Source: a virus
Strand: one strand, 5' to 3'
DNA: 64,000 bases
Virus record (IMG/VR): IMGVR_UViG_3300020477_001611
Coordinates: 1 to 64,000 of that record
The notes under the pieces were generated by a model. The model was not told the DNA's origin and did not search any database. It was given only the letters and a program-made list of their open reading frames with translations. The translations under genes and the position numbers were made by a program. Below are positions 1 to 64,000 of the stretch, piece by piece. Each line of letters starts with the position of its first letter. Positions within the stretch are counted from its first letter, which is position 1.

Positions 1-1323
1 AGCGTGGATTCCAGAACTAGTTCCCAGAGTTAAGCTTGTTGTGCCGGCTGGTTTAACAGTAGTACACCGAGCCGCTGGCTTAATATCTAAAATCTTAGCA
101 ACTCTTTCATTTTCTTCTTTAACAACTTTAGCAGCTTGCGTCATATCAAGATTTAATACTTTACCAGACGCAATTCCCGTCATAGAAACACCGATGAGCG
201 AATCTTTTTCAGTTGTTCTGCGCCACACATCTCTAAGATAATGAAAATCAGTATATCCGGCTTGAAGAGTTCCAATGAACGCTGCAGCCTTTGCTCGTTT
301 TTCTAGTTCTTCCTGAGATTCCACGTTGCTTACGTTAATTTCTGTGAGATTACAGAACTGATAAGGGCGTAATGCGATCTCGCAACACGGATTCGTGCCC
401 CAATCTTTATCGTTTGTAAAATAAAACCCGGGTTCTCCAGCACCTGAAGCCTTTACGCGCTCCCAGAGAGACTCAAACACCTCTTTCGTGATTCTATGTC
501 GTAATAATACGACAGAATTGTTTGCACGTCCGCGTTGTGGGTTTTTCTCCCACCAATTGCCAGTTTTGGCAGCCAACATCTCACCATCATCTGCAGAGAA
601 AAGGCTGATGAGAGCAGCACGGCGAATGCCGCCAGCGAGAACAGCATCGGCAATATGACAAACAATGTCATGTACCTCGATAGCTTGCAGCTTATCTCCA
701 TCATTTTTTTCATCTAAAATACCTCTAACCTTGAGCAGGCACTCTTTTAGTGGCTGTGGGCCCGGTGCTTTTCCACCCGAAGTAATTAGTCTCGCGCCCT
801 TTGGGCGGATGTCACTAAAGTCAAATCTTATGGTGGAGCCACCAAAAAAATAGCTTCTCACTAATGCTTTTACAGCATCTGCCCACCCTTCAATGCTATC
901 GCCGATCAAAAACCTACGAGATCGCTTAGGATTTGGCCTTCGGATTTCCGGTAACTTCTCAACATGGTGTTGCTGAACACTGTACCCAACACCAGTTCCA
1001 CCAAGCAATAGAAACATAATTTCACTAAAAACACGCCAATCATCAATAGGTGCAAACGCACAATTATAAATACGATTTGGGGCCACTTCAATTGGCTTGC
1101 CCCCGAACTGCATAGAGCGCATAGAGGGCAAAACCTTTTTATTGTGAACTAGCTTATAGGCCTCTGTGATTTCTTCTTTTAATTCTGGATAAGCTTTCCA
1201 ATGCATCCGCTTATTGCGATTGACCAGTTCTCTCCACGCCTCCCTGCGCTTTTTCTTAGGTAGATAGCGTGCGTACTTCATATATACGGTAATATCAGAT
1301 AAAATTTTAGTTTCTCGTTCCAT
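1..1323 (-). CDS. nrdJ: Class II (adenosylcobalamin-dependent) ribonucleotide reductase, 5' part; continues beyond window start
   Basis: Not in the ORF track because it is truncated. Hand translation from ATG 1323: MERETKILSDITVYMKYARY...VLPSMRSMQFGG...RIYNCAF...LLGGTGVGYSVQ...GTNPCCEIALRPYQFCNLTEIN...CTTVKPAGTTSL. These are the NPCxE and VKPxGT RNR motifs in a monomeric RTPR-type context. Confidence 0.92.
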   Translation of the reverse strand, partial: MERETKILSDITVYMKYARYLPKKKRREAWRELVNRNKRMHWKAYPELKEEITEAYKLVHNKKVLPSMRSMQFGGKPIEVAPNRIYNCAFAPIDDWRVFSEIMFLLLGGTGVGYSVQQHHVEKLPEIRRPNPKRSRRFLIGDSIEGWADAVKALVRSYFFGGSTIRFDFSDIRPKGARLITSGGKAPGPQPLKECLLKVRGILDEKNDGDKLQAIEVHDIVCHIADAVLAGGIRRAALISLFSADDGEMLAAKTGNWWEKNPQRGRANNSVVLLRHRITKEVFESLWERVKASGAGEPGFYFTNDKDWGTNPCCEIALRPYQFCNLTEINVSNVESQEELEKRAKAAAFIGTLQAGYTDFHYLRDVWRRTTEKDSLIGVSMTGIASGKVLNLDMTQAAKVVKEENERVAKILDIKPAARCTTVKPAGTTSLTLGTSSGIHA

Positions 1324-2683
1324 TTTTGCCCCCCTGCATTAATTCTTTATATTTTTCTTTTAGTAACTGTTCTTGTGTTTTTGCCGGCGTTTGAGTAGTG
1401 ACATTAACATCTTGCGACACAATATTGATTTTTACATTTGAAGTGTCCATATAAACGGGATACGCAAAGCCATCTGGGCCGAATCGATTTTTTGCCACAA
1501 AAAACCTCCCTCCATTGCTACTCTTATCTGTCAATGTTCGTGATAAAGTAAATATCAAGTCGGCGACAAAACACTTCGAAAAAGCTTCAGAAATACTTTC
1601 AATAGTGACCAATTCTGCATTATATCCAGACCGATTAGTCTGTGAAACAGTCCACAGCGGACATTCAAATATCTGTGCTATGCCGCGCAAATCTTCATAG
1701 ATTGTTTCCAAATCGTGGCGCTTCTCTCCATAACTTTTAATTGGTCGCACCAAATCTGCGTAATCTATTAAAATTAAATCTGGTTTAATTTCCGCGTTCT
1801 TTAACTTTTCTAAATGATTTTGAATTGTTTTAGTCGTAATCGAACGGGTTGCGTATTCCTTAACAAGCAAGCGACCGGAGACCCCCACAATTTTTTCTAA
1901 AATATGCTCTTTAAAGACTGTAACGTCGCCCAAAGGCACTCCAGTTAAGCAACTATCATACCGCCTAGCAACAGCAGTGTCGCTCAATTCAAGCGTGTAA
2001 TGTATAACGGTTTTGCCTTGTTTGAGGGCTGCTGCACCCAAATGCACCAAAATATGACTCTTCCCCGACCCGGTCCCTCCAATGGCGACACCCAACTCGC
2101 CAGAACCCAAGCCACCTTGCATAATTTCGTCCATCTTTGTCCAGCCGGTGCTAACAGGATCTCTTGCCTTAAGCTCAAAGCGCTTCTCAAAGTCTTTCAC
2201 ATAATCATACCCAAAATCGTTACTCTGTCCCAACTTTAAAGCTTCATTAATCAAATGAGAAATTTCATCAAAAGATGATTTTTCCAACAATGCAGCCGAT
2301 TTAATAATTGCGTCCTTCAGGCGCTGTTTTTTGCAAAAATCCAACGCACGATCTTTAATATACTGCTCTCCAGACACCTCTTGGTCTGTGTGTACCCTAA
2401 CTAAAAACTTTCTTACCTCTTCTTTTGCCAACTTATCTTCATCGCTTATCTCATTATTAACCAAAGACGCCATAAGTGAAAGCGTAGGGTGGACCGAATA
2501 CTTTTCCTTGTAGTCATAAATAAGCTTAACAAAGGCTTGAAGTGCCTTTGTTTCAAAATAATTTATATCTAAAACCTCGCCGACCTGATCGGCATAAGTT
2601 CTATCAAAAAGAATAAGCTTTGCTAAATTCTCCTGAAAAGAGTTTCCAAATTTTGAAAAATCCACCTTTTCGCTAGGCCTCAT
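1307..2683 (-). CDS. Replicative DnaB-like helicase (T4 gp41-like)
   Basis: Walker A GGTGSGKS, YTLE, ILIDYADL, SQTNRSG, KNRFGPDG (SF4 motifs). Confidence 0.93.
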   Translation of the reverse strand: MRPSEKVDFSKFGNSFQENLAKLILFDRTYADQVGEVLDINYFETKALQAFVKLIYDYKEKYSVHPTLSLMASLVNNEISDEDKLAKEEVRKFLVRVHTDQEVSGEQYIKDRALDFCKKQRLKDAIIKSAALLEKSSFDEISHLINEALKLGQSNDFGYDYVKDFEKRFELKARDPVSTGWTKMDEIMQGGLGSGELGVAIGGTGSGKSHILVHLGAAALKQGKTVIHYTLELSDTAVARRYDSCLTGVPLGDVTVFKEHILEKIVGVSGRLLVKEYATRSITTKTIQNHLEKLKNAEIKPDLILIDYADLVRPIKSYGEKRHDLETIYEDLRGIAQIFECPLWTVSQTNRSGYNAELVTIESISEAFSKCFVADLIFTLSRTLTDKSSNGGRFFVAKNRFGPDGFAYPVYMDTSNVKINIVSQDVNVTTQTPAKTQEQLLKEKYKELMQGGKNGTRN

Positions 2684-3641
2684 TATTCACCCTCTTGATT
2701 TTCCTCATGTGTGCAAACATATCTTCAAAAGATATTTCCGCGAAGCCATCTTGAATCATCATCTTCAACATCTCTGTTTTATTAAGTTCCTCGGGATAGT
2801 TTTTAACTGCCTCTTTCAAGATCGCAGCATTTTTTGGTGACAAACTATTACAATAAAGTTGCATTATTTGATAATTCTCAGCTAGTATTTTTTCCTTCTC
2901 CACCACTGCATTATACACCTTTATGTTGATGTTCTCAAGCATTTTCTCACTGTGGATCACTAAATCTTCTATCGAATACGACCTTTCTTCCTTTAAAAAC
3001 GGGAACCTTTTAGCTGCAGACTTTAAGCCGACGCCGCCAATTCCTTCGATATTGTCTGATTTATCTCCCGCCATGGCACGAGCAAGGGTGAAGTTGATAG
3101 GGTGTATATCAAATTTCTCCACAATATGATTCTTGTTTAAAATTTCTTTTTGAACCGGCCGATACAATAAGGTGGTGTCGTCCAACAATTGAAAGAAGTC
3201 TTTGTCTGACGAGACAATAACCTTTTGGGTGTCTCGATAGAGGCCACACAAAGCCGCAATTAAGTCGTCAGCTTCCGTATGATCCATCATCAATTGAGAT
3301 ATGGGAAGCTGATTAAAATATTCCATTAATCTTGATTGTTGCCATATCTTATTTTGAATTTCCTCCTGCTCGCTTAAAACGGTAACATCGCGGTTTAACC
3401 GAAGCGGCTTTTTGCGACCAGCCTTATAGCCGCTTTTTTGCGCCCTTCTCTTAGAAGAGCCTTCTCTGCCGTCCCAACAAATGAAAACCTTGGTAGGCTT
3501 TACCTCTCTGCATAATTTTTGTAAAATCTTTAAGCTCCCCTTAATGCCACCAATTGGTTGCCCATTGGTAGAAAGAGAGGGGTCCACTATGTATGCTCGA
3601 TAATACATATTGAGCATATCTACGATCATAATTCTGTCCAT
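2673..3641 (-). CDS. 5'-3' exonuclease / flap endonuclease (T4 RNase H / Pol I N-terminal-like)
   Basis: IVDMLN, EADDLIA, SSDKDFFQL, GDKSDNIEGIGGVGLKSA (FEN acidic motifs and H3TH). Confidence 0.93.
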   Translation of the reverse strand: MDRIMIVDMLNMYYRAYIVDPSLSTNGQPIGGIKGSLKILQKLCREVKPTKVFICWDGREGSSKRRAQKSGYKAGRKKPLRLNRDVTVLSEQEEIQNKIWQQSRLMEYFNQLPISQLMMDHTEADDLIAALCGLYRDTQKVIVSSDKDFFQLLDDTTLLYRPVQKEILNKNHIVEKFDIHPINFTLARAMAGDKSDNIEGIGGVGLKSAAKRFPFLKEERSYSIEDLVIHSEKMLENINIKVYNAVVEKEKILAENYQIMQLYCNSLSPKNAAILKEAVKNYPEELNKTEMLKMMIQDGFAEISFEDMFAHMRKIKRVNNEA

Positions 3642-3680
3642 AAAAAAACCTCTGATAGAATCTTTATTCTATCAGAGGTT
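3642..3680 (-). terminator. Perfect 15-bp hairpin with U-tract: intrinsic terminator and/or RBS-sequestering hairpin
   Basis: Minus strand AACCTCTGATAGAAT-AAAG-ATTCTATCAGAGGTT running into a T7 tract, then A, then the ATG of the exonuclease gene. Confidence 0.75.
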
Positions 3681-3694
3681 GAGAGAAGAGTCAA
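3666..3694 (-). promoter_or_regulatory. Sigma70-type promoter (TTGACT-N17-TAGAAT, extended -10 TG)
   Basis: Minus strand TTGACT cttctctcaacctctga TAGAAT, upstream of the exonuclease-helicase-RNR genes. Confidence 0.7.
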
Positions 3695-3700
3695 GCAGTG

Positions 3701-3832
3701 CTATCTACCTTGTCCTCTATAGGGTTTTTTATAGGTTCGTGATTTTTTATTATGATTTCTTTTAGTAAATTTACCATTTCCCTGCCTCGTCTTCTTTCTG
3801 CTGCCCTTTTTCTTATTTCCCTTCGCTGCCAT
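3701..3832 (-). CDS. Small basic protein, 43 aa, ending YRGQGR
   Basis: Hand translation MAAKGNKKKGSRKKTRQGNGKFTKRNHNKKSRTYKKPYRGQGR*. TAATG overlap with the RecA stop; fills the intergenic gap. Confidence 0.8.
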   Translation of the reverse strand: MAAKGNKKKGSRKKTRQGNGKFTKRNHNKKSRTYKKPYRGQGR

Positions 3833-4944
3833 TAGTTTTTCTCCTCAATATCTCCATAAAAGTCTTCAGCATTTCCAATACGCTTATCAAATTTCATTAC
3901 CACCTCTTTCTCTAAAAGGTCAATGACGCGATTATAAAACTTTTCTTCTTCTAGCTTTTTAACCCAAGTTTTAGATTGAAACTTCTCCGTTGTACCATCT
4001 TCATAATGTAATGTAAACCACGCGCCTGCATTTTTTAAGTGTTCTGAAGACTTGATGGCCTCAAGCCAACTTTCCTTATCCATAATTTTAACCTCTTGGC
4101 CGCCCCAAACAATCTTAAAACTGCACTCTCGGCCCTGAGTTCCAAAGCGGCTCTTTTCAATTTTTGCTTTCACCTCAGTTCCAATTCGAAACCCTTTATC
4201 ATCATAGATAAAACTAGCCTTCCCTTTCCGCGCTGTGAGCCACACACGCAGAGAATATGAGTAGGCTAGGGCCTTACCCCCCGGCGTGAAATACGGCGTC
4301 ACCATGGCCTCTGCTGGGCGTCTGGTGATGTTTGTCTTCAACTGGTTGAGAATCAACAATGTTGATTTAGTGTTGGCAATCGGCTGAATTAGCTTGGACA
4401 AGCCCTTAGAAAGGATACGAGGCTTTACCGCCATCGTGGATAAGGGATTGAAATCTGATTCAATGTCGCTAATAGACGGTGTTAGGGCCATAGAGTCCCA
4501 AATAAAAAGCATTTGACTGTCATTATTGGTCACCAAACTCTCTATTGTTTCTAACACAAATTCTACAGAACTAGCCTGAACATATAATAGGCTCTCTATA
4601 TCACAGCCAGCATTGGCCAAAAATTCCGGATCAATAGCCGATTCGGAATCAAAATAAATAACATCAATTCCCAACTTTTGAGCGTTGCCGGCAATTTGTG
4701 CCGCCATATAAGACTTACCAGTAGCCTCTAGGCCGGCGATTTCACTCACCTTTCCTACCGGAATGCCACCCCACTTTCCACGACAGATGATTCCATCAAG
4801 CCATTTGCAGCCGGTTGGAATGTACTGCTCCACTTGAGTGGGGTTATCATCCTTTAAAGAAAAAGCTACATTATAGCCTGCTTTCTTATTAATTAATTTT
4901 TTCATGTCGTCAATTTTTAATCGACCGACTTTAGTTTTTGCCAT
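3832..4944 (-). CDS. uvsX: RecA/UvsX-like recombinase
   Basis: Walker A GLEATGKS, YFDSE, FIWDS, LILNQ, TPGGKAL, KIEKSRF. Confidence 0.95.
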   Translation of the reverse strand: MAKTKVGRLKIDDMKKLINKKAGYNVAFSLKDDNPTQVEQYIPTGCKWLDGIICRGKWGGIPVGKVSEIAGLEATGKSYMAAQIAGNAQKLGIDVIYFDSESAIDPEFLANAGCDIESLLYVQASSVEFVLETIESLVTNNDSQMLFIWDSMALTPSISDIESDFNPLSTMAVKPRILSKGLSKLIQPIANTKSTLLILNQLKTNITRRPAEAMVTPYFTPGGKALAYSYSLRVWLTARKGKASFIYDDKGFRIGTEVKAKIEKSRFGTQGRECSFKIVWGGQEVKIMDKESWLEAIKSSEHLKNAGAWFTLHYEDGTTEKFQSKTWVKKLEEEKFYNRVIDLLEKEVVMKFDKRIGNAEDFYGDIEEKN

Positions 4945-4958
4945 TTTTTCTCCAGTGT

Positions 4959-4984
4959 TAAAGGGGGGGCCGAAGCCCCCCCTT
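4959..4984 (-). terminator. Intrinsic terminator after the SSB gene, cUUCGg tetraloop
   Basis: Minus strand GGGGGGGC-TTCG-GCCCCCCC followed by TTTAA (short U-tract). Confidence 0.7.
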
Positions 4985-4988
4985 CTTT

Positions 4989-5699
4989 TTAGCTAAGCAA
5001 GTCTTTAAATGCTGCGTCAACGCTGCTGGGAGCGGCAGACTCTTTGTCGTCCCCTCCAGTATTCATGTAAGCATCAAGCATCGTCTGCACTTCCTCTGTG
5101 GTGCGCCGCTGAAAGAGCTTATCATATTCAATTGTGGTGGCCACGTATTCCGCAGTGAGATCTTTATCCTTGGCCAGCGGTGATGTTCGGCGGCTCGGAA
5201 AAAGATCCGTAGACGGGAACATTGCCCCCGGCGCCTTCCCATACTTAAGCGTAAGGTCTGTGCCGTTATCGGGATCAGTAATATCTCCATACTCTGGATT
5301 CAACACCAAATTTAGAAGCTTCTGATAAACAGTTTTGCTGTATCCCCAAAGACGAACGCCCTTTTCTTCTTCGCCGCGGACGACGACTGGTGAAAAGAAG
5401 CGCTGCTTTGCCATCAGCTTCTTAGCCAATTCACGACTTTCCTCAGTACCTTCATCAAAAAGCTTCCTGACAAAAGTATCCAAGGGACAATCATCTCCAA
5501 AATTTCGCTTTGGGCTCAAGAAGGCCTGATTGTCTCCCAAGTTGTAATGAAACCAGAACTCCTTAAAAGGGTCGCCATCTGGGTCTGGTACAATGCGAAT
5601 TGTTTGCTCCCCATCTTGCGGCTTCCAAAAAAGCTCCTTATTGCCGCGCCCTTCCAAGGACGCCATTTTACTCTTCATTTTTTCCATATTCAATGCCAT
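4989..5699 (-). CDS. Single-stranded DNA-binding protein (T4 gp32-like)
   Basis: FWKP...IRIVP...EFWFHY...DCPL...KGVRLWGY...YGDITDPDNGTD and acidic tail DAAFKDLLS. Start reassigned to ATG 5699 (MALNMEK) behind a GGAGG RBS. Confidence 0.88.
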   Translation of the reverse strand: MALNMEKMKSKMASLEGRGNKELFWKPQDGEQTIRIVPDPDGDPFKEFWFHYNLGDNQAFLSPKRNFGDDCPLDTFVRKLFDEGTEESRELAKKLMAKQRFFSPVVVRGEEEKGVRLWGYSKTVYQKLLNLVLNPEYGDITDPDNGTDLTLKYGKAPGAMFPSTDLFPSRRTSPLAKDKDLTAEYVATTIEYDKLFQRRTTEEVQTMLDAYMNTGGDDKESAAPSSVDAAFKDLLS

Positions 5700-5737
5700 T
5701 TTTTCCTCCATAAGGTGGTTGATCTTTCCACCTAGCA

Positions 5738-6556
5738 TTATTGTTGTATTGCGTTAGTGTGGTAGACGATATAAACTCGATCTACGTCGTGCCCCGAATC
5801 AAAAATTGAATACGAGATAGACATATACTCATGTTCGACTGCCTTTTCTAACTTACTACCTATCAAAGATAACATATTTTTGCCCTCTTGTAAAGTGCTT
5901 TTATTTAGCGTAAAATAAAAGTGTTTTTGACGAACGTTTTTAATTTTAAAAAATTTATTTTCCTTTTCTTCGGCAAATTCATAAATTCCAAACGAAGTGA
6001 TCCTACAAACATCTAATATTCCCTCGCCGTTAGACATGAGTGCCTCGGCATTACTATAATAATCCATCAAATTAAACACATCAACGATTGTTTGATTTAT
6101 CTTAGAATAATATTCTGCAATCGATAAGTTTTTCACAACTTGCGCCATATCCGCATTTGAAAAAAGATATATGCGATCGATTAAGGTAGAACGGGCAAAT
6201 TCTTGCATCACCCCATATACAACGCGTTCTCGTTGTCTGGCCATCGTGTTCAAAAAGGATAAATCGGGGCGCACATACAAAAATTTTATTTTTTTATCCC
6301 GAAATTGTTCCAGCGTAGCTAATAATCCACCACTAATAACACCACCACCACAACAAACAAAAATTACCTCGTCTCCAACACACTTATGTAGTTCAGTAAA
6401 ATCAGGCACTCTCTCTTCGGCCTCTTCGACTGTGCTGCACTTAGGATATATAAAATCCGCGCCAGCATAATCAATCGTATAAACATTGTAATTGTCGTAT
6501 TGTTGAAAGCACCTAGCCACCTTGGAACCCCCCGTGCCGTACCCAATTATATCCAT
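5738..6556 (-). CDS. Divergent tubulin/FtsZ-superfamily protein
   Basis: N-terminal IIGYGTGGSKV (T1-loop-like), TID, and VIFVCCGGGVISGG at the position of the GGGTG[S/T]G signature, followed by FLYVRP and LFSN strands. Confidence 0.65.
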   Translation of the reverse strand: MDIIGYGTGGSKVARCFQQYDNYNVYTIDYAGADFIYPKCSTVEEAEERVPDFTELHKCVGDEVIFVCCGGGVISGGLLATLEQFRDKKIKFLYVRPDLSFLNTMARQRERVVYGVMQEFARSTLIDRIYLFSNADMAQVVKNLSIAEYYSKINQTIVDVFNLMDYYSNAEALMSNGEGILDVCRITSFGIYEFAEEKENKFFKIKNVRQKHFYFTLNKSTLQEGKNMLSLIGSKLEKAVEHEYMSISYSIFDSGHDVDRVYIVYHTNAIQQ

Positions 6557-7725
6557 CGCGTTTTCATTTCTCCTAGATTCTTTCCAGCCTTAACATTAGT
6601 CTTAAAGCGACCAAATCTTGTATTTTCAAATTCGTTCTTAAGTAGTGGCACTGAATTTAGATCTTCTTGTGCCACGTCCAACACCACGCTATCATGAATA
6701 ACAAAACTAATAAAGGATTTTCTCTTTTGTAAAATATTGCGCAGTTTATATACCTGTTCCAGAAACATATCAGATGCAGTGCTTTGAACTGTATAATTCA
6801 CCGCATGGAATTCATCGGCTTCTATTAGTCGATCAAAGGGGGTTGTCACCATTTTTCCATCCCAATATTTTTCCTTAATAAGGAGCCGATCATATGTTCT
6901 ATTCGCCAAATAATCTTTGGAATCTGGATTGTACAGCCATGCAAAAATACGCTCTTTAGCTTCGTCGCGAGTTGGTATTCCCCGAAAGACATTTTTTGCA
7001 TTCCAATCGTGAATGTCTTCCTTGGGCTGTTCCAATCCTAATAACCCCAAAAGTACTCTTAGTTCACATGCATTAAAGTCCAATTCTAGAAAAAAATCAT
7101 TTGTCGGTTGAACCACATTACGAAATTCGCGGTTCAGCGTTAAAATGGGAAAAGAGTCCGGGGTTGTGCTTAGTCGGCCAGTTTTAGTTCCGAACATATT
7201 ATAATATATGCGGCCTCGTCCTCCTTTGTATTTTTGTATAATCTTTTTTGCCCTCTCGTTGTCTGTCTTGTCATAAAGTGCGCGCACATCTAACTTTATC
7301 TCCCGCTTTTCTATTTCTCTTGTCAGTTTATGAATTTTTAACATGTGTTCATAGTTTTTGGGGCGCGCTCTATAAGAGTGGACATACGCCAGAGCTTCGT
7401 TTTTGGTGGTACAATACTCTTCTACAAAATCAAATGGCACCAGATCATAGAAACAATGTTGTCCTAAGTCTATTTTTGCGGCATGAAGACTTTTTAGATG
7501 AGCTTTCAGGCGGCTTTCCTGATTTGAAAATTTCTCTTTATTTTTTGGGTCACAGCACTCTAACAGACTGGCGCCGCTACAATAAAGATATAAATATTCC
7601 GCCTCCAGAGGAAGATTGGGGCAATATTTCCATGTTGCCGTTAACTGTTCCGGAGGATTTTTATAAAACTTATCAGCAAACAACCCCAAACACTCAATTT
7701 TAGAGTCTAAAATAGAAAAATACAC
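6547..7725 (-). CDS. Truncated family-A DNA polymerase (polymerase domain only)
   Basis: TKTGRLST; motif A LDFNACELR; DIH; motif B RDEAKERIFAWLY; NYTVQSTASD; motif C IHDS. Only 392 aa. Confidence 0.88.
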   Translation of the reverse strand: MYFSILDSKIECLGLFADKFYKNPPEQLTATWKYCPNLPLEAEYLYLYCSGASLLECCDPKNKEKFSNQESRLKAHLKSLHAAKIDLGQHCFYDLVPFDFVEEYCTTKNEALAYVHSYRARPKNYEHMLKIHKLTREIEKREIKLDVRALYDKTDNERAKKIIQKYKGGRGRIYYNMFGTKTGRLSTTPDSFPILTLNREFRNVVQPTNDFFLELDFNACELRVLLGLLGLEQPKEDIHDWNAKNVFRGIPTRDEAKERIFAWLYNPDSKDYLANRTYDRLLIKEKYWDGKMVTTPFDRLIEADEFHAVNYTVQSTASDMFLEQVYKLRNILQKRKSFISFVIHDSVVLDVAQEDLNSVPLLKNEFENTRFGRFKTNVKAGKNLGEMKTRWI

Positions 7726-7739
7726 ACAAACCTCTTTGT

Positions 7740-9278
7740 TTAAGGAGTGAACAAAGGATTTCCCTTGCCAAATACAAATATATAACTTTTTGGCGAAGAA
7801 GTCAAGTGTTTTTTGCCACGCGAGGAGGGAAGGCCCAAAGACCTCTCTAAGAAATAAAACGCTTCACGATTAAGAAGTTCCACTCTTTTTGTGGCCGGGT
7901 TTACTTTAAAAGAAGAACCAGCGCTGCTCTGAACCGCCGCATAATTGGGGACTTGCAGCAAAGAATAAAATTTTTCCTTCAAGTAAGAGCGCTGAGATAC
8001 TGGCATTCTTACTCCAGTCTCCATAATCCTAAAATCAACATATTGGTCGGTCAGCATCTTCTTGGGGAATAGCGTTGTTTGATCTGGAGGCATCAACCAA
8101 TTAAAATAATAATCGATATAAACACCAACAGAAGGTCGTAAATTTTGCATAGACTTGAATTCTTTCTGAAACAATTGTTTTAAATTTGTATCAGCCTCAT
8201 AAGAAGAGTAGGCTGGGTGTTTTGAAATAAACTTCTCATACATCCTCACAAGTGTCTGTGCAAAGAGGGCCAAATTTTTAACACCATAAACATCTTCATA
8301 ATATTGTTTATATGTTTCTACTGTAAGTCCCACTCCCGTCAACGAAAGGGCGCCCTTGAGGGCCGGCCTCATATATTTTTCGATCATAATATCCGACGAG
8401 AGGTCGGCAATCAACCTCCATGGATTGTTTGGATCAATTCTAAAGCCGTGCATTTTAGCCACATAGTTCAAAACTGGGAAACGAACATCGCTGATGACTT
8501 TAGATCTAAAGTTGTCTGATCCGATGTCTCCGTGAATTATATCTACAACAAGGCCGCTGGCGTATATAGAGTTGTGAGAGCTTTCATAGTAGGCCGGCTC
8601 AGTAAAAAAGAGGCCATTATTACGGATATAGGCAAAAAATAAATTATAAAAATCATTATAATTTTTAATTTTGCTGTTATATCTATTCGGCCTCAATACT
8701 TTGTCATAAAAGTCGTCATAAAGCGAATTATTGTCAACTAAATATTCAAAATACGATGGCACCGGTTCATAAGCGCGTGTTGCCTTAATCTGGTTTAATA
8801 TGCTACGAGGGTCACTTCTTCTTTTTTCATTGTACATCACAAGCAAATCATTGAAGGCTGCAGCGGCGAAGTCAACCAATTTCAGATCTGCAGAAACATT
8901 ACCGAGGGGAGCCCCAGCTTTTAAAGTAGTGAGAGAGCCATAATCATCAACCTTTCCGTAGTTTGGCTTCTCATACCAAGTGTCTAATTGATTTTTTAAA
9001 TTAACGCCCTTGGGGTTGTAGAGCCCAATGGGAAGATTTAACTCGTTGACATAAGTCTTATATGTGTTCCTATTTTTAAATAAAGCTTTAGTAGACGCAC
9101 TCTCATTGGCACTTGAAACATTGTTGGGGTCCACCCCAGAATCTTTAATAAAGGCTGCAGCCTCCTCAATAAACTCACTATAAACGGCTGCTGGCGCATC
9201 CATGTCTTCTGGCAACTCTTTTGCGCCCTGTAGGCCGCGAATATTAATTGTGACTGTTTTTTTAGTTTCAACCGTCAT
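7740..9278 (-). CDS. Hypothetical protein, possibly baseplate-associated
   Basis: 512-aa ORF overlapping the end of the hub-like gene; no motif recognised. Confidence 0.55.
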   Translation of the reverse strand: MTVETKKTVTINIRGLQGAKELPEDMDAPAAVYSEFIEEAAAFIKDSGVDPNNVSSANESASTKALFKNRNTYKTYVNELNLPIGLYNPKGVNLKNQLDTWYEKPNYGKVDDYGSLTTLKAGAPLGNVSADLKLVDFAAAAFNDLLVMYNEKRRSDPRSILNQIKATRAYEPVPSYFEYLVDNNSLYDDFYDKVLRPNRYNSKIKNYNDFYNLFFAYIRNNGLFFTEPAYYESSHNSIYASGLVVDIIHGDIGSDNFRSKVISDVRFPVLNYVAKMHGFRIDPNNPWRLIADLSSDIMIEKYMRPALKGALSLTGVGLTVETYKQYYEDVYGVKNLALFAQTLVRMYEKFISKHPAYSSYEADTNLKQLFQKEFKSMQNLRPSVGVYIDYYFNWLMPPDQTTLFPKKMLTDQYVDFRIMETGVRMPVSQRSYLKEKFYSLLQVPNYAAVQSSAGSSFKVNPATKRVELLNREAFYFLERSLGLPSSRGKKHLTSSPKSYIFVFGKGNPLFTP

Positions 9279-11872
9279 GCTTTATTGATTTTCACTCCGT
9301 ATAAATTGATATTGGTTTTTTCGGCACTAAGAATGTTAAAAAGATGCTTAACTAAAGTGACATCAGCCCATGGATTAAAAGTGATGTTTTGTAAATATCT
9401 TTTATTCTGCTCCTTCTTGGCCTGCTTGTTATTTTCGATTTCAGCCATACTGCAAACACGGTCGGCGGCAATATTGGTTTCATAGGAATTCGGCGTAATA
9501 ACATCTGTGACGCTCTTGATAAGATAAAAGCCGGACAAGCCCACTTCTTTTTCTTTTTCGATACCAAGGTTTGCTGCCGGAATATTAAAAATACCAGCCA
9601 CCCCATAGACATTATTTCCAAAAGTGGTAAGATTCGCTGCATAAAAATAAGGTGCGAATAGCCAATTAGTGTTCGTAGAGTTTAATAAAAGCAGCAGTGT
9701 CTGATAGTGGGGATTTTCAGTAGGCGAAAAGGAAACTTTCTTCAAAAGGCCAGCCGCTGCGCCGATTAAAACCCGATAATACCCCAGATCTAAATTGCGA
9801 GTTTTATTAAACACATCCTGTGCAAACAACGTACTTGTTTGTGGTGTCATAAGATCACTATTATTGTAAAAATTATTAGGGCCCGCGTGATAATGAATTA
9901 ATCTATTGTGGGCCTCATTGCTTATCATAAGCGCAAAAGAGTTTTTAAGAGGGTCCTCGGCGCCTTGAATAATTTCTTGGGACTGATTCCACGAAAGGGC
10001 GCCAGTATAACCATAAACCTGATATTTGATAGGAACTTGATAGGTGGGGTCAATACCATCATATAAAACGGCCGAAACTAAATCGCGCATTAACAAAGAG
10101 ATAAGAGTGCCAGCACCTATTGTTTTATTTTTTCTCAGAACGGCTTTAAGGTATAGGCGGAACACTTTCAAATCCACGAAAACATCACCTATATTACACC
10201 AATATTTTTGGCCATCAGGAAGGGCAACAAGAATATTGCCCAACATCACATAGGGAAGAATAGATTTAACTACGTCCCCCTTGTCGCTCACACCACCATC
10301 TTTTATATCCTCATCCGCAATGCGATAAATGGCCATTACGATGTCGCGAATGGTAGTGAACTTAAAAGTCTTTTTACCCCCCTTCTTAAAGGCTCCAAAA
10401 GAAGTGCGTAAAATCTTACCAATTTGTTTATCTAAAAACTGAGAGCCTTCGGTGCTTATTAGCTTATCTCCAACGGGGGGATCCTTGTCGATTTTCTCTT
10501 GAAGTTGCTTAACCACCTCTTTAACGTCATAAGTTGCAGTTCGCGATAATTCAATGCCCCCCTCAATACCAGCATATTTTACTTTAAAGTCCACTTTGGC
10601 AGTTTGTAGTTCCTTCTCCTTGAACGTGTAATTTACAGAATATGTCCCATCATAAATTCCTAAGTTATCTTCCAAAACAGCTTCAAAAATAGCAGGAAAA
10701 TATTGGGTATACTGTGCCTGAATATTAGCTCGATCTTGTCGTATAAGCCCTTGTATTTCATTTATATTCTCTTTTTGTTGCTTCTTGTCCATGCCCGGGG
10801 CGTCAAACGGGGGCCTAGTGCATTTTCTGCCTTGTAATTGACTTTCAATACATTCTTTATTTCTTTTCACACTTTCATACAGGCCAAGAAGTGTTGCAGC
10901 CTTTTTATCCACACCAGCCAATTCTTTTAATTTTTTCATAGTGAGGCGATTAACCTTAGTATTTCCAAAGGAAGTTGTTAAGCGGGTGCCCTTATGAAAT
11001 GCATCTAGGCCGATGCCGACATATTCGACAGTTAATTTAATAGATGCATCGTCAGCAAATTCAAAGTTGTGGCCGGCATAGTCCATTACGAACACCTTCT
11101 TTTCTTCGGCGTTAATAATTTCCTTCATCCCCCGAGCAATAATATCATCTGACACGGAATCCGCAACATTCCAGCCATATTCCAGCACAAGCGGGGCATT
11201 TGACCTAAAGCTGTTGGGCCGAATAAGCTCTGTATAACGAAGATCGGGATCGTGAGTAGAAAGGCCGTGCCATTTCGGAGCGGAAGCTACCTTTTCAGCG
11301 AACACTTGATAAGACTGAAAAAAATAAGTAATTTTTATGACGCCGGGATCAAACATATTCGCCGTCGCGTATTCCCTGCTGACTGTAACATTTTGAATTC
11401 CGGCGCCGTCGCCTTTGCCGAACTCAGGAAGGCGGCCGTATCCCGAAAGTGCTGTTTTCTTATCAAAAGAGATAATCTTTCTTTTTTTATAATTTTCAAA
11501 TTTACCATTCTTTTTTCTTGGTAATATGTATAATTGAATGTGAGGGCTTAGTGCTGCTTGCTGCTCAGGCTTCATTTTAAGCATGAAATCTACATACTTT
11601 TGTTTCTGTTCCTGACTTTTTATATAATTTTCTTTTATCTCAGCGTTTGATTTGCCGGGAATAATGTTGCGCTCCAAAGAGGTTTTAAACTTAGGGTGAA
11701 GGCCCAACACCTTTCCATTCGCATTTTTAAATTTTTGTTCATAAAACTCACTAAAAAATTTTCTTGCGACCTCATCTTTTGCCAATTGAGGGGTGATGAT
11801 GCGTGATAAAAAATACTGTAAGGTGGCCTCATCGTTTGCAGTGCGCTCTAAGTTTGGTAAATAAAGATCCAT
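9275..11872 (-). CDS. Putative baseplate hub protein (gp27/GpD-like)
   Basis: Follows the LysM-like gene. LVLEYGW near the N-terminus and C-terminal GLSGFYLIKSVTDVITPNSYETNI are hub-like. Confidence 0.55.
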   Translation of the reverse strand: MDLYLPNLERTANDEATLQYFLSRIITPQLAKDEVARKFFSEFYEQKFKNANGKVLGLHPKFKTSLERNIIPGKSNAEIKENYIKSQEQKQKYVDFMLKMKPEQQAALSPHIQLYILPRKKNGKFENYKKRKIISFDKKTALSGYGRLPEFGKGDGAGIQNVTVSREYATANMFDPGVIKITYFFQSYQVFAEKVASAPKWHGLSTHDPDLRYTELIRPNSFRSNAPLVLEYGWNVADSVSDDIIARGMKEIINAEEKKVFVMDYAGHNFEFADDASIKLTVEYVGIGLDAFHKGTRLTTSFGNTKVNRLTMKKLKELAGVDKKAATLLGLYESVKRNKECIESQLQGRKCTRPPFDAPGMDKKQQKENINEIQGLIRQDRANIQAQYTQYFPAIFEAVLEDNLGIYDGTYSVNYTFKEKELQTAKVDFKVKYAGIEGGIELSRTATYDVKEVVKQLQEKIDKDPPVGDKLISTEGSQFLDKQIGKILRTSFGAFKKGGKKTFKFTTIRDIVMAIYRIADEDIKDGGVSDKGDVVKSILPYVMLGNILVALPDGQKYWCNIGDVFVDLKVFRLYLKAVLRKNKTIGAGTLISLLMRDLVSAVLYDGIDPTYQVPIKYQVYGYTGALSWNQSQEIIQGAEDPLKNSFALMISNEAHNRLIHYHAGPNNFYNNSDLMTPQTSTLFAQDVFNKTRNLDLGYYRVLIGAAAGLLKKVSFSPTENPHYQTLLLLLNSTNTNWLFAPYFYAANLTTFGNNVYGVAGIFNIPAANLGIEKEKEVGLSGFYLIKSVTDVITPNSYETNIAADRVCSMAEIENNKQAKKEQNKRYLQNITFNPWADVTLVKHLFNILSAEKTNINLYGVKINKA

Positions 11873-11880
11873 AAACCCCC

Positions 11881-12228
11881 CTAAAGGCCGATAGCGCTTA
11901 AAACGTCTACGAGCGGCTTAGGAACCCTAATTAAATCCCCAACTTTAATGTGTTGTTCTGTGGGTTTTTGGTTGAACCATGCAATGACCCACCAATAACT
12001 TTCACTTCCATAATGTAGTGCAGAAAGTTTATAATATCTATCGCCAACACCCCAAACATGTGTTACATAACCAAAGTCCAATATTTCTTCAAAAGAGGGA
12101 TAAGAAAGGCGCGTGGTTTCTAATATTGGAATACCTTGTCGGCGCCCATATCGTTTAGAAAACATCTCGCGGTAGCCCAAATCATCATTAAATTTAGTTT
12201 TAGTTTTTGAGTAACGTGAAATAGGCAT
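11881..12228 (-). CDS. LysM-like baseplate wedge protein (gp53/GpX-like)
   Basis: HVWGVGDRYYKLSALHYGSESYWWVIAWFN...IKVGDLIRVP matches the LysM pattern. Confidence 0.8.
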   Translation of the reverse strand: MPISRYSKTKTKFNDDLGYREMFSKRYGRRQGIPILETTRLSYPSFEEILDFGYVTHVWGVGDRYYKLSALHYGSESYWWVIAWFNQKPTEQHIKVGDLIRVPKPLVDVLSAIGL

Positions 12229-12230
12229 AA

Positions 12231-13055
12231 TTATACATCTCCTAATATGGTGGCTTTGTTAATATCACGAGATATATTATCTTGTGTTTGACCATAGCTC
12301 TGAATATCTGTTTTATTAGTTAAAGTATTGCGGGTACGATACGGAAAATCATTTTTCTCGTTAAAGCCGCCGTTTTTAAAGCCAATTACATTCTCATGAA
12401 GAACGCCCATTGTAAAACTTAGTTTATAAGCGCGAAAATACAAGTTTTGTAAAAGCTGGTCTCCGTTGTCCATATAAACTCCATCCTGAAAGTCCATATC
12501 CCATGAAAATGCAGTAATGTAGCCCAACAACCCCTGCCATTGATTTCCGGCATTTAATATTAAATTGCCAAACTTAACCCTGATTAACGGAGGTGACGCC
12601 AATACGAGGTCTCCCTTAATAGAGTTGTATGTGGGGTAAAGATTTTCAATGAAGGTGTTCAGCTTCTTTAAGTTTTCGTTTGCATCATTTCTATCATAAC
12701 AGGGAATAGTTAAAGCCACATTTATAGTTCTCGTCGTGTTTGTATAGCGTGGGATGGGATCAGTGCGGCCATACACATTTTCAGGGCTAAAACCCACCTG
12801 ATAATTATCTTTAAAGCTTGTCATGTAAGCTGGAAGCGTAAGCGCTGGTGCGCTAATAAAATTTGTCATTCCAAGCAAAGAGGGCTCTGTTGTTGGAAAG
12901 GAAATGCGAATATTAGCAAAACTTAGCTGGTTTCGTATGGATGCCTCGGCCGGGTCGCATGTGGCCAAAGTCGGATCATAGCTAAGGCGGCTGGACAGTG
13001 TTTCAGCCAAGCCAGCATAACCATCACTCAAAAAAGATGATAATTGAATTGTCAT
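12231..13055 (-). CDS. Putative tail-tube initiator / baseplate-tube protein (GpU/gp54-like)
   Basis: YGRTDPIPRYTNTTRTINV and PPLIRVKFG; lies between the tape measure and LysM genes. Confidence 0.6.
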   Translation of the reverse strand: MTIQLSSFLSDGYAGLAETLSSRLSYDPTLATCDPAEASIRNQLSFANIRISFPTTEPSLLGMTNFISAPALTLPAYMTSFKDNYQVGFSPENVYGRTDPIPRYTNTTRTINVALTIPCYDRNDANENLKKLNTFIENLYPTYNSIKGDLVLASPPLIRVKFGNLILNAGNQWQGLLGYITAFSWDMDFQDGVYMDNGDQLLQNLYFRAYKLSFTMGVLHENVIGFKNGGFNEKNDFPYRTRNTLTNKTDIQSYGQTQDNISRDINKATILGDV

Positions 13056-13058
13056 TCA

Positions 13059-14489
13059 CTAAACTCCTCCCGCCGGGTTGGGCGTTGCCGTGTCGGCACC
13101 CGCCTTGATGGTCTGCTGGGCTGCGCCCTCCGTTATTGGCTTAAGCTGTGTTACTAAATTAGTCAAAGCGTTTTTTGCTGCCTTGACGGCCTCTGTAAAA
13201 TTGTCGGTTTCTCCAACGGCTTTAGCGCTAGCGCCAGTAAACTTATTAAGCATTGTTACTGCGCGGGGCATCGTTGTGCCCGCACCTGTAACGGCCGCCA
13301 TATCTCGTATTGTAATTAAAGCCTCTGTTGTTGCTGCCAACACATCCATTGGGGCAGTCGCCCTTCTAGCTCTGGCCACGATGTCGGCCATGGGATCGAT
13401 CCTAGTCGGCACTCCGCGCACTTCAGGTCGGCGCTGAAGGATGGCCATGGCGCCAGCGCCCCCAAGCTCTGGCAGCGTCGCTCCGATTGCGCGGAGAGCT
13501 TGGCTATAGACTTCAGGACTCATACCAGTGGGCAGTGGCCCCTTAGCACCGGGGGCCAGTCGTTGCATGGACCCAATGGCGCCCGTTAAGTTTTCTATAA
13601 TAGTCTGAGGCCGTTGTGCAATGTAGCCGCGTATATCCCCCATTTCGCCGCCCATAATGGCAGCCAAAGGAGCGAGGCCGCGGAATCTCTGGATTGCCTT
13701 TGGATAAGTTGCAAAACCCTCCACCATGGCACTAATCTGAACGGCATCTCGGCCGGTCTCACGAGCAAATTGGCCGATGGCTCCAGCAGCCTCTTTTACG
13801 ACACCCACGTCGCCCAAGGTCAACCATGTATCCTTTGATGCTATCATCACCCTTTCTAAAGTGCCCGGTAAAAGGTTATATTGTTTATTCAAAAGAGTAA
13901 TTTCGGCGGCGTTTGCGGCGGCGGCCTTGGCGCTCATGCCATATTGGCGGATAAAGATGTTTTGTAGACCTATTGCATCATTTTGTGCCGTTCCAAGTTT
14001 GACAGAGGCCTGCGTGAGCTTTTGTAGCATTCCCGTAGAAGATGCATACTGTTTTGCATTGCCAGCTAATATATTGCCATATATTTTTTCGCGTTCTATT
14101 AGCTCTTTGCTGGTGGTCCCCAGTCGTGCCGAGGCCTTTTGAAGCATCATGACCCTTGTGGCGGCTTCTGCTGCCGTTTCGCCATGGCGTGTGTAGGCGT
14201 AATTAGCAGCCTCTAGGGCTGCAGTGTACTCCGCAATTTGGGCAGCAGTTCTGGCACCGGGCACTGCTTGGCGTGGGTCAAGCACCCTCGTTGCCGCTTC
14301 TTCACCGACCCTAATCCCAGCTTGAGAAAAGGCCGCCAGCATTGCAGATGAGGCCGCGGCGCCGACAGCGCTACCAACGCCCTGACCAAAACTAGCGTCA
14401 AGCTGCTTTTTCATCGCAGTTGCGACTTGCGAACCTATCTTTTCTGGAAGATCATTTAATGTCTCTATTACTTGAACTAGCGTTGACAT
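13059..14489 (-). CDS. Putative tape measure protein
   Basis: Ala/Gly-rich, helical-looking 476-aa protein directly after the tail chaperone. Confidence 0.6.
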   Translation of the reverse strand: MSTLVQVIETLNDLPEKIGSQVATAMKKQLDASFGQGVGSAVGAAASSAMLAAFSQAGIRVGEEAATRVLDPRQAVPGARTAAQIAEYTAALEAANYAYTRHGETAAEAATRVMMLQKASARLGTTSKELIEREKIYGNILAGNAKQYASSTGMLQKLTQASVKLGTAQNDAIGLQNIFIRQYGMSAKAAAANAAEITLLNKQYNLLPGTLERVMIASKDTWLTLGDVGVVKEAAGAIGQFARETGRDAVQISAMVEGFATYPKAIQRFRGLAPLAAIMGGEMGDIRGYIAQRPQTIIENLTGAIGSMQRLAPGAKGPLPTGMSPEVYSQALRAIGATLPELGGAGAMAILQRRPEVRGVPTRIDPMADIVARARRATAPMDVLAATTEALITIRDMAAVTGAGTTMPRAVTMLNKFTGASAKAVGETDNFTEAVKAAKNALTNLVTQLKPITEGAAQQTIKAGADTATPNPAGGV

Positions 14490-14653
14490 CTTGCTGTTGT
14501 TCCTCTATCTCTTTCACATAAGTATCGAACACCCAATCTCTTTTGGCAACGGAAAATTTATATAAATCAGCAAATTGCCAATTTGTTTTCGTTACCAACA
14601 GATAAAGCAAACGATAAACATGCTCTATGTAATTAGAGGTCAGGCCAAAAAAA
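14452..14653 (-). CDS. Probable frameshift-accessed C-terminal extension of the tail chaperone (GT-like)
   Basis: Open frame FFGLTSNYIEHVYRLLYLL...KRDWVFD overlaps the chaperone end at a T7 run and contains no ATG. Confidence 0.6.
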
Positions 14654-15433
14654 GTTTGCCTGAATGGGCACGCCTCCTTCCAAGAGCTTCTTGCACTTGT
14701 CACATTCAGTGCTATATTCTAATTTAACTTGGGGTGCGCTTTCGTAATAAATTTGTTTTAAATATCGGGAATCTCGGATAGGCATCGAAGCAATATATTC
14801 AGCTATCTTGCCCTTATTAGTTTCTCCATCCACAGAAAGAATAATTTTTAAATACAACTCTTGCAATGGAGACGTTTCAATACCATGTTTTTTCTTGGCT
14901 TCAACAGCCTTATCAATAGTTCTAAGCTGCTTGGGTGTAAGATGGCGGTACTCCACGGTTTTGTCGCCCTTTGGCAACGTAACCACCATGGTGCTGTCTG
15001 GGGTCAGTTCCACGTCTTCTCGGGAGCCTTCGGACAAAACCTTGTCGGACAAGCTAAGCTTTTCTTCGTTATGGTGGCTACAAGCATTACATTCAACGCC
15101 TACAACATATTCATCCCCATAAGCTTCTTGTCGAGCCGCATAGAGGATGGCTGTCTGGTCGCCGTCAAATAAATCTGAAGGGTCGAGCTTCTTATCCACT
15201 ATAACGCTTTTCAAGAATTTTTCAAATATAACCCCTTCTTCGATATACGAAGCATTAGTTAGGATATCCTCCTCCTTAGTCGTCATCATCTTTAATTCAA
15301 TTTTTGTGACGTTGTGAAGGGGGTGGTTGGGGGGATATAATTTCCCTTGAGATGGTAGTTCTGTATAATATGTTAAAGTTTCATATTCATTTGTCGTCGG
15401 GCTTTCTGCCGCCGATAAATCAAATCGATTCAT
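14633..15433 (-). CDS. Baseplate hub / tail assembly chaperone (T4 gp26-like)
   Basis: ELPSQGKLYP, MTTKEEDIL, ARQEAYG, two CxxC motifs, terminal FFWP; between tubes and tape measure. Confidence 0.8.
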   Translation of the reverse strand: MNRFDLSAAESPTTNEYETLTYYTELPSQGKLYPPNHPLHNVTKIELKMMTTKEEDILTNASYIEEGVIFEKFLKSVIVDKKLDPSDLFDGDQTAILYAARQEAYGDEYVVGVECNACSHHNEEKLSLSDKVLSEGSREDVELTPDSTMVVTLPKGDKTVEYRHLTPKQLRTIDKAVEAKKKHGIETSPLQELYLKIILSVDGETNKGKIAEYIASMPIRDSRYLKQIYYESAPQVKLEYSTECDKCKKLLEGGVPIQANFFWPDL

Positions 15434-15442
15434 TATTGCCTC

Positions 15443-16060
15443 TTAATAAGTTGTTTCCACATTACTTTTATTAAAGTAACTTACATTAGCCCAATCGTAG
15501 GCCAATGTTACGGATGCGCCGATTACACTGTCTGAGTTATAGCCGAGCTTATCAAATTTAACCTGTTTTACCCACGCATTAATCAAACTGTATTCTTCGT
15601 ATTTTTGGCCCGCCGGTGTAAGGACCTCAATTTTTACTGCGCCCAAAGTTGCCACCAAACTGGCTTTGCTCATGTCCTTTATATTGCTTAAATTAATCCT
15701 ATCAGGAGTATCATAACTGTTTTCTGTCATTTTTTTAAGCAAAATTCCAGCAACACTATCTGTTACATCGTTTGAAAACAACTCTATAACAGTAAATGTC
15801 ACATCATCCCACTCAATAGTCCCTAGCGGAAATTTTAATTTCCAATTTAAAAGTTGATAATCTTTACTTTTTGCAGTGTATGTGGGGCGTGTAACATCTT
15901 TTACGATACCAACTGGAATGCCATCTATACGAAGCACAAACCGGAAGCCTTGTTGGGCCTCCATTCGCGAGCCTTGTTGATAATTCGACATGTCGGCATC
16001 TCTTCGGAATGCCGAATCTCTCATCCTCTGACGTTTATTAATATCAGCAACAGTGCCCAT
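15443..16060 (-). CDS. Tail tube protein paralog 2 (gp19-like)
   Basis: FRFVLRI...VTRP...EWDDVTFT...EEYSLINAW...LAYDWA. Confidence 0.8.
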   Translation of the reverse strand: MGTVADINKRQRMRDSAFRRDADMSNYQQGSRMEAQQGFRFVLRIDGIPVGIVKDVTRPTYTAKSKDYQLLNWKLKFPLGTIEWDDVTFTVIELFSNDVTDSVAGILLKKMTENSYDTPDRINLSNIKDMSKASLVATLGAVKIEVLTPAGQKYEEYSLINAWVKQVKFDKLGYNSDSVIGASVTLAYDWANVSYFNKSNVETTY

Positions 16061-16075
16061 AATGCCTTACCTTAC

Positions 16076-16085
16076 TATAATTAGG
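16076..16085 (-). promoter_or_regulatory. Candidate late promoter (CCTAATTATA)
   Basis: Recurrent motif, 15 nt upstream of the tube-2 ATG. Confidence 0.5.
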
Positions 16086-16650
16086 CTAAAGTATTATTTT
16101 GCGCTGGTTCGAAAACTTCTAAGTCCGCGAAGTCATATTGGAAAGTAACCGTAACAGTTGTCAACGCTTCACTTCCATAGTTTAAATCGCCATAGTTCAC
16201 ACCGGAAATCCATGCATTACGAAGGGTCCACTTCTCCACCATGTTGCCGGCAGAATCTAAAGCTTTGACCGCAATATCACCTAAATTACCATTGGTAAAA
16301 TTATTTTTAGAAAACGTCTGAAGCCACCCTTCGTTGTCGGCGCTCCACTCGGAAGGCAACACATAGCCGGCCTTTTTAACAGCATCGAAAAGGACACCAG
16401 AAACATCAGGATCAATTGGTTCTACAAGCTTAATTTGAAATTGATTCCATGTCAACCTTCCCGGGTATTTAAACGTATGTCCTAAAAACTGATGTGTTGC
16501 ACCAGCAGACACTGTAAAGTCCGGGCGCTGAGCCGTTAAAACCACCCACGCTGGAATATCGCCAATTGTCAAAATAAATTTAAATTCGCGTTTTGGCTCA
16601 ATCTTAGCTGATGCCCATGGTGGTAAAGGTGTAGTTTTATTAGCTGCCAT
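16081..16650 (-). CDS. Tail tube protein (gp19-like)
   Basis: EPKREFKF...AQRP...YPGRLTW...EKWTLRNAW...YGDLNY...FQYDFA; directly after the sheath. Confidence 0.88.
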   Translation of the reverse strand: MAANKTTPLPPWASAKIEPKREFKFILTIGDIPAWVVLTAQRPDFTVSAGATHQFLGHTFKYPGRLTWNQFQIKLVEPIDPDVSGVLFDAVKKAGYVLPSEWSADNEGWLQTFSKNNFTNGNLGDIAVKALDSAGNMVEKWTLRNAWISGVNYGDLNYGSEALTTVTVTFQYDFADLEVFEPAQNNTLA

Positions 16651-16664
16651 TGTTATTCTCCTAC

Positions 16665-16674
16665 TTTAAATAGT
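16665..16674 (-). promoter_or_regulatory. Candidate late promoter (ACTATTTAAA)
   Basis: Motif followed by an AGGAG RBS and the tube ATG. Confidence 0.5.
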
Positions 16675-16675
16675 T

Positions 16676-19600
16676 TTAATCCTCAAAAGCTGCTCCAGTA
16701 TTAGTGATAACAAAGTCAATTGCAACAAATTCGATTGCCCTCGTGGGCTTCAAAAACACCTTTGCGTATAAGACATTTCTATCAATGAGGTCCGGGGTTG
16801 TGGTTGTTTCATCCAAAATCAACTTGTAATCATCCAGACCAAATCGCGCTTTCACGTCTGCCAAGAAGGGTTCTGCCTGACCGATGAACCTAGCCCACGT
16901 CTGGCGCACATTCGGCTCAAACAAGAGACCACTAGCTATTTGAGAAATTCCCTTTTTGACAAAGAGCATTAAGCGGCGAACATTAATACGATCCAGCGCA
17001 CTTCTTGTAACCTGTAGCGTCTTTTGACCAAAGATAACGATACCTTCGTTGGGGAAGGTTGCAATTGGATTAATGTTGGCCTTATAAAGGTCGTCACGGT
17101 CCTGTGCAGTAAGCTTCTTTGTAACACTGACCACGGGCAAGCCTGCAACGCCGGTTGATAAGCCTCCACGATTAAAGCCGGCCGGGGCGAACCATGGGGC
17201 GCGGACTCTATCTGTGTAAGCCATGGCCCCCAGAGCCACAACGGACGAAGGCATGTAAACCAATTTACTGCTAGCCGGGTCTCTTACCTGTACAAATGGG
17301 AAGTAAGCGCACCCATAGCTAGAATTAATTCCACGATTTTTAAGGTTTGTGATCGTGTTACTAATATCCGGGTAAGTAATGCCGTCATTGCCCTCATCGG
17401 CTGGAACGAAATCGCCCTTCAAATCAATAATGGCCAAGGCGTCTGCACGAGACTCGGCGGTCTGAATGAGATGGTATGTCAAGCTTTCGTTTGTGATGCC
17501 CGGGCAAGTTATCAAATTGTATTCAAAGAACTCAGAATCACGCGTAAGGTCAATTGATTCCTTGATTGTATTATAGGCATAATTTGTGCTTGGGGCACCG
17601 TCTAATAACTTGGTATTTCTAAATGGGTTTTGTTCCGTAATGTCTAAGCCATCGGCACCTGCAGCAAGGGGAATCGTAAACTTATTAATTGTTTTATCCA
17701 AAATCGACTTGTAATCATTGCCACTTTGGACAGAGACTGAGTCTCCTGCAACATAAGATCCAGAGGTCCAAACGAATTCATTCTTATTCGTATCTGGTTG
17801 GACGATTTCATCCATAGTGAAGACAAATTGATAATCCGTTTTGTCAGCAGAGCTTGGAGTATATAAACTACTCAAGTTTGAACTTAAAGGCCTGTTGAGA
17901 TCGATATAGTCACCATTAAAGCGCGGGTTTGTCTTTGATTTTCCAGACCAAGCACCCCAATAAGCGTTTGTATAATCCGGAACGTCGTCCTGCGACGAAC
18001 TCATACGAAGCTCATGTGCTGGGAAAAGCAGTTTAAGCCGCATTTCAGAATAATTCACGCCGTCGCTGCCCGTGGCTGTTTCTCCAAAACCAGAGCCGGT
18101 AAAAACGCTCAACATGCCCGGGCTCGTATTGCCTGCGCTTTGTTCCGCTGGCTGCCACACGCCATTGGTGGCACCGCCGCTTAAATAAAGCTTGGCGCGT
18201 AAAGCGTGGTCAAAGGCACCCGAAAGATTTGAGAGATAATTAATGTTGATGTCATAGGGCTTAATAGGACCAAAGTAGCCAAAGGGAAGGTATTCTTCAT
18301 TGGTTTGAGCACCGTCGACCGCTGCATTCATTTCGATGCGAATAAGTTTGGAACGGTTTGGCCAAGTCCCTTCAGTTGTTAAGCGTCGTGTGGTAGAATT
18401 AAAATACACATATTGATCGCCAATTTTAGCTGCAACATAATTTTCTGAATTGGGGTTAAGGTTGCAATTACTAAAGCGCTCTAAGATTATGGGCGCGGTA
18501 TCAGTATCGGTAGCATCTCGGACGAGTACATCAAAGGTCCCGTACTTATTAAATTGATCACTAGAATAGTCAACGTTGGTGATTGAAACCTTTAAATTCT
18601 TATTGGCCCAGTCGCCATAATCAAGCGCTACAAACTTAAATAATTTCTGTTGAGTAGTGTACTTATAATTAGCTTTATCAGCCACTGCGTCAAGAGTTTG
18701 CGCAAAAACCCAGCCGCTACGCGCATTGTTTCGGCTTTCTTTACCAGAGACCGTTCCGTCTTCGAAAGGAGTTTGTCGGGTGCCAAAGTTGTCTGCGGCG
18801 CTGGCCGAAGCCAGTGGTAAGATTAACCCAATGTAAGGGGCTGAAGCATCCCAATGCGACGCTGATGGCGTTGTGGAATCTCCCTGTGTGGCTCTCACGG
18901 CGCCCGGGCCTTCGTTCACGTCGGCGTCGGCGTTGCCCCGGGCCTTCTTCATCAAGAAGTTGTTAGCATAAGTCTCACCAAGCCAATAGCGCTCTCTTGA
19001 GCCCGAAGCTACGATATCTTTGTTAACCAAGGTTGGATTGGTATTAAAAACTTTGCGAGCATAATTTGAATCTGTGTCCGTCAGTGAAAACTTAATAACG
19101 CGGTTGGGGTAATCAGTATTGCTTCCCGTAATAGACACGGTAAAAGCACCATTGCTATCAGAAAAGATTAAGCGATTGGAGCCACTGGCAAAAGCATCAG
19201 TAGTACTAGCTGTCGCAGCGCTAGAGTTTGCATTACCGACAAGGCCCATGTATCCATCTTCCACGTACCAAACTGCCGTCAAAGATCCCGTAACAGAAAA
19301 ACTAGCGGTGAAGGCCGAAGAAGCACTAATTTCATTTGGCAAAACCCAAAGACCATAAGCGCTTCCGCTCCTTCCAAGCTGGGCAGCGTCGGCCGTTAAA
19401 GTGGGCGTGGCGTGTGCAGTGAGACGATTGCTGAGCACCCAGCCAGCCTCGCCGGCCGAGGTCGCATCTTTATTCTTGGAACCAAGGAGGCGCACATAGG
19501 TCAAGGGAGAAGAATTTCTCAACCAAGCTTGTGCGGCAAAGGGCCCATAAGTGGGAGACATGGTGTTCTCATTGCGCCACACATCATCGCCCTTTCCGCC

Positions 19601-19792
19601 GGCTGCCGGCTCACCAAAAATATTTATAAAATCTGCGTATGAATCAACAGTCACTGGTCGTAAGGCCGGCCCTTTGAGGGAGCGGCCGATAACCATAGGC
19701 CCTATTTCTCTTGGCTCGTTAGGCAACTGCGAATTGTCTATCTCATTAATAAAAACCCCGGGGGAAACAAATTTAAATTTTCTTATGCTCAT
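16676..19792 (-). CDS. Tail sheath protein (gp18-like), 1038 aa
   Basis: FVSPGVFINEID; PWFAPAGFNRG; INPIATFP; FGQKTL; RINVRRL; FEPN. Confidence 0.96.
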   Translation of the reverse strand: MSIRKFKFVSPGVFINEIDNSQLPNEPREIGPMVIGRSLKGPALRPVTVDSYADFINIFGEPAAGGKGDDVWRNENTMSPTYGPFAAQAWLRNSSPLTYVRLLGSKNKDATSAGEAGWVLSNRLTAHATPTLTADAAQLGRSGSAYGLWVLPNEISASSAFTASFSVTGSLTAVWYVEDGYMGLVGNANSSAATASTTDAFASGSNRLIFSDSNGAFTVSITGSNTDYPNRVIKFSLTDTDSNYARKVFNTNPTLVNKDIVASGSRERYWLGETYANNFLMKKARGNADADVNEGPGAVRATQGDSTTPSASHWDASAPYIGLILPLASASAADNFGTRQTPFEDGTVSGKESRNNARSGWVFAQTLDAVADKANYKYTTQQKLFKFVALDYGDWANKNLKVSITNVDYSSDQFNKYGTFDVLVRDATDTDTAPIILERFSNCNLNPNSENYVAAKIGDQYVYFNSTTRRLTTEGTWPNRSKLIRIEMNAAVDGAQTNEEYLPFGYFGPIKPYDININYLSNLSGAFDHALRAKLYLSGGATNGVWQPAEQSAGNTSPGMLSVFTGSGFGETATGSDGVNYSEMRLKLLFPAHELRMSSSQDDVPDYTNAYWGAWSGKSKTNPRFNGDYIDLNRPLSSNLSSLYTPSSADKTDYQFVFTMDEIVQPDTNKNEFVWTSGSYVAGDSVSVQSGNDYKSILDKTINKFTIPLAAGADGLDITEQNPFRNTKLLDGAPSTNYAYNTIKESIDLTRDSEFFEYNLITCPGITNESLTYHLIQTAESRADALAIIDLKGDFVPADEGNDGITYPDISNTITNLKNRGINSSYGCAYFPFVQVRDPASSKLVYMPSSVVALGAMAYTDRVRAPWFAPAGFNRGGLSTGVAGLPVVSVTKKLTAQDRDDLYKANINPIATFPNEGIVIFGQKTLQVTRSALDRINVRRLMLFVKKGISQIASGLLFEPNVRQTWARFIGQAEPFLADVKARFGLDDYKLILDETTTTPDLIDRNVLYAKVFLKPTRAIEFVAIDFVITNTGAAFED

Positions 19793-19823
19793 TTAGAACT
19801 CTCCCAAAAACACTTTCTCTATG

Positions 19824-19833
19824 TATAAATAGT
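19824..19833 (-). promoter_or_regulatory. Candidate late promoter (ACTATTTATA)
   Basis: Intergenic, upstream of the sheath. Confidence 0.6.
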
Positions 19834-19853
19834 TTTTGAAAGGTCAAAAACCT

Positions 19854-20837
19854 CTAGGGTCGATATGGATCTTTTTCTTCTCGATTAACAATGCCATATT
19901 CATTTATGTCGCCCAATATTACGCGTTCGCGAGGAAATTTAATTTCTACAGCGTTTTCGTACTTGGCAACTTTTGGGCCAGCTTGGCTATCAGGGGCGCC
20001 CATGAGATAACCCAAGACATTAATTGATAAAGTAGATTCATAAACTCTTTCATTGTTCGCCATGGTCGCGATATTGTTTCTTATGCCATACTGCGGACTA
20101 ATAAAAGCCTCGTATTCATGCCCATCCGAACTTATTATAAATTGATTGATATTATTACTATAAACTAAAAAAGGCGAAAGTATTTCATTCATCTGCTGTT
20201 GATACTCTGCGCGTAGGCGAATGTTATAGGTGATATCATGATATATAGGGAGCGGCACCACTGAATATTCATAAACAACTTTTTCATTTTTATACTTAAA
20301 GGTATCCTGTTTAAATAACCTTAGTGCATTTGCATTTGCAAAATTTCTTGTTTTCGACTGTTTTATTTTTTTTGATAAAACAAAAGCAGTTCCATCCTCA
20401 CTTTTAAATATTTGTGCGGGAATGGGGCGCTTATTGGATGGAGTTTTAGCCACGGTTGTTCTTTCAATCGAAACCAACGGAAATATCAAAGCTTCAGATT
20501 TCTGAGATCTTAAGTCTTTGTCATTTTTCACTTGAAAAGCACGCTCTGTCATCCACATGATAGGAACGGTTTTCCAGCCTTTATTAGTGGTTGCCTCTGG
20601 CGTCACCTTATTTTTAACCCATTCGTAAAGAGCCTTGTCAATGGTCTCAAAAGTGGAGGGCACAAGAACATCATAGCGAGGTGTATGAATAAATTTTATC
20701 AACTCTTCCTTGCTGGAACATGGATAATAGCTCATCCCGACTTTGTGAAAGTTTCGACACTTAAGGCGCTGGGCTTCATAGAGCGCAGACCTTTTGTTGT
20801 TAAAGGCATAATTTTTCAGTATATTATTACTGGCCAT
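19854..20837 (-). CDS. Putative tail terminator / sheath stabilizer (gp15-like)
   Basis: Between neck and sheath; VPIMW..ER, FPLVSIER, P...DITYNI...QQQMNEIL. Start reassigned to ATG 20837 (MASNN). Confidence 0.65.
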   Translation of the reverse strand: MASNNILKNYAFNNKRSALYEAQRLKCRNFHKVGMSYYPCSSKEELIKFIHTPRYDVLVPSTFETIDKALYEWVKNKVTPEATTNKGWKTVPIMWMTERAFQVKNDKDLRSQKSEALIFPLVSIERTTVAKTPSNKRPIPAQIFKSEDGTAFVLSKKIKQSKTRNFANANALRLFKQDTFKYKNEKVVYEYSVVPLPIYHDITYNIRLRAEYQQQMNEILSPFLVYSNNINQFIISSDGHEYEAFISPQYGIRNNIATMANNERVYESTLSINVLGYLMGAPDSQAGPKVAKYENAVEIKFPRERVILGDINEYGIVNREEKDPYRP

Positions 20838-21315
20838 CAAATTTTCCCTCTCTTGCCATAATGCAAGTAGCACTTATTTCAAAACTACTATCAGGATCAT
20901 CAAAAAGAAGCTTTCCTTCATCCAAAGCTACAATTTCAAAAAACAAATCACCATATTTAACAAAATCGCCAACCCTCACATATAAATTTTGATCTTCGGT
21001 TAGTCGGCGTCGATGGAAATTTACTGTTATAGAAGGCCTTCGATCAATTCCATAGGGTGTATACTCGGTCCTAGATCCATTCCACTTCACGCGTGCATAT
21101 ACCCGAATTGGATTGTCGTAGGTTTTGTTAATGGCCTCCCCATACAATTCATGGTAATCAGTTTTTTCTATGCTTATTGGGAAATATAAGATTTGCTGTC
21201 CTACAACCCTTTCTAAGACCTCGTCGTTTATTTGCTTAACAAAATTCTTTTCTTTATCACCAGTGAAAAGAGGGGGCGGTGGATTATCTAATCTTTTCCA
21301 TCTATCATCTGCCAT
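20827..21315 (-). CDS. Putative neck / head-closure protein (gp14-like)
   Basis: GQQILYFP...ELYGEA...VRVGDFVKY...FFEI; synteny. Confidence 0.7.
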   Translation of the reverse strand: MADDRWKRLDNPPPPLFTGDKEKNFVKQINDEVLERVVGQQILYFPISIEKTDYHELYGEAINKTYDNPIRVYARVKWNGSRTEYTPYGIDRRPSITVNFHRRRLTEDQNLYVRVGDFVKYGDLFFEIVALDEGKLLFDDPDSSFEISATCIMAREGKFDGQ

Positions 21316-21319
21316 TCAT

Positions 21320-22615
21320 TTATCCCACAAAGACCGGAACAGGCACTTGCTTTAAAGTCTCTGCCACATCCTTATTAAGCTTGGCATCCCTTTCAGCCAA
21401 CTTGGCATATGTTAACTCATCCAAGATTTTAATAAGCTCATCACGAAGAGCGCTTTGTTCTGCTTTGGCCTGACTCAACAAATCTGCCGCATTTAAATTA
21501 ACATTGCCACCGGGCAATGGGATGGTATTGCCTAGTTTACCGCGTATTTGGCCCAACATCTCTTTCGACAGCGCCAGTGCATATCGGCGTATCCACTGTT
21601 TTCCTATTGAATTTATATTAGCAAAGGGAATATTGGCAAAGGGTAGTGTGTTCATATTATTAATGCCTTCTGCCCCTTCGCGCTTATCACTGTATTCTTC
21701 CCATGAATCTTTTTGCACTGTAAAAGTAAACCAAAACTTTTCTGGTGAAGACTGAATGGGCTCGGGAAATAGTCTTAGTTTGTTATTATGTATCTCATAT
21801 GAATAGTTTGACACTCTAGTCCTAATTGAATCTTCATACATTATAGCTTGTAATTTATTTTGCCACGTTGGGATGACCTCAAATTGAGAATCATCAGAAT
21901 ATTGTCCATAAGTTGACATATTTCCAATAACGTTTAAACCTCCGTAATAAGCAAAGAATCGCCACATAGAGCGAGGCGTCCTGTAAAACACCTCTCTAAT
22001 CGTAATTTTATTATTGCCAACAACATCTCCTGAGCCGGTTAAGCCGTCAACTAATTCACCGGATGCCACGCTTTGTGAAACAATACTTTGCAAATCATAG
22101 TCTTGAATGCTTGCTGTGGTTGAAAAAGACGCCGAATAAACATTTAAATCGCCGTTGAGATCAGCCTGAGTGGCGATGCCCGATGCTGCTCGTTGAGCAT
22201 ATTGAAACGTGTAACGAGGGAATCTTAAAGAAACATCTGAGCCACTTAAAGCATGGCCGCTCGTTATTTGACCATCTTGGTCAAAACTTGCCGTTGTGTT
22301 GCCTAATAAATCCCCCAATGAATTCTTTGCCTGATGGACATTGACAATATAAGAATACTCCAAACATGCCTCTTCATAGGCGGCGTACACATTATATTCA
22401 GTAATTTCGATATCAAGAACATCACCACCCAGCTTTTTATACACGTATCCAACTTGATCGGAGGCCCCCGAGATAAAGCTAGTATTACCAGCCAAACTCA
22501 TATAAATTCCCACCGGAAGAGGATTGGTTGTCGAATTAACATTTGATGTAGTTCCAGTAATGGGCAATATAGATTTATTACTTGTGCTAGCTGGTGTTAA
22601 AGTTGGAAGAGCCAT
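21320..22615 (-). CDS. Putative neck / adaptor protein (gp13-like)
   Basis: KKLGGDVLDIEIT; WIRRYALALSKEMLGQIRGK...LPGGNVNLN, resembling the gp13 C-terminus. Confidence 0.8.
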   Translation of the reverse strand: MALPTLTPASTSNKSILPITGTTSNVNSTTNPLPVGIYMSLAGNTSFISGASDQVGYVYKKLGGDVLDIEITEYNVYAAYEEACLEYSYIVNVHQAKNSLGDLLGNTTASFDQDGQITSGHALSGSDVSLRFPRYTFQYAQRAASGIATQADLNGDLNVYSASFSTTASIQDYDLQSIVSQSVASGELVDGLTGSGDVVGNNKITIREVFYRTPRSMWRFFAYYGGLNVIGNMSTYGQYSDDSQFEVIPTWQNKLQAIMYEDSIRTRVSNYSYEIHNNKLRLFPEPIQSSPEKFWFTFTVQKDSWEEYSDKREGAEGINNMNTLPFANIPFANINSIGKQWIRRYALALSKEMLGQIRGKLGNTIPLPGGNVNLNAADLLSQAKAEQSALRDELIKILDELTYAKLAERDAKLNKDVAETLKQVPVPVFVG

Positions 22616-22634
22616 ATACTTATCTCCTAATCAC

Positions 22635-22644
22635 TATAAATAGT
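22635..22644 (-). promoter_or_regulatory. Candidate late promoter (ACTATTTATA)
   Basis: Intergenic, followed by an AGGAG RBS and the neck gene ATG. Confidence 0.6.
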
Positions 22645-22652
22645 TATATAAT

Positions 22653-22688
22653 GAAAGAACCCCCTTGCCATTTTAGCAAAGAGGTTCT
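22653..22688 (-). terminator. Intrinsic terminator after the small basic gene
   Basis: Minus strand AGAACCTCTTTGC...GCAAGGGGGTTCT (13 bp with two G-U pairs), then TTCAT. Confidence 0.6.
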
Positions 22689-22708
22689 ATAGGTATCTTT
22701 TTATTTAT

Positions 22709-22927
22709 TTACTTTTTTGTTTTTGGCTTGTGAGAGGGCGCCCTTGCATAAGATTTTGCTTTAGGCGCAGCTTTAGGCGCAGCTTTCGGTGCTGCTTTCG
22801 GTGCTGCTTTCGGTGCTGCTTTAAGCACCGGAGTTTCTTTAGGTGTGGCCTTTGATTCCGAAGCCTTTGGCGCCGCGGCGGCCTTCTTCTTAGCCGCCAA
22901 CCACATTTTCTTCTTTTTCTTACCCAT
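22709..22927 (-). CDS. Small Lys/Ala/Pro-rich (histone H1-like) protein
   Basis: 72 aa with (KAAP)x5; GGGGAG RBS; own motif promoter and terminator. Confidence 0.75.
   Translation of the reverse strand: MGKKKKKMWLAAKKKAAAAPKASESKATPKETPVLKAAPKAAPKAAPKAAPKAAPKAKSYARAPSHKPKTKK
22758..22822. repeat. Coding 12-bp tandem repeat, about 5 copies
   Basis: gctttaggcgca x2 and gctttcggtgct x3, encoding KAAP. Confidence 0.85.
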
Positions 22928-22945
22928 AATAAGTCTCCCCTTTAA

Positions 22946-22955
22946 TATAAATAGT
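22946..22955 (-). promoter_or_regulatory. Candidate late promoter (ACTATTTATA)
   Basis: Just downstream of the capsid terminator, upstream of the basic protein gene. Confidence 0.6.
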
Positions 22956-22962
22956 TCTCCAT

Positions 22963-22993
22963 AAAAGAAAACCCCCGCTCCGAAGAGCGGGGG
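22963..22993 (-). terminator. Intrinsic terminator after the major capsid gene
   Basis: Minus strand CCCCCGCTC-TTCG-GAGCGGGGG-TTTTCTTTT. Confidence 0.9.
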
Positions 22994-23029
22994 CCGGAAT
23001 ATAATTCCTAGATGATTAGATCACCTGAC

Positions 23030-24898
23030 TTAGCCGCCAGACTCACCATTCAGTCCGCGCACGACAACAACGCCGTACATATCAGGACGGACCATCTTCT
23101 TGGCGTAACGAGTCAGCACACCCTTGCGAGGCGTGAAGTCTTCGACACCGAAGATGGTGGGCGTGACCTGCAGCGGAACATAAGGAGCGTACACATAGCC
23201 ACTTTCAAGGAAGCTATTGCCCTTACGGCCACACAGGACCAAGTTTCTCGGGAAGTAGGGGTCAATATAGACATCCCACTTCTTCGAAATGTTACCCACT
23301 TTGACAGCACCAGCCATGCCATTATCATCAACCGAGACCTGAGCACGGAACCCAGCGGTGAATTCCAGAATGCTAGCAACCTCGGGTGAAGTCACGATAA
23401 AGTTGGCGCCGCCGCGAAGCGTCTTACGGTGAATGCGGGCCGACACGTCATTGATCGTCTCAATGAGAGTCTCGTACCATTCACTAACCGTTCCGGTGAA
23501 GTCCGGAGCAAGGGCCGAAGCACCAATTTCCGCACCAGTTTCACGATTAACGAACAGACCCGGCGATCGGGACCAGTAAAGAACACCACCAGTAGCACCC
23601 TTGACCAGATCGTTAACGATTTCACGATCGATCTCAAGTGCAACCTGCTCAGACAGAATGCCCGTCAACTCAACTTCAGCGTCGAGATTGTGGTAAGCAT
23701 TCAAGTCCTGACCAAGCTCTGGCGACCACTTAGCCTTAAGCTTCTTGGTCGTTGCGGTAACAGCCACGGAATCAACTTTGATGTCGATCTCGGGAATGTC
23801 ATTACGCTGATCGGCCCACGCTGGCGTTGCAGCCAACGTACCTTCCAATAAGAACTGCGAGCCGACGACCGCGCCCGGAACACCGGTAACGGTGCCATAG
23901 GAATCATCAGTGGCAAAGACAAAGTTGTCGTTCCACGTTCCAGTCACGGAAGTTGCAAGTGCTTGGATCACATTGGCACGCGACCAAGAACCATCGGTCA
24001 TCGAGGCCGTTGATTGGTACACGAGCATGATTGTCTCACGATCACTTTCTGCACCAGTAAGATCCGATAAGCGCCTAGTTAAACGACGAACCTGCGTTCC
24101 GCAGATACCGTTTTCACTAGATGACACCTTAGCCAAGGTGCCGGCTGCAACTTCGGAGCCAATACCAGAAGCCGCACCGGAAAGCGTAATCGAGATAAAG
24201 TTATCTTCATCAAGATTGCTAAAGGTGGACATCGGTGTGGTAACACACATCAAAGCCGACCCAGAAACATCCGGGTCATATTGAAGCAACTGCTGCCATC
24301 GAGTCTGGCTGGCCGAATCAGCAGGACTGTTCGTTGTAACCATCTCATCACTTGTACCCGAAGCCCAAAGGGTGAGGGTAGCATCTTCTGCTTTCTGCTG
24401 AGTAGACGAATAACCTTGATTTAAGCTGTAAAAAGAAAGCTCGTCAAAATCGACGGCGTCTTGAACAGTAAGGCTAACACCACCCGTAATCTGCGAGCCG
24501 ACCGCATCGCCGCCATACAGCGAACTATCCTTGGGGTAGCCACCAGCACTATCAGCAGTGCCGAAGGTGAAGTCCAAGAAGAAGATGAGGCCCGAGGGCA
24601 AGCTCATCGGCTGGACGCTAACAAGATCATTAGCGATCAGGCCACCGAAAACACGACGCACGATCGGGAATGCAACTGCTGCAAAACCCTGAACGTCGCC
24701 AGCGGCCATCGTTGAAGCTTCACGAAGAAGCTCTTTGGCTTGGTTCTCTAAAAGAACGGCCATGTTGTTTTTATGACGATCATCTCCCAGTCCTTCTAAA
24801 AGGCCAGTGGACTCCCACTTATTAAGTAGGGCCGCACCTTCCTTCTGGAGATCACGAGAAACAATGTTTTCTGTCAATCTTTCAATAATTGTAGACAT
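23030..24898 (-). CDS. Major capsid protein (T4 gp23-like)
   Basis: FPIVRRVF, VSVQPMSLPSGLIF, KLKAKWSPELGQDLNAYHNLDAEVEL, EIDREI, GYVYAPYVPL, FTPRKGVLTRY. Confidence 0.97.
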   Translation of the reverse strand: MSTIIERLTENIVSRDLQKEGAALLNKWESTGLLEGLGDDRHKNNMAVLLENQAKELLREASTMAAGDVQGFAAVAFPIVRRVFGGLIANDLVSVQPMSLPSGLIFFLDFTFGTADSAGGYPKDSSLYGGDAVGSQITGGVSLTVQDAVDFDELSFYSLNQGYSSTQQKAEDATLTLWASGTSDEMVTTNSPADSASQTRWQQLLQYDPDVSGSALMCVTTPMSTFSNLDEDNFISITLSGAASGIGSEVAAGTLAKVSSSENGICGTQVRRLTRRLSDLTGAESDRETIMLVYQSTASMTDGSWSRANVIQALATSVTGTWNDNFVFATDDSYGTVTGVPGAVVGSQFLLEGTLAATPAWADQRNDIPEIDIKVDSVAVTATTKKLKAKWSPELGQDLNAYHNLDAEVELTGILSEQVALEIDREIVNDLVKGATGGVLYWSRSPGLFVNRETGAEIGASALAPDFTGTVSEWYETLIETINDVSARIHRKTLRGGANFIVTSPEVASILEFTAGFRAQVSVDDNGMAGAVKVGNISKKWDVYIDPYFPRNLVLCGRKGNSFLESGYVYAPYVPLQVTPTIFGVEDFTPRKGVLTRYAKKMVRPDMYGVVVVRGLNGESGG

Positions 24899-24927
24899 AA
24901 TTGTTTTTCCTCCATGTTAAAATAATG

Positions 24928-25977
24928 TCAATCATTATCTTTTGTTATCCCTGCCAGTACTTGCCATCGAGTAGACGCGGGCTTTGTAGCCTTTGCCTCT
25001 TTGGGCTTTTGGGCATGAATAAGTAAAGATGAAGAGGTTCGTTTTCCTACTGCTTCACTCAGTGATTCTGGCTTCGCCTTAGACGATGGGCCCACTGCGC
25101 CTTGAAGAGTTTCATAAACTATCTCCGCTTGCTCAGATGACTGAGCTTTGTTGATGGACTCGACAACTGTTTGTTTTTGTCGCTCATTCAGGGAGTCGTC
25201 CACAAGTACTTTGTTAGTATAAAGCAGTTTTGCGTTATACAACTCGACTTCTTTAAATTTTTCTGCAATCTTTCTTAAGTTAGAATTTAACTTTTTGTTT
25301 TCTTCTAAAAGCTTCGCATTTGTTTTACTAAACTTTTTATGTTCTTTCTTAAGGTTTTCGTTCTCTGCTTCAAGCTCTCCATTGTATTCTTCAATTTGTT
25401 TTAACACATCTAGTACAATAGACTCTTGCTTCTTTTGAGCAATTGTGGCCCCGTAAGCCCGAGTGCCGCCAACAGGGACGCCTTCATAATCCATTCGGAG
25501 AGTTTCCATAAGCTCATCGGCTTCTTCATCTGTAATTTCTACTTCTTCGTCTTCCTCAACGATCATAGAATCATCATCTCCAGCGTCCTCTTCGCCGGCC
25601 TCTTCCAGAGCCTCTACTTCGGCGGCCTCGGCCAACAAGTCTTCAATATTAATATCTACTTCCTCGCCCTCTTCCAATTCACTTAATTCAGTTCCTTCAA
25701 GAAAAGCATAGGCATCACCCTTTTCATCAGCCTCGGCCAACTGCTCATCAACCGCGCTCTTGACATCAACATCTTCTGGCGCATCTTGGCCAAAAGATGT
25801 TGCGGTAGCTCCCTGATCTTGTTCATTAAGCGAATCTAAATCCTCTTCCAAAAGCTGATCTACCGCGTCTTTAATATGTGAAGAATATTTTTGTATAACC
25901 GCCTGCTCTGCACTCTTAACTGCGGCTTCCCGCAAAGAGGTGGCATCTACGATTGCTTGTTCTAACATTGTTGACAT
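24928..25977 (-). CDS. Prohead core / scaffold protein (gp22-like)
   Basis: Acidic coiled coil with many LxE/IxE sites, immediately upstream of the major capsid gene; ends RWQVLAGI. Confidence 0.75.
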   Translation of the reverse strand: MSTMLEQAIVDATSLREAAVKSAEQAVIQKYSSHIKDAVDQLLEEDLDSLNEQDQGATATSFGQDAPEDVDVKSAVDEQLAEADEKGDAYAFLEGTELSELEEGEEVDINIEDLLAEAAEVEALEEAGEEDAGDDDSMIVEEDEEVEITDEEADELMETLRMDYEGVPVGGTRAYGATIAQKKQESIVLDVLKQIEEYNGELEAENENLKKEHKKFSKTNAKLLEENKKLNSNLRKIAEKFKEVELYNAKLLYTNKVLVDDSLNERQKQTVVESINKAQSSEQAEIVYETLQGAVGPSSKAKPESLSEAVGKRTSSSLLIHAQKPKEAKATKPASTRWQVLAGITKDND

Positions 25978-26003
25978 TAAGGACTCTCCTTATTATTACT
26001 CTT

Positions 26004-26013
26004 AATAAATAGT
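26004..26013 (-). promoter_or_regulatory. Candidate late promoter (ACTATTTATT)
   Basis: Intergenic, upstream of the AGGAG RBS of the scaffold/capsid operon. Confidence 0.6.
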
Positions 26014-26055
26014 AATTAAAATTTTAAAATGACTTAGGCGAACACAATGACTCTT

Positions 26056-26895
26056 TTAAGCGACATACATCTCGGTAATACCACTATTAACCATTAAAGC
26101 CTTGCCTAGGCGAAATGCCTCGCCCGATTCGAGAAATCTATTTATAATTAAAAATTCACGGATATCGCCAGCGAGAGGCAAATCGGCTCCGTTATTTCGG
26201 GCGCCCAGATTAGCGCCTGTGTTCCACAAGAAATCATTAGTGTTGTTTGCGGTCGTTTCCGACTCGACGGAGGCTGGCTCCGAATTTATGTATGGAACAA
26301 TTGCATCAGGGTTTTCTCCCCTGTCAAAACAAGAAATAAAAATATTATCTTTTACGGTGGCGGCTGTCACAGTACCCTCCGCGCCGCCCGGGCCTTCCGC
26401 AGACACTGCGTCTTCAGTAGTGTTATAAAATTGCGCTGCATACTGGCCTGCCCAATAAGCGGCCCCAACTTCAAAGATTACAGAGTTTTTGCCAGTTTGT
26501 GACGTATTGCCAACAGAGGCAATTGTACACACTTCTGTAGACGATCCATTAATCTGGTTAGCTGTCCAAGCCAAACAATCATGGACGGCATTGCTGGCGC
26601 TAGCAAACAATACCGATGGGCGATTATTAAAACCAGCAGCTTTAAAGGCCGGCTTCTTAGCTGCAGTTGATTGTGCTGGGGCGGTACCAAGTTTGGCACT
26701 CCACGATGCCAATGCATCGCCGTCAGACGCTGCTATATCATCAGCATCAAGCCAGACCGCTGTATCAGCGCCTGCTATTGATCGAATAACGCTATCTGCA
26801 CCTTTGCCACGATCTGCAACGTTTTGCCTTCCAGCAGCTGTAGAACTGAGTGATTTCGCTGTTCTTGCACCAAAGCCACCACGCTGAATCGGCAT
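26056..26895 (-). CDS. Putative virion protein with LamG/concanavalin-like domain
   Basis: VWLDADD...WS...P...NNRPSVLF...LGARN...LAGDIREFLIINRFL. Confidence 0.65.
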   Translation of the reverse strand: MPIQRGGFGARTAKSLSSTAAGRQNVADRGKGADSVIRSIAGADTAVWLDADDIAASDGDALASWSAKLGTAPAQSTAAKKPAFKAAGFNNRPSVLFASASNAVHDCLAWTANQINGSSTEVCTIASVGNTSQTGKNSVIFEVGAAYWAGQYAAQFYNTTEDAVSAEGPGGAEGTVTAATVKDNIFISCFDRGENPDAIVPYINSEPASVESETTANNTNDFLWNTGANLGARNNGADLPLAGDIREFLIINRFLESGEAFRLGKALMVNSGITEMYVA

Positions 26896-27401
26896 TAACC
26901 TACTCCGGAAGAGCCTGACCAGTTGCCTGACAAGTGGCTCGGATTAATTCCAGTGAGGCCGGCGATGATAGAGCCAGTACATCCAGCGGTGTTGGCGCCA
27001 CCAGCCGCGTCGCCGGAGGCAATCATAAAAACGCTTGTGACGCGCCACTCCCCAGTAAACGACTCCCCATTATTAAGAACAAAGTAGTTAGAATCGACAT
27101 CCGCGTTGGGGCCTATGGTGCCACTAAGGCTGAACCCTACCCGCATAGGAGAGTTGCTCCCAGTGTGAGTATTGGCCACGGTAAGCCATCTCGTAACGGC
27201 GGGAAATGTCACTTCAACGTGGGCATCTTGCGCGGTGGCGACTGGAATGTCAATGTCCGACCGCAAAAACGGAACGCCGCTCATTTGGTATTGGCCAACT
27301 TTACCCAAGCCGGCGCTGGGGTATAAATATCTATTGTTAGCGAATCTCTGGTTGGCTGTTACGGCATTGCCGGGTGCTTCGCTTGGTGGTGGGTGGCTCA
27401 T
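26895..27401 (-). CDS. Hypothetical virion protein (decoration-like)
   Basis: Beta-rich 168-aa protein in the head gene cluster. Confidence 0.5.
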   Translation of the reverse strand: MSHPPPSEAPGNAVTANQRFANNRYLYPSAGLGKVGQYQMSGVPFLRSDIDIPVATAQDAHVEVTFPAVTRWLTVANTHTGSNSPMRVGFSLSGTIGPNADVDSNYFVLNNGESFTGEWRVTSVFMIASGDAAGGANTAGCTGSIIAGLTGINPSHLSGNWSGSSGVG

Positions 27402-27604
27402 TTCTTACTCCTTTTAGGCTCTAATTTTAATTTTTCCAATGCTCTTTTGCGGGCCGCGGCCTTTCTTCTTTTAACAACAGATGGCTTTTCGTAATACATT
27501 CTTTTTTTGTATTCCTCTAATATTCCTGCGTTTTTAACTTTTCGTGAAAAGCGTTTTATTAATTGCTCCGTACTTTCGTTTCTTCTAAGATAAACAGTAC
27601 TCAT
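27398..27604 (-). CDS. rpsU: Phage-encoded ribosomal protein bS21
   Basis: V.LRRNESTEQLIKRFSRKVKNAGILEEYKKRMYYEKPSVVKRRK fits the bS21 signature (E..E..L.RF......GI......R.YYEKPS). Confidence 0.92.
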   Translation of the reverse strand: MSTVYLRRNESTEQLIKRFSRKVKNAGILEEYKKRMYYEKPSVVKRRKAAARKRALEKLKLEPKRSKK

Positions 27605-27610
27605 AACTAC

Positions 27611-27620
27611 TATAATTAGT
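27611..27620 (-). promoter_or_regulatory. Candidate late promoter (ACTAATTATA), 6 nt before the bS21 ATG
   Basis: Minus strand ACTAATTATA-GTAGTT-ATG; no SD sequence. Confidence 0.5.
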
Positions 27621-27621
27621 C

Positions 27622-28044
27622 TTAAATTAATTTAGACCAATTTTTCCCCCCTAAGTCTACAATCCCGGAAATATCTACGCCGGGGTCTTTTGGAGCAACC
27701 CCAGCTAAAGAACTCTGAGGCTTTGAAGGGTCCGTACTTGATACGGGCGTAGTTCCTTCAAAAACATTTATTCCATTATAGGCGTCTTTATTAACTGCGT
27801 CTAAAAGCATTTTGCGTGTCTCGTTAAGTTTTTCTCTAGCGGCTTTTTCAGCCTTATTGTTATCAACCCTGCGTGTTTTTGTCTTTTGAACTGGTTGTTT
27901 TTGCTCAATAATCGGGGTGTTGTGAGAAAGGCCTTTGGACACTTCCATAATTATATTCGACAACAACCCCTCGGTCAAAAGAACCTCATGCAAACACTCT
28001 TTGATAAGTGGCTTTAAAATTTTTTTTAAATCAGACTTCTTCAT
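27622..28044 (-). CDS. Hypothetical head-cluster protein
   Basis: MKKSDLKKILKPLIKECLHEVLLTE leader. Confidence 0.7.
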   Translation of the reverse strand: MKKSDLKKILKPLIKECLHEVLLTEGLLSNIIMEVSKGLSHNTPIIEQKQPVQKTKTRRVDNNKAEKAAREKLNETRKMLLDAVNKDAYNGINVFEGTTPVSSTDPSKPQSSLAGVAPKDPGVDISGIVDLGGKNWSKLI

Positions 28045-28657
28045 GGCTTTCCAATATTGAATTCATCAATCTATTAACACGATCGTTTTTATTAAAAACC
28101 GGCGTTGTTTCCTTGTGTTCTCTCAACTGGCTCATAAACGCACCCTTCGTAGATGGGTCTGCAACAACATCAAAACATATCAATTGAAAATCTTCTTGTA
28201 CGACGATGTCGCCGCCCTGAGTCTCGTTAACTGACCCTAGGCCGCGGGAAGATATGCCGCACTGTACTCCACTCTCTACTAGAGATTTAAGAATGTTGCC
28301 CATGGGAGTGGGGAGCACTTTAATAACTCCTTTAACCACGTTACCCTCCGTCCAATAGCGAGTTACCATGTGTGAAACATTTTTTAATTCGACAACAGAA
28401 CTGTCCGGGTGGTCCATCTCGCCGAGGGCGCGCTTTTCATCAATTAACTTTTGATAATTTTTCATTTCACGCAATAAAACGTTGGGGGGATATACGCGGC
28501 CGTTGCCGTTCTTCTCGCCGCCGTGTTGAAGAATGCCAGTTAAAAAAAGGCTTTTATTTTCCGCAACCTCTTTCTTTTCCCCTTCAGTAAGAAGATCTTC
28601 ACAATAGCCATTTTCACACAAGGCATAATATTCTCTTAAAAGATATTTCTTTTCCAT
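28031..28657 (-). CDS. Prohead protease (T4 gp21-like)
   Basis: NGNGRVYP, ALGEMDHP, VSH, GISSRGLGS, FDVVADPS. Start reassigned to ATG 28657. Confidence 0.95.
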   Translation of the reverse strand: MEKKYLLREYYALCENGYCEDLLTEGEKKEVAENKSLFLTGILQHGGEKNGNGRVYPPNVLLREMKNYQKLIDEKRALGEMDHPDSSVVELKNVSHMVTRYWTEGNVVKGVIKVLPTPMGNILKSLVESGVQCGISSRGLGSVNETQGGDIVVQEDFQLICFDVVADPSTKGAFMSQLREHKETTPVFNKNDRVNRLMNSILESHEEV

Positions 28658-28661
28658 TTTA

Positions 28662-29039
28662 TTATTCAACGCCTCCAGCCTCAACGTCAGTGTCCAACGC
28701 CTTGTTTCCTGTTTCTTTTGCCTGATTGATCATTTTTTGAAATTGATCGCTCAGCGTGGTTAACATTGTAGTTGCGTCTTCTTCAGAGGCGCCGGCATAT
28801 ACAAGGGCCCTGCTCATCGAGGTTAAAGCTTGCCCAACGAGGGCCTGTGACGCGTTTGTTCTAGCGGCTGCAGCCTGTTTAATCTCATCTTGTGCAGCAT
28901 CAATGGCTACTTGCGGGTCGGGGAGGTCGGCATCTTGTCCCGCAGTTGGAGCATAATTCTGAGTGCCCCCGGCGCCAAGCTGCTCATCCAATATGCACTC
29001 AAGAACAAGTTGCTTAAGTTGTTTTAATGTCACTTTCAT
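28662..29039 (-). CDS. Hypothetical protein, candidate internal head protein
   Basis: MKVTLKQLKQLVLECILDE leader. Confidence 0.65.
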   Translation of the reverse strand: MKVTLKQLKQLVLECILDEQLGAGGTQNYAPTAGQDADLPDPQVAIDAAQDEIKQAAAARTNASQALVGQALTSMSRALVYAGASEEDATTMLTTLSDQFQKMINQAKETGNKALDTDVEAGGVE

Positions 29040-29054
29040 AAGATATGTACCCCG

Positions 29055-29132
29055 TCACTTACCCTTACAACAATTTGTTGGTGGGCGTAACATCCAATGA
29101 TTGTCAGTATAAATATTAATTCCGTTTGACAT
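29055..29132 (-). CDS. Putative 25-aa peptide MSNGINIYTDNHWMLRPPTNCCKGK
   Basis: Hand-found ORF with GAAGGA upstream; overlaps the end of the membrane gene and fills the gap. Confidence 0.45.
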   Translation of the reverse strand: MSNGINIYTDNHWMLRPPTNCCKGK

Positions 29133-29412
29133 TGATTCCTTCATCTCCGAATATCATACTCAGGGCATAAGAAGTCCCCGAGCTAAGCCCACCCAACAAA
29201 ATAGGATTTGCCCAATTTAACTCAAAAGTAAATAGTTCTGTATAGAAAGAAATTCCATAGAGCAAAACGCCGACCCAAAAGCCGAGACACATGGGGCAAT
29301 GAAACAACTCTCCGAGAAATCCTTTAGCTGGTCTTATTTTTTCTAAAATCGACCCATAAACCAAAATCTGTGTCAAACCATATGACACTAAAATAAAATA
29401 TATTAATTCCAC
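29116..29412 (-). CDS. Small membrane protein with CPxC motif (DUF1360-like)
   Basis: Three hydrophobic segments; ELFHCPMCLGFWVG. Confidence 0.7.
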   Translation of the reverse strand: MELIYFILVSYGLTQILVYGSILEKIRPAKGFLGELFHCPMCLGFWVGVLLYGISFYTELFTFELNWANPILLGGLSSGTSYALSMIFGDEGINVKRN

Positions 29413-29413
29413 T

Positions 29414-29992
29414 TTATATCCTGTATAACAAGCCGTAATATTGTGTGTAGAAGGGATCTAAAGTTCCCTTTTGTGCCTTTTGAGGAACTTCGCCGTACTC
29501 TGTGCTATCTTCGGCCGAAGGGTCGGTGTAGTCTGCAGTAACTTCATGCTCGTAATCAAGAACCCTCATGGCCTTTGGCACCTCCTCTTTCAGCCACATA
29601 TAGATGGTGAGCAGCAGGGCCTGTATTGAATCAACTTTATCATTAATGGGATAAACAGCTTCCAAGCTTCCCAGTAAATTTCCTGCCTGAATTGTATCGG
29701 ACAAAATAACTCCCTTGGTCTGTAAAAAGTTGAAAAAATGATCTTGATACGGATAAGGATCTATTTTAGCATTTTTCTTAGAAAAAGTAACAATCTTATT
29801 TTTCTTTGGCATTAAAACTATATCAAACAAAGGGTGATCATAGATCATATAATCATCGTTTAAAGTTCGGCGTATATCAAGGCGTATCTCCTCCGATGGC
29901 CTCTCCTCCACCCTCACTATTACCTGCTCTGGCGCTGGTTCTGCAATTTTAATTTTTAATTCGTCTATCTTACGCATCAGATTTAGTCTCAT
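29414..29992 (-). CDS. Hypothetical protein
   Basis: ORF within the head operon; true start uncertain. Confidence 0.65.
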   Translation of the reverse strand: MRLNLMRKIDELKIKIAEPAPEQVIVRVEERPSEEIRLDIRRTLNDDYMIYDHPLFDIVLMPKKNKIVTFSKKNAKIDPYPYQDHFFNFLQTKGVILSDTIQAGNLLGSLEAVYPINDKVDSIQALLLTIYMWLKEEVPKAMRVLDYEHEVTADYTDPSAEDSTEYGEVPQKAQKGTLDPFYTQYYGLLYRI

Positions 29993-30785
29993 ATACCAAT
30001 TCTTGTATTTTTAATATTTGTGTTAACATTTCTTCATTAATAAGTTGGCCACTAAAAGAATTCACGACTTCCAAAATCTTTTGAGACTTGTTCACCAAAT
30101 CTTCATCCGAACTTAAACTGTCGTTTCTTTCTATTAAGGTAATCTCTTTCTTTAGACGCCCTATTTCTTCGTTTAAATAAGCTTTTAGTTCTAGCCCGTT
30201 ATCTTGAAAAGAGGAGATATATTTGCTTAAAAGTTCACGCTGTTCTTCTTTAAGAGACCCATATGTTTTATTAAATTTTTCTGTAAAAACTTTTAAAGTG
30301 GCACTAGAAACTTTTAAATCCTTTGGGCGCCGGTCTGGGGCAGCGGTCATATATTTTACAACCTTGCGTTCTAAAAGTACCTTGTCCTTCAATTTTGTCT
30401 CAGTTGAAAATATCTGTGATAATGTCGCCAAGTGTCGATAATTTGGGACGAAATTAGAAAAAACTTGGGGGGACACATGTTTGTTTATCACTTGAATCAA
30501 CTGTGATTGAAGGCCGTAGGCCTTTTTGTGGTTTATTTTCTCGTAACGCAGTTTAACAGCCTCTAAAAGGCGGTGCGCCTCACTCTCTTTCAGTTCCCTA
30601 ATGTTGAGAACCTCACTATAAAGATCCAACTCCTGTCTAAGAGTTGTGCCCTTTCCAAAAAATTCCTTTAAGGCCTTCAAAATTAAAGACTTCTTATAAG
30701 ATTCATTATGTACTGTGGCCCTTGTCAACTCTTTTATAAGAGCCTCGTATAGAAAAGCCGTATTGCGTCGTTTATTGTGCCTCAT
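29970..30785 (-). CDS. Hypothetical protein downstream of portal
   Basis: Start reassigned to MRHNKRRNTAFLYEAL (ATG 30785); helical. Confidence 0.7.
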   Translation of the reverse strand: MRHNKRRNTAFLYEALIKELTRATVHNESYKKSLILKALKEFFGKGTTLRQELDLYSEVLNIRELKESEAHRLLEAVKLRYEKINHKKAYGLQSQLIQVINKHVSPQVFSNFVPNYRHLATLSQIFSTETKLKDKVLLERKVVKYMTAAPDRRPKDLKVSSATLKVFTEKFNKTYGSLKEEQRELLSKYISSFQDNGLELKAYLNEEIGRLKKEITLIERNDSLSSDEDLVNKSQKILEVVNSFSGQLINEEMLTQILKIQELVYETKSDA

Positions 30786-32757
30786 GTTTTTCTTCCCTTT
30801 TTTCCAAACCATTTATCAAATTTTTAATTTCATGATTCAAGCTTAATAGATTCTTCTCCATCTCTTCACTATAATTAGATTTGTTTTCATTAACAATGCC
30901 ATTATATAAACTAGAACCAAATTTTGCGCGTTTGCCACCTTGAGGCAAATCTTTAAAATGTTTCTTTCGTGGGGCGCTGGTCGTGCGTTTATCCACCTTC
31001 ACAGGCTCATACCACTTGCCTTTAGATTTTGGAGTAGAGGTTTTTTCCTTCCCTGTTAAAATATTTTGTTTAACCCACTTTAACTCATCAATTTCTCCGT
31101 CTATATCGCGCTTTCCAACGGGACCTTCCGGAGTGGCCAGAAGAATGTCTTCGGGAGCCTCTTCTGCTGGCGCGTCGGGCGGCGCAACTTCAATCTCGGG
31201 AGCGGCCTCGGCAGCGGCTTCTTCGCCTTCGTCACCCCCAAGAGCACCTTCAAGACCACCCTCAAGGCCTGTCATTGCTGCAGCACCAGCTTCGGCGCCG
31301 GCTACCTCTGCAATCGCAGCCATCGATGCATCCACTTTCTTATCATAAAAGCGCTCTCGTTGATTTCTCACAAATTCGTCTTGAGAAATATCCAACACGT
31401 TTTGAGAAATCCACCTCTTACTATACCAATTTGCCATAGCCTTGTCTGCGATATCCAACTTGCTATTGAGCGTTTCTATCTCTTGCATCGTTGCAATTCT
31501 TGACGGATTGTGCAATTTTATTGAAAAGCCCAACAGGTCGCTGCCCCTATACCCTATTGTATATAGATGAACAATTGCCACCTTCTCAAGCTCTGAAATA
31601 ACCGATCTCTGTATTCTTTGAATAGTTCTGGCAAAACGAATATCTTTTTGAGAGAGGGCGGTGTCGGCCTCTCCAGTCCCTTCGGCCCGGGACAAATAGG
31701 CAGCAGGAATCTTAATAGCGGCGAACATCTTATCCCTTAAATATTTAACATCATCGATATCGTTTTTCCAAGAATTTCCGGGTAAATTAACTATTTCTGT
31801 AGCCGCAGTACCATTTCTCACGGGAATAAAGAAGTCCTCTTCAATAGACATGGGATTATAGCGCAAATCAGCTTGGCCGCTTGTAGAGTCAACCACCTGA
31901 TGACGCTTCATCTGAGTCATGATTTTTTGCATATACTGCTCTACATCTTCAGGGGGAATTCCACCAACATCAATTTTAAACACTCTTCTGTCTGGGGCCC
32001 TTACAATTCTATAAGCAATCATCGCATCTTCTAAAAGTATTAACTGACGCCAGACGCGGCGGGCTGGGTCTAAGATGCTTGTGCCATATGGGGCATATTT
32101 ATCATTGCCCAAAATGCGGAAGTGGGCCACTTGCCAATTCTCAAAAGTGAGGCCTCCCGTATTCCACTGATATTGCACATAACTGGGGTTGGAAGGGTCT
32201 TGACCCTCCATCCTCTCTATTTCAATACTTGGCAGCCCGATTAAGGATTGAACCCCCAAAGTATCATCAATATCCATGTAGGCAAAAAGATCACCGTATT
32301 TCACCATTGAGCGAACCCACCCAAAAAGGTTAAAATTAACGTTTAAGACCTTATAAAAAAGCGTCTCAAGAATGCCACGAATTTCTTCATTCGGGCATTC
32401 AATAATCACAGAGTCCTTAAAATGACTATTGGCGGTAATCTCGTCTGCATAAATATCCAATGCTGAAGCCAACTCTGGCATAAACTCCATTTGATCAAAG
32501 TCAGAATATCGCGTTGACCTATCAAGGTTGTTCATCATCGCCGTGGAAATAGTTTCGTAGGGGTTATATGATTTCCTCTTAAACTGCTGCCCTGAAACGG
32601 ATTTAAATTTAGGGGCATAAATATCAGCGCGGAATTTACGATTATTCCTCGTTTGTTGAGCTTGATAATTTACAATTGGGCCCGAAAAGAGCTTTGTAAG
32701 CCTCTGAAAAAGCGGACTTTGTGGATTTCTTGGATTATTTCTTTTTTTATTTGCCAT
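30772..32757 (-). CDS. Portal protein (T4 gp20-like)
   Basis: PELASALDIYADE, LLEDAMIAYRIVRAPDRRVFKIDVG, EEDFFIP, DDVKYL, DIRFARTIQRIQ. Confidence 0.96.
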   Translation of the reverse strand: MANKKRNNPRNPQSPLFQRLTKLFSGPIVNYQAQQTRNNRKFRADIYAPKFKSVSGQQFKRKSYNPYETISTAMMNNLDRSTRYSDFDQMEFMPELASALDIYADEITANSHFKDSVIIECPNEEIRGILETLFYKVLNVNFNLFGWVRSMVKYGDLFAYMDIDDTLGVQSLIGLPSIEIERMEGQDPSNPSYVQYQWNTGGLTFENWQVAHFRILGNDKYAPYGTSILDPARRVWRQLILLEDAMIAYRIVRAPDRRVFKIDVGGIPPEDVEQYMQKIMTQMKRHQVVDSTSGQADLRYNPMSIEEDFFIPVRNGTAATEIVNLPGNSWKNDIDDVKYLRDKMFAAIKIPAAYLSRAEGTGEADTALSQKDIRFARTIQRIQRSVISELEKVAIVHLYTIGYRGSDLLGFSIKLHNPSRIATMQEIETLNSKLDIADKAMANWYSKRWISQNVLDISQDEFVRNQRERFYDKKVDASMAAIAEVAGAEAGAAAMTGLEGGLEGALGGDEGEEAAAEAAPEIEVAPPDAPAEEAPEDILLATPEGPVGKRDIDGEIDELKWVKQNILTGKEKTSTPKSKGKWYEPVKVDKRTTSAPRKKHFKDLPQGGKRAKFGSSLYNGIVNENKSNYSEEMEKNLLSLNHEIKNLINGLEKREEKHEAQ

Positions 32758-32761
32758 GTTT

Positions 32762-34354
32762 TTACCTTAAGAAGAATGGTAAGTCAGTAATTTTTACCAC
32801 GCTACGATTCTTGTCTCTATAAATATGTCTATTTCCTCTATTCACACCTTGCTGGCCGACAATTCTAGTGTCTAACGACTTGTTGCTCGTCATTATGGAA
32901 TTCAGCATAACTTTCTTATATGCTGCATCCTGCTCATTAACCACAAGTGCTGTCTCTCTTACCCAGCACCCAATGGCCGCGGCCAACACCAAATCATCGT
33001 TATAGCTCCTCATTGCCTCTGCTTTTCCATTGTTCCAAATAAAGGTCTTTAACTCATTGAAAAGCCTTTTGGATCTAATTTTAATAGCTTTGTTGCGGAT
33101 CATCTCCTCTAATTTTGCGATAATAAGAGGGCGCGTCTTTACTGTGGTGGAAAAACCAGCAGTAATTGCAGTTGATTGTTCTGCTAAGTGTTGATCAACA
33201 TACTGGTGTGTAGATTTTTTAGAATGATAGATGTTGCGATGACCCATTTCTTTTAATTTGTTTAAAACGGCTATTCCTATGGAGTTGTTCTCCACCACCG
33301 TCAAACACCCCCCATATTGGCTGGAAGTGTCATAGATCATTTGTGCAAACATATCAAGGGGCAACTTCCCTTGGTACTCCACACAAATTCTCATATCAAC
33401 GGAATCAAAAACATACATAGTCGAGCGGTCGCGACCGTCGCCCCTAGCAACGTCAGCGGACAAGAAATATTTCTTTCCATCTTCATACTGGTCCCAAATC
33501 CATAAATTTCGATCAAAGCCCGTTTTATATTTTGGCTCTTCTAGTTCTTTCTCACGAATTCTAGTTAAGTCATCGCCATGAATTAAAGTGTCGCCCGACA
33601 TATTAAAATTGCACTCCAATTCCTGTGCGATTTCTCTTCGGGACATGTTTTTTGTCTCTTTTTCAAACCACTCTTGATCTCGATCGGGATGAAGTTGCCA
33701 TGGAAGTTTCACTGCGTTGAAATCATTTAACCCTTGTTCTGCCTCAGAGTATAGCTTATGGAAGAGATTTCCTACGCCCTTCGGAGTTGAAACAATAATA
33801 CAATTACCGCCAGTTGATAAGGTGGGGTACAAGCCGGCCCACAACTCATCCATCCCCTCGATAATGGCCGCCTCATCAATTACCAACAAGGATAGTGCTT
33901 CAGAGCGGCCGGCGTCGCCAGATGTAGAGATTGCTTTTACCTGAGAACCATTGTCCAACTCAAAAGAATTTTTATTGTCCACTGTAATCTGAGATATCAT
34001 CATCCATTCAGGGGCATGTTTTAACGCAAATTTAACCTTCTTTACTAAATTGGCCGCAGTGCTCAGTTTTGTTGCCATCACAACAACATTCTTATTTCGA
34101 TGAAATAAAATAAGCCAAGCCACATAAGCAGCACTAGTAGTGGAAATACCCAATTGGCGTGCCTTTAAAACAATATTAAAACGATAATTCTGAAAATCAT
34201 CTACTAATGTTTCTTGAAAATCATATAAATTAAAAGGTAGCACATCCTTCATTGGATGGGATACTTTAACATAGTTATTAATAAAATACGCAGGATTTCG
34301 GCCGCATTGAAGGATCTCTTTCTTTATCTGGCTTTTGGTTAAGCGATAACTCAT
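32762..34354 (-). CDS. terL: Terminase large subunit (gp17-like)
   Basis: LYDFQ, KARQLGIST, LVIDEAA, STPKG, ADVARG, VENN, DDLV. Confidence 0.96.
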   Translation of the reverse strand: MSYRLTKSQIKKEILQCGRNPAYFINNYVKVSHPMKDVLPFNLYDFQETLVDDFQNYRFNIVLKARQLGISTTSAAYVAWLILFHRNKNVVVMATKLSTAANLVKKVKFALKHAPEWMMISQITVDNKNSFELDNGSQVKAISTSGDAGRSEALSLLVIDEAAIIEGMDELWAGLYPTLSTGGNCIIVSTPKGVGNLFHKLYSEAEQGLNDFNAVKLPWQLHPDRDQEWFEKETKNMSRREIAQELECNFNMSGDTLIHGDDLTRIREKELEEPKYKTGFDRNLWIWDQYEDGKKYFLSADVARGDGRDRSTMYVFDSVDMRICVEYQGKLPLDMFAQMIYDTSSQYGGCLTVVENNSIGIAVLNKLKEMGHRNIYHSKKSTHQYVDQHLAEQSTAITAGFSTTVKTRPLIIAKLEEMIRNKAIKIRSKRLFNELKTFIWNNGKAEAMRSYNDDLVLAAAIGCWVRETALVVNEQDAAYKKVMLNSIMTSNKSLDTRIVGQQGVNRGNRHIYRDKNRSVVKITDLPFFLR

Positions 34355-34362
34355 TCCTCTCT

Positions 34363-34875
34363 TTACTCATAATTCCTAGTCGCCTTCATAAAATCAACAA
34401 TTTTATCAAAAGGTTCCTTCTCTGGCTCAGAAACATCTTTCGAAATATTTTGAATAGTGTAGACCTTTGTTGCTTGAATCCAACTTCGTTTTCTATTCAT
34501 ATATTGAAGCAGAATGTCTGCCTCTCCCTCATCCTTAAGCTTTAAAGTTTTCCCTGTTATCTTCTTAAACTTCTTTTTAAGGTGTTTCTGGATATTGTCG
34601 ATCGTCTCCTCGACCTCTCCCTCATATTTTGCTGGGCCTTTTCGATGAACGTGGTGCATAGGAGCTTCGGCCTGATAGTTAATATAGAGTTTATCGCCAT
34701 TAATCTTTACTTTAAACCCGTCCATCTGGTTTTCTCTGGAAACGTAGACAGAATTATCCACCTCTCGCTTTAGGCCAATCGTAATCGGCTCGCCCTTTTC
34801 ATCGTAAGCACCATCGTATGAATCCGCTGCGGCTTGGGAAATCCCCCTCACAACTTCTAAAACATCATTTGCCAT
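34363..34875 (-). CDS. Hypothetical protein
   Basis: 170-aa ORF immediately upstream of terL. Confidence 0.65.
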   Translation of the reverse strand: MANDVLEVVRGISQAAADSYDGAYDEKGEPITIGLKREVDNSVYVSRENQMDGFKVKINGDKLYINYQAEAPMHHVHRKGPAKYEGEVEETIDNIQKHLKKKFKKITGKTLKLKDEGEADILLQYMNRKRSWIQATKVYTIQNISKDVSEPEKEPFDKIVDFMKATRNYE

Positions 34876-35254
34876 CTATACTTGGCCTCCATCCACTTTT
34901 CCATCGTTCTTCTCGGCCGTCTACATGTGTAATGTAGCACCTAAAACAACAACCGTATTTTGTCATATACAACTGGTCCTTCAACCTTGTATATATTTGA
35001 CACACACAACATGTCCGTTCCATGCTCTTCATAAATAGTTTTTTATTAATTAAAAGACCATTTGATTCTTCGGGCGTCTCGTGTCGCGTCTTTTTTAGTT
35101 CACTCTCTCGTAACTCAGCTAGCTGCTCTAAATATTCCTTTTCCTTTTCGGGCGACCAAAACTCAGCAGGGTTTTTGATTGCCAATTCCCCATATCGTTC
35201 TTTTATCGCCTTTTCTAATTTTACCGCATATTGTGGATCTTTTTCAGGTTTCAT
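34865..35254 (-). CDS. Hypothetical protein with putative Zn finger
   Basis: Start reassigned to MKPEKDPQ (ATGA overlap with the upstream stop); CCVC...CCFRC. Confidence 0.65.
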   Translation of the reverse strand: MKPEKDPQYAVKLEKAIKERYGELAIKNPAEFWSPEKEKEYLEQLAELRESELKKTRHETPEESNGLLINKKLFMKSMERTCCVCQIYTRLKDQLYMTKYGCCFRCYITHVDGREERWKSGWRPSIDGK

Positions 35255-35697
35255 TTTTGTACTTTTACCGCTGCATAAAAAATACCCAACGATAAGGCAA
35301 CACCACTTATAAGGCCGCCGGCAAACCACCAATGACTGTAAGCGTTGGGTTGATCGAGTGTTATTTTTTCAAGATGATTGATTTGATTATTTTTGATTTT
35401 TAAAATTGCACCATACTTTTTTTCAGTGGCCTCCAGTGAAGCCTTGACAGTGGACGTTAGCATATCACATTTTGCCTTTTCCTTAGCTGCGCTGTGTTTA
35501 AGTTGCAACGAACACTCTAGCTGGCCTTTTTCTTTGGACGCCAAAAGGACCGCGTTAGCTTCATAGTTGTAAAGAATGCCGTTATAGGGGGCCTTTTGTC
35601 CCTGTTTGATCTCTGCTACTTTCGGGTTAGAATAAGAATTAACAGGAATAAGAATAATCAAAAATGCTAATAATGTACTAACCAGTCGCATCATCAT
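35251..35697 (-). CDS. Secreted/membrane protein (signal peptide plus C-terminal TM); possible spanin-like partner
   Basis: MMMRLVSTLLAFLIILIPVNSYS signal, coiled coil, WWFAGGLISGVALSLGIFYAA. Confidence 0.55.
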   Translation of the reverse strand: MMMRLVSTLLAFLIILIPVNSYSNPKVAEIKQGQKAPYNGILYNYEANAVLLASKEKGQLECSLQLKHSAAKEKAKCDMLTSTVKASLEATEKKYGAILKIKNNQINHLEKITLDQPNAYSHWWFAGGLISGVALSLGIFYAAVKVQK

Positions 35698-36109
35698 GTA
35701 TGTGTACCAATTCAAAACCGAACTCACTAGCAATTTGTGCGGTTCTGCCCTCTGGATCATTATGCGTCTCTTTAACAATTTTTTTAACCTTTTTCTTTTC
35801 CCACTCTTTTAAATCTAGTTTCTGCTTTTTATATTCTTCATCAAGCTGCATTAGTGTTTTATTGTAGTCCTCAATAATTTTATCGCGCTTGGTCAACTCT
35901 TCTTGGTGGGCATTGTTAATCGCCTCAATTTCCTTTTGGTGAGATTCTTTTGAAAGCTTAAAGGCGTCCATAACGCCATCAACGTTCTTGTTCTTTTTAA
36001 AGAGATATACCATGACAATAGTATACAGCCCAAGTGCAAAATAATACCAGTATTTAACAGTGGTAGCCCACACCTTCTTACAAAATGTCTTAACTGCTAA
36101 CCAAGTCAT
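35678..36109 (-). CDS. N-terminal TM plus coiled-coil protein; i-spanin-like
   Basis: YWYYFALGLYTIVMVYLF followed by a charged coiled coil. Confidence 0.5.
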   Translation of the reverse strand: MTWLAVKTFCKKVWATTVKYWYYFALGLYTIVMVYLFKKNKNVDGVMDAFKLSKESHQKEIEAINNAHQEELTKRDKIIEDYNKTLMQLDEEYKKQKLDLKEWEKKKVKKIVKETHNDPEGRTAQIASEFGFELVHIHDDATG

Positions 36110-36111
36110 TT

Positions 36112-36705
36112 TTACTCTTCGAAGGGAGAATCCTCGCCACCACCAACAACGGGACCTTCGCGGCGGTGAGATAGTGCGGTTGGGGAAGTCACAGAGCCAT
36201 CGATATCCACCTCGGTCTTCTCTTCATGATCCTCTTCGTCATAATAGTCTTCGATTTCTACCTTTATCGGATCAATACCAACGGCTCGCATTAACTCATC
36301 AAGGCCGTCGATATAGTCATTAGAACGTGTTTTTATTTCTTCACGGGCGTTGTTTAAAATGGGTGATAACTCTGCGGCACGGGTGCCCTCTACATCCACC
36401 CCCAGCTTTTCAATATCCTCGTGAAAACTATTATGAGCCTCTATAATAGATTCATAAAAGGTTTCCATAATTGATTTCATTCGCGCCACTGCTCGTTTTT
36501 CATCTGGGTCAAGCTTCGCCGTAGCTGCAGCAGTGGTGGGATCACCGCCCATCAAGGCCTTCATACCCTTAAAAACCCTTGCTATTGGGCCGGCGCCAGC
36601 GGCGGCAACTTCGCCTTTCCACTTTGCCCTAAGTCTATCAAGAACCCCTTCTTCTAAAAGTTCCTCATAGACAATCTCTTTTAACTGCTTTTTAGTAAGT
36701 TTCAT
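36112..36705 (-). CDS. Hypothetical protein, candidate internal head protein
   Basis: MKLTKKQLKEIVYEELLEE leader. Confidence 0.65.
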   Translation of the reverse strand: MKLTKKQLKEIVYEELLEEGVLDRLRAKWKGEVAAAGAGPIARVFKGMKALMGGDPTTAAATAKLDPDEKRAVARMKSIMETFYESIIEAHNSFHEDIEKLGVDVEGTRAAELSPILNNAREEIKTRSNDYIDGLDELMRAVGIDPIKVEIEDYYDEEDHEEKTEVDIDGSVTSPTALSHRREGPVVGGGEDSPFEE

Positions 36706-36708
36706 TGT

Positions 36709-36903
36709 TTATTTTCCTTTGAAGCGAGCCACCACGTCAACGAAACCTTGTGTTCCGACGTATGCTGTGGCGATGATCATCCACTGCTCTGAATCTACTT
36801 TTTCTGCCAAGAGCAATCCCGTTGTAGTTAGCCAAACGAGAAGTTTCTTTGACATAAATCTCTCTAAATTTTGATCTATAAATGCTTTTGCTGCTGCCAC
36901 CAT
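36709..36903 (-). CDS. Putative holin-like small membrane protein
   Basis: Start reassigned to ATG 36903 (GGAGGG RBS); 64 aa, two hydrophobic segments, basic C-terminus. Confidence 0.55.
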   Translation of the reverse strand: MVAAAKAFIDQNLERFMSKKLLVWLTTTGLLLAEKVDSEQWMIIATAYVGTQGFVDVVARFKGK

Positions 36904-36917
36904 TCTACCCTCCGTGG

Positions 36918-36986
36918 TTATTTGGTTCCGCAGCAGCATGAGCAGCTACAGAGTTCCTGACAATTACAATTTTCACATCCGCACAT
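36918..36986 (-). CDS. Metallothionein-like micropeptide, 22 aa, 9 Cys (MCGCENCNCQELCSCSCCCGTK)
   Basis: Hand-found. GAGGA RBS 7 nt before ATG; fills the gap between the SbcCD fusion and the holin-like gene. Confidence 0.75.
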   Translation of the reverse strand: MCGCENCNCQELCSCSCCCGTK

Positions 36987-36996
36987 TTTTTTATCC

Positions 36997-39900
36997 TCAC
37001 TGGTTGACGTAAGCATAACCGTCGTCTGTCTTCATAATGTCGATGGTCATATCTACAGTGTCTTTTAAAGACTCTATGTGAGTAATTAGTATTACAATAT
37101 CAAAATAGCTCTTCAACATCTCCAGTATGCGCGTAAAGCTCTCAAGATGTTCTTCGTCTAAAGCAGCACCGGGTTCATCCAAGATAATAAGATTGCACTT
37201 GGGCATGTTGCTAATATTTAACAAAGCAATCCTGATGGCAACGGCGGCTAGAGTTTTTTCTGCTCCAGAACCATTTTCAAGAGGCCGCGGCTCATGTTTG
37301 GGATGATGAATGAAAATATCAAGTTTGTTACCATCTTTTTCAAAATAAACTTCAAAGTTTACAATATTGGCCAACACCTTTGAGATTTCTTCATTAAGAA
37401 CTGGAAGTGCCTTGTTGATAATATCAAAAGCGATCCCGTTGCTGTGCATACACGTTAAAAACAGATGGTGCGCTGAGTATTCTGCACTCAGCCTATCTTG
37501 CTCTGTTTTTAAATGCTGTAAGTTTTCAAGTTTTTGTTCCAAGGCGCCATGTGAGCCAATCAAAGAATAGAGGCACTCATCACACTCATCAATCTTCTTT
37601 TGTCTCTCTTCGACTTCATTCTTTTTTGTTGCCAACTCTGAGTATAGTTTTTCTGTATTCTCTAGAAGTTCTCTATTTTCTTCGTAGTAGCGAATCTTTT
37701 TCCATAAGTTTTGTATTAATGAAGTGCTCTTTACTAAATTGCCTGACATTCTTTCATGTTGGAATTTTAAATTCATCAGTAGAGACTCTTCATCTTTTCT
37801 CTTATCAGTCAGCCTGTTAAAGTTCTCAATCCTCGACCTGATTTTAAAAAGATCTAGTTTTTCTAACTCAGTGGCCTTTAATGATAGCCTCTCTTTAAGA
37901 TCTTCAACAACCTTTTCAGCTATCTCCACCTGCTTCTTTGCGCTATTTGCATCTTTAATAAACTTACAGGTGGTAATAAATTGATTACCACAAGGCACTT
38001 CATTTAAAATATTTGTCTGCCTATTAAAATTGCTAAGATCTTTTTCAGAGTGTCCCTTCTTTTGTGTAAGTTTTACAATCTCTTTTTCTATCTCATCAGC
38101 GCGGTCAGATTCGCTATTAAGATTAACAATGCCGAGTGCGCTCAAGAGCTTTTCACTCTTTTGTAAAAAAATCTCTTTTTCCTCGATTTGCTGAAGGGTA
38201 TCTTCTATCTTCTTAACCAATTCATCTTCGCGAACTTGCTGATCAAGCAGTTGCTGCCTCACCTCTTTAATATGAATAATTTCGTCTGGCAAGTCAAAAA
38301 GGGCTGCTTCCAACTCCGTAATTTCCTGTTGAAGCGCACCCAACTCTATTTTTAAACCAGCGCACTCATTTTTCTTTTTCGCTACGTCTGCCCCCGCTTC
38401 AAAAATTTCTTCTTTGACCTTCTTCATGTCCTCGTCATAATCAATATCTTTGATCCTTTTTAGGACCCCTCGCAGTTCTGATACCTCTTCTTTAGCTAGC
38501 TTAAATTTCTTTTCAAAGAACTCCAAGTCCAAGAACTTAGCAAGGATCTCCTTGCGCCTTGTCGAGCCTTCGTTAATAAACTGCATAGAGCCAAGCTGAG
38601 AAGACATAGATGTTAACAAAAAGTCTTCTAGCGTTCCTAACATTTTTTTAATGTTTCTATCAGTGCCGTGTCTTTCAGTAGAATTAAGGTTGTATGTCCT
38701 GTTCATAACGTTATCAGTGCATACAAATTCTACATCGGTTTTTGCCTCATTCGTAACAGCGCCTTTAAGCTTCTTAACGTATTTATTTGATTCCCTTGAA
38801 ATCGTGTAAGTTTTATTACCCGCTTCAATCTCCACCACCGCAGACCCTTGATCCTTGTGCTCATTGATAATGTTGTAATTCTTTCGAATATTTTTAGAAG
38901 TATTATTATAAATTGCGTAGAGTAAACTATCAATGACGCTAGATTTACCACTATAGTTTTTACCAAAGATTCCAACAGTTCCAGCAAGTTTAGTAAAATC
39001 CAGTTCGTTCCCTTCCCCATAATTGAAGAGATTGTCCCACTTGAAATTTTTGATTTTCCACGAAACATTTCTAGTGGTATCCTCACTGGCCTCTGCCAAG
39101 GTGTTGTATTTTGCATTAAGAGAGTATACTTCATTTAAAGTCTCCTCATCAATATTGTACTCCTTTAAATATTCCGCTATAAGTTTTTCTTGTACACCCT
39201 GATCACGCAAATTTTCATGAATGACAGAATCTACTTCTTTTTCGACACTAATCCGCTTTGCGGCGTGGGCGCGATTCAGGAAAGAAATAGACTCTGGTTT
39301 AAAGCGTTTCTTGGCGATATCCACGGCTTTTCTGAAGATTTCGATGCTCTGGTTGTCTGAGGAAACTAAACGCAGCCTAGCGCCTTCTGGGGGCCTTGCT
39401 GACTTGGGGATTCTTCCCTTGGGAGTCAAGTTGATCGTGAAGAAAGGTTTGGGGTTGATTAGCTGATGGAAATCGCAAGTAAAGTTTTCTTTATCCTTGA
39501 TGTCCCAAAGTAAAAATCCCTTGTCTAGTGATTCTCCAAAGTTCTGTTGAATAAGAGAACCCGGGTATCTAGCTTTGCCATGATTATCCACAATCTGGTT
39601 TGTTCTGTGGATGTCTCCCAACAAGCCATAATCAAAATTCTCTAAGAAATCGATGTCTATTTCGCCATGCTCCATAACCCAGCCAGTGTCCGTTTTTGAT
39701 CCAGCAACAGCACCGTGATAAAGTGCTAAGTTGATTTTGTTCGGGTCTGATGGTGGCGCCCACTTGTCCTGATCAAGAATAGAAAGAACATTAAGCACAA
39801 TGCCCCCACCAACATCCACCTCTTTTGTATATTTATGAAAGTGAATGTTGGGGTCTTCCAACGCCTCAACAAGTGGTGTAACCGCGTCAAGACGGCTGGA

Positions 39901-40158
39901 GTTTTTAACATTACAATCGTGATTGCCCAAAATCATATGCAATGGAGCAATCTTCGCTAGGCTGGTGAACAGCCACGAAGTTAAATTAAAATACTCTGGA
40001 CTCAGATTACACTTGGTGTGTGCTGTGTCTCCTGTATTAACAATAATGTCTGGTTTAAGTTCTTCCAGCTTATCAAATAGCTGTTGAAAAACTTCTCTAT
40101 ATTCATAGTGATACTTATAGTTTCGCACATGAATATCGCTAATGTGCGCAATTTTCAT
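36997..40158 (-). CDS. Fused Mre11/SbcD nuclease - Rad50/SbcC ATPase (gp47-gp46 fusion)
   Basis: N-terminal SDIH, TGD, GNHD, YHG, GDIH, YPGS; then Walker A GKNYSGKS, coiled coil, SGAEK signature, Walker B IILDEP and ITH, all in one ORF. Confidence 0.93.
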   Translation of the reverse strand: MKIAHISDIHVRNYKYHYEYREVFQQLFDKLEELKPDIIVNTGDTAHTKCNLSPEYFNLTSWLFTSLAKIAPLHMILGNHDCNVKNSSRLDAVTPLVEALEDPNIHFHKYTKEVDVGGGIVLNVLSILDQDKWAPPSDPNKINLALYHGAVAGSKTDTGWVMEHGEIDIDFLENFDYGLLGDIHRTNQIVDNHGKARYPGSLIQQNFGESLDKGFLLWDIKDKENFTCDFHQLINPKPFFTINLTPKGRIPKSARPPEGARLRLVSSDNQSIEIFRKAVDIAKKRFKPESISFLNRAHAAKRISVEKEVDSVIHENLRDQGVQEKLIAEYLKEYNIDEETLNEVYSLNAKYNTLAEASEDTTRNVSWKIKNFKWDNLFNYGEGNELDFTKLAGTVGIFGKNYSGKSSVIDSLLYAIYNNTSKNIRKNYNIINEHKDQGSAVVEIEAGNKTYTISRESNKYVKKLKGAVTNEAKTDVEFVCTDNVMNRTYNLNSTERHGTDRNIKKMLGTLEDFLLTSMSSQLGSMQFINEGSTRRKEILAKFLDLEFFEKKFKLAKEEVSELRGVLKRIKDIDYDEDMKKVKEEIFEAGADVAKKKNECAGLKIELGALQQEITELEAALFDLPDEIIHIKEVRQQLLDQQVREDELVKKIEDTLQQIEEKEIFLQKSEKLLSALGIVNLNSESDRADEIEKEIVKLTQKKGHSEKDLSNFNRQTNILNEVPCGNQFITTCKFIKDANSAKKQVEIAEKVVEDLKERLSLKATELEKLDLFKIRSRIENFNRLTDKRKDEESLLMNLKFQHERMSGNLVKSTSLIQNLWKKIRYYEENRELLENTEKLYSELATKKNEVEERQKKIDECDECLYSLIGSHGALEQKLENLQHLKTEQDRLSAEYSAHHLFLTCMHSNGIAFDIINKALPVLNEEISKVLANIVNFEVYFEKDGNKLDIFIHHPKHEPRPLENGSGAEKTLAAVAIRIALLNISNMPKCNLIILDEPGAALDEEHLESFTRILEMLKSYFDIVILITHIESLKDTVDMTIDIMKTDDGYAYVNQ

Positions 40159-40167
40159 ATAATAACC

Positions 40168-41109
40168 TCAAAATTTAATGCCAGCGAACAGCAAAGAAAG
40201 ATCACTCGTTATAGGAGTTGCATTTTCTTTTTTAATCTGGAACTGCTCCTTGGTCATTTCGCCAACGTCTTTAAACGCGCCTACATCTATTTTAAAGACT
40301 TTTATTCCATATTTCAAGAAGTTTTTTATAATTTTCTCTTCCTTGTAAGAAACATCGGGATCTAAAGCCAAGTATATCAAAGGCTTGTGTTCAACTATTT
40401 TTTGAAACAAATAAGACCCTTCCTTAAGAGTCGAACCCAAAAGGGGAATCGTATTTGTCCCTCCCACGATGGCATCAAACACCCCCTCTACTATTGTAAC
40501 TGGCTTAAAAAAATTAATATTTAATTCATTGAAAATGATTTCATTCTTTGCAACGGAAGGATTCAAATATTTTTTTTGACCTTTATTATAAGAGCGGGCA
40601 ATAAAATAATTTACATCGCCGTTTATATCAAACGAAGGGATAATCAAACGCCCGCTGTATTCCCCACTTGGACAGTAGCCAATTTTCCACCTAACTATAT
40701 CTTTTGTGTAGACGCGACGTTTCTTAAGATAGGAGATTGGCCCCAACGAAGAAAGGGGAAGGTCTGTGTCCGTAAGAGAGACAAACTCTTTAGGCAGGTT
40801 CAACGTTGGCCTACGAATTGAACCCCCCTTTTTGAAAAGCTCATTTAATTTACTTTCTATATCAGAAAAGTCAACTATGTTATTTAATCTTTTCCATGCG
40901 TCAAGATGTTCAATCGTGCCAAATCGCTTAATTAAGTATATTATTTTACTTCCTGATTTATCACACACCCAACATTTAAACTTGTTTTTTCCCAAATTAA
41001 CTGAGAGTTTCTTTTTTGGGTGGCCACAGTAACCACAATTAAACAAGACCTCATCGCCCGAACGATAATAAGACCCTAAAACTTCTTTTAATAATTTTAA
41101 TTTTTCCAC
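40168..41109 (-). CDS. DNA primase (Zn ribbon plus TOPRIM)
   Basis: CGYC...CWVC; RLIIP; KYLN; IVEGVFDA; LALDPD; KDVGE. Confidence 0.9.
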   Translation of the reverse strand: MEKLKLLKEVLGSYYRSGDEVLFNCGYCGHPKKKLSVNLGKNKFKCWVCDKSGSKIIYLIKRFGTIEHLDAWKRLNNIVDFSDIESKLNELFKKGGSIRRPTLNLPKEFVSLTDTDLPLSSLGPISYLKKRRVYTKDIVRWKIGYCPSGEYSGRLIIPSFDINGDVNYFIARSYNKGQKKYLNPSVAKNEIIFNELNINFFKPVTIVEGVFDAIVGGTNTIPLLGSTLKEGSYLFQKIVEHKPLIYLALDPDVSYKEEKIIKNFLKYGIKVFKIDVGAFKDVGEMTKEQFQIKKENATPITSDLSLLFAGIKF

Positions 41110-41116
41110 AGAACCT

Positions 41117-41144
41117 ATTATACACTATTCTGTTGTTTTGTCAA
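41117..41144 (-). promoter_or_regulatory. Consensus sigma70 promoter TTGACA-N16-TATAAT
   Basis: Minus strand TTGACA aaacaacagaatagtg TATAAT, 7 nt before the primase GTG. Confidence 0.8.
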
Positions 41145-41642
41145 GTGTGCATAAAGCGCCAACACCATGCTGTCTGCCCTATCATAGCTTCCCGGTTTTG
41201 GGTTCCCCGCCTTGGTCAGTTCGTATTTAAAGTCGGGGATTGTTTTCTCTACATGCTCCAGAACAACCTCTTTTGCCTTTTGTCCTCGTTTAACCTTTAT
41301 ACCAACGCTTTTTCTTGCCGTCGTCGCGGAAACATATTCTGGCTCTATGCCCGTCAAGCGGTAACACATCCAACTAACAACACCATTAAATTTTGATAGA
41401 GTTGTTAGTGTCTTTGCTGATGAAAAACCGGGACGGAACATCTGCAATGATTGCTCTATCACTATTTTTGTAATGGGGAATTTTATTTTTGTGTCAAGGA
41501 GTCGCGTGCGAATAAAAGCCGCCTTTTCAAAAAAGTTTTTATATTTACGAGTATCCCAAGCCTCGCACATTAAAACATTACCTTTCTTGTCAATCACTGT
41601 TGCGCCGGTAATGCTGGTTGAAATATCTAGTCCAAGTATCAT
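41118..41642 (-). CDS. ruvC: RuvC-like Holliday junction resolvase
   Basis: ILGLDISTSITG, IVIEQ, DRADSMVLA (D-E-D-D catalytic set). Confidence 0.85.
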   Translation of the reverse strand: MILGLDISTSITGATVIDKKGNVLMCEAWDTRKYKNFFEKAAFIRTRLLDTKIKFPITKIVIEQSLQMFRPGFSSAKTLTTLSKFNGVVSWMCYRLTGIEPEYVSATTARKSVGIKVKRGQKAKEVVLEHVEKTIPDFKYELTKAGNPKPGSYDRADSMVLALYAHLTKQQNSV

Positions 41643-41654
41643 ATTATAATGATA

Positions 41655-43118
41655 TTATAAATCTATCTTTAATTTAAATGTATAATCTTGGGCATTCGTT
41701 TTTTTGATAGGAGTGGCCAATTTTGCTATCCCGACAAGATTGTGTTCATCATCGTATACATTTATTTTAGAGATGTATGTTTGATCTTGATAGGAGGATG
41801 AGTAATTTGCAAAATTACCCGACACTGTATTTGCCAAGGAAACTTTGTTGTCTTCTATATAAGCTACCGAACTAGTTTGCTTGACGAAGGTCTTCTGGTA
41901 GTCACTCCCTGATACGAGCCCTGAGCGTTGAATAAACGTTGGATTGTTAGACCAATTTAATTCGTTTTTGTTCGCATGGGCAAACATTGTTAAAGTGTTG
42001 ATGGGGTTGGTACCTTGAAAAGAAAGCGTATATGAAGAACTAACGGCTGAAAAGCTTTGAGAAATCTCTGAATCTGTTTTTTTAATATAAGAATCATATG
42101 CTCCAAAATGGACCCATCGAGGATTATCTTTAAAGCCAGCCCTTAATGTGGTGGGATTCGGAGTTTCTATGGGACAAAGATATCCATCACTTACCTCATC
42201 GCTTAAACTGTAATTGCCTGTTACTAGCAGCATTCCTTCATTGTACATAACAACGCCAATTGTACTAGAGTCGGAAGGCCCGTAAGTTTCTATTAACTCA
42301 CCATTCTGGCGGCTATCTTTGGCGGTTGCTATAAGGGTGCCGGTAACATAGAAATTTAACTCAACGCTTCCGGGCTTTATTTTTGTGCCTCGATAAATAT
42401 AGGGAACTTGAAAAAGCGTCATATACTTTTGATAAGGCGCCGCGGCCAATTCTATACTGCCATCTTTATCTGCATTGCTTGGATTAGCACTCGTTCCATT
42501 GATCGAATTAAAATATCTTTGTGGAAATGCAGCGTCAGCAGTGCCGGAAATATAATATTTATTATAATCAAAAAAAGGGCTCATCGGGCGATAATAATCT
42601 ATAACACTTTCTAAAGCTAACATCCTTCTAACGCTACCACTGAAAGCGAGGCCGGTTCCCCAAACAGACCCCGAGAGTTCAAAACTAGAATAGGGGGCTG
42701 ATGATCCTGCGCCAACCAAAAATTCTCGCGTTATTGAAGACGACAAAGGATAGGCAAGATAAATATCGGCACCCTGACCTACTTGTGTATACCCTGACGG
42801 CTTATTAAAGTTAGATGGTAGATCTGCCGCGGCACTGATTAAATCATACTTAGACTTGGAAGATGATGCATCTGTCACGAAAGTTATATTTTCAGGATTT
42901 TCATTTTTAGTTATAAAACCGTAAGCAAGATTATCTGCAATCAACTGTCGGTCAACATTCAACTCATAAAGCGATATACTTCCACTGGGGACGAGATTTC
43001 CCTGACTTATTTGGTTATTGATATAAGCTTCATTCTGATAAAAGGTTACATCATACCTTGGATAGGTTTTAAGAGTGCTGTTAAAAAGATCATTAGGCCC
43101 GAATTTATATTTTGGCAT
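41655..43118 (-). CDS. Putative baseplate/tail structural protein
   Basis: C-terminal YISKINVYDDEHNLVGIAKLATPIKK; paralogous to 43126..44220. Confidence 0.65.
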   Translation of the reverse strand: MPKYKFGPNDLFNSTLKTYPRYDVTFYQNEAYINNQISQGNLVPSGSISLYELNVDRQLIADNLAYGFITKNENPENITFVTDASSSKSKYDLISAAADLPSNFNKPSGYTQVGQGADIYLAYPLSSSITREFLVGAGSSAPYSSFELSGSVWGTGLAFSGSVRRMLALESVIDYYRPMSPFFDYNKYYISGTADAAFPQRYFNSINGTSANPSNADKDGSIELAAAPYQKYMTLFQVPYIYRGTKIKPGSVELNFYVTGTLIATAKDSRQNGELIETYGPSDSSTIGVVMYNEGMLLVTGNYSLSDEVSDGYLCPIETPNPTTLRAGFKDNPRWVHFGAYDSYIKKTDSEISQSFSAVSSSYTLSFQGTNPINTLTMFAHANKNELNWSNNPTFIQRSGLVSGSDYQKTFVKQTSSVAYIEDNKVSLANTVSGNFANYSSSYQDQTYISKINVYDDEHNLVGIAKLATPIKKTNAQDYTFKLKIDL

Positions 43119-43125
43119 ATTTTCA

Positions 43126-44220
43126 TCAATAGTCTAAACGAACACGTATAGTCACATCATTTGAAGTAGTCTTCTTGATGGGCTCACTTAATTTTGCAGT
43201 CGCGACTAACGCCCCCTGAGCATTGTACATTCCCACTGTTGTAATATAAGAAAATGGAGGATTTTTAGGATCACTGGCTTTGACCCTAATTTGGCTCGCA
43301 CTTAAATAGGTGGGGTTGCTGCTGAAATTAAATTCATTATGATTAGCTCTACAGAAATAAATTGTAGAATTCAATTCAGTTGTGTTGTTAAATTGAACGT
43401 TCTTAAGTCGATGAATCAGGCCGGCGTTCAAGACATCCATGGTACCAGTTATAATACTGTTGTTGTAGCCGGTTACAACCCCCTCTACACTTGCTGAAAT
43501 AAACTGCGATGTAGCCGTGCTTGAAACGTTGCGGCTCAAACTTTGAGAAACATCTAAAACCGCAATGCCCGCCTGATAATATAAAGTGCCAACGGCTGTT
43601 CCAGTTGCCGAGCCGACACGCAACGTAGAATATTCTCCTATTGGAGAATTAGTATCGTTAAAACTAGATGTGGCGCCATAATCACCAATAGTGATGGTAG
43701 CCTCGCCATTGCCATCAAACGGAAGATTATAAGTTCCAGTTCCCAAAGTCAGGCGAAAAGTATCTTTTTGTATTTCATCTTTTGTTAATAATCTACTAAA
43801 ATTAATAAACATGGGCGCTGTGATTTGACGCAAAGAGGTGTCATAACTGCTTGAAATGCGAAACTTATCGATTGAGCCCGTGGCGTCGTAGCCCATTAAA
43901 AGCTGCCCCATCTGGCTATAGATATTTTGCTTGTCCGTAGAGCCCGAAGAGATAGCCGCTGTGCCGGGTAAGCCGGCGACATTAGCAGAGGCTAAAAAAT
44001 TAGTCTCATCAACGCCGAGTGTAACATCAAATAGGTGGTTTGCCGAAGAGCTTAAATAGGGGTAATCATAAATGGAGGTAAACAAGCCAGCACTATATGT
44101 CTTAAGATTCTCTCCGCTATAAGTGCCAGATATAACCGACCCTGTAATCGGAATGTTCTCGTGAAGAAGAGTTTTGTTTGTAGTAACGTCATCTTTTGTT
44201 AATGGTTTTAAAGTCGTCAT
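43126..44220 (-). CDS. Putative baseplate/tail structural protein
   Basis: C-terminal NFSSNPTY...YITTVGMYNAQGALVATAKLSEPIKK...IRVRLDY. Confidence 0.65.
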   Translation of the reverse strand: MTTLKPLTKDDVTTNKTLLHENIPITGSVISGTYSGENLKTYSAGLFTSIYDYPYLSSSANHLFDVTLGVDETNFLASANVAGLPGTAAISSGSTDKQNIYSQMGQLLMGYDATGSIDKFRISSSYDTSLRQITAPMFINFSRLLTKDEIQKDTFRLTLGTGTYNLPFDGNGEATITIGDYGATSSFNDTNSPIGEYSTLRVGSATGTAVGTLYYQAGIAVLDVSQSLSRNVSSTATSQFISASVEGVVTGYNNSIITGTMDVLNAGLIHRLKNVQFNNTTELNSTIYFCRANHNEFNFSSNPTYLSASQIRVKASDPKNPPFSYITTVGMYNAQGALVATAKLSEPIKKTTSNDVTIRVRLDY

Positions 44221-44235
44221 ATTTTTTTTCCTACC

Positions 44236-45201
44236 TTACGAAGCTGCCCTTACGAATCTAAAGGGAATGTTAACGCTAATTCCCGTCTTATCTCCACGTA
44301 CCCTAACTATAGCATCAATGGTTTTAGCGGTCGTATTTCCACTAGCCTTCTGAGTCGGGAAATAACTAGAGACATCCGTACCGATCGTGTCAAATAAATA
44401 ATCGCTATTGGCAATATCAGAAGAGCCCCATAAAGAAAATTTAAGTCGTTGGCCGCGGGGTCCGGAAATTACTGAGTCTCCCTGAGATGCGTCCGGGGCA
44501 GATGTATAAAAATCAGCCGCACTTAAAACGTAAGTGGCTATATTGTTTGTATCGATGAAAGAGGCGTCAATTGGATCTCCGTTGGGGTTAACAACCTTCC
44601 CGAGCCTATCATCAATTTCTAGAATATAGGTATCTTCAACCAGATCTGCTGGGACGCTCGTATTCCACGATATGGCCGTTGTATCTAAGCCCTGATCTAC
44701 AGCCACTGCAGTCGTGTAGGCCGTGGTGAATGAGGTGCCATCAATGAAGCCATCGGGAACAGTTTTCTGATTAGGGTCAGATGTGTCCCTATTTTCTGTA
44801 TATTTCTTTACTGCGGTATCGTTAACCAACACCACAAACTGGTTAGATGTTCCACCATTGTCAGTGGAGGTGGCATATGGCATTCCAACCATAGAGGTGG
44901 CGTTAATGCGAGCGACAGGCAAATAAAGCTGTTCATTCAGGCCCTTAAGAGTTATTAATCTTTGCTTAATGGCCGCGGCAGCCTCGGGGATAGCCTCCAA
45001 CACAGGAGTTTTTAAAATGTTCAAGTCGCGGTTTGCGCTGGACTTTGAAGTGTCATAAAGTGAGTAGTTTATTTCGTCGTCGCCAAGAGCAAAACTAACT
45101 ATTCTAAAACTTCCATCAGCCCGGGCTAACATCTTCCGGCCGACATCGGTTAGGACAGCGTCTAAAATAATATCACCACTGTTGTCTAAAAAAGAACTCA
45201 T
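44236..45201 (-). CDS. Putative baseplate/tail structural protein
   Basis: N-terminal DAVLTDVGRKMLA...FALGDDEINY. Confidence 0.65.
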   Translation of the reverse strand: MSSFLDNSGDIILDAVLTDVGRKMLARADGSFRIVSFALGDDEINYSLYDTSKSSANRDLNILKTPVLEAIPEAAAAIKQRLITLKGLNEQLYLPVARINATSMVGMPYATSTDNGGTSNQFVVLVNDTAVKKYTENRDTSDPNQKTVPDGFIDGTSFTTAYTTAVAVDQGLDTTAISWNTSVPADLVEDTYILEIDDRLGKVVNPNGDPIDASFIDTNNIATYVLSAADFYTSAPDASQGDSVISGPRGQRLKFSLWGSSDIANSDYLFDTIGTDVSSYFPTQKASGNTTAKTIDAIVRVRGDKTGISVNIPFRFVRAAS

Positions 45202-45228
45202 TTTTTTCCCCTTAATACGGTTATCACA

Positions 45229-45238
45229 AATAAATAGT
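45229..45238 (-). promoter_or_regulatory. Candidate late promoter (ACTATTTATT)
   Basis: Intergenic, upstream of an AAGGGG RBS and the ATG at 45201. Confidence 0.55.
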
Positions 45239-45254
45239 CATTCAAAACTTATTT

Positions 45255-48239
45255 TTACTCAAGCCATTCACCAGCTTGTCCGTTATTCAAAACTTCTTCT
45301 ACGTTTGAAATATCTTTTAAAGTTTCATATAGATCCGACCACTCTGGATCATCTTTGAACTTCTTCAATAATGTAAATAGGTTCTCGCATTCATTTTTGT
45401 TGGTCGCCTTGTTGGCCAATTCTGTTAGCACGCCAGCCACCATGGCCAAAACTAAATTTCCAGACGACATCATCACTTTTTGCCAGCCGGCGACGCTGCA
45501 CTTGCCAGTTTTGGGATAAAACTTTTCAACGGCTGCAGCCAGAGGGTCTTCCCACGAAACCAAAACATCGTCAGGGGTGGCACTAAGAACCCCTATAGCC
45601 GGGTCGTGTTTGTCCTTTCTATACAAAATATTAAAATCAACCTTGCGACCAGTTTTGTTAGAAGTAATTCTCATTTTAAACTGTGGCTGTGTTACATCAA
45701 TATCCGAAAAAACCGAAGGGGCTAAATAGCCCAAATCTGGAATTTTTTGCTTTATGTTGGGCGCAGACTGTAAAAGGGCCGGTTCTAATCTCACCTTTTG
45801 AGTGAAAGTTTTTTCCGTCTTTCTCTCCGGTGGCGTATCTTGGCCTATCTCCACAATATCCACCAATGGATATACAGTCCCCCCTTCATCAAAAATTTTC
45901 ACTGAATAAACCTGTGAAGGATATGAAACTAAGCCGATATTGCCCACCGCCCTAAACAAAAAATAATGTTGCACATTTGGTTCGATGTCCAAAATGGTGT
46001 GGCTCCCTTCCTTGATTATATTAACCTCTTTCTTTAATGTTTCAAAATCCTTCACCGACGTGGGAGGAACATCACCACTAAGCTGATAAACGCGGACGCT
46101 TTGCCATGGCTGGTCCTGAAACGGGACTGTGGTGTCCCCCACTGCTTTTTCGGGATTTTGAGTTTTATAAAAATCCTGAGCCTTTTGCCAGCCGGCCTCC
46201 CAATTTTCTTTTTTAATCTCTTTTAGAATAACTCCCTCGTCACCGCCAACCGAAACATGTTTAAAATTAAATAAAATTTTATTATTTATTCCCCTGAAAG
46301 GGTAAAACTCAACCCACGCTGGGACTGGCGGGTATTTGAAATTAGATATAGATTTTGTCTGACTAGGTTTAATAGTCCCCACTTCGCGAACTTCCCAAGC
46401 TATTTTCTCATTGTAATCAAAAGAATACATCAAACCTGTAGAAGTGTCAGTCGCTTCTGTACTTAAAACGTAAGAAGAGTAGACTACCGGCATTAAAATT
46501 AATGAAGTCACAGCATACTCATAGATAGAATCATAAAAAAGCTGTGAATCGTATAGGGCTATAAGCTCCTTGTCAGACGTGGCATCTTGAGTGTCAATCA
46601 TGAACGATTGAATTGGAGATGTCTGAACGCTATTATATTTTGCCACCCTGTTTCCTATTGTAATAATTTTATGTTGTGACTGCAGAGATGCAGGAAGATC
46701 TTTCTCCCAAGAATTTGGTGTATCCAACAATTGAGCCGAGCCGTGAAAAAGGCTCATAAGCGGAAACGCGGCTGGTGCTGACACAACTTTATATTCCTTA
46801 TCTACCAACATATCAGGGTAGGTGGACATCTTAGTATAGGGCGCTGCGACGCCTATATTTTTTAAATATTGGGCTGAAACGGCAGACCACGTATTGGCAT
46901 CTGTCCAATCCCTGTCTTTTGACAGCGGCATAAAATTCGTTGAGTAACTAGCTAAATGACTTTTTACAATATTGAGGGTAGGTGGATTTAAACGCTCATC
47001 AGCGCCGGGTGTAAAAACTTGGTTATTTTCGTTCAAAAATTGTAAATAGCCTAAAATCCAATAAGCATAAGATCCTTGAGGGAGCTTATGCTTCAATTTC
47101 AATCGCAAGTCGGGAGGCACCAAGTCTTTCAAGGTTATTTGTAGTCTCTTGTAAAAAGGAATATTGTGAGATGCTCCGTTTATGGTCGTAACACTTTTTT
47201 TGGCCGTGTCGATATCCAACAAAACATGAGATGCTTGCGGCCATGACATTAACTCAGAAGTATAAGATAACACATTTGCTACATCGATAGTGTTACCATC
47301 AGGTGTCGTTGTGGGGGGCGCCTTGTCGACCACATCTTCATATGCAAAAGCCAGAGATGTCTCTTTCTTAACCCCCTCCTCTGTGCTAGGCTTTAAGAGC
47401 CGGCCGAAGTCATCAATATAATTTTCCACCGTTGTTAGGCCCACGGGCATTGCTGCCTGATCTGGATTGGTTTTTGGACTATAATAGTATGACCGCCGCG
47501 TTTGGCCAATTTTCTTTTCAATTTTTAACTCATATAGTTTTTTCATCAAGTCATCTAATAAAAGACGACGAGCTTCTGGAGTGGCAGCATAAGGGGGTAT
47601 GGATTTTTGTAGCATGTCTACATAACTGGAGCCTCCCCACAGACTATAATTCCACCCCTTTTTACCTTTAGGCAAGTACATATGTAGCAAGAGAATTAAA
47701 GCCACCAGTGCATTAGAGTGCGCCTCAATAGTAATTTTAAGCTTACGCGTCTCGTAAGGCATCTGGCCCGGAGGCCTCACCTCATTAACAATGTATTCCA
47801 AAGGGCCGCCCTTTCCAACATGCTGCTGGAGTTGTTGGTTGACTAATAAATAAAGCCAATCCTTCTGAGTGAAATTGGCATTAATAAACGGGCCACTGGT
47901 CATGCCAAAAGCTGGGCATTTACCATCCGAATTGGGCATACACATATAATCAATAAAACCCTCAATGCTCCATGTTGATTTCACATTCTTAAAATAGGAA
48001 GAGGCCATTTGTGATAAATAAGATTTATAATTATACTGAGTGAGGGCATCCGAGATGGTGGGGGAAAACATGATCTTGTCTGGGTGCCATGGATTCTTAA
48101 ACCACACGCGGTTGAGTATATAAGCTAGCGGATCTCCTATCGGATAGGATGCGTTCATCGTAGTCTCATACAAATCCTCTCCCAAGGACTGAGCGTAAGA
48201 GCCGGCACTAATCTTTAAGCTTTTCTTTTTTTCCACCAT
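45255..48239 (-). CDS. Large hypothetical protein, probably structural
   Basis: 994-aa ORF in the baseplate cluster. Confidence 0.6.
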   Translation of the reverse strand: MVEKKKSLKISAGSYAQSLGEDLYETTMNASYPIGDPLAYILNRVWFKNPWHPDKIMFSPTISDALTQYNYKSYLSQMASSYFKNVKSTWSIEGFIDYMCMPNSDGKCPAFGMTSGPFINANFTQKDWLYLLVNQQLQQHVGKGGPLEYIVNEVRPPGQMPYETRKLKITIEAHSNALVALILLLHMYLPKGKKGWNYSLWGGSSYVDMLQKSIPPYAATPEARRLLLDDLMKKLYELKIEKKIGQTRRSYYYSPKTNPDQAAMPVGLTTVENYIDDFGRLLKPSTEEGVKKETSLAFAYEDVVDKAPPTTTPDGNTIDVANVLSYTSELMSWPQASHVLLDIDTAKKSVTTINGASHNIPFYKRLQITLKDLVPPDLRLKLKHKLPQGSYAYWILGYLQFLNENNQVFTPGADERLNPPTLNIVKSHLASYSTNFMPLSKDRDWTDANTWSAVSAQYLKNIGVAAPYTKMSTYPDMLVDKEYKVVSAPAAFPLMSLFHGSAQLLDTPNSWEKDLPASLQSQHKIITIGNRVAKYNSVQTSPIQSFMIDTQDATSDKELIALYDSQLFYDSIYEYAVTSLILMPVVYSSYVLSTEATDTSTGLMYSFDYNEKIAWEVREVGTIKPSQTKSISNFKYPPVPAWVEFYPFRGINNKILFNFKHVSVGGDEGVILKEIKKENWEAGWQKAQDFYKTQNPEKAVGDTTVPFQDQPWQSVRVYQLSGDVPPTSVKDFETLKKEVNIIKEGSHTILDIEPNVQHYFLFRAVGNIGLVSYPSQVYSVKIFDEGGTVYPLVDIVEIGQDTPPERKTEKTFTQKVRLEPALLQSAPNIKQKIPDLGYLAPSVFSDIDVTQPQFKMRITSNKTGRKVDFNILYRKDKHDPAIGVLSATPDDVLVSWEDPLAAAVEKFYPKTGKCSVAGWQKVMMSSGNLVLAMVAGVLTELANKATNKNECENLFTLLKKFKDDPEWSDLYETLKDISNVEEVLNNGQAGEWLE

Positions 48240-48242
48240 TGT

Positions 48243-50048
48243 CTAAAAGCCCCCCTCGCCGATCAGATAAAAAATTCCATTATAATATTCAGAATGTCCT
48301 TTGACCCTGCAAAGAATTGCCTGCTGGCCAGTCAATTGATCAACAACCGAACTACCCAAATCTTTCCACACAAAACCAGCCACCGTGTCCTTTAAGAAAT
48401 CTAAATACTCAAATTCATATTTTTGCTCAGAAACTGTTGTCAGTGTAGTAAACTTTGGCAGCGAAGTAATCGATGTCAACGCTTCTTGAATCTCGTCTGA
48501 TTCTCCACAATTAATATCTAAATTTTTATCATTTCTAAGCTTATCAGCTGCTAATATTTCTTTTATATTTATAACTTTAAAAGAAGGTATTAATTGAAGA
48601 GTCGATGTTAGATCAAATGACTTGACATTTAGTTTTGCCAATGTATCTTTCCCCTCGGTGGCACCCTGAAAAGTTGAGCCCGCCGAAGCCTTTAAGTTAT
48701 AATTTGCCACAGTAGACAAAGGTAAATTTAAATTTATATTACTCTGTATCCTCACCCGCTGTAAAAAAGAAAAATCATAAAAAGTTAATGGTGTTTTAGG
48801 GTAAGTAAATTTAGGATATGTAATAGCGGTCGATGGTTTGTTGTTTTTAACAATTTTAGTTTTATCAGAATCCAACTTAGATGTAATCTCTCCAATAAAA
48901 TCAAAAAGTATTTTTTGATATTCCAAATCAGAAACCGCCACGCTCTCATTAACCAGTGCATCAAACTCCATTGGTATTGGCTCCTTAGTATAAAAAGCAC
49001 TAACAGTTGCAGAAATAAAACCTTTATCCTGTTTGTTGTCTTCTATTTGAGTAATATAGTTGCGTGCAGTCTTTTTAGTTCGATCATCAAAAAGCATTCT
49101 CAATTCCAAATCGTATTCAGTAACCCGGCTCACGTCTCTAATAGAAAAATCAAAGAACAGTTTCCCTGAAGAATTGCCCACCTTAAGATCCTTAGCAACA
49201 TTACAATCGGCCACCACAGTTGATACCACCACTTGATTGTCTGGTCTTTTTAATTTCTTTAAATAAACTTGGCTCTTTAAAACAAAGGCGCTCCAATCAG
49301 GAATAGCCGAAGCCAAACTTGGAAATGCAGCGTAAACACTTAAAAACTTTTCCATGTCAAAAGCAAAAACCCCAAGCATCTCGTCTGTGGGTGACGCAGT
49401 ATAATAAATGTTGGAAAGGTATTTTTCCTCAAAAAGCTTTAATTTTGCTTGAGCTTGCGAGAATAAAGGCGATGTAAAATCTAAAATAGAAAAATTAACT
49501 GGTATTTGTGGGAGGCTTTTTATGTTGGCGTTCCCCTTGTCAAAGAGCTTAGTTTGGTAGACTATCCCTTCTTTGGTGTTTTCATCAAATAAAGAAACAA
49601 AAATCTTAAAGTTCTGATAATCACGATTAATATTTAAACTTATCCGCTTTGTCATTATTTCGTCTAAAGTGCAAGCCATCTGAGGTATCACAAGCGTCCC
49701 CAGTTTTTGATCTTCCGTTCTATTGCTTGTAAAAAAAATAGACTCAATAACGGAGCGTGAAGCTTCACTGCTACTAAAATTAAAATCATTCAAATAGCTC
49801 AATAAATTTTGATCAGCAAAAATTATATTTGCATTCGGAAAATTAAAGTCATCTTCACGCTCAACATAATTCAATGAAAATGTAGCCACGTCGCCACTTA
49901 TAACCGGAGTTGTAACTTCAATTTGAAAATCGCCCTCCACAACAGATGATAGCTCGGGTGGCCACACAAACAATAAATCATTATCATAATTTAATTCTTC
50001 TGTGGTAGCCCCTTGTACGGCGCTCATGAGACTATAAAGGCTAGCCAT
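48243..50048 (-). CDS. Hypothetical protein, probably structural
   Basis: 601-aa ORF in the baseplate cluster. Confidence 0.6.
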   Translation of the reverse strand: MASLYSLMSAVQGATTEELNYDNDLLFVWPPELSSVVEGDFQIEVTTPVISGDVATFSLNYVEREDDFNFPNANIIFADQNLLSYLNDFNFSSSEASRSVIESIFFTSNRTEDQKLGTLVIPQMACTLDEIMTKRISLNINRDYQNFKIFVSLFDENTKEGIVYQTKLFDKGNANIKSLPQIPVNFSILDFTSPLFSQAQAKLKLFEEKYLSNIYYTASPTDEMLGVFAFDMEKFLSVYAAFPSLASAIPDWSAFVLKSQVYLKKLKRPDNQVVVSTVVADCNVAKDLKVGNSSGKLFFDFSIRDVSRVTEYDLELRMLFDDRTKKTARNYITQIEDNKQDKGFISATVSAFYTKEPIPMEFDALVNESVAVSDLEYQKILFDFIGEITSKLDSDKTKIVKNNKPSTAITYPKFTYPKTPLTFYDFSFLQRVRIQSNINLNLPLSTVANYNLKASAGSTFQGATEGKDTLAKLNVKSFDLTSTLQLIPSFKVINIKEILAADKLRNDKNLDINCGESDEIQEALTSITSLPKFTTLTTVSEQKYEFEYLDFLKDTVAGFVWKDLGSSVVDQLTGQQAILCRVKGHSEYYNGIFYLIGEGGF

Positions 50049-50050
50049 TT

Positions 50051-50938
50051 TTACCCTCCGCTCCCCGGCTCAACACACTCATCTTCTGTAGTTTTTACGG
50101 TCATATCTTCATCGACAAATGTAACTTTAGTTTTGCCAACAGCTTCGTCGGTAGCAATATTAAAATACCATTCTACAGAATCTTCTGTTATGATTTCATC
50201 ATTAAAATAGAGTGGCTTCATCTCTTTAAGGTTGTTCTCTTGGTCATACTCGTACTTATAAACCTCAATTGTGAAACCGTGAGAAGACGATAATACATTT
50301 TCCTCTTGAACAAGCATCGTGAAATCATCAAATGATTTTTTTAAAAACATCACTGAATTTTCGTTGCCCTTTGGAAAAACATCTTGGGTTGTAAGATTTT
50401 TACTAGCAGCTAATTGCTTATTAAAAAACGCACTTTTTGAAGTTGAATTAGTGTCTGTTTTATCAACCCCTTCGTAAGTTCTTAACTTATAATCGCATCT
50501 TAAATCTAATTGAGGAACTTTTTCTCGGCTCCCCCCTGCTGCAGCGGCAGCTTCAGGAAGATCATAACTAATCTGCGTCGAGCCAGTAACTAATTGGCCT
50601 GCGAGCATTTTAATAGACCATGCTGGTTTATAACTATCAAAGATACTAAATGTTCCCAAGCTTGGATATTGATTTGCCAAGGGTTTTCTCTTTTCTTTAA
50701 AATTAATGGCTTTCTGAAACCCGGACTGGGCTTTTATATATGGCCCCTGTTTGATTCTATCAGAAGCTTCATTTTGTTCTTCGGTGTCGGTTCGGTTGGC
50801 CCAAGCAATGTCATAAAGAACACCCTCATCAAAAAACTCATAATAAGCAGGCTTCAACTCGCCCCTTGACAACTTTTCCCTGCCAACTCGCGTAAGTCGA
50901 AAATCAATCACCTCTTCTTTTCTATCAAAAAACGTCAT
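50051..50938 (-). CDS. Putative baseplate/tail structural protein
   Basis: N-terminal IDFRLTRVGREKLSRG...FFDEGVLYD, paralogous to the N-terminus of 44236..45201. Confidence 0.6.
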   Translation of the reverse strand: MTFFDRKEEVIDFRLTRVGREKLSRGELKPAYYEFFDEGVLYDIAWANRTDTEEQNEASDRIKQGPYIKAQSGFQKAINFKEKRKPLANQYPSLGTFSIFDSYKPAWSIKMLAGQLVTGSTQISYDLPEAAAAAGGSREKVPQLDLRCDYKLRTYEGVDKTDTNSTSKSAFFNKQLAASKNLTTQDVFPKGNENSVMFLKKSFDDFTMLVQEENVLSSSHGFTIEVYKYEYDQENNLKEMKPLYFNDEIITEDSVEWYFNIATDEAVGKTKVTFVDEDMTVKTTEDECVEPGSGG

Positions 50939-50954
50939 TTAATAAACTCTTTCT

Positions 50955-50964
50955 TATAATTAGC
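50955..50964 (-). promoter_or_regulatory. Candidate late promoter (GCTAATTATA)
   Basis: Overlaps the stop of the giant gene, 16 nt upstream of the next ATG. Confidence 0.45.
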
Positions 50965-53900
50965 CATAATATGCTTTTTCCCACGATACATGATCTTTAC
51001 ATGGCATCCAATATTGACCCATAGCATGTACCTGCCCTTGACAGCCTTCGTTGGTGTAGCTCTCAGATGTTGCTATTGCAGCGTTTCGATCTTCATAAAG
51101 CTCTTCTGGCGGGATGCTGGCTAGTGGATCCTCTTCTTCCTCTGCCGGCTCCTCTTCTTCGTAAACACAACTGCCATCATCAACTGTTGCCTTTTCATTA
51201 TAGTTGTTGGCGTTAGAATCCGTGCACCCATAGATGATTTCATCCTCAATGCCAGCCTCAAATGGGTCTTCCTCTTCGAAAGCGCCGAGGTCGGACAGGT
51301 CACCAGTAAAAAGCTCATCAGATCTTGAAGGAGGCATCTCATCTGCGCTATCCTCTAACACGCACTTGCAATTTTTACACACATAGCCGCCATCAGTATC
51401 GCACGTTCCAAGGGCTCCGTCACTGCTGCACTCCGCGTCGGGATTAGGCTCACAAGAAACCGTCACGTCGCTAGATAAGGCGCTCATGGTGGTCTTGCAG
51501 GTGTGACACTCTGGGCAGTCATCATCGTTCTTGCAAACCGGCTCTTCTTCTTCCCGTGGCGGCACATATGGTAGCCCGCACTTAATAACCAATTCTTCAA
51601 AAGATTGTCCCTGTTCTGGCGACAACTCTATCCCCAGTGATAAAAGCTCTTGTAAACGAGCCAACTCTTGCAGTTCGGGTGATGAACAAATTGCTTGTGT
51701 TGGCGCAGCGGTGTTTGTTGGCGCTGAGATGGTAAGTGGTTCGCCAAGGGCTGCTCTTTTCGCAATGACCTCTTCAGGTCTAATATAGCCACCACCACGA
51801 ATATCTTTTATTCTATTGGGTGCATCGTTTCTGACCTCAAAACCGACTTCCATCTTACCTAGCTCGATCAACGAGAAATAATCATAGGGCCAATTATAGG
51901 AAAAGCGCTGGGCGATTGGATAACGATAAGCGGGCACCCCAGTCAATGCTGCTTGTGTAACATAATAATCGTATTCGGCTCGCTTTTTAATTTTGAAAAT
52001 ACGCCATCTTATATCTTTAGGTATCTTTTTGTCCCTAAATCCATTATATTGAAAAATTGTTGGTGATAACAATTCGCCATCCACCAATGGATGTTCTATA
52101 ATAACAGTCTCAGTTTCGGGGGTAACAGCTTGGGAGGGCATCACCCCCTGCCACCATTTTGATAGATCTGCCTGTGTTAGTGTAGAAGTAAACTCGCTAA
52201 TATACATTGAAAATGGTGGATTAACATTGCCATATTCCTCCTTTGTAGTTGGCACCCTTTTGGCCTGATCTCGTTTCCAGACGAAATCATAAATAGGGGG
52301 CACCACATACTTATCCATTTTCTTAATCATATCTGCAACCGAATTAGTCGTTAGGCGGTCCTGCCTTACATCGGCATAGCTTTTTTCAAAAATGTTAAAT
52401 GGAATTTCAAAGTATGTTTCTTCACCAGTTTCACAATCTACATAAAAAGGTATGGCACATATTGCTTCTTCCACAATTTGTTCAGCCTTAAATCGCCCAA
52501 TGGGCTCAGGTCGACTTGCAAAACCACAGGCTTCCACCAATGACCCTGTTAGTTCGCGGTTAATTGCATCTGGATATACGGAGTTTCCGCTCCACGAGGC
52601 CTTGCTCAGTTTCATGTTGAGGCGCGTGGCAGTGCCCGAAAGTTCTGTAGCTGCAACATCTGAAAACTGATGCCACATTCCCCTAGTACCGCACACGGTG
52701 CCCGCCGTGCCGATCGAGTGGGGATTTGGCTCGGCCGTTGGTGCGACTGGGTTGGCTGTGCTAGCATCACCATCTTTAAAGAAGTTTAATACAGGCGCCT
52801 CCCACTTTGTTCGTATTGTCCACCTCTTATCTGCATCAAGCTCAAACATGTCAATACTTGCTGACAAAGCCATGAAGCTGGCCGACGAGGGTACCATGGA
52901 ATTGCTGTTAATGGCAGTGGCACACGCATTATTTCCAGCGCCATTTAGCTCAGTCCAACTGTTTGAATTTCGTATGGTTGAATTGGCAATGATATCCGAA
53001 AATGAAAAAGAAGATTGGCCGACCTTTCCGCTACTTGGCAGTAAATTGGTGGGATCGAACTCTAATGTCGCTCTTGTGTAGGCGGGGGCGGAATAATGGA
53101 ACGAGGAGCCGCCGAAGACATCGCCAATGCAGGCGGCGGGGGCGCCGCAGCCATAACAGTTGTTGGCGGCAACAAAATCAAAATACGCCGCTTGTCCCTC
53201 ATATGCCATAAACATCACCCCGGGTGGGGCATGATGAATATAGGGATATGGTCCAAAAGCTGCGGGGTTTGAATATTGTACAAAAGAGACTGGCTTTGTT
53301 ATTATAACGTCCATTGCAAACTTTTTGACGCCGGCGCTTGAACTCAATGGCCCTTCAAAGGTCCATGATGATTCTGGCGCAGATTTAAAAGTTGTTAGGC
53401 CATCTAGGAAAAAATTGGGCACTTCTGCAAAAAAATTATGAGCAGCGTACTGGTAAAGTCCATCTGTTTTATTGACGGCACCGGTGGTGTCTTGCACTAT
53501 CGGCATCGGACTATGGGCCGAATAATAGCTGCCGCTACTGGGGCATATTTGAAAAATGTTGCCCACATATTCATGAGGGGCCAATATTGCATCAAAGGGT
53601 GCGCGTGATTCAAATTCTTGATCAATGCTTGCAGATGCGCGGCCGGCGATAGTCGATTTATAAGGGAAATCACAAGCAAGGCCGGCCTTGATGGAGTTAT
53701 AGCCAATCCCGGGGGCCCAAAATGGCATTAAAGAAGTCTCATAAGTGGGAGAGTTTCCAAGCGGAATGCTGGACGGCGTATTTCCGGGCCCTTGGTCGTA
53801 GTCTGAATTGGCATAAGACTGAGAGAAAATCTGCGCCAACTGAACTGTTCTTTGTTGTGGGTAGAAACCATCCTTGGGCAAAATTTGCTTTACGACATCA

Positions 53901-56900
53901 AACGCCAGTCTTATGGCTGTCGGCTCTCCATAATAGTCTTTCAATTCCTGTAAGTAAGTTAATTTACTAGTAGTCGCATATCTTTCTATAGAATCTCTCC
54001 TAGATTCTGTATCTCCCGCAGGAGCACCGACGCCGCCATGGCCAGTAAAGCCGCTACCGGTCAGGGCGTATTCATATATATTGTTAACATAATTGCCGCC
54101 ATGAGAAATATGCACTTCCCTAACAAAATTAGAAATTGTAAATTCGGGCATGAGGGAATAATCTTGCCCAATTAACTTTGCATCTTTTGAAAAATCATCG
54201 TAAGAGGTAAAAAAGGCACCAGTGCCAGCCTGAGCCTGTACCACATTCTTAGCGCGGCTTGTATCTAGTGTGAATGCATATCGAGAGTTTATTTCGCCGG
54301 CGACGATGGCGCCTTGGCCAGTAGAGCCTGTATTTCTCATTATGACGCCCGATTCTTCATGATCTGCTGCGGCGCCGGTCGTAGAAACATCCATAGGCCA
54401 GCCGCTGGCCGTTATATTGGTGCCAGCGATATCAGCAAGAACATTATCTTCGCGTATTGCGAGAAGATCGCTCTTCCAAAAAGAAACGTATTGTTCTCTT
54501 TCGCGTATTAAATTGCGGAAAACATTTTCATCCTTTGGAAATAGAACCTCAGAGTATAAAATGTTCTTCCACTTGCCGCTTAATTTATAAAAATCTGAAT
54601 TTTGTAAATCTCTTGTAGGAGCGTTTAAATCAAAATTCTTATTTTCTATTGCATTCTTTTCCTTGCTGTAGTCCCGAGCGAAATAATGATATTCGTTGCC
54701 AAAAGCATATTCTATGGTGCCCGTCACATCATCGATAGCCTGAATTACCTTTTTATGTTTAATTGTAACGGGCGATTGCACTAAATCAGTGCGACTGTCA
54801 ATTAGCTTATTTCGATTATCATCAAGCACTTTTCTCACATTTTGATAAAGACTGTATTTCCTTAAATCATTTGCCGCTTTTGTTTGACGCACCCGAAGTT
54901 GTTTCCAAGTCGGCCAACCATATGGACCATTATTGTTTAACAAAAAGGTATTGGTGGAAATAGCCTGATATTGCTGTGCGTGAGTTTCTCCAAGCGTATA
55001 AATATTAAAGTACGATGAGGTGGTGGAGGCAGTTGTAAATATATTACTAGCTGTATCAAAAGTGCCTAAAACTATAGTATTATCTCCAACAAAAGAAACT
55101 CCTTGCGTATTGCCGCCATAAGTAGCAGCCTTTGCGCCCGGGACGGGGTACCATGAGAAGTGGCCGCCGCTGATGAACTGGATGCTAGCTGAATATTCAT
55201 AGCCATAAATTGGTGAATAATCACTTGCAGTAGCATCATTCTCAAACCCGTTTCCGGTTCCATATTCAGGGCCCGAACTTGTCAAAAGGCCCGGAGCGGT
55301 TGTAAGAAGTGCCTCGTTTGGATATCCCCTCTTTTGAGCAATCCAAGAGTCTGCTATCCAACGATACTGCACATCCGACTTGGGAATGCCGTGGCCCACA
55401 TAGGCGTTGTCGTATACTGTCTTGGGAGATTCCAACGATGAGGATATCTGATAGCCCACGTTTCGCTGATTCTTTTGATAAGAGCCGCTTGGGGCCAACA
55501 AGACCGAATCGTAGCCGCCACTAAGAGCGTGCCTTGTTAGCAGTGTCTGCAGCGCATTTCTCACTACCAAGTTTCTGTAAGGAAGGGCATTGTAGACAGA
55601 ATACTCTGCACTTTCCACATCAAGGGCGTTTTCTGCAGAAGTTTCGGGGCCGCCGGGTGCGGAGAACCTATTAACAATAATGCTATCAGTGCTGCCCGTT
55701 AAATCGCGGCGCAAGGCTGCTCGATCATCGAAAGTTATATTGGTTACAGTTTCTATTGCGTCGTTAGTAACGCCGCTGCCGGTGGTACCCAGAGAGAGAA
55801 TATAATATCTATTATTTTCGCGGCGCCCAGATGTTTGTACGATCTCGTAATTGTAATTATAGTTATTATAATTTATTCCAATTGAATTCGAAACTTTAAT
55901 GTTTGCTATGTTTACTGGGCTTTTGGCGCCTGCCGCTCTTAAAAGAGTTCCCACTGGGCGGTCTTTATCATATTCACCGTCAACTATTCTTGGATTCCTA
56001 AGCTCAAAGCCATCTGTTGCATGGTCGGCAAAGTTTAATTGATAGCCCTCTTTGCGAACTCTGGCGTCTCCAGACGAAGAATAGTTTAAAAGATTTCCAT
56101 GTCTATATTGATAGCCGCCGACCTGTTCTTCGGTGTAAGTTCCTTGCATTGGCACTTCTTTATCAAAATGATAAGAGTCAACATGGGCGTTAACAAGGTC
56201 GGCATTATTCCCCAAAGTCGTTGCCAATATTTGTTGATAAGCCGAGGGTGTCTCGCCCGATGCACTCAAAATGGTGAATGGCAAATAAGAGTAAGGTGGA
56301 AGTTGTGTTGAATCTTCGTTTGTTGAAACTGAAATTGGGAAACGGCGCCGCCCATTAGAAGTTTCATCGCGTGAACCAGAATAAGTATAATACGGCGTAT
56401 TATTAATGTTTTTAACCGCATTCGACAGGCCGGCACGAGATAGGATGGAAATTCCATCTGTTGCCGCCCTTTCAGAAAAAGTCCCTAAATAATAATTTGG
56501 TCGCGATTCATTGTTTAAATTCACGCCTGCGTGGAGAGATCGGTATGCAGCCATATCAAAATTGCTATAAGGCGTTGCGCTACGAGAGTAAACCATGGCT
56601 GCATTATTTTGTAAAGCATAGCGGCTGTGGTTAGCTGGTGCACTTACATTTAAAATACCCGTTGAATCGCGGCGGGCGCTGAAGCGCCACCAGATACGAC
56701 CCTCAGATTGATTTGTGACCACTGGGTCAGTAGGTGCCCTGATCTTACTAACCGTGGGGTAATCCTCTAATCGTGGCTCCCGTTGGTTGGGGGTGAGCCC
56801 CTTAGAACGCTGCATGTCTCTGGGGAATGGAGCATTTCCTGCGAATGAATTCCTAATTGGAATTTGAAGATTGGGATCCGCTCCGCTACCATCCTTTGGT

Positions 56901-59900
56901 GGTGGGGGTGGACTATCATCATCAAATTCGGGATCACCGCCTCCGCTGCCGTCGCCGCCTTGACCGCCTCCGCTCGAAGGTGATCCCTTGACTAAATCCA
57001 AATCTTGCAATTCTTTTATCTTTGTATATTTGTGTCTATATTTATTCCTCTCCAGAATATGATTTTCAATAACGCTGCGAGCCTTATCGGCCGCGTTCGC
57101 AGAGGCGGGTATCAAATTGTTTAAAACGCCGTCTAGGGCTCCATCAATCCATTTATATAAATTGATATACTTTTCAACATCCGGATTGTTACTAATATTT
57201 TGGAAAAATAAATACCGCAACTTTTCCATAGCCTTATAGTTGGGCCGATACATGTTTACCGGTTCGCCAATTAAATTATTAAAATCACTAATCGATGCAA
57301 AAAAGCCCAACATCGCCTTAGAGATCGTATCGTACATACTGGCCTCGACGGCAAAGAAGTATTTATTTGGCCTTGATAGGCGTGTGAAAAGAGTGTCGTC
57401 TCGCGAAAGAACCTTTACCAAGTCTGAAGTATAAAGATTTTCAGGAAGTTGCTGACGGCTGCTATCAATAAACTTAAAATCTACCACATTCGTAGAGGAT
57501 TCACTAAACTCACTTCCTTGGCCGGCATAATTTGGCCCAACAAGATCAGAATAATTGCCTAGGGGATATCGATTAACGGATCCTGTTGAGGAGCCAGAAG
57601 TGACATCTTTAATTAAAAATTTTCCGCTTGAGTCACTGCCCGTAACATTGTCAAAGTTCCAATACAACGCTAGCGTCTCTATTTTTGGAATATAAGTCCC
57701 CGAAAGAAGCCCCTCGTAAACAAAAGTATTCCTTTCGGGGTACAAACGCCCATATGAACTTACGTCCATAGCGTGCTTTTGAATCTCTTCGTTGGTTAAA
57801 TAATCATACCACACGCGGGTTGAGACAAGGCGCGTATTTGTTTCATTTTGAAGCGCGCCAGTAATGTTAGTCCGATCCGCCCCAAGATAAATACGCTTAC
57901 TGGAGCCGGTCAAAAATGGCCCTGCAGTGTCCGCTACATTCACAGATGCTGAAACAGAAAACTCATTTATTTTAGTACCCAAGCTATAATTGACGCCATA
58001 AAACTCGTAACTAGCTGTAGGGGAGGAGACTGCCTCAGAAGAAAATGGATATTTTTCTGGTCTTATTCTGAGAGCAAAATTCCACTTCTGATTTTCGTAC
58101 ACATTGTCATAGTAGGATGAAGTGAGGGTTGGAAACTCTCCCTGTGAAGATGTAACATAAAAATAGGTTTTATTATTATTGTTGGTGTGTGCATATACCT
58201 TTAAGCCCGCAGGATCATTAGCAGGAACTGTAGTATCAGTAGAATTTGGAGTGGTGCTTGCACTATGGATACCAAACAAAGAAGAAGTTTTTAATTTTGG
58301 CAAATTCCCATCGGGAAAGTTTACAAATTTTGGAAAAAAGATTTCGGCTTCATAGGTAAAGGGAATATCAGCATCAGAGGCTGCGGGCAGATAACCATTA
58401 TCCCCTGTACTACTAGCTGCCAAAGATGGATCAGGATATTGATAAACCACTGCTTGGCGGCTTGTTGAGCTTTTATAACCGGAAAGATCTATTACTTTAT
58501 GCTTAATTGCGGTATTTTCACGATTTTCTCGTAAATCATATTCTTGATTATCAGCATACATGTTGAGGCGAATCACCTCATCATCCACACCAAAACACCG
58601 GAACAAGTTTCTAAAGGCTTTCTCGGTTCCCTTCGCTTTGTTAATATAGGCTAAATTATTATAAATGTTTTGAAAAATTAAGTTTTTTACTTTGAAAACT
58701 TTTTCTTCATAAAGCCTTTTATCGTCTTTCGACAAGACCTCCTGAATTACCCCAGTGTCTATAAACATGCCGGGAATATCAAAACCAAAAGATTTTAAAT
58801 TTCTATGAGTTTGTGGATTTGGTTTAATTTGAGATCCACTAACATAGGAGGGATCCTTTAAACTGGTAAGGGCCCCGATTTGCCCATACAAAACGTCCAA
58901 ATAGCTTCCCAAGGTCTGGCAGGTTTTTTCAATTAAATAACCATTCGCGGCGTCCTCGTCGCGGGCCCACTGCGGGATTGAATTATAAAGGCTTCCAAAA
59001 TTATTTATATCATAGTCGGAACCAGACACAGTCATGTTGGTTTTATAAGTCACAACATCTGGCTGTGTCGCATAAATAACCGGGTCTCCCTTTTCAGTTG
59101 CGACGCCACTCAATGTAATCGCACTTCCGGTTTGCCTAGAGTACGACGAATTATAGCCAGACCAGACACCGTTGGTTAAGCGACCAGAATAATCTAGAAC
59201 AACAGAATCCACCGAAGACGTAAGCGTTATTCCCTCATTAAATTTATAATAAACACTGAGTTTTAAGGGGTCATCATCATTGACCTTCGATGTGTCGGTA
59301 TTACCACCGCCCCCAATATCAAAGAAGTAGTTACGTCCGATCTGCTGGGCGTTTCGCGCCTCTTTCCAATAACGAAACTCATCAATTGAGCCAGAAAGGC
59401 CGCCATAGCCTGTTAAGCCAAAAGTTCCGGCGAGGCTGTCTCCACAGGCGCCTATCGTTCCAATTAGATTACCACTCATAGCTGTAGGCAACGCAGTTGA
59501 CAAAGTAAAATTTACTTCCGTTTCAAAATTTCCATCAAGATAGGCAACAATCCTCATGTTTGTGGCCGAAGTTTCCTGCATAGTGATGGCGTAGTGATGC
59601 CATGTTGAATCTGCAAAAGTGGTAAGAGAGGGAAGGGTGAGATTGGTATAAAACTTGTTTACCAAGGCCGGATTATACTGAGCGTAGGACAGCCAAAAGG
59701 TGTTGTTGTTTAAGCTATGGCGGATATACAACCCCAACTCGTGGCCCGGGTTGCCGTGGCTTGTTTGACCTCCACTAACATGAAATATCATTTCATCAGT
59801 AGTGCCGCCGGCTCCGACGAGTGGTGGAAAATCATCCTTCTTCATCCAAAACTCGATAGTGCTGCCGCTGGCCCAGTTAGCCTCTAGGCTGCCAACTTGA

Positions 59901-60382
59901 TTTGTAGTCGTATCATAGATGAGATCCTTTGTAAAACCATCAAAATAAACATATTGAGGATCGTTACTTAAACCAAAATTACCATTTGTAGCAACCTTTG
60001 TACCCCATGTCGGCGTGCCAAAGTTGGCATATCCCGTTTTGCGCGGATATTCGTTTTCTAAAACATATTGGCCGATCGGAGTTAAATCATTTTCAAATTT
60101 TAATCTTTCGGCTCGTGAGCCATCATAAGGGTATTGTCCCACAATACGATCGACGGTATCAACGTAGTATCGTTTTGCAGATCCAAATTTGACAAAGTTG
60201 GCAGGGTCGCTGTAATCCAACTCTGGAATAAACTCAAACTTCTTTCTTGTGTATTCTTTGACATAGGCTGCTGACTCAACATCTGTTGTAAAAGACTGCG
60301 CAGAGCCTGATTGTACAGAGCGCAGTTCGGTAGTCGGACTTAATTGTTCGGCCTTGTTTCGTTTAAAAAACTTTTTTGTCAT
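50960..60382 (-). CDS. Giant baseplate wedge/fibre protein (gp7/GpI-like) with LamG domains, 3140 aa
   Basis: LamG motifs TIEFWMK, WHHYAIT, GSIDEFRYW; KAKGTEKAFRNLFRCFG (GpI-like KGT motif); Cys-rich C-terminus. Confidence 0.7.
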   Translation of the reverse strand: MTKKFFKRNKAEQLSPTTELRSVQSGSAQSFTTDVESAAYVKEYTRKKFEFIPELDYSDPANFVKFGSAKRYYVDTVDRIVGQYPYDGSRAERLKFENDLTPIGQYVLENEYPRKTGYANFGTPTWGTKVATNGNFGLSNDPQYVYFDGFTKDLIYDTTTNQVGSLEANWASGSTIEFWMKKDDFPPLVGAGGTTDEMIFHVSGGQTSHGNPGHELGLYIRHSLNNNTFWLSYAQYNPALVNKFYTNLTLPSLTTFADSTWHHYAITMQETSATNMRIVAYLDGNFETEVNFTLSTALPTAMSGNLIGTIGACGDSLAGTFGLTGYGGLSGSIDEFRYWKEARNAQQIGRNYFFDIGGGGNTDTSKVNDDDPLKLSVYYKFNEGITLTSSVDSVVLDYSGRLTNGVWSGYNSSYSRQTGSAITLSGVATEKGDPVIYATQPDVVTYKTNMTVSGSDYDINNFGSLYNSIPQWARDEDAANGYLIEKTCQTLGSYLDVLYGQIGALTSLKDPSYVSGSQIKPNPQTHRNLKSFGFDIPGMFIDTGVIQEVLSKDDKRLYEEKVFKVKNLIFQNIYNNLAYINKAKGTEKAFRNLFRCFGVDDEVIRLNMYADNQEYDLRENRENTAIKHKVIDLSGYKSSTSRQAVVYQYPDPSLAASSTGDNGYLPAASDADIPFTYEAEIFFPKFVNFPDGNLPKLKTSSLFGIHSASTTPNSTDTTVPANDPAGLKVYAHTNNNNKTYFYVTSSQGEFPTLTSSYYDNVYENQKWNFALRIRPEKYPFSSEAVSSPTASYEFYGVNYSLGTKINEFSVSASVNVADTAGPFLTGSSKRIYLGADRTNITGALQNETNTRLVSTRVWYDYLTNEEIQKHAMDVSSYGRLYPERNTFVYEGLLSGTYIPKIETLALYWNFDNVTGSDSSGKFLIKDVTSGSSTGSVNRYPLGNYSDLVGPNYAGQGSEFSESSTNVVDFKFIDSSRQQLPENLYTSDLVKVLSRDDTLFTRLSRPNKYFFAVEASMYDTISKAMLGFFASISDFNNLIGEPVNMYRPNYKAMEKLRYLFFQNISNNPDVEKYINLYKWIDGALDGVLNNLIPASANAADKARSVIENHILERNKYRHKYTKIKELQDLDLVKGSPSSGGGQGGDGSGGGDPEFDDDSPPPPPKDGSGADPNLQIPIRNSFAGNAPFPRDMQRSKGLTPNQREPRLEDYPTVSKIRAPTDPVVTNQSEGRIWWRFSARRDSTGILNVSAPANHSRYALQNNAAMVYSRSATPYSNFDMAAYRSLHAGVNLNNESRPNYYLGTFSERAATDGISILSRAGLSNAVKNINNTPYYTYSGSRDETSNGRRRFPISVSTNEDSTQLPPYSYLPFTILSASGETPSAYQQILATTLGNNADLVNAHVDSYHFDKEVPMQGTYTEEQVGGYQYRHGNLLNYSSSGDARVRKEGYQLNFADHATDGFELRNPRIVDGEYDKDRPVGTLLRAAGAKSPVNIANIKVSNSIGINYNNYNYNYEIVQTSGRRENNRYYILSLGTTGSGVTNDAIETVTNITFDDRAALRRDLTGSTDSIIVNRFSAPGGPETSAENALDVESAEYSVYNALPYRNLVVRNALQTLLTRHALSGGYDSVLLAPSGSYQKNQRNVGYQISSSLESPKTVYDNAYVGHGIPKSDVQYRWIADSWIAQKRGYPNEALLTTAPGLLTSSGPEYGTGNGFENDATASDYSPIYGYEYSASIQFISGGHFSWYPVPGAKAATYGGNTQGVSFVGDNTIVLGTFDTASNIFTTASTTSSYFNIYTLGETHAQQYQAISTNTFLLNNNGPYGWPTWKQLRVRQTKAANDLRKYSLYQNVRKVLDDNRNKLIDSRTDLVQSPVTIKHKKVIQAIDDVTGTIEYAFGNEYHYFARDYSKEKNAIENKNFDLNAPTRDLQNSDFYKLSGKWKNILYSEVLFPKDENVFRNLIREREQYVSFWKSDLLAIREDNVLADIAGTNITASGWPMDVSTTGAAADHEESGVIMRNTGSTGQGAIVAGEINSRYAFTLDTSRAKNVVQAQAGTGAFFTSYDDFSKDAKLIGQDYSLMPEFTISNFVREVHISHGGNYVNNIYEYALTGSGFTGHGGVGAPAGDTESRRDSIERYATTSKLTYLQELKDYYGEPTAIRLAFDVVKQILPKDGFYPQQRTVQLAQIFSQSYANSDYDQGPGNTPSSIPLGNSPTYETSLMPFWAPGIGYNSIKAGLACDFPYKSTIAGRASASIDQEFESRAPFDAILAPHEYVGNIFQICPSSGSYYSAHSPMPIVQDTTGAVNKTDGLYQYAAHNFFAEVPNFFLDGLTTFKSAPESSWTFEGPLSSSAGVKKFAMDVIITKPVSFVQYSNPAAFGPYPYIHHAPPGVMFMAYEGQAAYFDFVAANNCYGCGAPAACIGDVFGGSSFHYSAPAYTRATLEFDPTNLLPSSGKVGQSSFSFSDIIANSTIRNSNSWTELNGAGNNACATAINSNSMVPSSASFMALSASIDMFELDADKRWTIRTKWEAPVLNFFKDGDASTANPVAPTAEPNPHSIGTAGTVCGTRGMWHQFSDVAATELSGTATRLNMKLSKASWSGNSVYPDAINRELTGSLVEACGFASRPEPIGRFKAEQIVEEAICAIPFYVDCETGEETYFEIPFNIFEKSYADVRQDRLTTNSVADMIKKMDKYVVPPIYDFVWKRDQAKRVPTTKEEYGNVNPPFSMYISEFTSTLTQADLSKWWQGVMPSQAVTPETETVIIEHPLVDGELLSPTIFQYNGFRDKKIPKDIRWRIFKIKKRAEYDYYVTQAALTGVPAYRYPIAQRFSYNWPYDYFSLIELGKMEVGFEVRNDAPNRIKDIRGGGYIRPEEVIAKRAALGEPLTISAPTNTAAPTQAICSSPELQELARLQELLSLGIELSPEQGQSFEELVIKCGLPYVPPREEEEPVCKNDDDCPECHTCKTTMSALSSDVTVSCEPNPDAECSSDGALGTCDTDGGYVCKNCKCVLEDSADEMPPSRSDELFTGDLSDLGAFEEEDPFEAGIEDEIIYGCTDSNANNYNEKATVDDGSCVYEEEEPAEEEEDPLASIPPEELYEDRNAAIATSESYTNEGCQGQVHAMGQYWMPCKDHVSWEKAYYG

Positions 60383-61866
60383 TATCCCACCCTAAATGTA
60401 AAGGTCTCGTTAAGTTCTCGGTATCTGGTGCCATACTTATAAAGAAATTTAAGACCATACTTAAAATCAGTCTCCAACATTGACATATCCAAATTAAAAT
60501 AACTGCCGGAAACATCGTAAGACAACTTAGTATACGCTGGCTCTGAAGAGCTTCCAGTTCCGTAATTAATAATTGTTAGGTCATCGACCACTCGATAAAG
60601 CTTATAATACATTTCAGGTATAACGACCGATTTGGCATCTGTTGTCGCCACCGTATAAACGTTAGGGCTCCAATTTTTGTTCCTTGTGTATAATCTAAAA
60701 CGAGCATTTTCTTTTGTAGAATACTCTCGCTTTAAATTAGTAATTTTACAAACATATGCTGGCTCCTCATCGTCGCCGCGGTCGTCAAATCGATTAACCT
60801 CTATTGATCCCGTAAAATATTGTGTATTTCTGTCGCCATCGTCGGCAGGCTGTGAGCCAGTGCTCCACACGTCATAAATTAATGAAGCTGTTGTATTCAT
60901 ATACACCGAAGCGGTATATATTCCTGTTAAATTTTGACCATTTATGTATGCCAAACTTGCAGTAAAAGAAGAGCTAACGCTGCTTGTAAGAGAATTGGCA
61001 TGTAAGGTAACAAACATGTAATCGCTTGTAAGCGTAGGAATGTTTTTTAAAGTGCCGCGAATACGATTATAAAAATATAAAGTATTTAAATTATCAGCAG
61101 CCGAGGCCAGCGAACTACTCGCATAAAAGTCGCCGCGATTGTCTGGACGGGAGTCGTTCCAGCGGGCCTCAATCACTGGCCTCTTGTAAAAATATTGACT
61201 ATTGCGTGCAAAAAATCGCTTAGTATAATAAGACGTGGTGCTGCCCGACAATTCTTGAGAGCCTGTCAAATAGACTCCAAAGCCGTAACTGCTTGTATTA
61301 GTATTAAGCCACTCTTCCATTTGAGCAGTAATATCCATTTCAAGATCTTCTAGTCCCGTACTAAAAGTTTGTTTTGCAGAGGGTGCCAAATCATTTCCAA
61401 GAGACCCCGTTAAAAAGTCGCCACCCTCATTCTTCCAATCGTCTGAAGAAGCAGTGTTTTGTTGCCAATTGCTGGCTCCTAAATCTTTATAGTCCTCCAT
61501 ATCCAGACCGATACCCTCAGTCCACGAACTAGAAATAGCTGACGCAACCAAGGTGAAATCTCGTGGAGTGGTGGTACTGTGTTCAGCATTAAAAAGTCGC
61601 AAATAAAAATTTACATTTCCAGAGGTCGGAAGATCGCCGTTGTCGCGGCTCCCACTAATACTGGCCGTGGTTGTTCCAACAACAGGGAAATCAATTAAAA
61701 TTCTGGCGGCCTCTTGTGAAGATGTTGAACTTTGCGCATAGAGGTTGAAGACTTCTAAAATATCAGAAGCGCCCATATTAGAGCCAGTCCCTCTTGTAGA
61801 CAAGTTGTTGGCATACGCATTAGTAATTGTATTATCTTTTGTGGCATAAAATCTTTTAATAGGCAT
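60382..61866 (-). CDS. Putative baseplate structural protein
   Basis: 494 aa, beta-rich and S/T/G-rich, between the gp6-like and giant genes. Confidence 0.6.
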   Translation of the reverse strand: MPIKRFYATKDNTITNAYANNLSTRGTGSNMGASDILEVFNLYAQSSTSSQEAARILIDFPVVGTTTASISGSRDNGDLPTSGNVNFYLRLFNAEHSTTTPRDFTLVASAISSSWTEGIGLDMEDYKDLGASNWQQNTASSDDWKNEGGDFLTGSLGNDLAPSAKQTFSTGLEDLEMDITAQMEEWLNTNTSSYGFGVYLTGSQELSGSTTSYYTKRFFARNSQYFYKRPVIEARWNDSRPDNRGDFYASSSLASAADNLNTLYFYNRIRGTLKNIPTLTSDYMFVTLHANSLTSSVSSSFTASLAYINGQNLTGIYTASVYMNTTASLIYDVWSTGSQPADDGDRNTQYFTGSIEVNRFDDRGDDEEPAYVCKITNLKREYSTKENARFRLYTRNKNWSPNVYTVATTDAKSVVIPEMYYKLYRVVDDLTIINYGTGSSSEPAYTKLSYDVSGSYFNLDMSMLETDFKYGLKFLYKYGTRYRELNETFTFRVG

Positions 61867-63656
61867 TATTTCACGGCTCCCACTATATCAATGTCTGGAT
61901 ATTTTATTTCCATAACCACGTTCTCTGGTACAATAATAAATCTCCCATCGGCTGTTGTTGCATTATCAATATCAAAATCATAAGTGCTATAATTGGTACC
62001 CGTTTTTTGTACTATTTTAACGGTCTGTGCGTCAACAACATCAGGGATATCGTTTAAAACGCGATAGATATCAGATATATAAAATGGTGCTCCAAATAAT
62101 AATTGCTCAGCAAATTTTTGCTTAAGAGCACTATTGCACTTCTCTAGAATTTCAGTTTGATTTGCATCTAATTTTCCCAATACCGTAAACTCAATACCAA
62201 TGTTGACAATCTGTCCGTCTAAAATATCAATAGTATCATTTATCATCTTATACTGGCTTAGCCAAATTTTGAGATTTTCTTTAATAGTTGAGCTACTTTG
62301 AGCCAACCTTCCATTAACGTCCTCAGACACCACATAAAGGTTAAGGTTCCTCTTAAAAGAATCTTTATCCTGAACAATGTTGGCCCTCTTAACAGCCCCA
62401 AGCTTAGGTGGCATTCGATAAATGATACTTAAATAATCTTGACGTGTGACTGCTCTGTTTTGTGAAGCGTAGGCATCAATAGCCCTTGTACGAATCTCCT
62501 CTGCGGTAAGATCTTTAATATCTCCAACCAAAGGTTCTTCATTTTCCACATCTAAGCTCGCGACAATTGTCTGATAATTATCACTAGATGGCAGATCATC
62601 AGTTGTGAATGAAAGCTCTGGGGTAACTACGGTGTTAATTGCGCCGGCGGCTGTATTAACAGAATCACTGTCATTCCTCCTATAGGTAACGATTAACTGC
62701 CCCTGTGGTGGGACTATTCCAAATTTGTCTGTCTTTAACAAAATTGAAGGATCAAACGAATCGTCAGAATAATAATTTCTGGCATATCGGTTCAAAGCTA
62801 CATCCGTTGGATCAGGGAATTCATTGTCTGTCAAAGTTGACTCCGAGCCATATCCAAATCTTAAAGAGGTGACTCCTTCATCATCGACTTCTACAATAAA
62901 CCGGCGCGGTACCAACTTTTCTCGCAAAATATAGGGGGCATCTTCAGTGTCAGTGCTTGGATTTCTCAAAGCCTGATATACCGTATTTTGTGATAAGTAC
63001 GGAACTTCGCTATATTCATTTCCTTCTGCATCAACCACTGAGATAATCTCTGAAATATTTTCGCCACCCAAATCCAGCTTAAGGAACTTTTTATAACTTC
63101 CGACCGTCAAAATTTCCGTCTCTGTTATTCCCGATATAACATCTCCATAAGCTTTATAGGCGTAAGTCTTGGCGGAACCATCTGAATTCATCTCCGCTAC
63201 AACCTTTTGAACGTCACTTCGGGTAAAGTCAACATCGGATGAAAGAATAAAAGAATTGCCGGCCGATGAGGCAAGTGTGGTGCCCGCTTTCAAAATGGGA
63301 ACTAAATCAGAATCGGGATCGCCAGTTGAGTTGGAGGGAACCTGCACATAAAATGCGCACTTTCCTGTAGCTGTAAAAGCTTGAGGCCTCTTATATCCTA
63401 ATTGTTTTGCCAAAGAAAAAAGGTTTTTCTTTTCAATAGCCGTGTCCAAATAGGTTTCATTGGCCTGATAATCTAAATAAAATGATAGTACATCACCAAC
63501 ATAAGCCACCATATCCATCATCAAGGAACCAAATGATGCTTCGCTAAAATCTTGATAAGTGTCAGGGTAATAAACCTTGGCATAATTAATCAAGTCTGCT
63601 TTGATACTCTCAAAGTCTCGGTTTGTATATTTAACTGGTGTAGTTTTTTTAGCCAT
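61866..63656 (-). CDS. Baseplate wedge protein (T4 gp6 / baseplate J-like)
   Basis: YTNRDFESIK..L, YVGDVLSFYLD, E.YLDTA, AKQLGY, QNRAVTRQDY. Confidence 0.92.
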   Translation of the reverse strand: MAKKTTPVKYTNRDFESIKADLINYAKVYYPDTYQDFSEASFGSLMMDMVAYVGDVLSFYLDYQANETYLDTAIEKKNLFSLAKQLGYKRPQAFTATGKCAFYVQVPSNSTGDPDSDLVPILKAGTTLASSAGNSFILSSDVDFTRSDVQKVVAEMNSDGSAKTYAYKAYGDVISGITETEILTVGSYKKFLKLDLGGENISEIISVVDAEGNEYSEVPYLSQNTVYQALRNPSTDTEDAPYILREKLVPRRFIVEVDDEGVTSLRFGYGSESTLTDNEFPDPTDVALNRYARNYYSDDSFDPSILLKTDKFGIVPPQGQLIVTYRRNDSDSVNTAAGAINTVVTPELSFTTDDLPSSDNYQTIVASLDVENEEPLVGDIKDLTAEEIRTRAIDAYASQNRAVTRQDYLSIIYRMPPKLGAVKRANIVQDKDSFKRNLNLYVVSEDVNGRLAQSSSTIKENLKIWLSQYKMINDTIDILDGQIVNIGIEFTVLGKLDANQTEILEKCNSALKQKFAEQLLFGAPFYISDIYRVLNDIPDVVDAQTVKIVQKTGTNYSTYDFDIDNATTADGRFIIVPENVVMEIKYPDIDIVGAVK

Positions 63657-63672
63657 TTATTCGTCTTCCCTG

Positions 63673-64000
63673 CTATAGAAATTGATTCTCAATATCCAAT
63701 TCTAACTTATCTGACACCCCCAAAGTTGGAATAATATATTCTATCTGTAAGACAACCATATTTTTTTCTCTTATCAGGTCGGTCTTTAAATTCGTTATGT
63801 TTATATAAGGTAAATATTTAGATGTTTGATCAAATACTCGTTCTCTCAAAAGCTCTAAAGTTTCGGAAGTGACACTCTCAAACAACATCCGTTGAAATCC
63901 GACGCCAAAATTAACATCCATAATCTTTTCACCGGGCATTGTTAAAACCATGTGCTTAAAGTTTTGTTTTGCGGTCTCTGATAAGTCTTTTGTAAGTCCA
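63673..64000 (-). CDS. Baseplate wedge / sheath initiator (gp25-like), start outside the window
   Basis: AKQNFKHMVLTMPGEKIMDVNFGVG...LFE...YLPYI; the frame stays open to the window edge. Confidence 0.88.
   Translation of the reverse strand, partial: GLTKDLSETAKQNFKHMVLTMPGEKIMDVNFGVGFQRMLFESVTSETLELLRERVFDQTSKYLPYINITNLKTDLIREKNMVVLQIEYIIPTLGVSDKLELDIENQFL

Follow-up and report, generated by a model that had tools for sequence, protein, structure and literature searches.

Nine-Cys beta-type domains of metallothioneins comprise about 30 residues, and the fungal copper metallothioneins of the Neurospora crassa type have about 25 aa, with seven Cys that hold a Cu(I) cluster. The M(II)3Cys9 cluster is a common, standard metallothionein unit (PMC10612145), and metallothionein folding is dictated by the metal-sulfur cluster and not by the sequence (PMC3323870). 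In bacteria, the SmtA/BmtA proteins (PF02069) are 56 aa long and are characterized by Zn4Cys9His2 (PMC10119931, PMC3323870); BmtA adopts a zinc-finger fold in which aromatic residues and His ligands are conserved (PMC3323870). Bacterial metallothioneins are found in marine microbes and are often overlooked by annotation on account of their size (PMC3323870). Cys-dense short frames are also known from mycobacteria, where polycysteine short ORFs act as cysteine-responsive attenuators in which stalled ribosomes block RBS-sequestering structures (bioRxiv 10.1101/834739).

In this study, we analyzed a 22-codon frame with nine Cys codons in a stretch of viral DNA of 64,000 nucleotides (referred to as the window), and examined its relatives, its genomic neighbors and its possible function. 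We found that this frame is a real, conserved gene of uncultured marine phages. The most probable reading of its product, at about even chances and judged from its composition, is a metal-thiolate, metallothionein-like micro-protein.

Layout of the locus and composition of the micro-peptide

The window is included in a 101-kb IMG/VR virus record, the completeness of which was 41% (CheckV). Its large terminase is approximately 40% identical to the counterparts in Microcystis phage Mel-JY01 and Flavobacterium phage immuto, and the source is therefore considered to be an uncultured marine T4-like phage. All genes around the micro-gene are located on the minus strand, in the reading order primase, RuvC-like resolvase, SbcD-SbcC fusion, micro-gene, 64-aa gene, five small ORFs, terminase and portal. 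The main features are as follows:

36997-40158, minus strand: SbcD-SbcC (Mre11-Rad50-like) single-chain fusion, 1053 aa, with Pfam Metallophos and SMC_N/AAA_23 in one ORF
36999-36997, minus strand: TGA stop of the SbcCD fusion, read from the sequence
36994-36998, minus strand: Shine-Dalgarno (SD) sequence GAGGA of the micro-gene, overlapping the SbcCD TGA, 7 nt before the ATG
36918-36986, minus strand: micro-gene, 22 codons plus TAA (ATG 36986-36984, TAA 36920-36918), by translation
36875-36952, minus strand: predicted RNA hairpin (MFE -38.7 kcal/mol, z -3.2)
36908-36913, minus strand: SD sequence GGAGGG of the 64-aa gene, read from the sequence
36709-36903, minus strand: 64-aa gene with ATG at 36903, from the ORF list and hydropathy

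Full-length relatives of the SbcCD fusion occur in 20 marine viral contigs, and Microcystis phage Mel-JY01 has a match of 30% identity. A DNA search of the region against 50,697 phage records gave no match, and a tRNA scan of the window detected none. The largest ORF in the window (3140 aa) is located at 50960-60382 on the minus strand.

Reading of the minus strand agreed with the initial annotation of this frame: GAGGA, seven nucleotides, ATG, 22 codons including nine for Cys, and TAA. The coordinates also bore out its placement of the frame between the SbcCD stop and the next RBS. The label "holin-like", which had been given to the next gene, was not borne out by the databases: the 64-aa protein had no match in Pfam or PHROG, and its nearest Atlas clusters were unnamed viral proteins. 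The five ORFs beyond it had no Pfam or PHROG match either, and hence neither a holin family nor an endolysin neighbor was found. A consensus sigma-70 promoter, claimed earlier, was not present near the frame, where the scan found only 9-of-12 hexamer matches 230-330 nt upstream, inside SbcCD; the region contained five such matches vs 2.0 +/- 1.4 in shuffles. Finally, the frame had been linked in function to the Zn-ribbon primase and SbcCD, but the conserved neighbor proved to be the downstream 64-aa gene instead. In loci L001 and L034, a gene of 244-260 aa lies behind SbcCD and separates it from the micro-gene, which nevertheless abuts the 64-aa gene, and a second phage lineage has wholly different neighbors. 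No metal-handling gene was detected adjacent to the micro-gene in either genomic context.

The product of the micro-gene has 22 residues, or 21 with the initiator Met removed. Nine of the 22 are Cys (40.9%), at residues 2, 4, 7, 9, 13, 15, 17, 18 and 19, which form CGC, CxxC, CNC, CSCSC and CCC motifs, and the numbers of F, W, Y and H are all zero. This count on the translated frame is consistent with the metallothionein-type composition that was noticed at first (41% Cys, no aromatics or His). Low mass (well under 10 kDa), Cys-dense motifs and scarce aromatic residues and His, by which metallothioneins are recognized, were all found here, and none of the ten nine-Cys variants described below (19-22 residues) contains an aromatic residue or His. 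Within the window, no other stop-free stretch of 22 residues reaches nine Cys; every other frame had at most six, and in 30 shuffles of the window the maxima per stretch ranged from 4 to 7. A scan of the whole 101-kb record revealed that the micro-gene is its only Cys-rich micro-ORF.

Conservation and distribution of the nine-Cys frame

A search of related phages for Cys-rich micro-ORFs at this locus had been proposed in the initial annotation, and conserved nine-Cys frames were indeed found. The first anchor was the SbcCD fusion, and the DNA behind it was read in 17 relatives. In L020, whose fusion is 79% identical over the C-terminal 175 residues, the same place is occupied by a 20-codon frame with nine Cys, the peptide of which has changed at 7 of the 11 other residues aligned with the window peptide (Met aside). 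A back-translated pattern of the first nine codons gave 14 viral and 15 metagenome loci, and further copies came to light when the 64-aa gene was taken as the anchor and when the pattern was loosened. In all, approximately 30 marine phage contigs carry relatives of 19-22 codons, in which 16 different ORF DNAs encode 10 different peptides. Every one of these keeps the nine Cys, in aligned columns, and the skeleton of the family is CGCxNCxC, 2-3 residues, CxCxCC and a final Cys. The non-Cys residues, length, net charge and choice between TGT and TGC are variable among relatives.

Because the search pattern itself fixes codons 1-9, the selection test was limited to codons 10-20. Positions 1 and 2 of the five Cys codons there vary at none of 10 sites, compared with 14 of 23 other sites (Fisher p = 0.0014), and the switches between TGT and TGC in Cys codons affect third positions only and are synonymous. 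When codon differences were summed over pairs, the synonymous to nonsynonymous counts were 181:232 in the Cys frame (ratio 0.78), and 0-137 synonymous vs 225-416 nonsynonymous in the other five frames (ratios 0-0.61). Antisense coding was considered and rejected, with stops in several members or a poor substitution pattern. An SD sequence is present 6-9 nt before the ATG in every type, and its GGA core at that spacing is invariant in 16 aligned relatives. A longer form of 32 aa, from an in-frame ATG at 37016, exists in the window and is not conserved in relatives. Most relatives have an in-frame stop two codons ahead of the SD-led ATG; therefore, the short form is the conserved one, and the 32-aa form is incidental.

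The expectation that gene callers would miss such a gene was also confirmed. The relatives were found by DNA pattern, and none of six variants was present as a protein in a collection of 15 billion proteins, the family being under the length cut-off of gene callers. At this locus, gene callers extend the 64-aa gene backwards through the micro-gene in the wrong frame (36709-36939, minus strand; P0002, P0007, P0009, P0010 and P0011), and the mis-called proteins have artefactual Leu- or Val-rich N-termini. A 76-aa ORF listed from 36939 is an artefact, namely the micro-gene read in another frame. From the run of Leu in P0007, a variant with five Cys in succession can be deduced.

Searches were also extended to cellular genomes. 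A strict N-terminal pattern had no match in bacterial and archaeal genomes of 185,579 species. A looser pattern gave 38 matches in the same species, which is about the chance number estimated for such degeneracy, and none of these 38 had an SD sequence, at least seven Cys in at most 25 residues, or a free-standing frame. In 401 genomes of Seonamhaeicola's family (marine Bacteroidota), a search by profile yielded only three partial matches (E 0.17-0.49), with the phage's own record as positive control at E 1e-7. So far as the genomes searched show, the peptide family appears to be phage-restricted.

Four types of nine-Cys micro-gene, A to D, were distinguished, for which the following loci are examples:

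This window (coordinates above), minus strand: type A/B member
L045, 4049-4114, minus strand: type A/B member
L001, 6958-7023, plus strand: type A/B member
L020, 551-610, plus strand: type A/B member
L022, 1593-1649, minus strand: type C, 19 aa
L040, 1810-1869, minus strand: type D, 20 aa

Members of types A and B, including others besides those listed, are always located directly before the 64-aa gene. Among loci with the 64-aa gene, the micro-gene is present in 12-13 and absent in 25, with clean boundaries. Comparison of L054, which has it, with L058, which does not, revealed a clean block of approximately 80 nt that consists of the SD sequence, the ORF and a short spacer. The micro-gene therefore behaves as a small cassette with its own SD. 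Types C and D belong to a different phage and lie near a 2OG-Fe(II) oxygenase gene, with unrelated small genes around them; from type C to type D, acidic residues become basic and one residue is gained, and the nine Cys are unchanged. Overall, the nine-Cys element occurs in three or more unrelated genomic contexts. A TGnTATAAT-like extended -10 was noticed by eye about 26 nt before the ATG of types C and D (L028, 5860-5895, plus strand, and the equivalent in L022). This sequence was not scored by a hexamer scan of their upstream region, and a promoter of their own was set aside.

Shorter relatives (types E, F and G) share the N-terminal CGCxNCxC module and have seven, six and four Cys, respectively. 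A seven-Cys micro-ORF of 17 aa with an SD and the shared N-terminal module is present in L098 (4133-4183, minus strand), in the gene cluster of type C at another position, and a six-Cys micro-ORF of 21 aa with the same two features is found in L091 (10346-10408, minus strand). Frames of 17-19 codons with the four-Cys module CGCxNCGC only were observed in L093 (9296-9349, plus strand), L094, L097, L100, L104 and L105; these six have a conserved basic-acidic tail, and their start overlaps the stop of the upstream gene. They may represent a one-site relative of the nine-Cys family. A metagenome contig (L037, 3426-3725, plus strand) encodes a 100-aa protein that opens with the nine-residue module of the micro-peptide (Met and CGCxNCxC) and continues into EF-hand_1 (Pfam 27.4 bits vs a cut-off of 25.4), with no obvious SD upstream. 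In addition, a 46%-identical relative (L005) has, at 2030-2125 on the plus strand, a different Cys-packed micro-ORF of 32 aa, with 11 Cys including a run of five and with its own SD; the SbcCD fusion lies about 900 nt further downstream. This frame may belong to a second family of Cys micro-genes in these phages.

The 64-aa gene, RNA pairing and alternative explanations

The 64-aa protein contains no Cys, and its hydropathy profile shows a clear hydrophobic segment besides a weaker one. The protein is widespread in phages, and its homologs are all hypothetical. Among 62 more distant homologs, ten from three clades have a fused N-terminal extension with a CxNCxC motif or a CxxC remnant, which is conserved within clades:

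L145 to L148 (L145, 601-816, plus strand): homologs with fused extension
L153 to L155 (L153, 601-816, plus strand): homologs with fused extension
L149 to L151 (L149, 601-810, plus strand): homologs with fused extension

The fused CxNCxC is the same motif as residues 4-9 of the micro-peptide, with 2-3 Cys only, and the remaining 52 homologs have no Cys element. Because such extensions occur in three clades of the 64-aa family, it is suggested that, in some phages at least, the Cys element cooperates with the N-terminus of the membrane protein. The micro-peptide might be a partner or regulatory module that docks on the N-terminus of the 64-aa membrane protein, perhaps by way of metal or thiol chemistry common to both, and tunes its activity, instead of being a general metal buffer. 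We consider this explanation unlikely, but it deserves to be taken seriously. The fused extensions, the predicted coupling hairpin described below and the invariable position of the type A/B micro-gene directly upstream of the 64-aa gene, even where a gene of 244-260 aa intervenes behind SbcCD, are all in line with it, whereas types C, D, E and F have other genes around them and no 64-aa homolog alongside. Moreover, a Cys element, whether fused or separate, is missing from most 64-aa homologs (25 of about 38 loci, besides the 52 distant homologs above), and two or three Cys are all that the fused motif offers.

RNA folding predicted a hairpin between the micro-gene (5' arm, 36952-36930, codons 12-19) and the 64-aa gene (3' arm, 36897-36875, codons 3-10); its loop would contain the stop of the former, together with GGAGGG and the ATG of the latter. 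The predicted pairing is kept in 16 aligned relatives, mostly by invariant or wobble pairs. A compensatory change was observed in only one of the 31 pairs, and both arms are also constrained by coding. With the cassette, the z values of the fold were -2.1 to -3.3, vs -0.06 and -0.8 in relatives without it; type C had no such fold (z -0.55), and another fold was preferred in L051. An Rfam search gave no family match. Codon usage differs along the frame: types A and B use mainly TGT for the first four Cys, on the N-terminal side, and mainly TGC for the five Cys that fall within the pairing half, whereas in types C and D nearly every Cys is encoded by TGT. Across the window's long ORFs, there are 80 TGT vs 52 TGC. 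Since the TGC-rich 3' half is predicted to pair with the start of the 64-aa gene, ribosomes that translate the micro-gene would probably open the RBS of this gene, and we take the 64-aa gene to be probably coupled in translation to the micro-gene. Both the translation of the frame and this coupling are what we infer from the patterns described here.

Such pairing raises the question of whether the frame is mainly a regulatory upstream ORF, the peptide itself having no role. The hairpin brings the Cys-dense 3' half together with the region in which the next gene starts, TGC is favored in the pairing half only, and there is a precedent in the mycobacterial polycysteine short ORFs (bioRxiv 10.1101/834739). 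Similar to these, the phage frame is a Cys-dense short ORF directly upstream of a gene, with a predicted RNA structure that might sequester the next RBS. On the other hand, the mycobacterial ORFs are leaderless and the phage ORF is SD-led, the downstream gene is not related to cysteine (the 64-aa protein has no Cys and no link to sulfur metabolism), and the Cys skeleton is also conserved where the RNA structure is absent, as in types C and D, which have a different downstream gene. Cys codons would suffice for an attenuator, which does not require a fixed nine-Cys skeleton, and it is the unpaired N-terminal half that is most conserved. The skeleton kept without the fold and the cysteine-unrelated downstream gene argue against an upstream ORF as the sole role, and we regard this explanation as improbable.

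An equally small chance is given to a translated Cys peptide with other chemistry, i.e. an Fe-S cluster ligand, a thiol or redox buffer, or the precursor of a modified peptide. The Cys conservation and synonymous pattern that support a real gene would suit such a peptide as well, and dense thiols are compatible with Fe-S ligation or radical scavenging; nothing specific speaks in its favor. For a modified-peptide pathway, there is neither a leader region in the peptide nor a modifying enzyme nearby, and against Fe-S binding stands the CxCxxCxC...CxCxCC spacing, which we take not to be a ferredoxin-type motif.

Finally, it is very improbable that the frame is not a gene but a chance open frame or a purely RNA-level element: for all its shortness and lack of a database match, it has nine Cys against a shuffle maximum of 7, all invariant across 16 DNA variants with synonymous changes, as well as a conserved SD, three or more unrelated contexts, antisense frames with stops or a poor substitution pattern, and no Rfam family match.

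Metallothionein-like reading and comparison with known systems

We return to the reading of the micro-peptide as a metallothionein-like micro-protein. Sequence searches of Pfam, PHROG and PDB with the peptide, the 32-aa form and the family profile gave nothing significant. Of the 24,736 Pfam models, no more than two came up, Metallothio_2 (E 2.7) and Metallothio_Euk (E 6.4), each with one member and not significantly, and the eukaryotic metallothionein profiles PF01439, PF12749 and PF02067 had no significant match. Atlas gave a weak lead to Metallothio_5 with a score of 0.84, below the lead level of 0.9. In the absence of a significant metallothionein match, the resemblance is one of composition and not of homology. 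PF02069 did not match the peptide or nine family members even at E <= 10, and membership in the SmtA/BmtA family was rejected on the grounds of no profile match, no aromatic residue or His, and a length that is too short.

The structure of metallothioneins is dictated by the cluster (PMC3323870), which fits the conservation of Cys only that was observed in this family. The peptide has no hydrophobic core and could obtain a structure only by folding its thiolates round metal ions in the reducing cytoplasm of the host; with no such core at more than 40% Cys, and with disulfides unlikely in the cytoplasm, metal-thiolate coordination would be expected. Most likely, it would form a small cluster of the metallothionein type, in which each chain holds about three Zn/Cd or four to six Cu(I). 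We know of no nine-Cys metallothionein domain as short as 19-22 residues, the usual size being about 30 residues, and a regular M3Cys9 cage may therefore be sterically strained in so short a chain. During infection, the peptide may buffer, store or hand over metal in trace-metal-poor sea water; free Zn in the ocean is picomolar (PMC3323870). In this lineage, its cassette of approximately 80 nt is inserted directly before the 64-aa gene, with expression probably coupled through pairing of the 3' half. We propose, at a confidence somewhat short of an even chance, that these peptides are phage-restricted and the smallest gene-encoded metallothioneins (19-22 residues, nine Cys), which capture or redistribute scarce Zn, Cd or Cu in infected ocean hosts and which, in this lineage, are co-produced with a small membrane protein and perhaps act on it. 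Metal binding, its stoichiometry and the biological role are here what we infer.

If metal binding is true, no ribosomally made peptide of the metallothionein type would be shorter, and the class would gain a viral example. The initial annotation knew of no characterized phage metallothionein of this size, and the phrases phage, viral, virus-encoded and cyanophage metallothionein were likewise not found in the literature searched. Trace-metal handling would then join the ways in which marine phages reprogram their hosts, in waters with picomolar free zinc (PMC3323870). In addition, the locus exposes a blind spot of annotation, in that a conserved family in approximately 30 contigs is missing from the 15-billion-protein catalog and the next gene is mis-extended through it.

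With regard to described metallothioneins, the phage peptide resembles the M(II)3Cys9 domains of vertebrates, echinoderms and wheat Ec-1 (betaE) in having nine Cys with CxC and CC motifs (PMC10612145). It also shares with these beta-type domains the absence of aromatics and His, the lack of a possible hydrophobic core, small size and a presumably cytoplasmic location. Unlike them, it is a free-standing single chain, is phage-encoded and has no detectable sequence relationship, and its metal cluster is putative. With SmtA/BmtA, the phage peptide has in common nine Cys ligands (putative in the peptide), a prokaryotic cytoplasmic and marine setting, and the tendency to be overlooked by annotation; the N-terminal CxCxxCxC spacing of SmtA/BmtA is also present in it. 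It differs from them in having no aromatics or His and less than half the length (22 vs 56 aa). Compared by description, it is similar to the Neurospora crassa copper metallothionein in being a single tiny domain of near-equal size with nearly all CxC-type motifs and small polar residues, but the latter is eukaryotic and has seven Cys with different spacing, whereas the phage peptide has nine. Judging from these sequence features, the phage peptide would in its action come closest to a free-standing nine-Cys domain of the beta type, which is longer, or to a copper thionein of fungi, which is less rich in Cys, by the sizes generally known for them.
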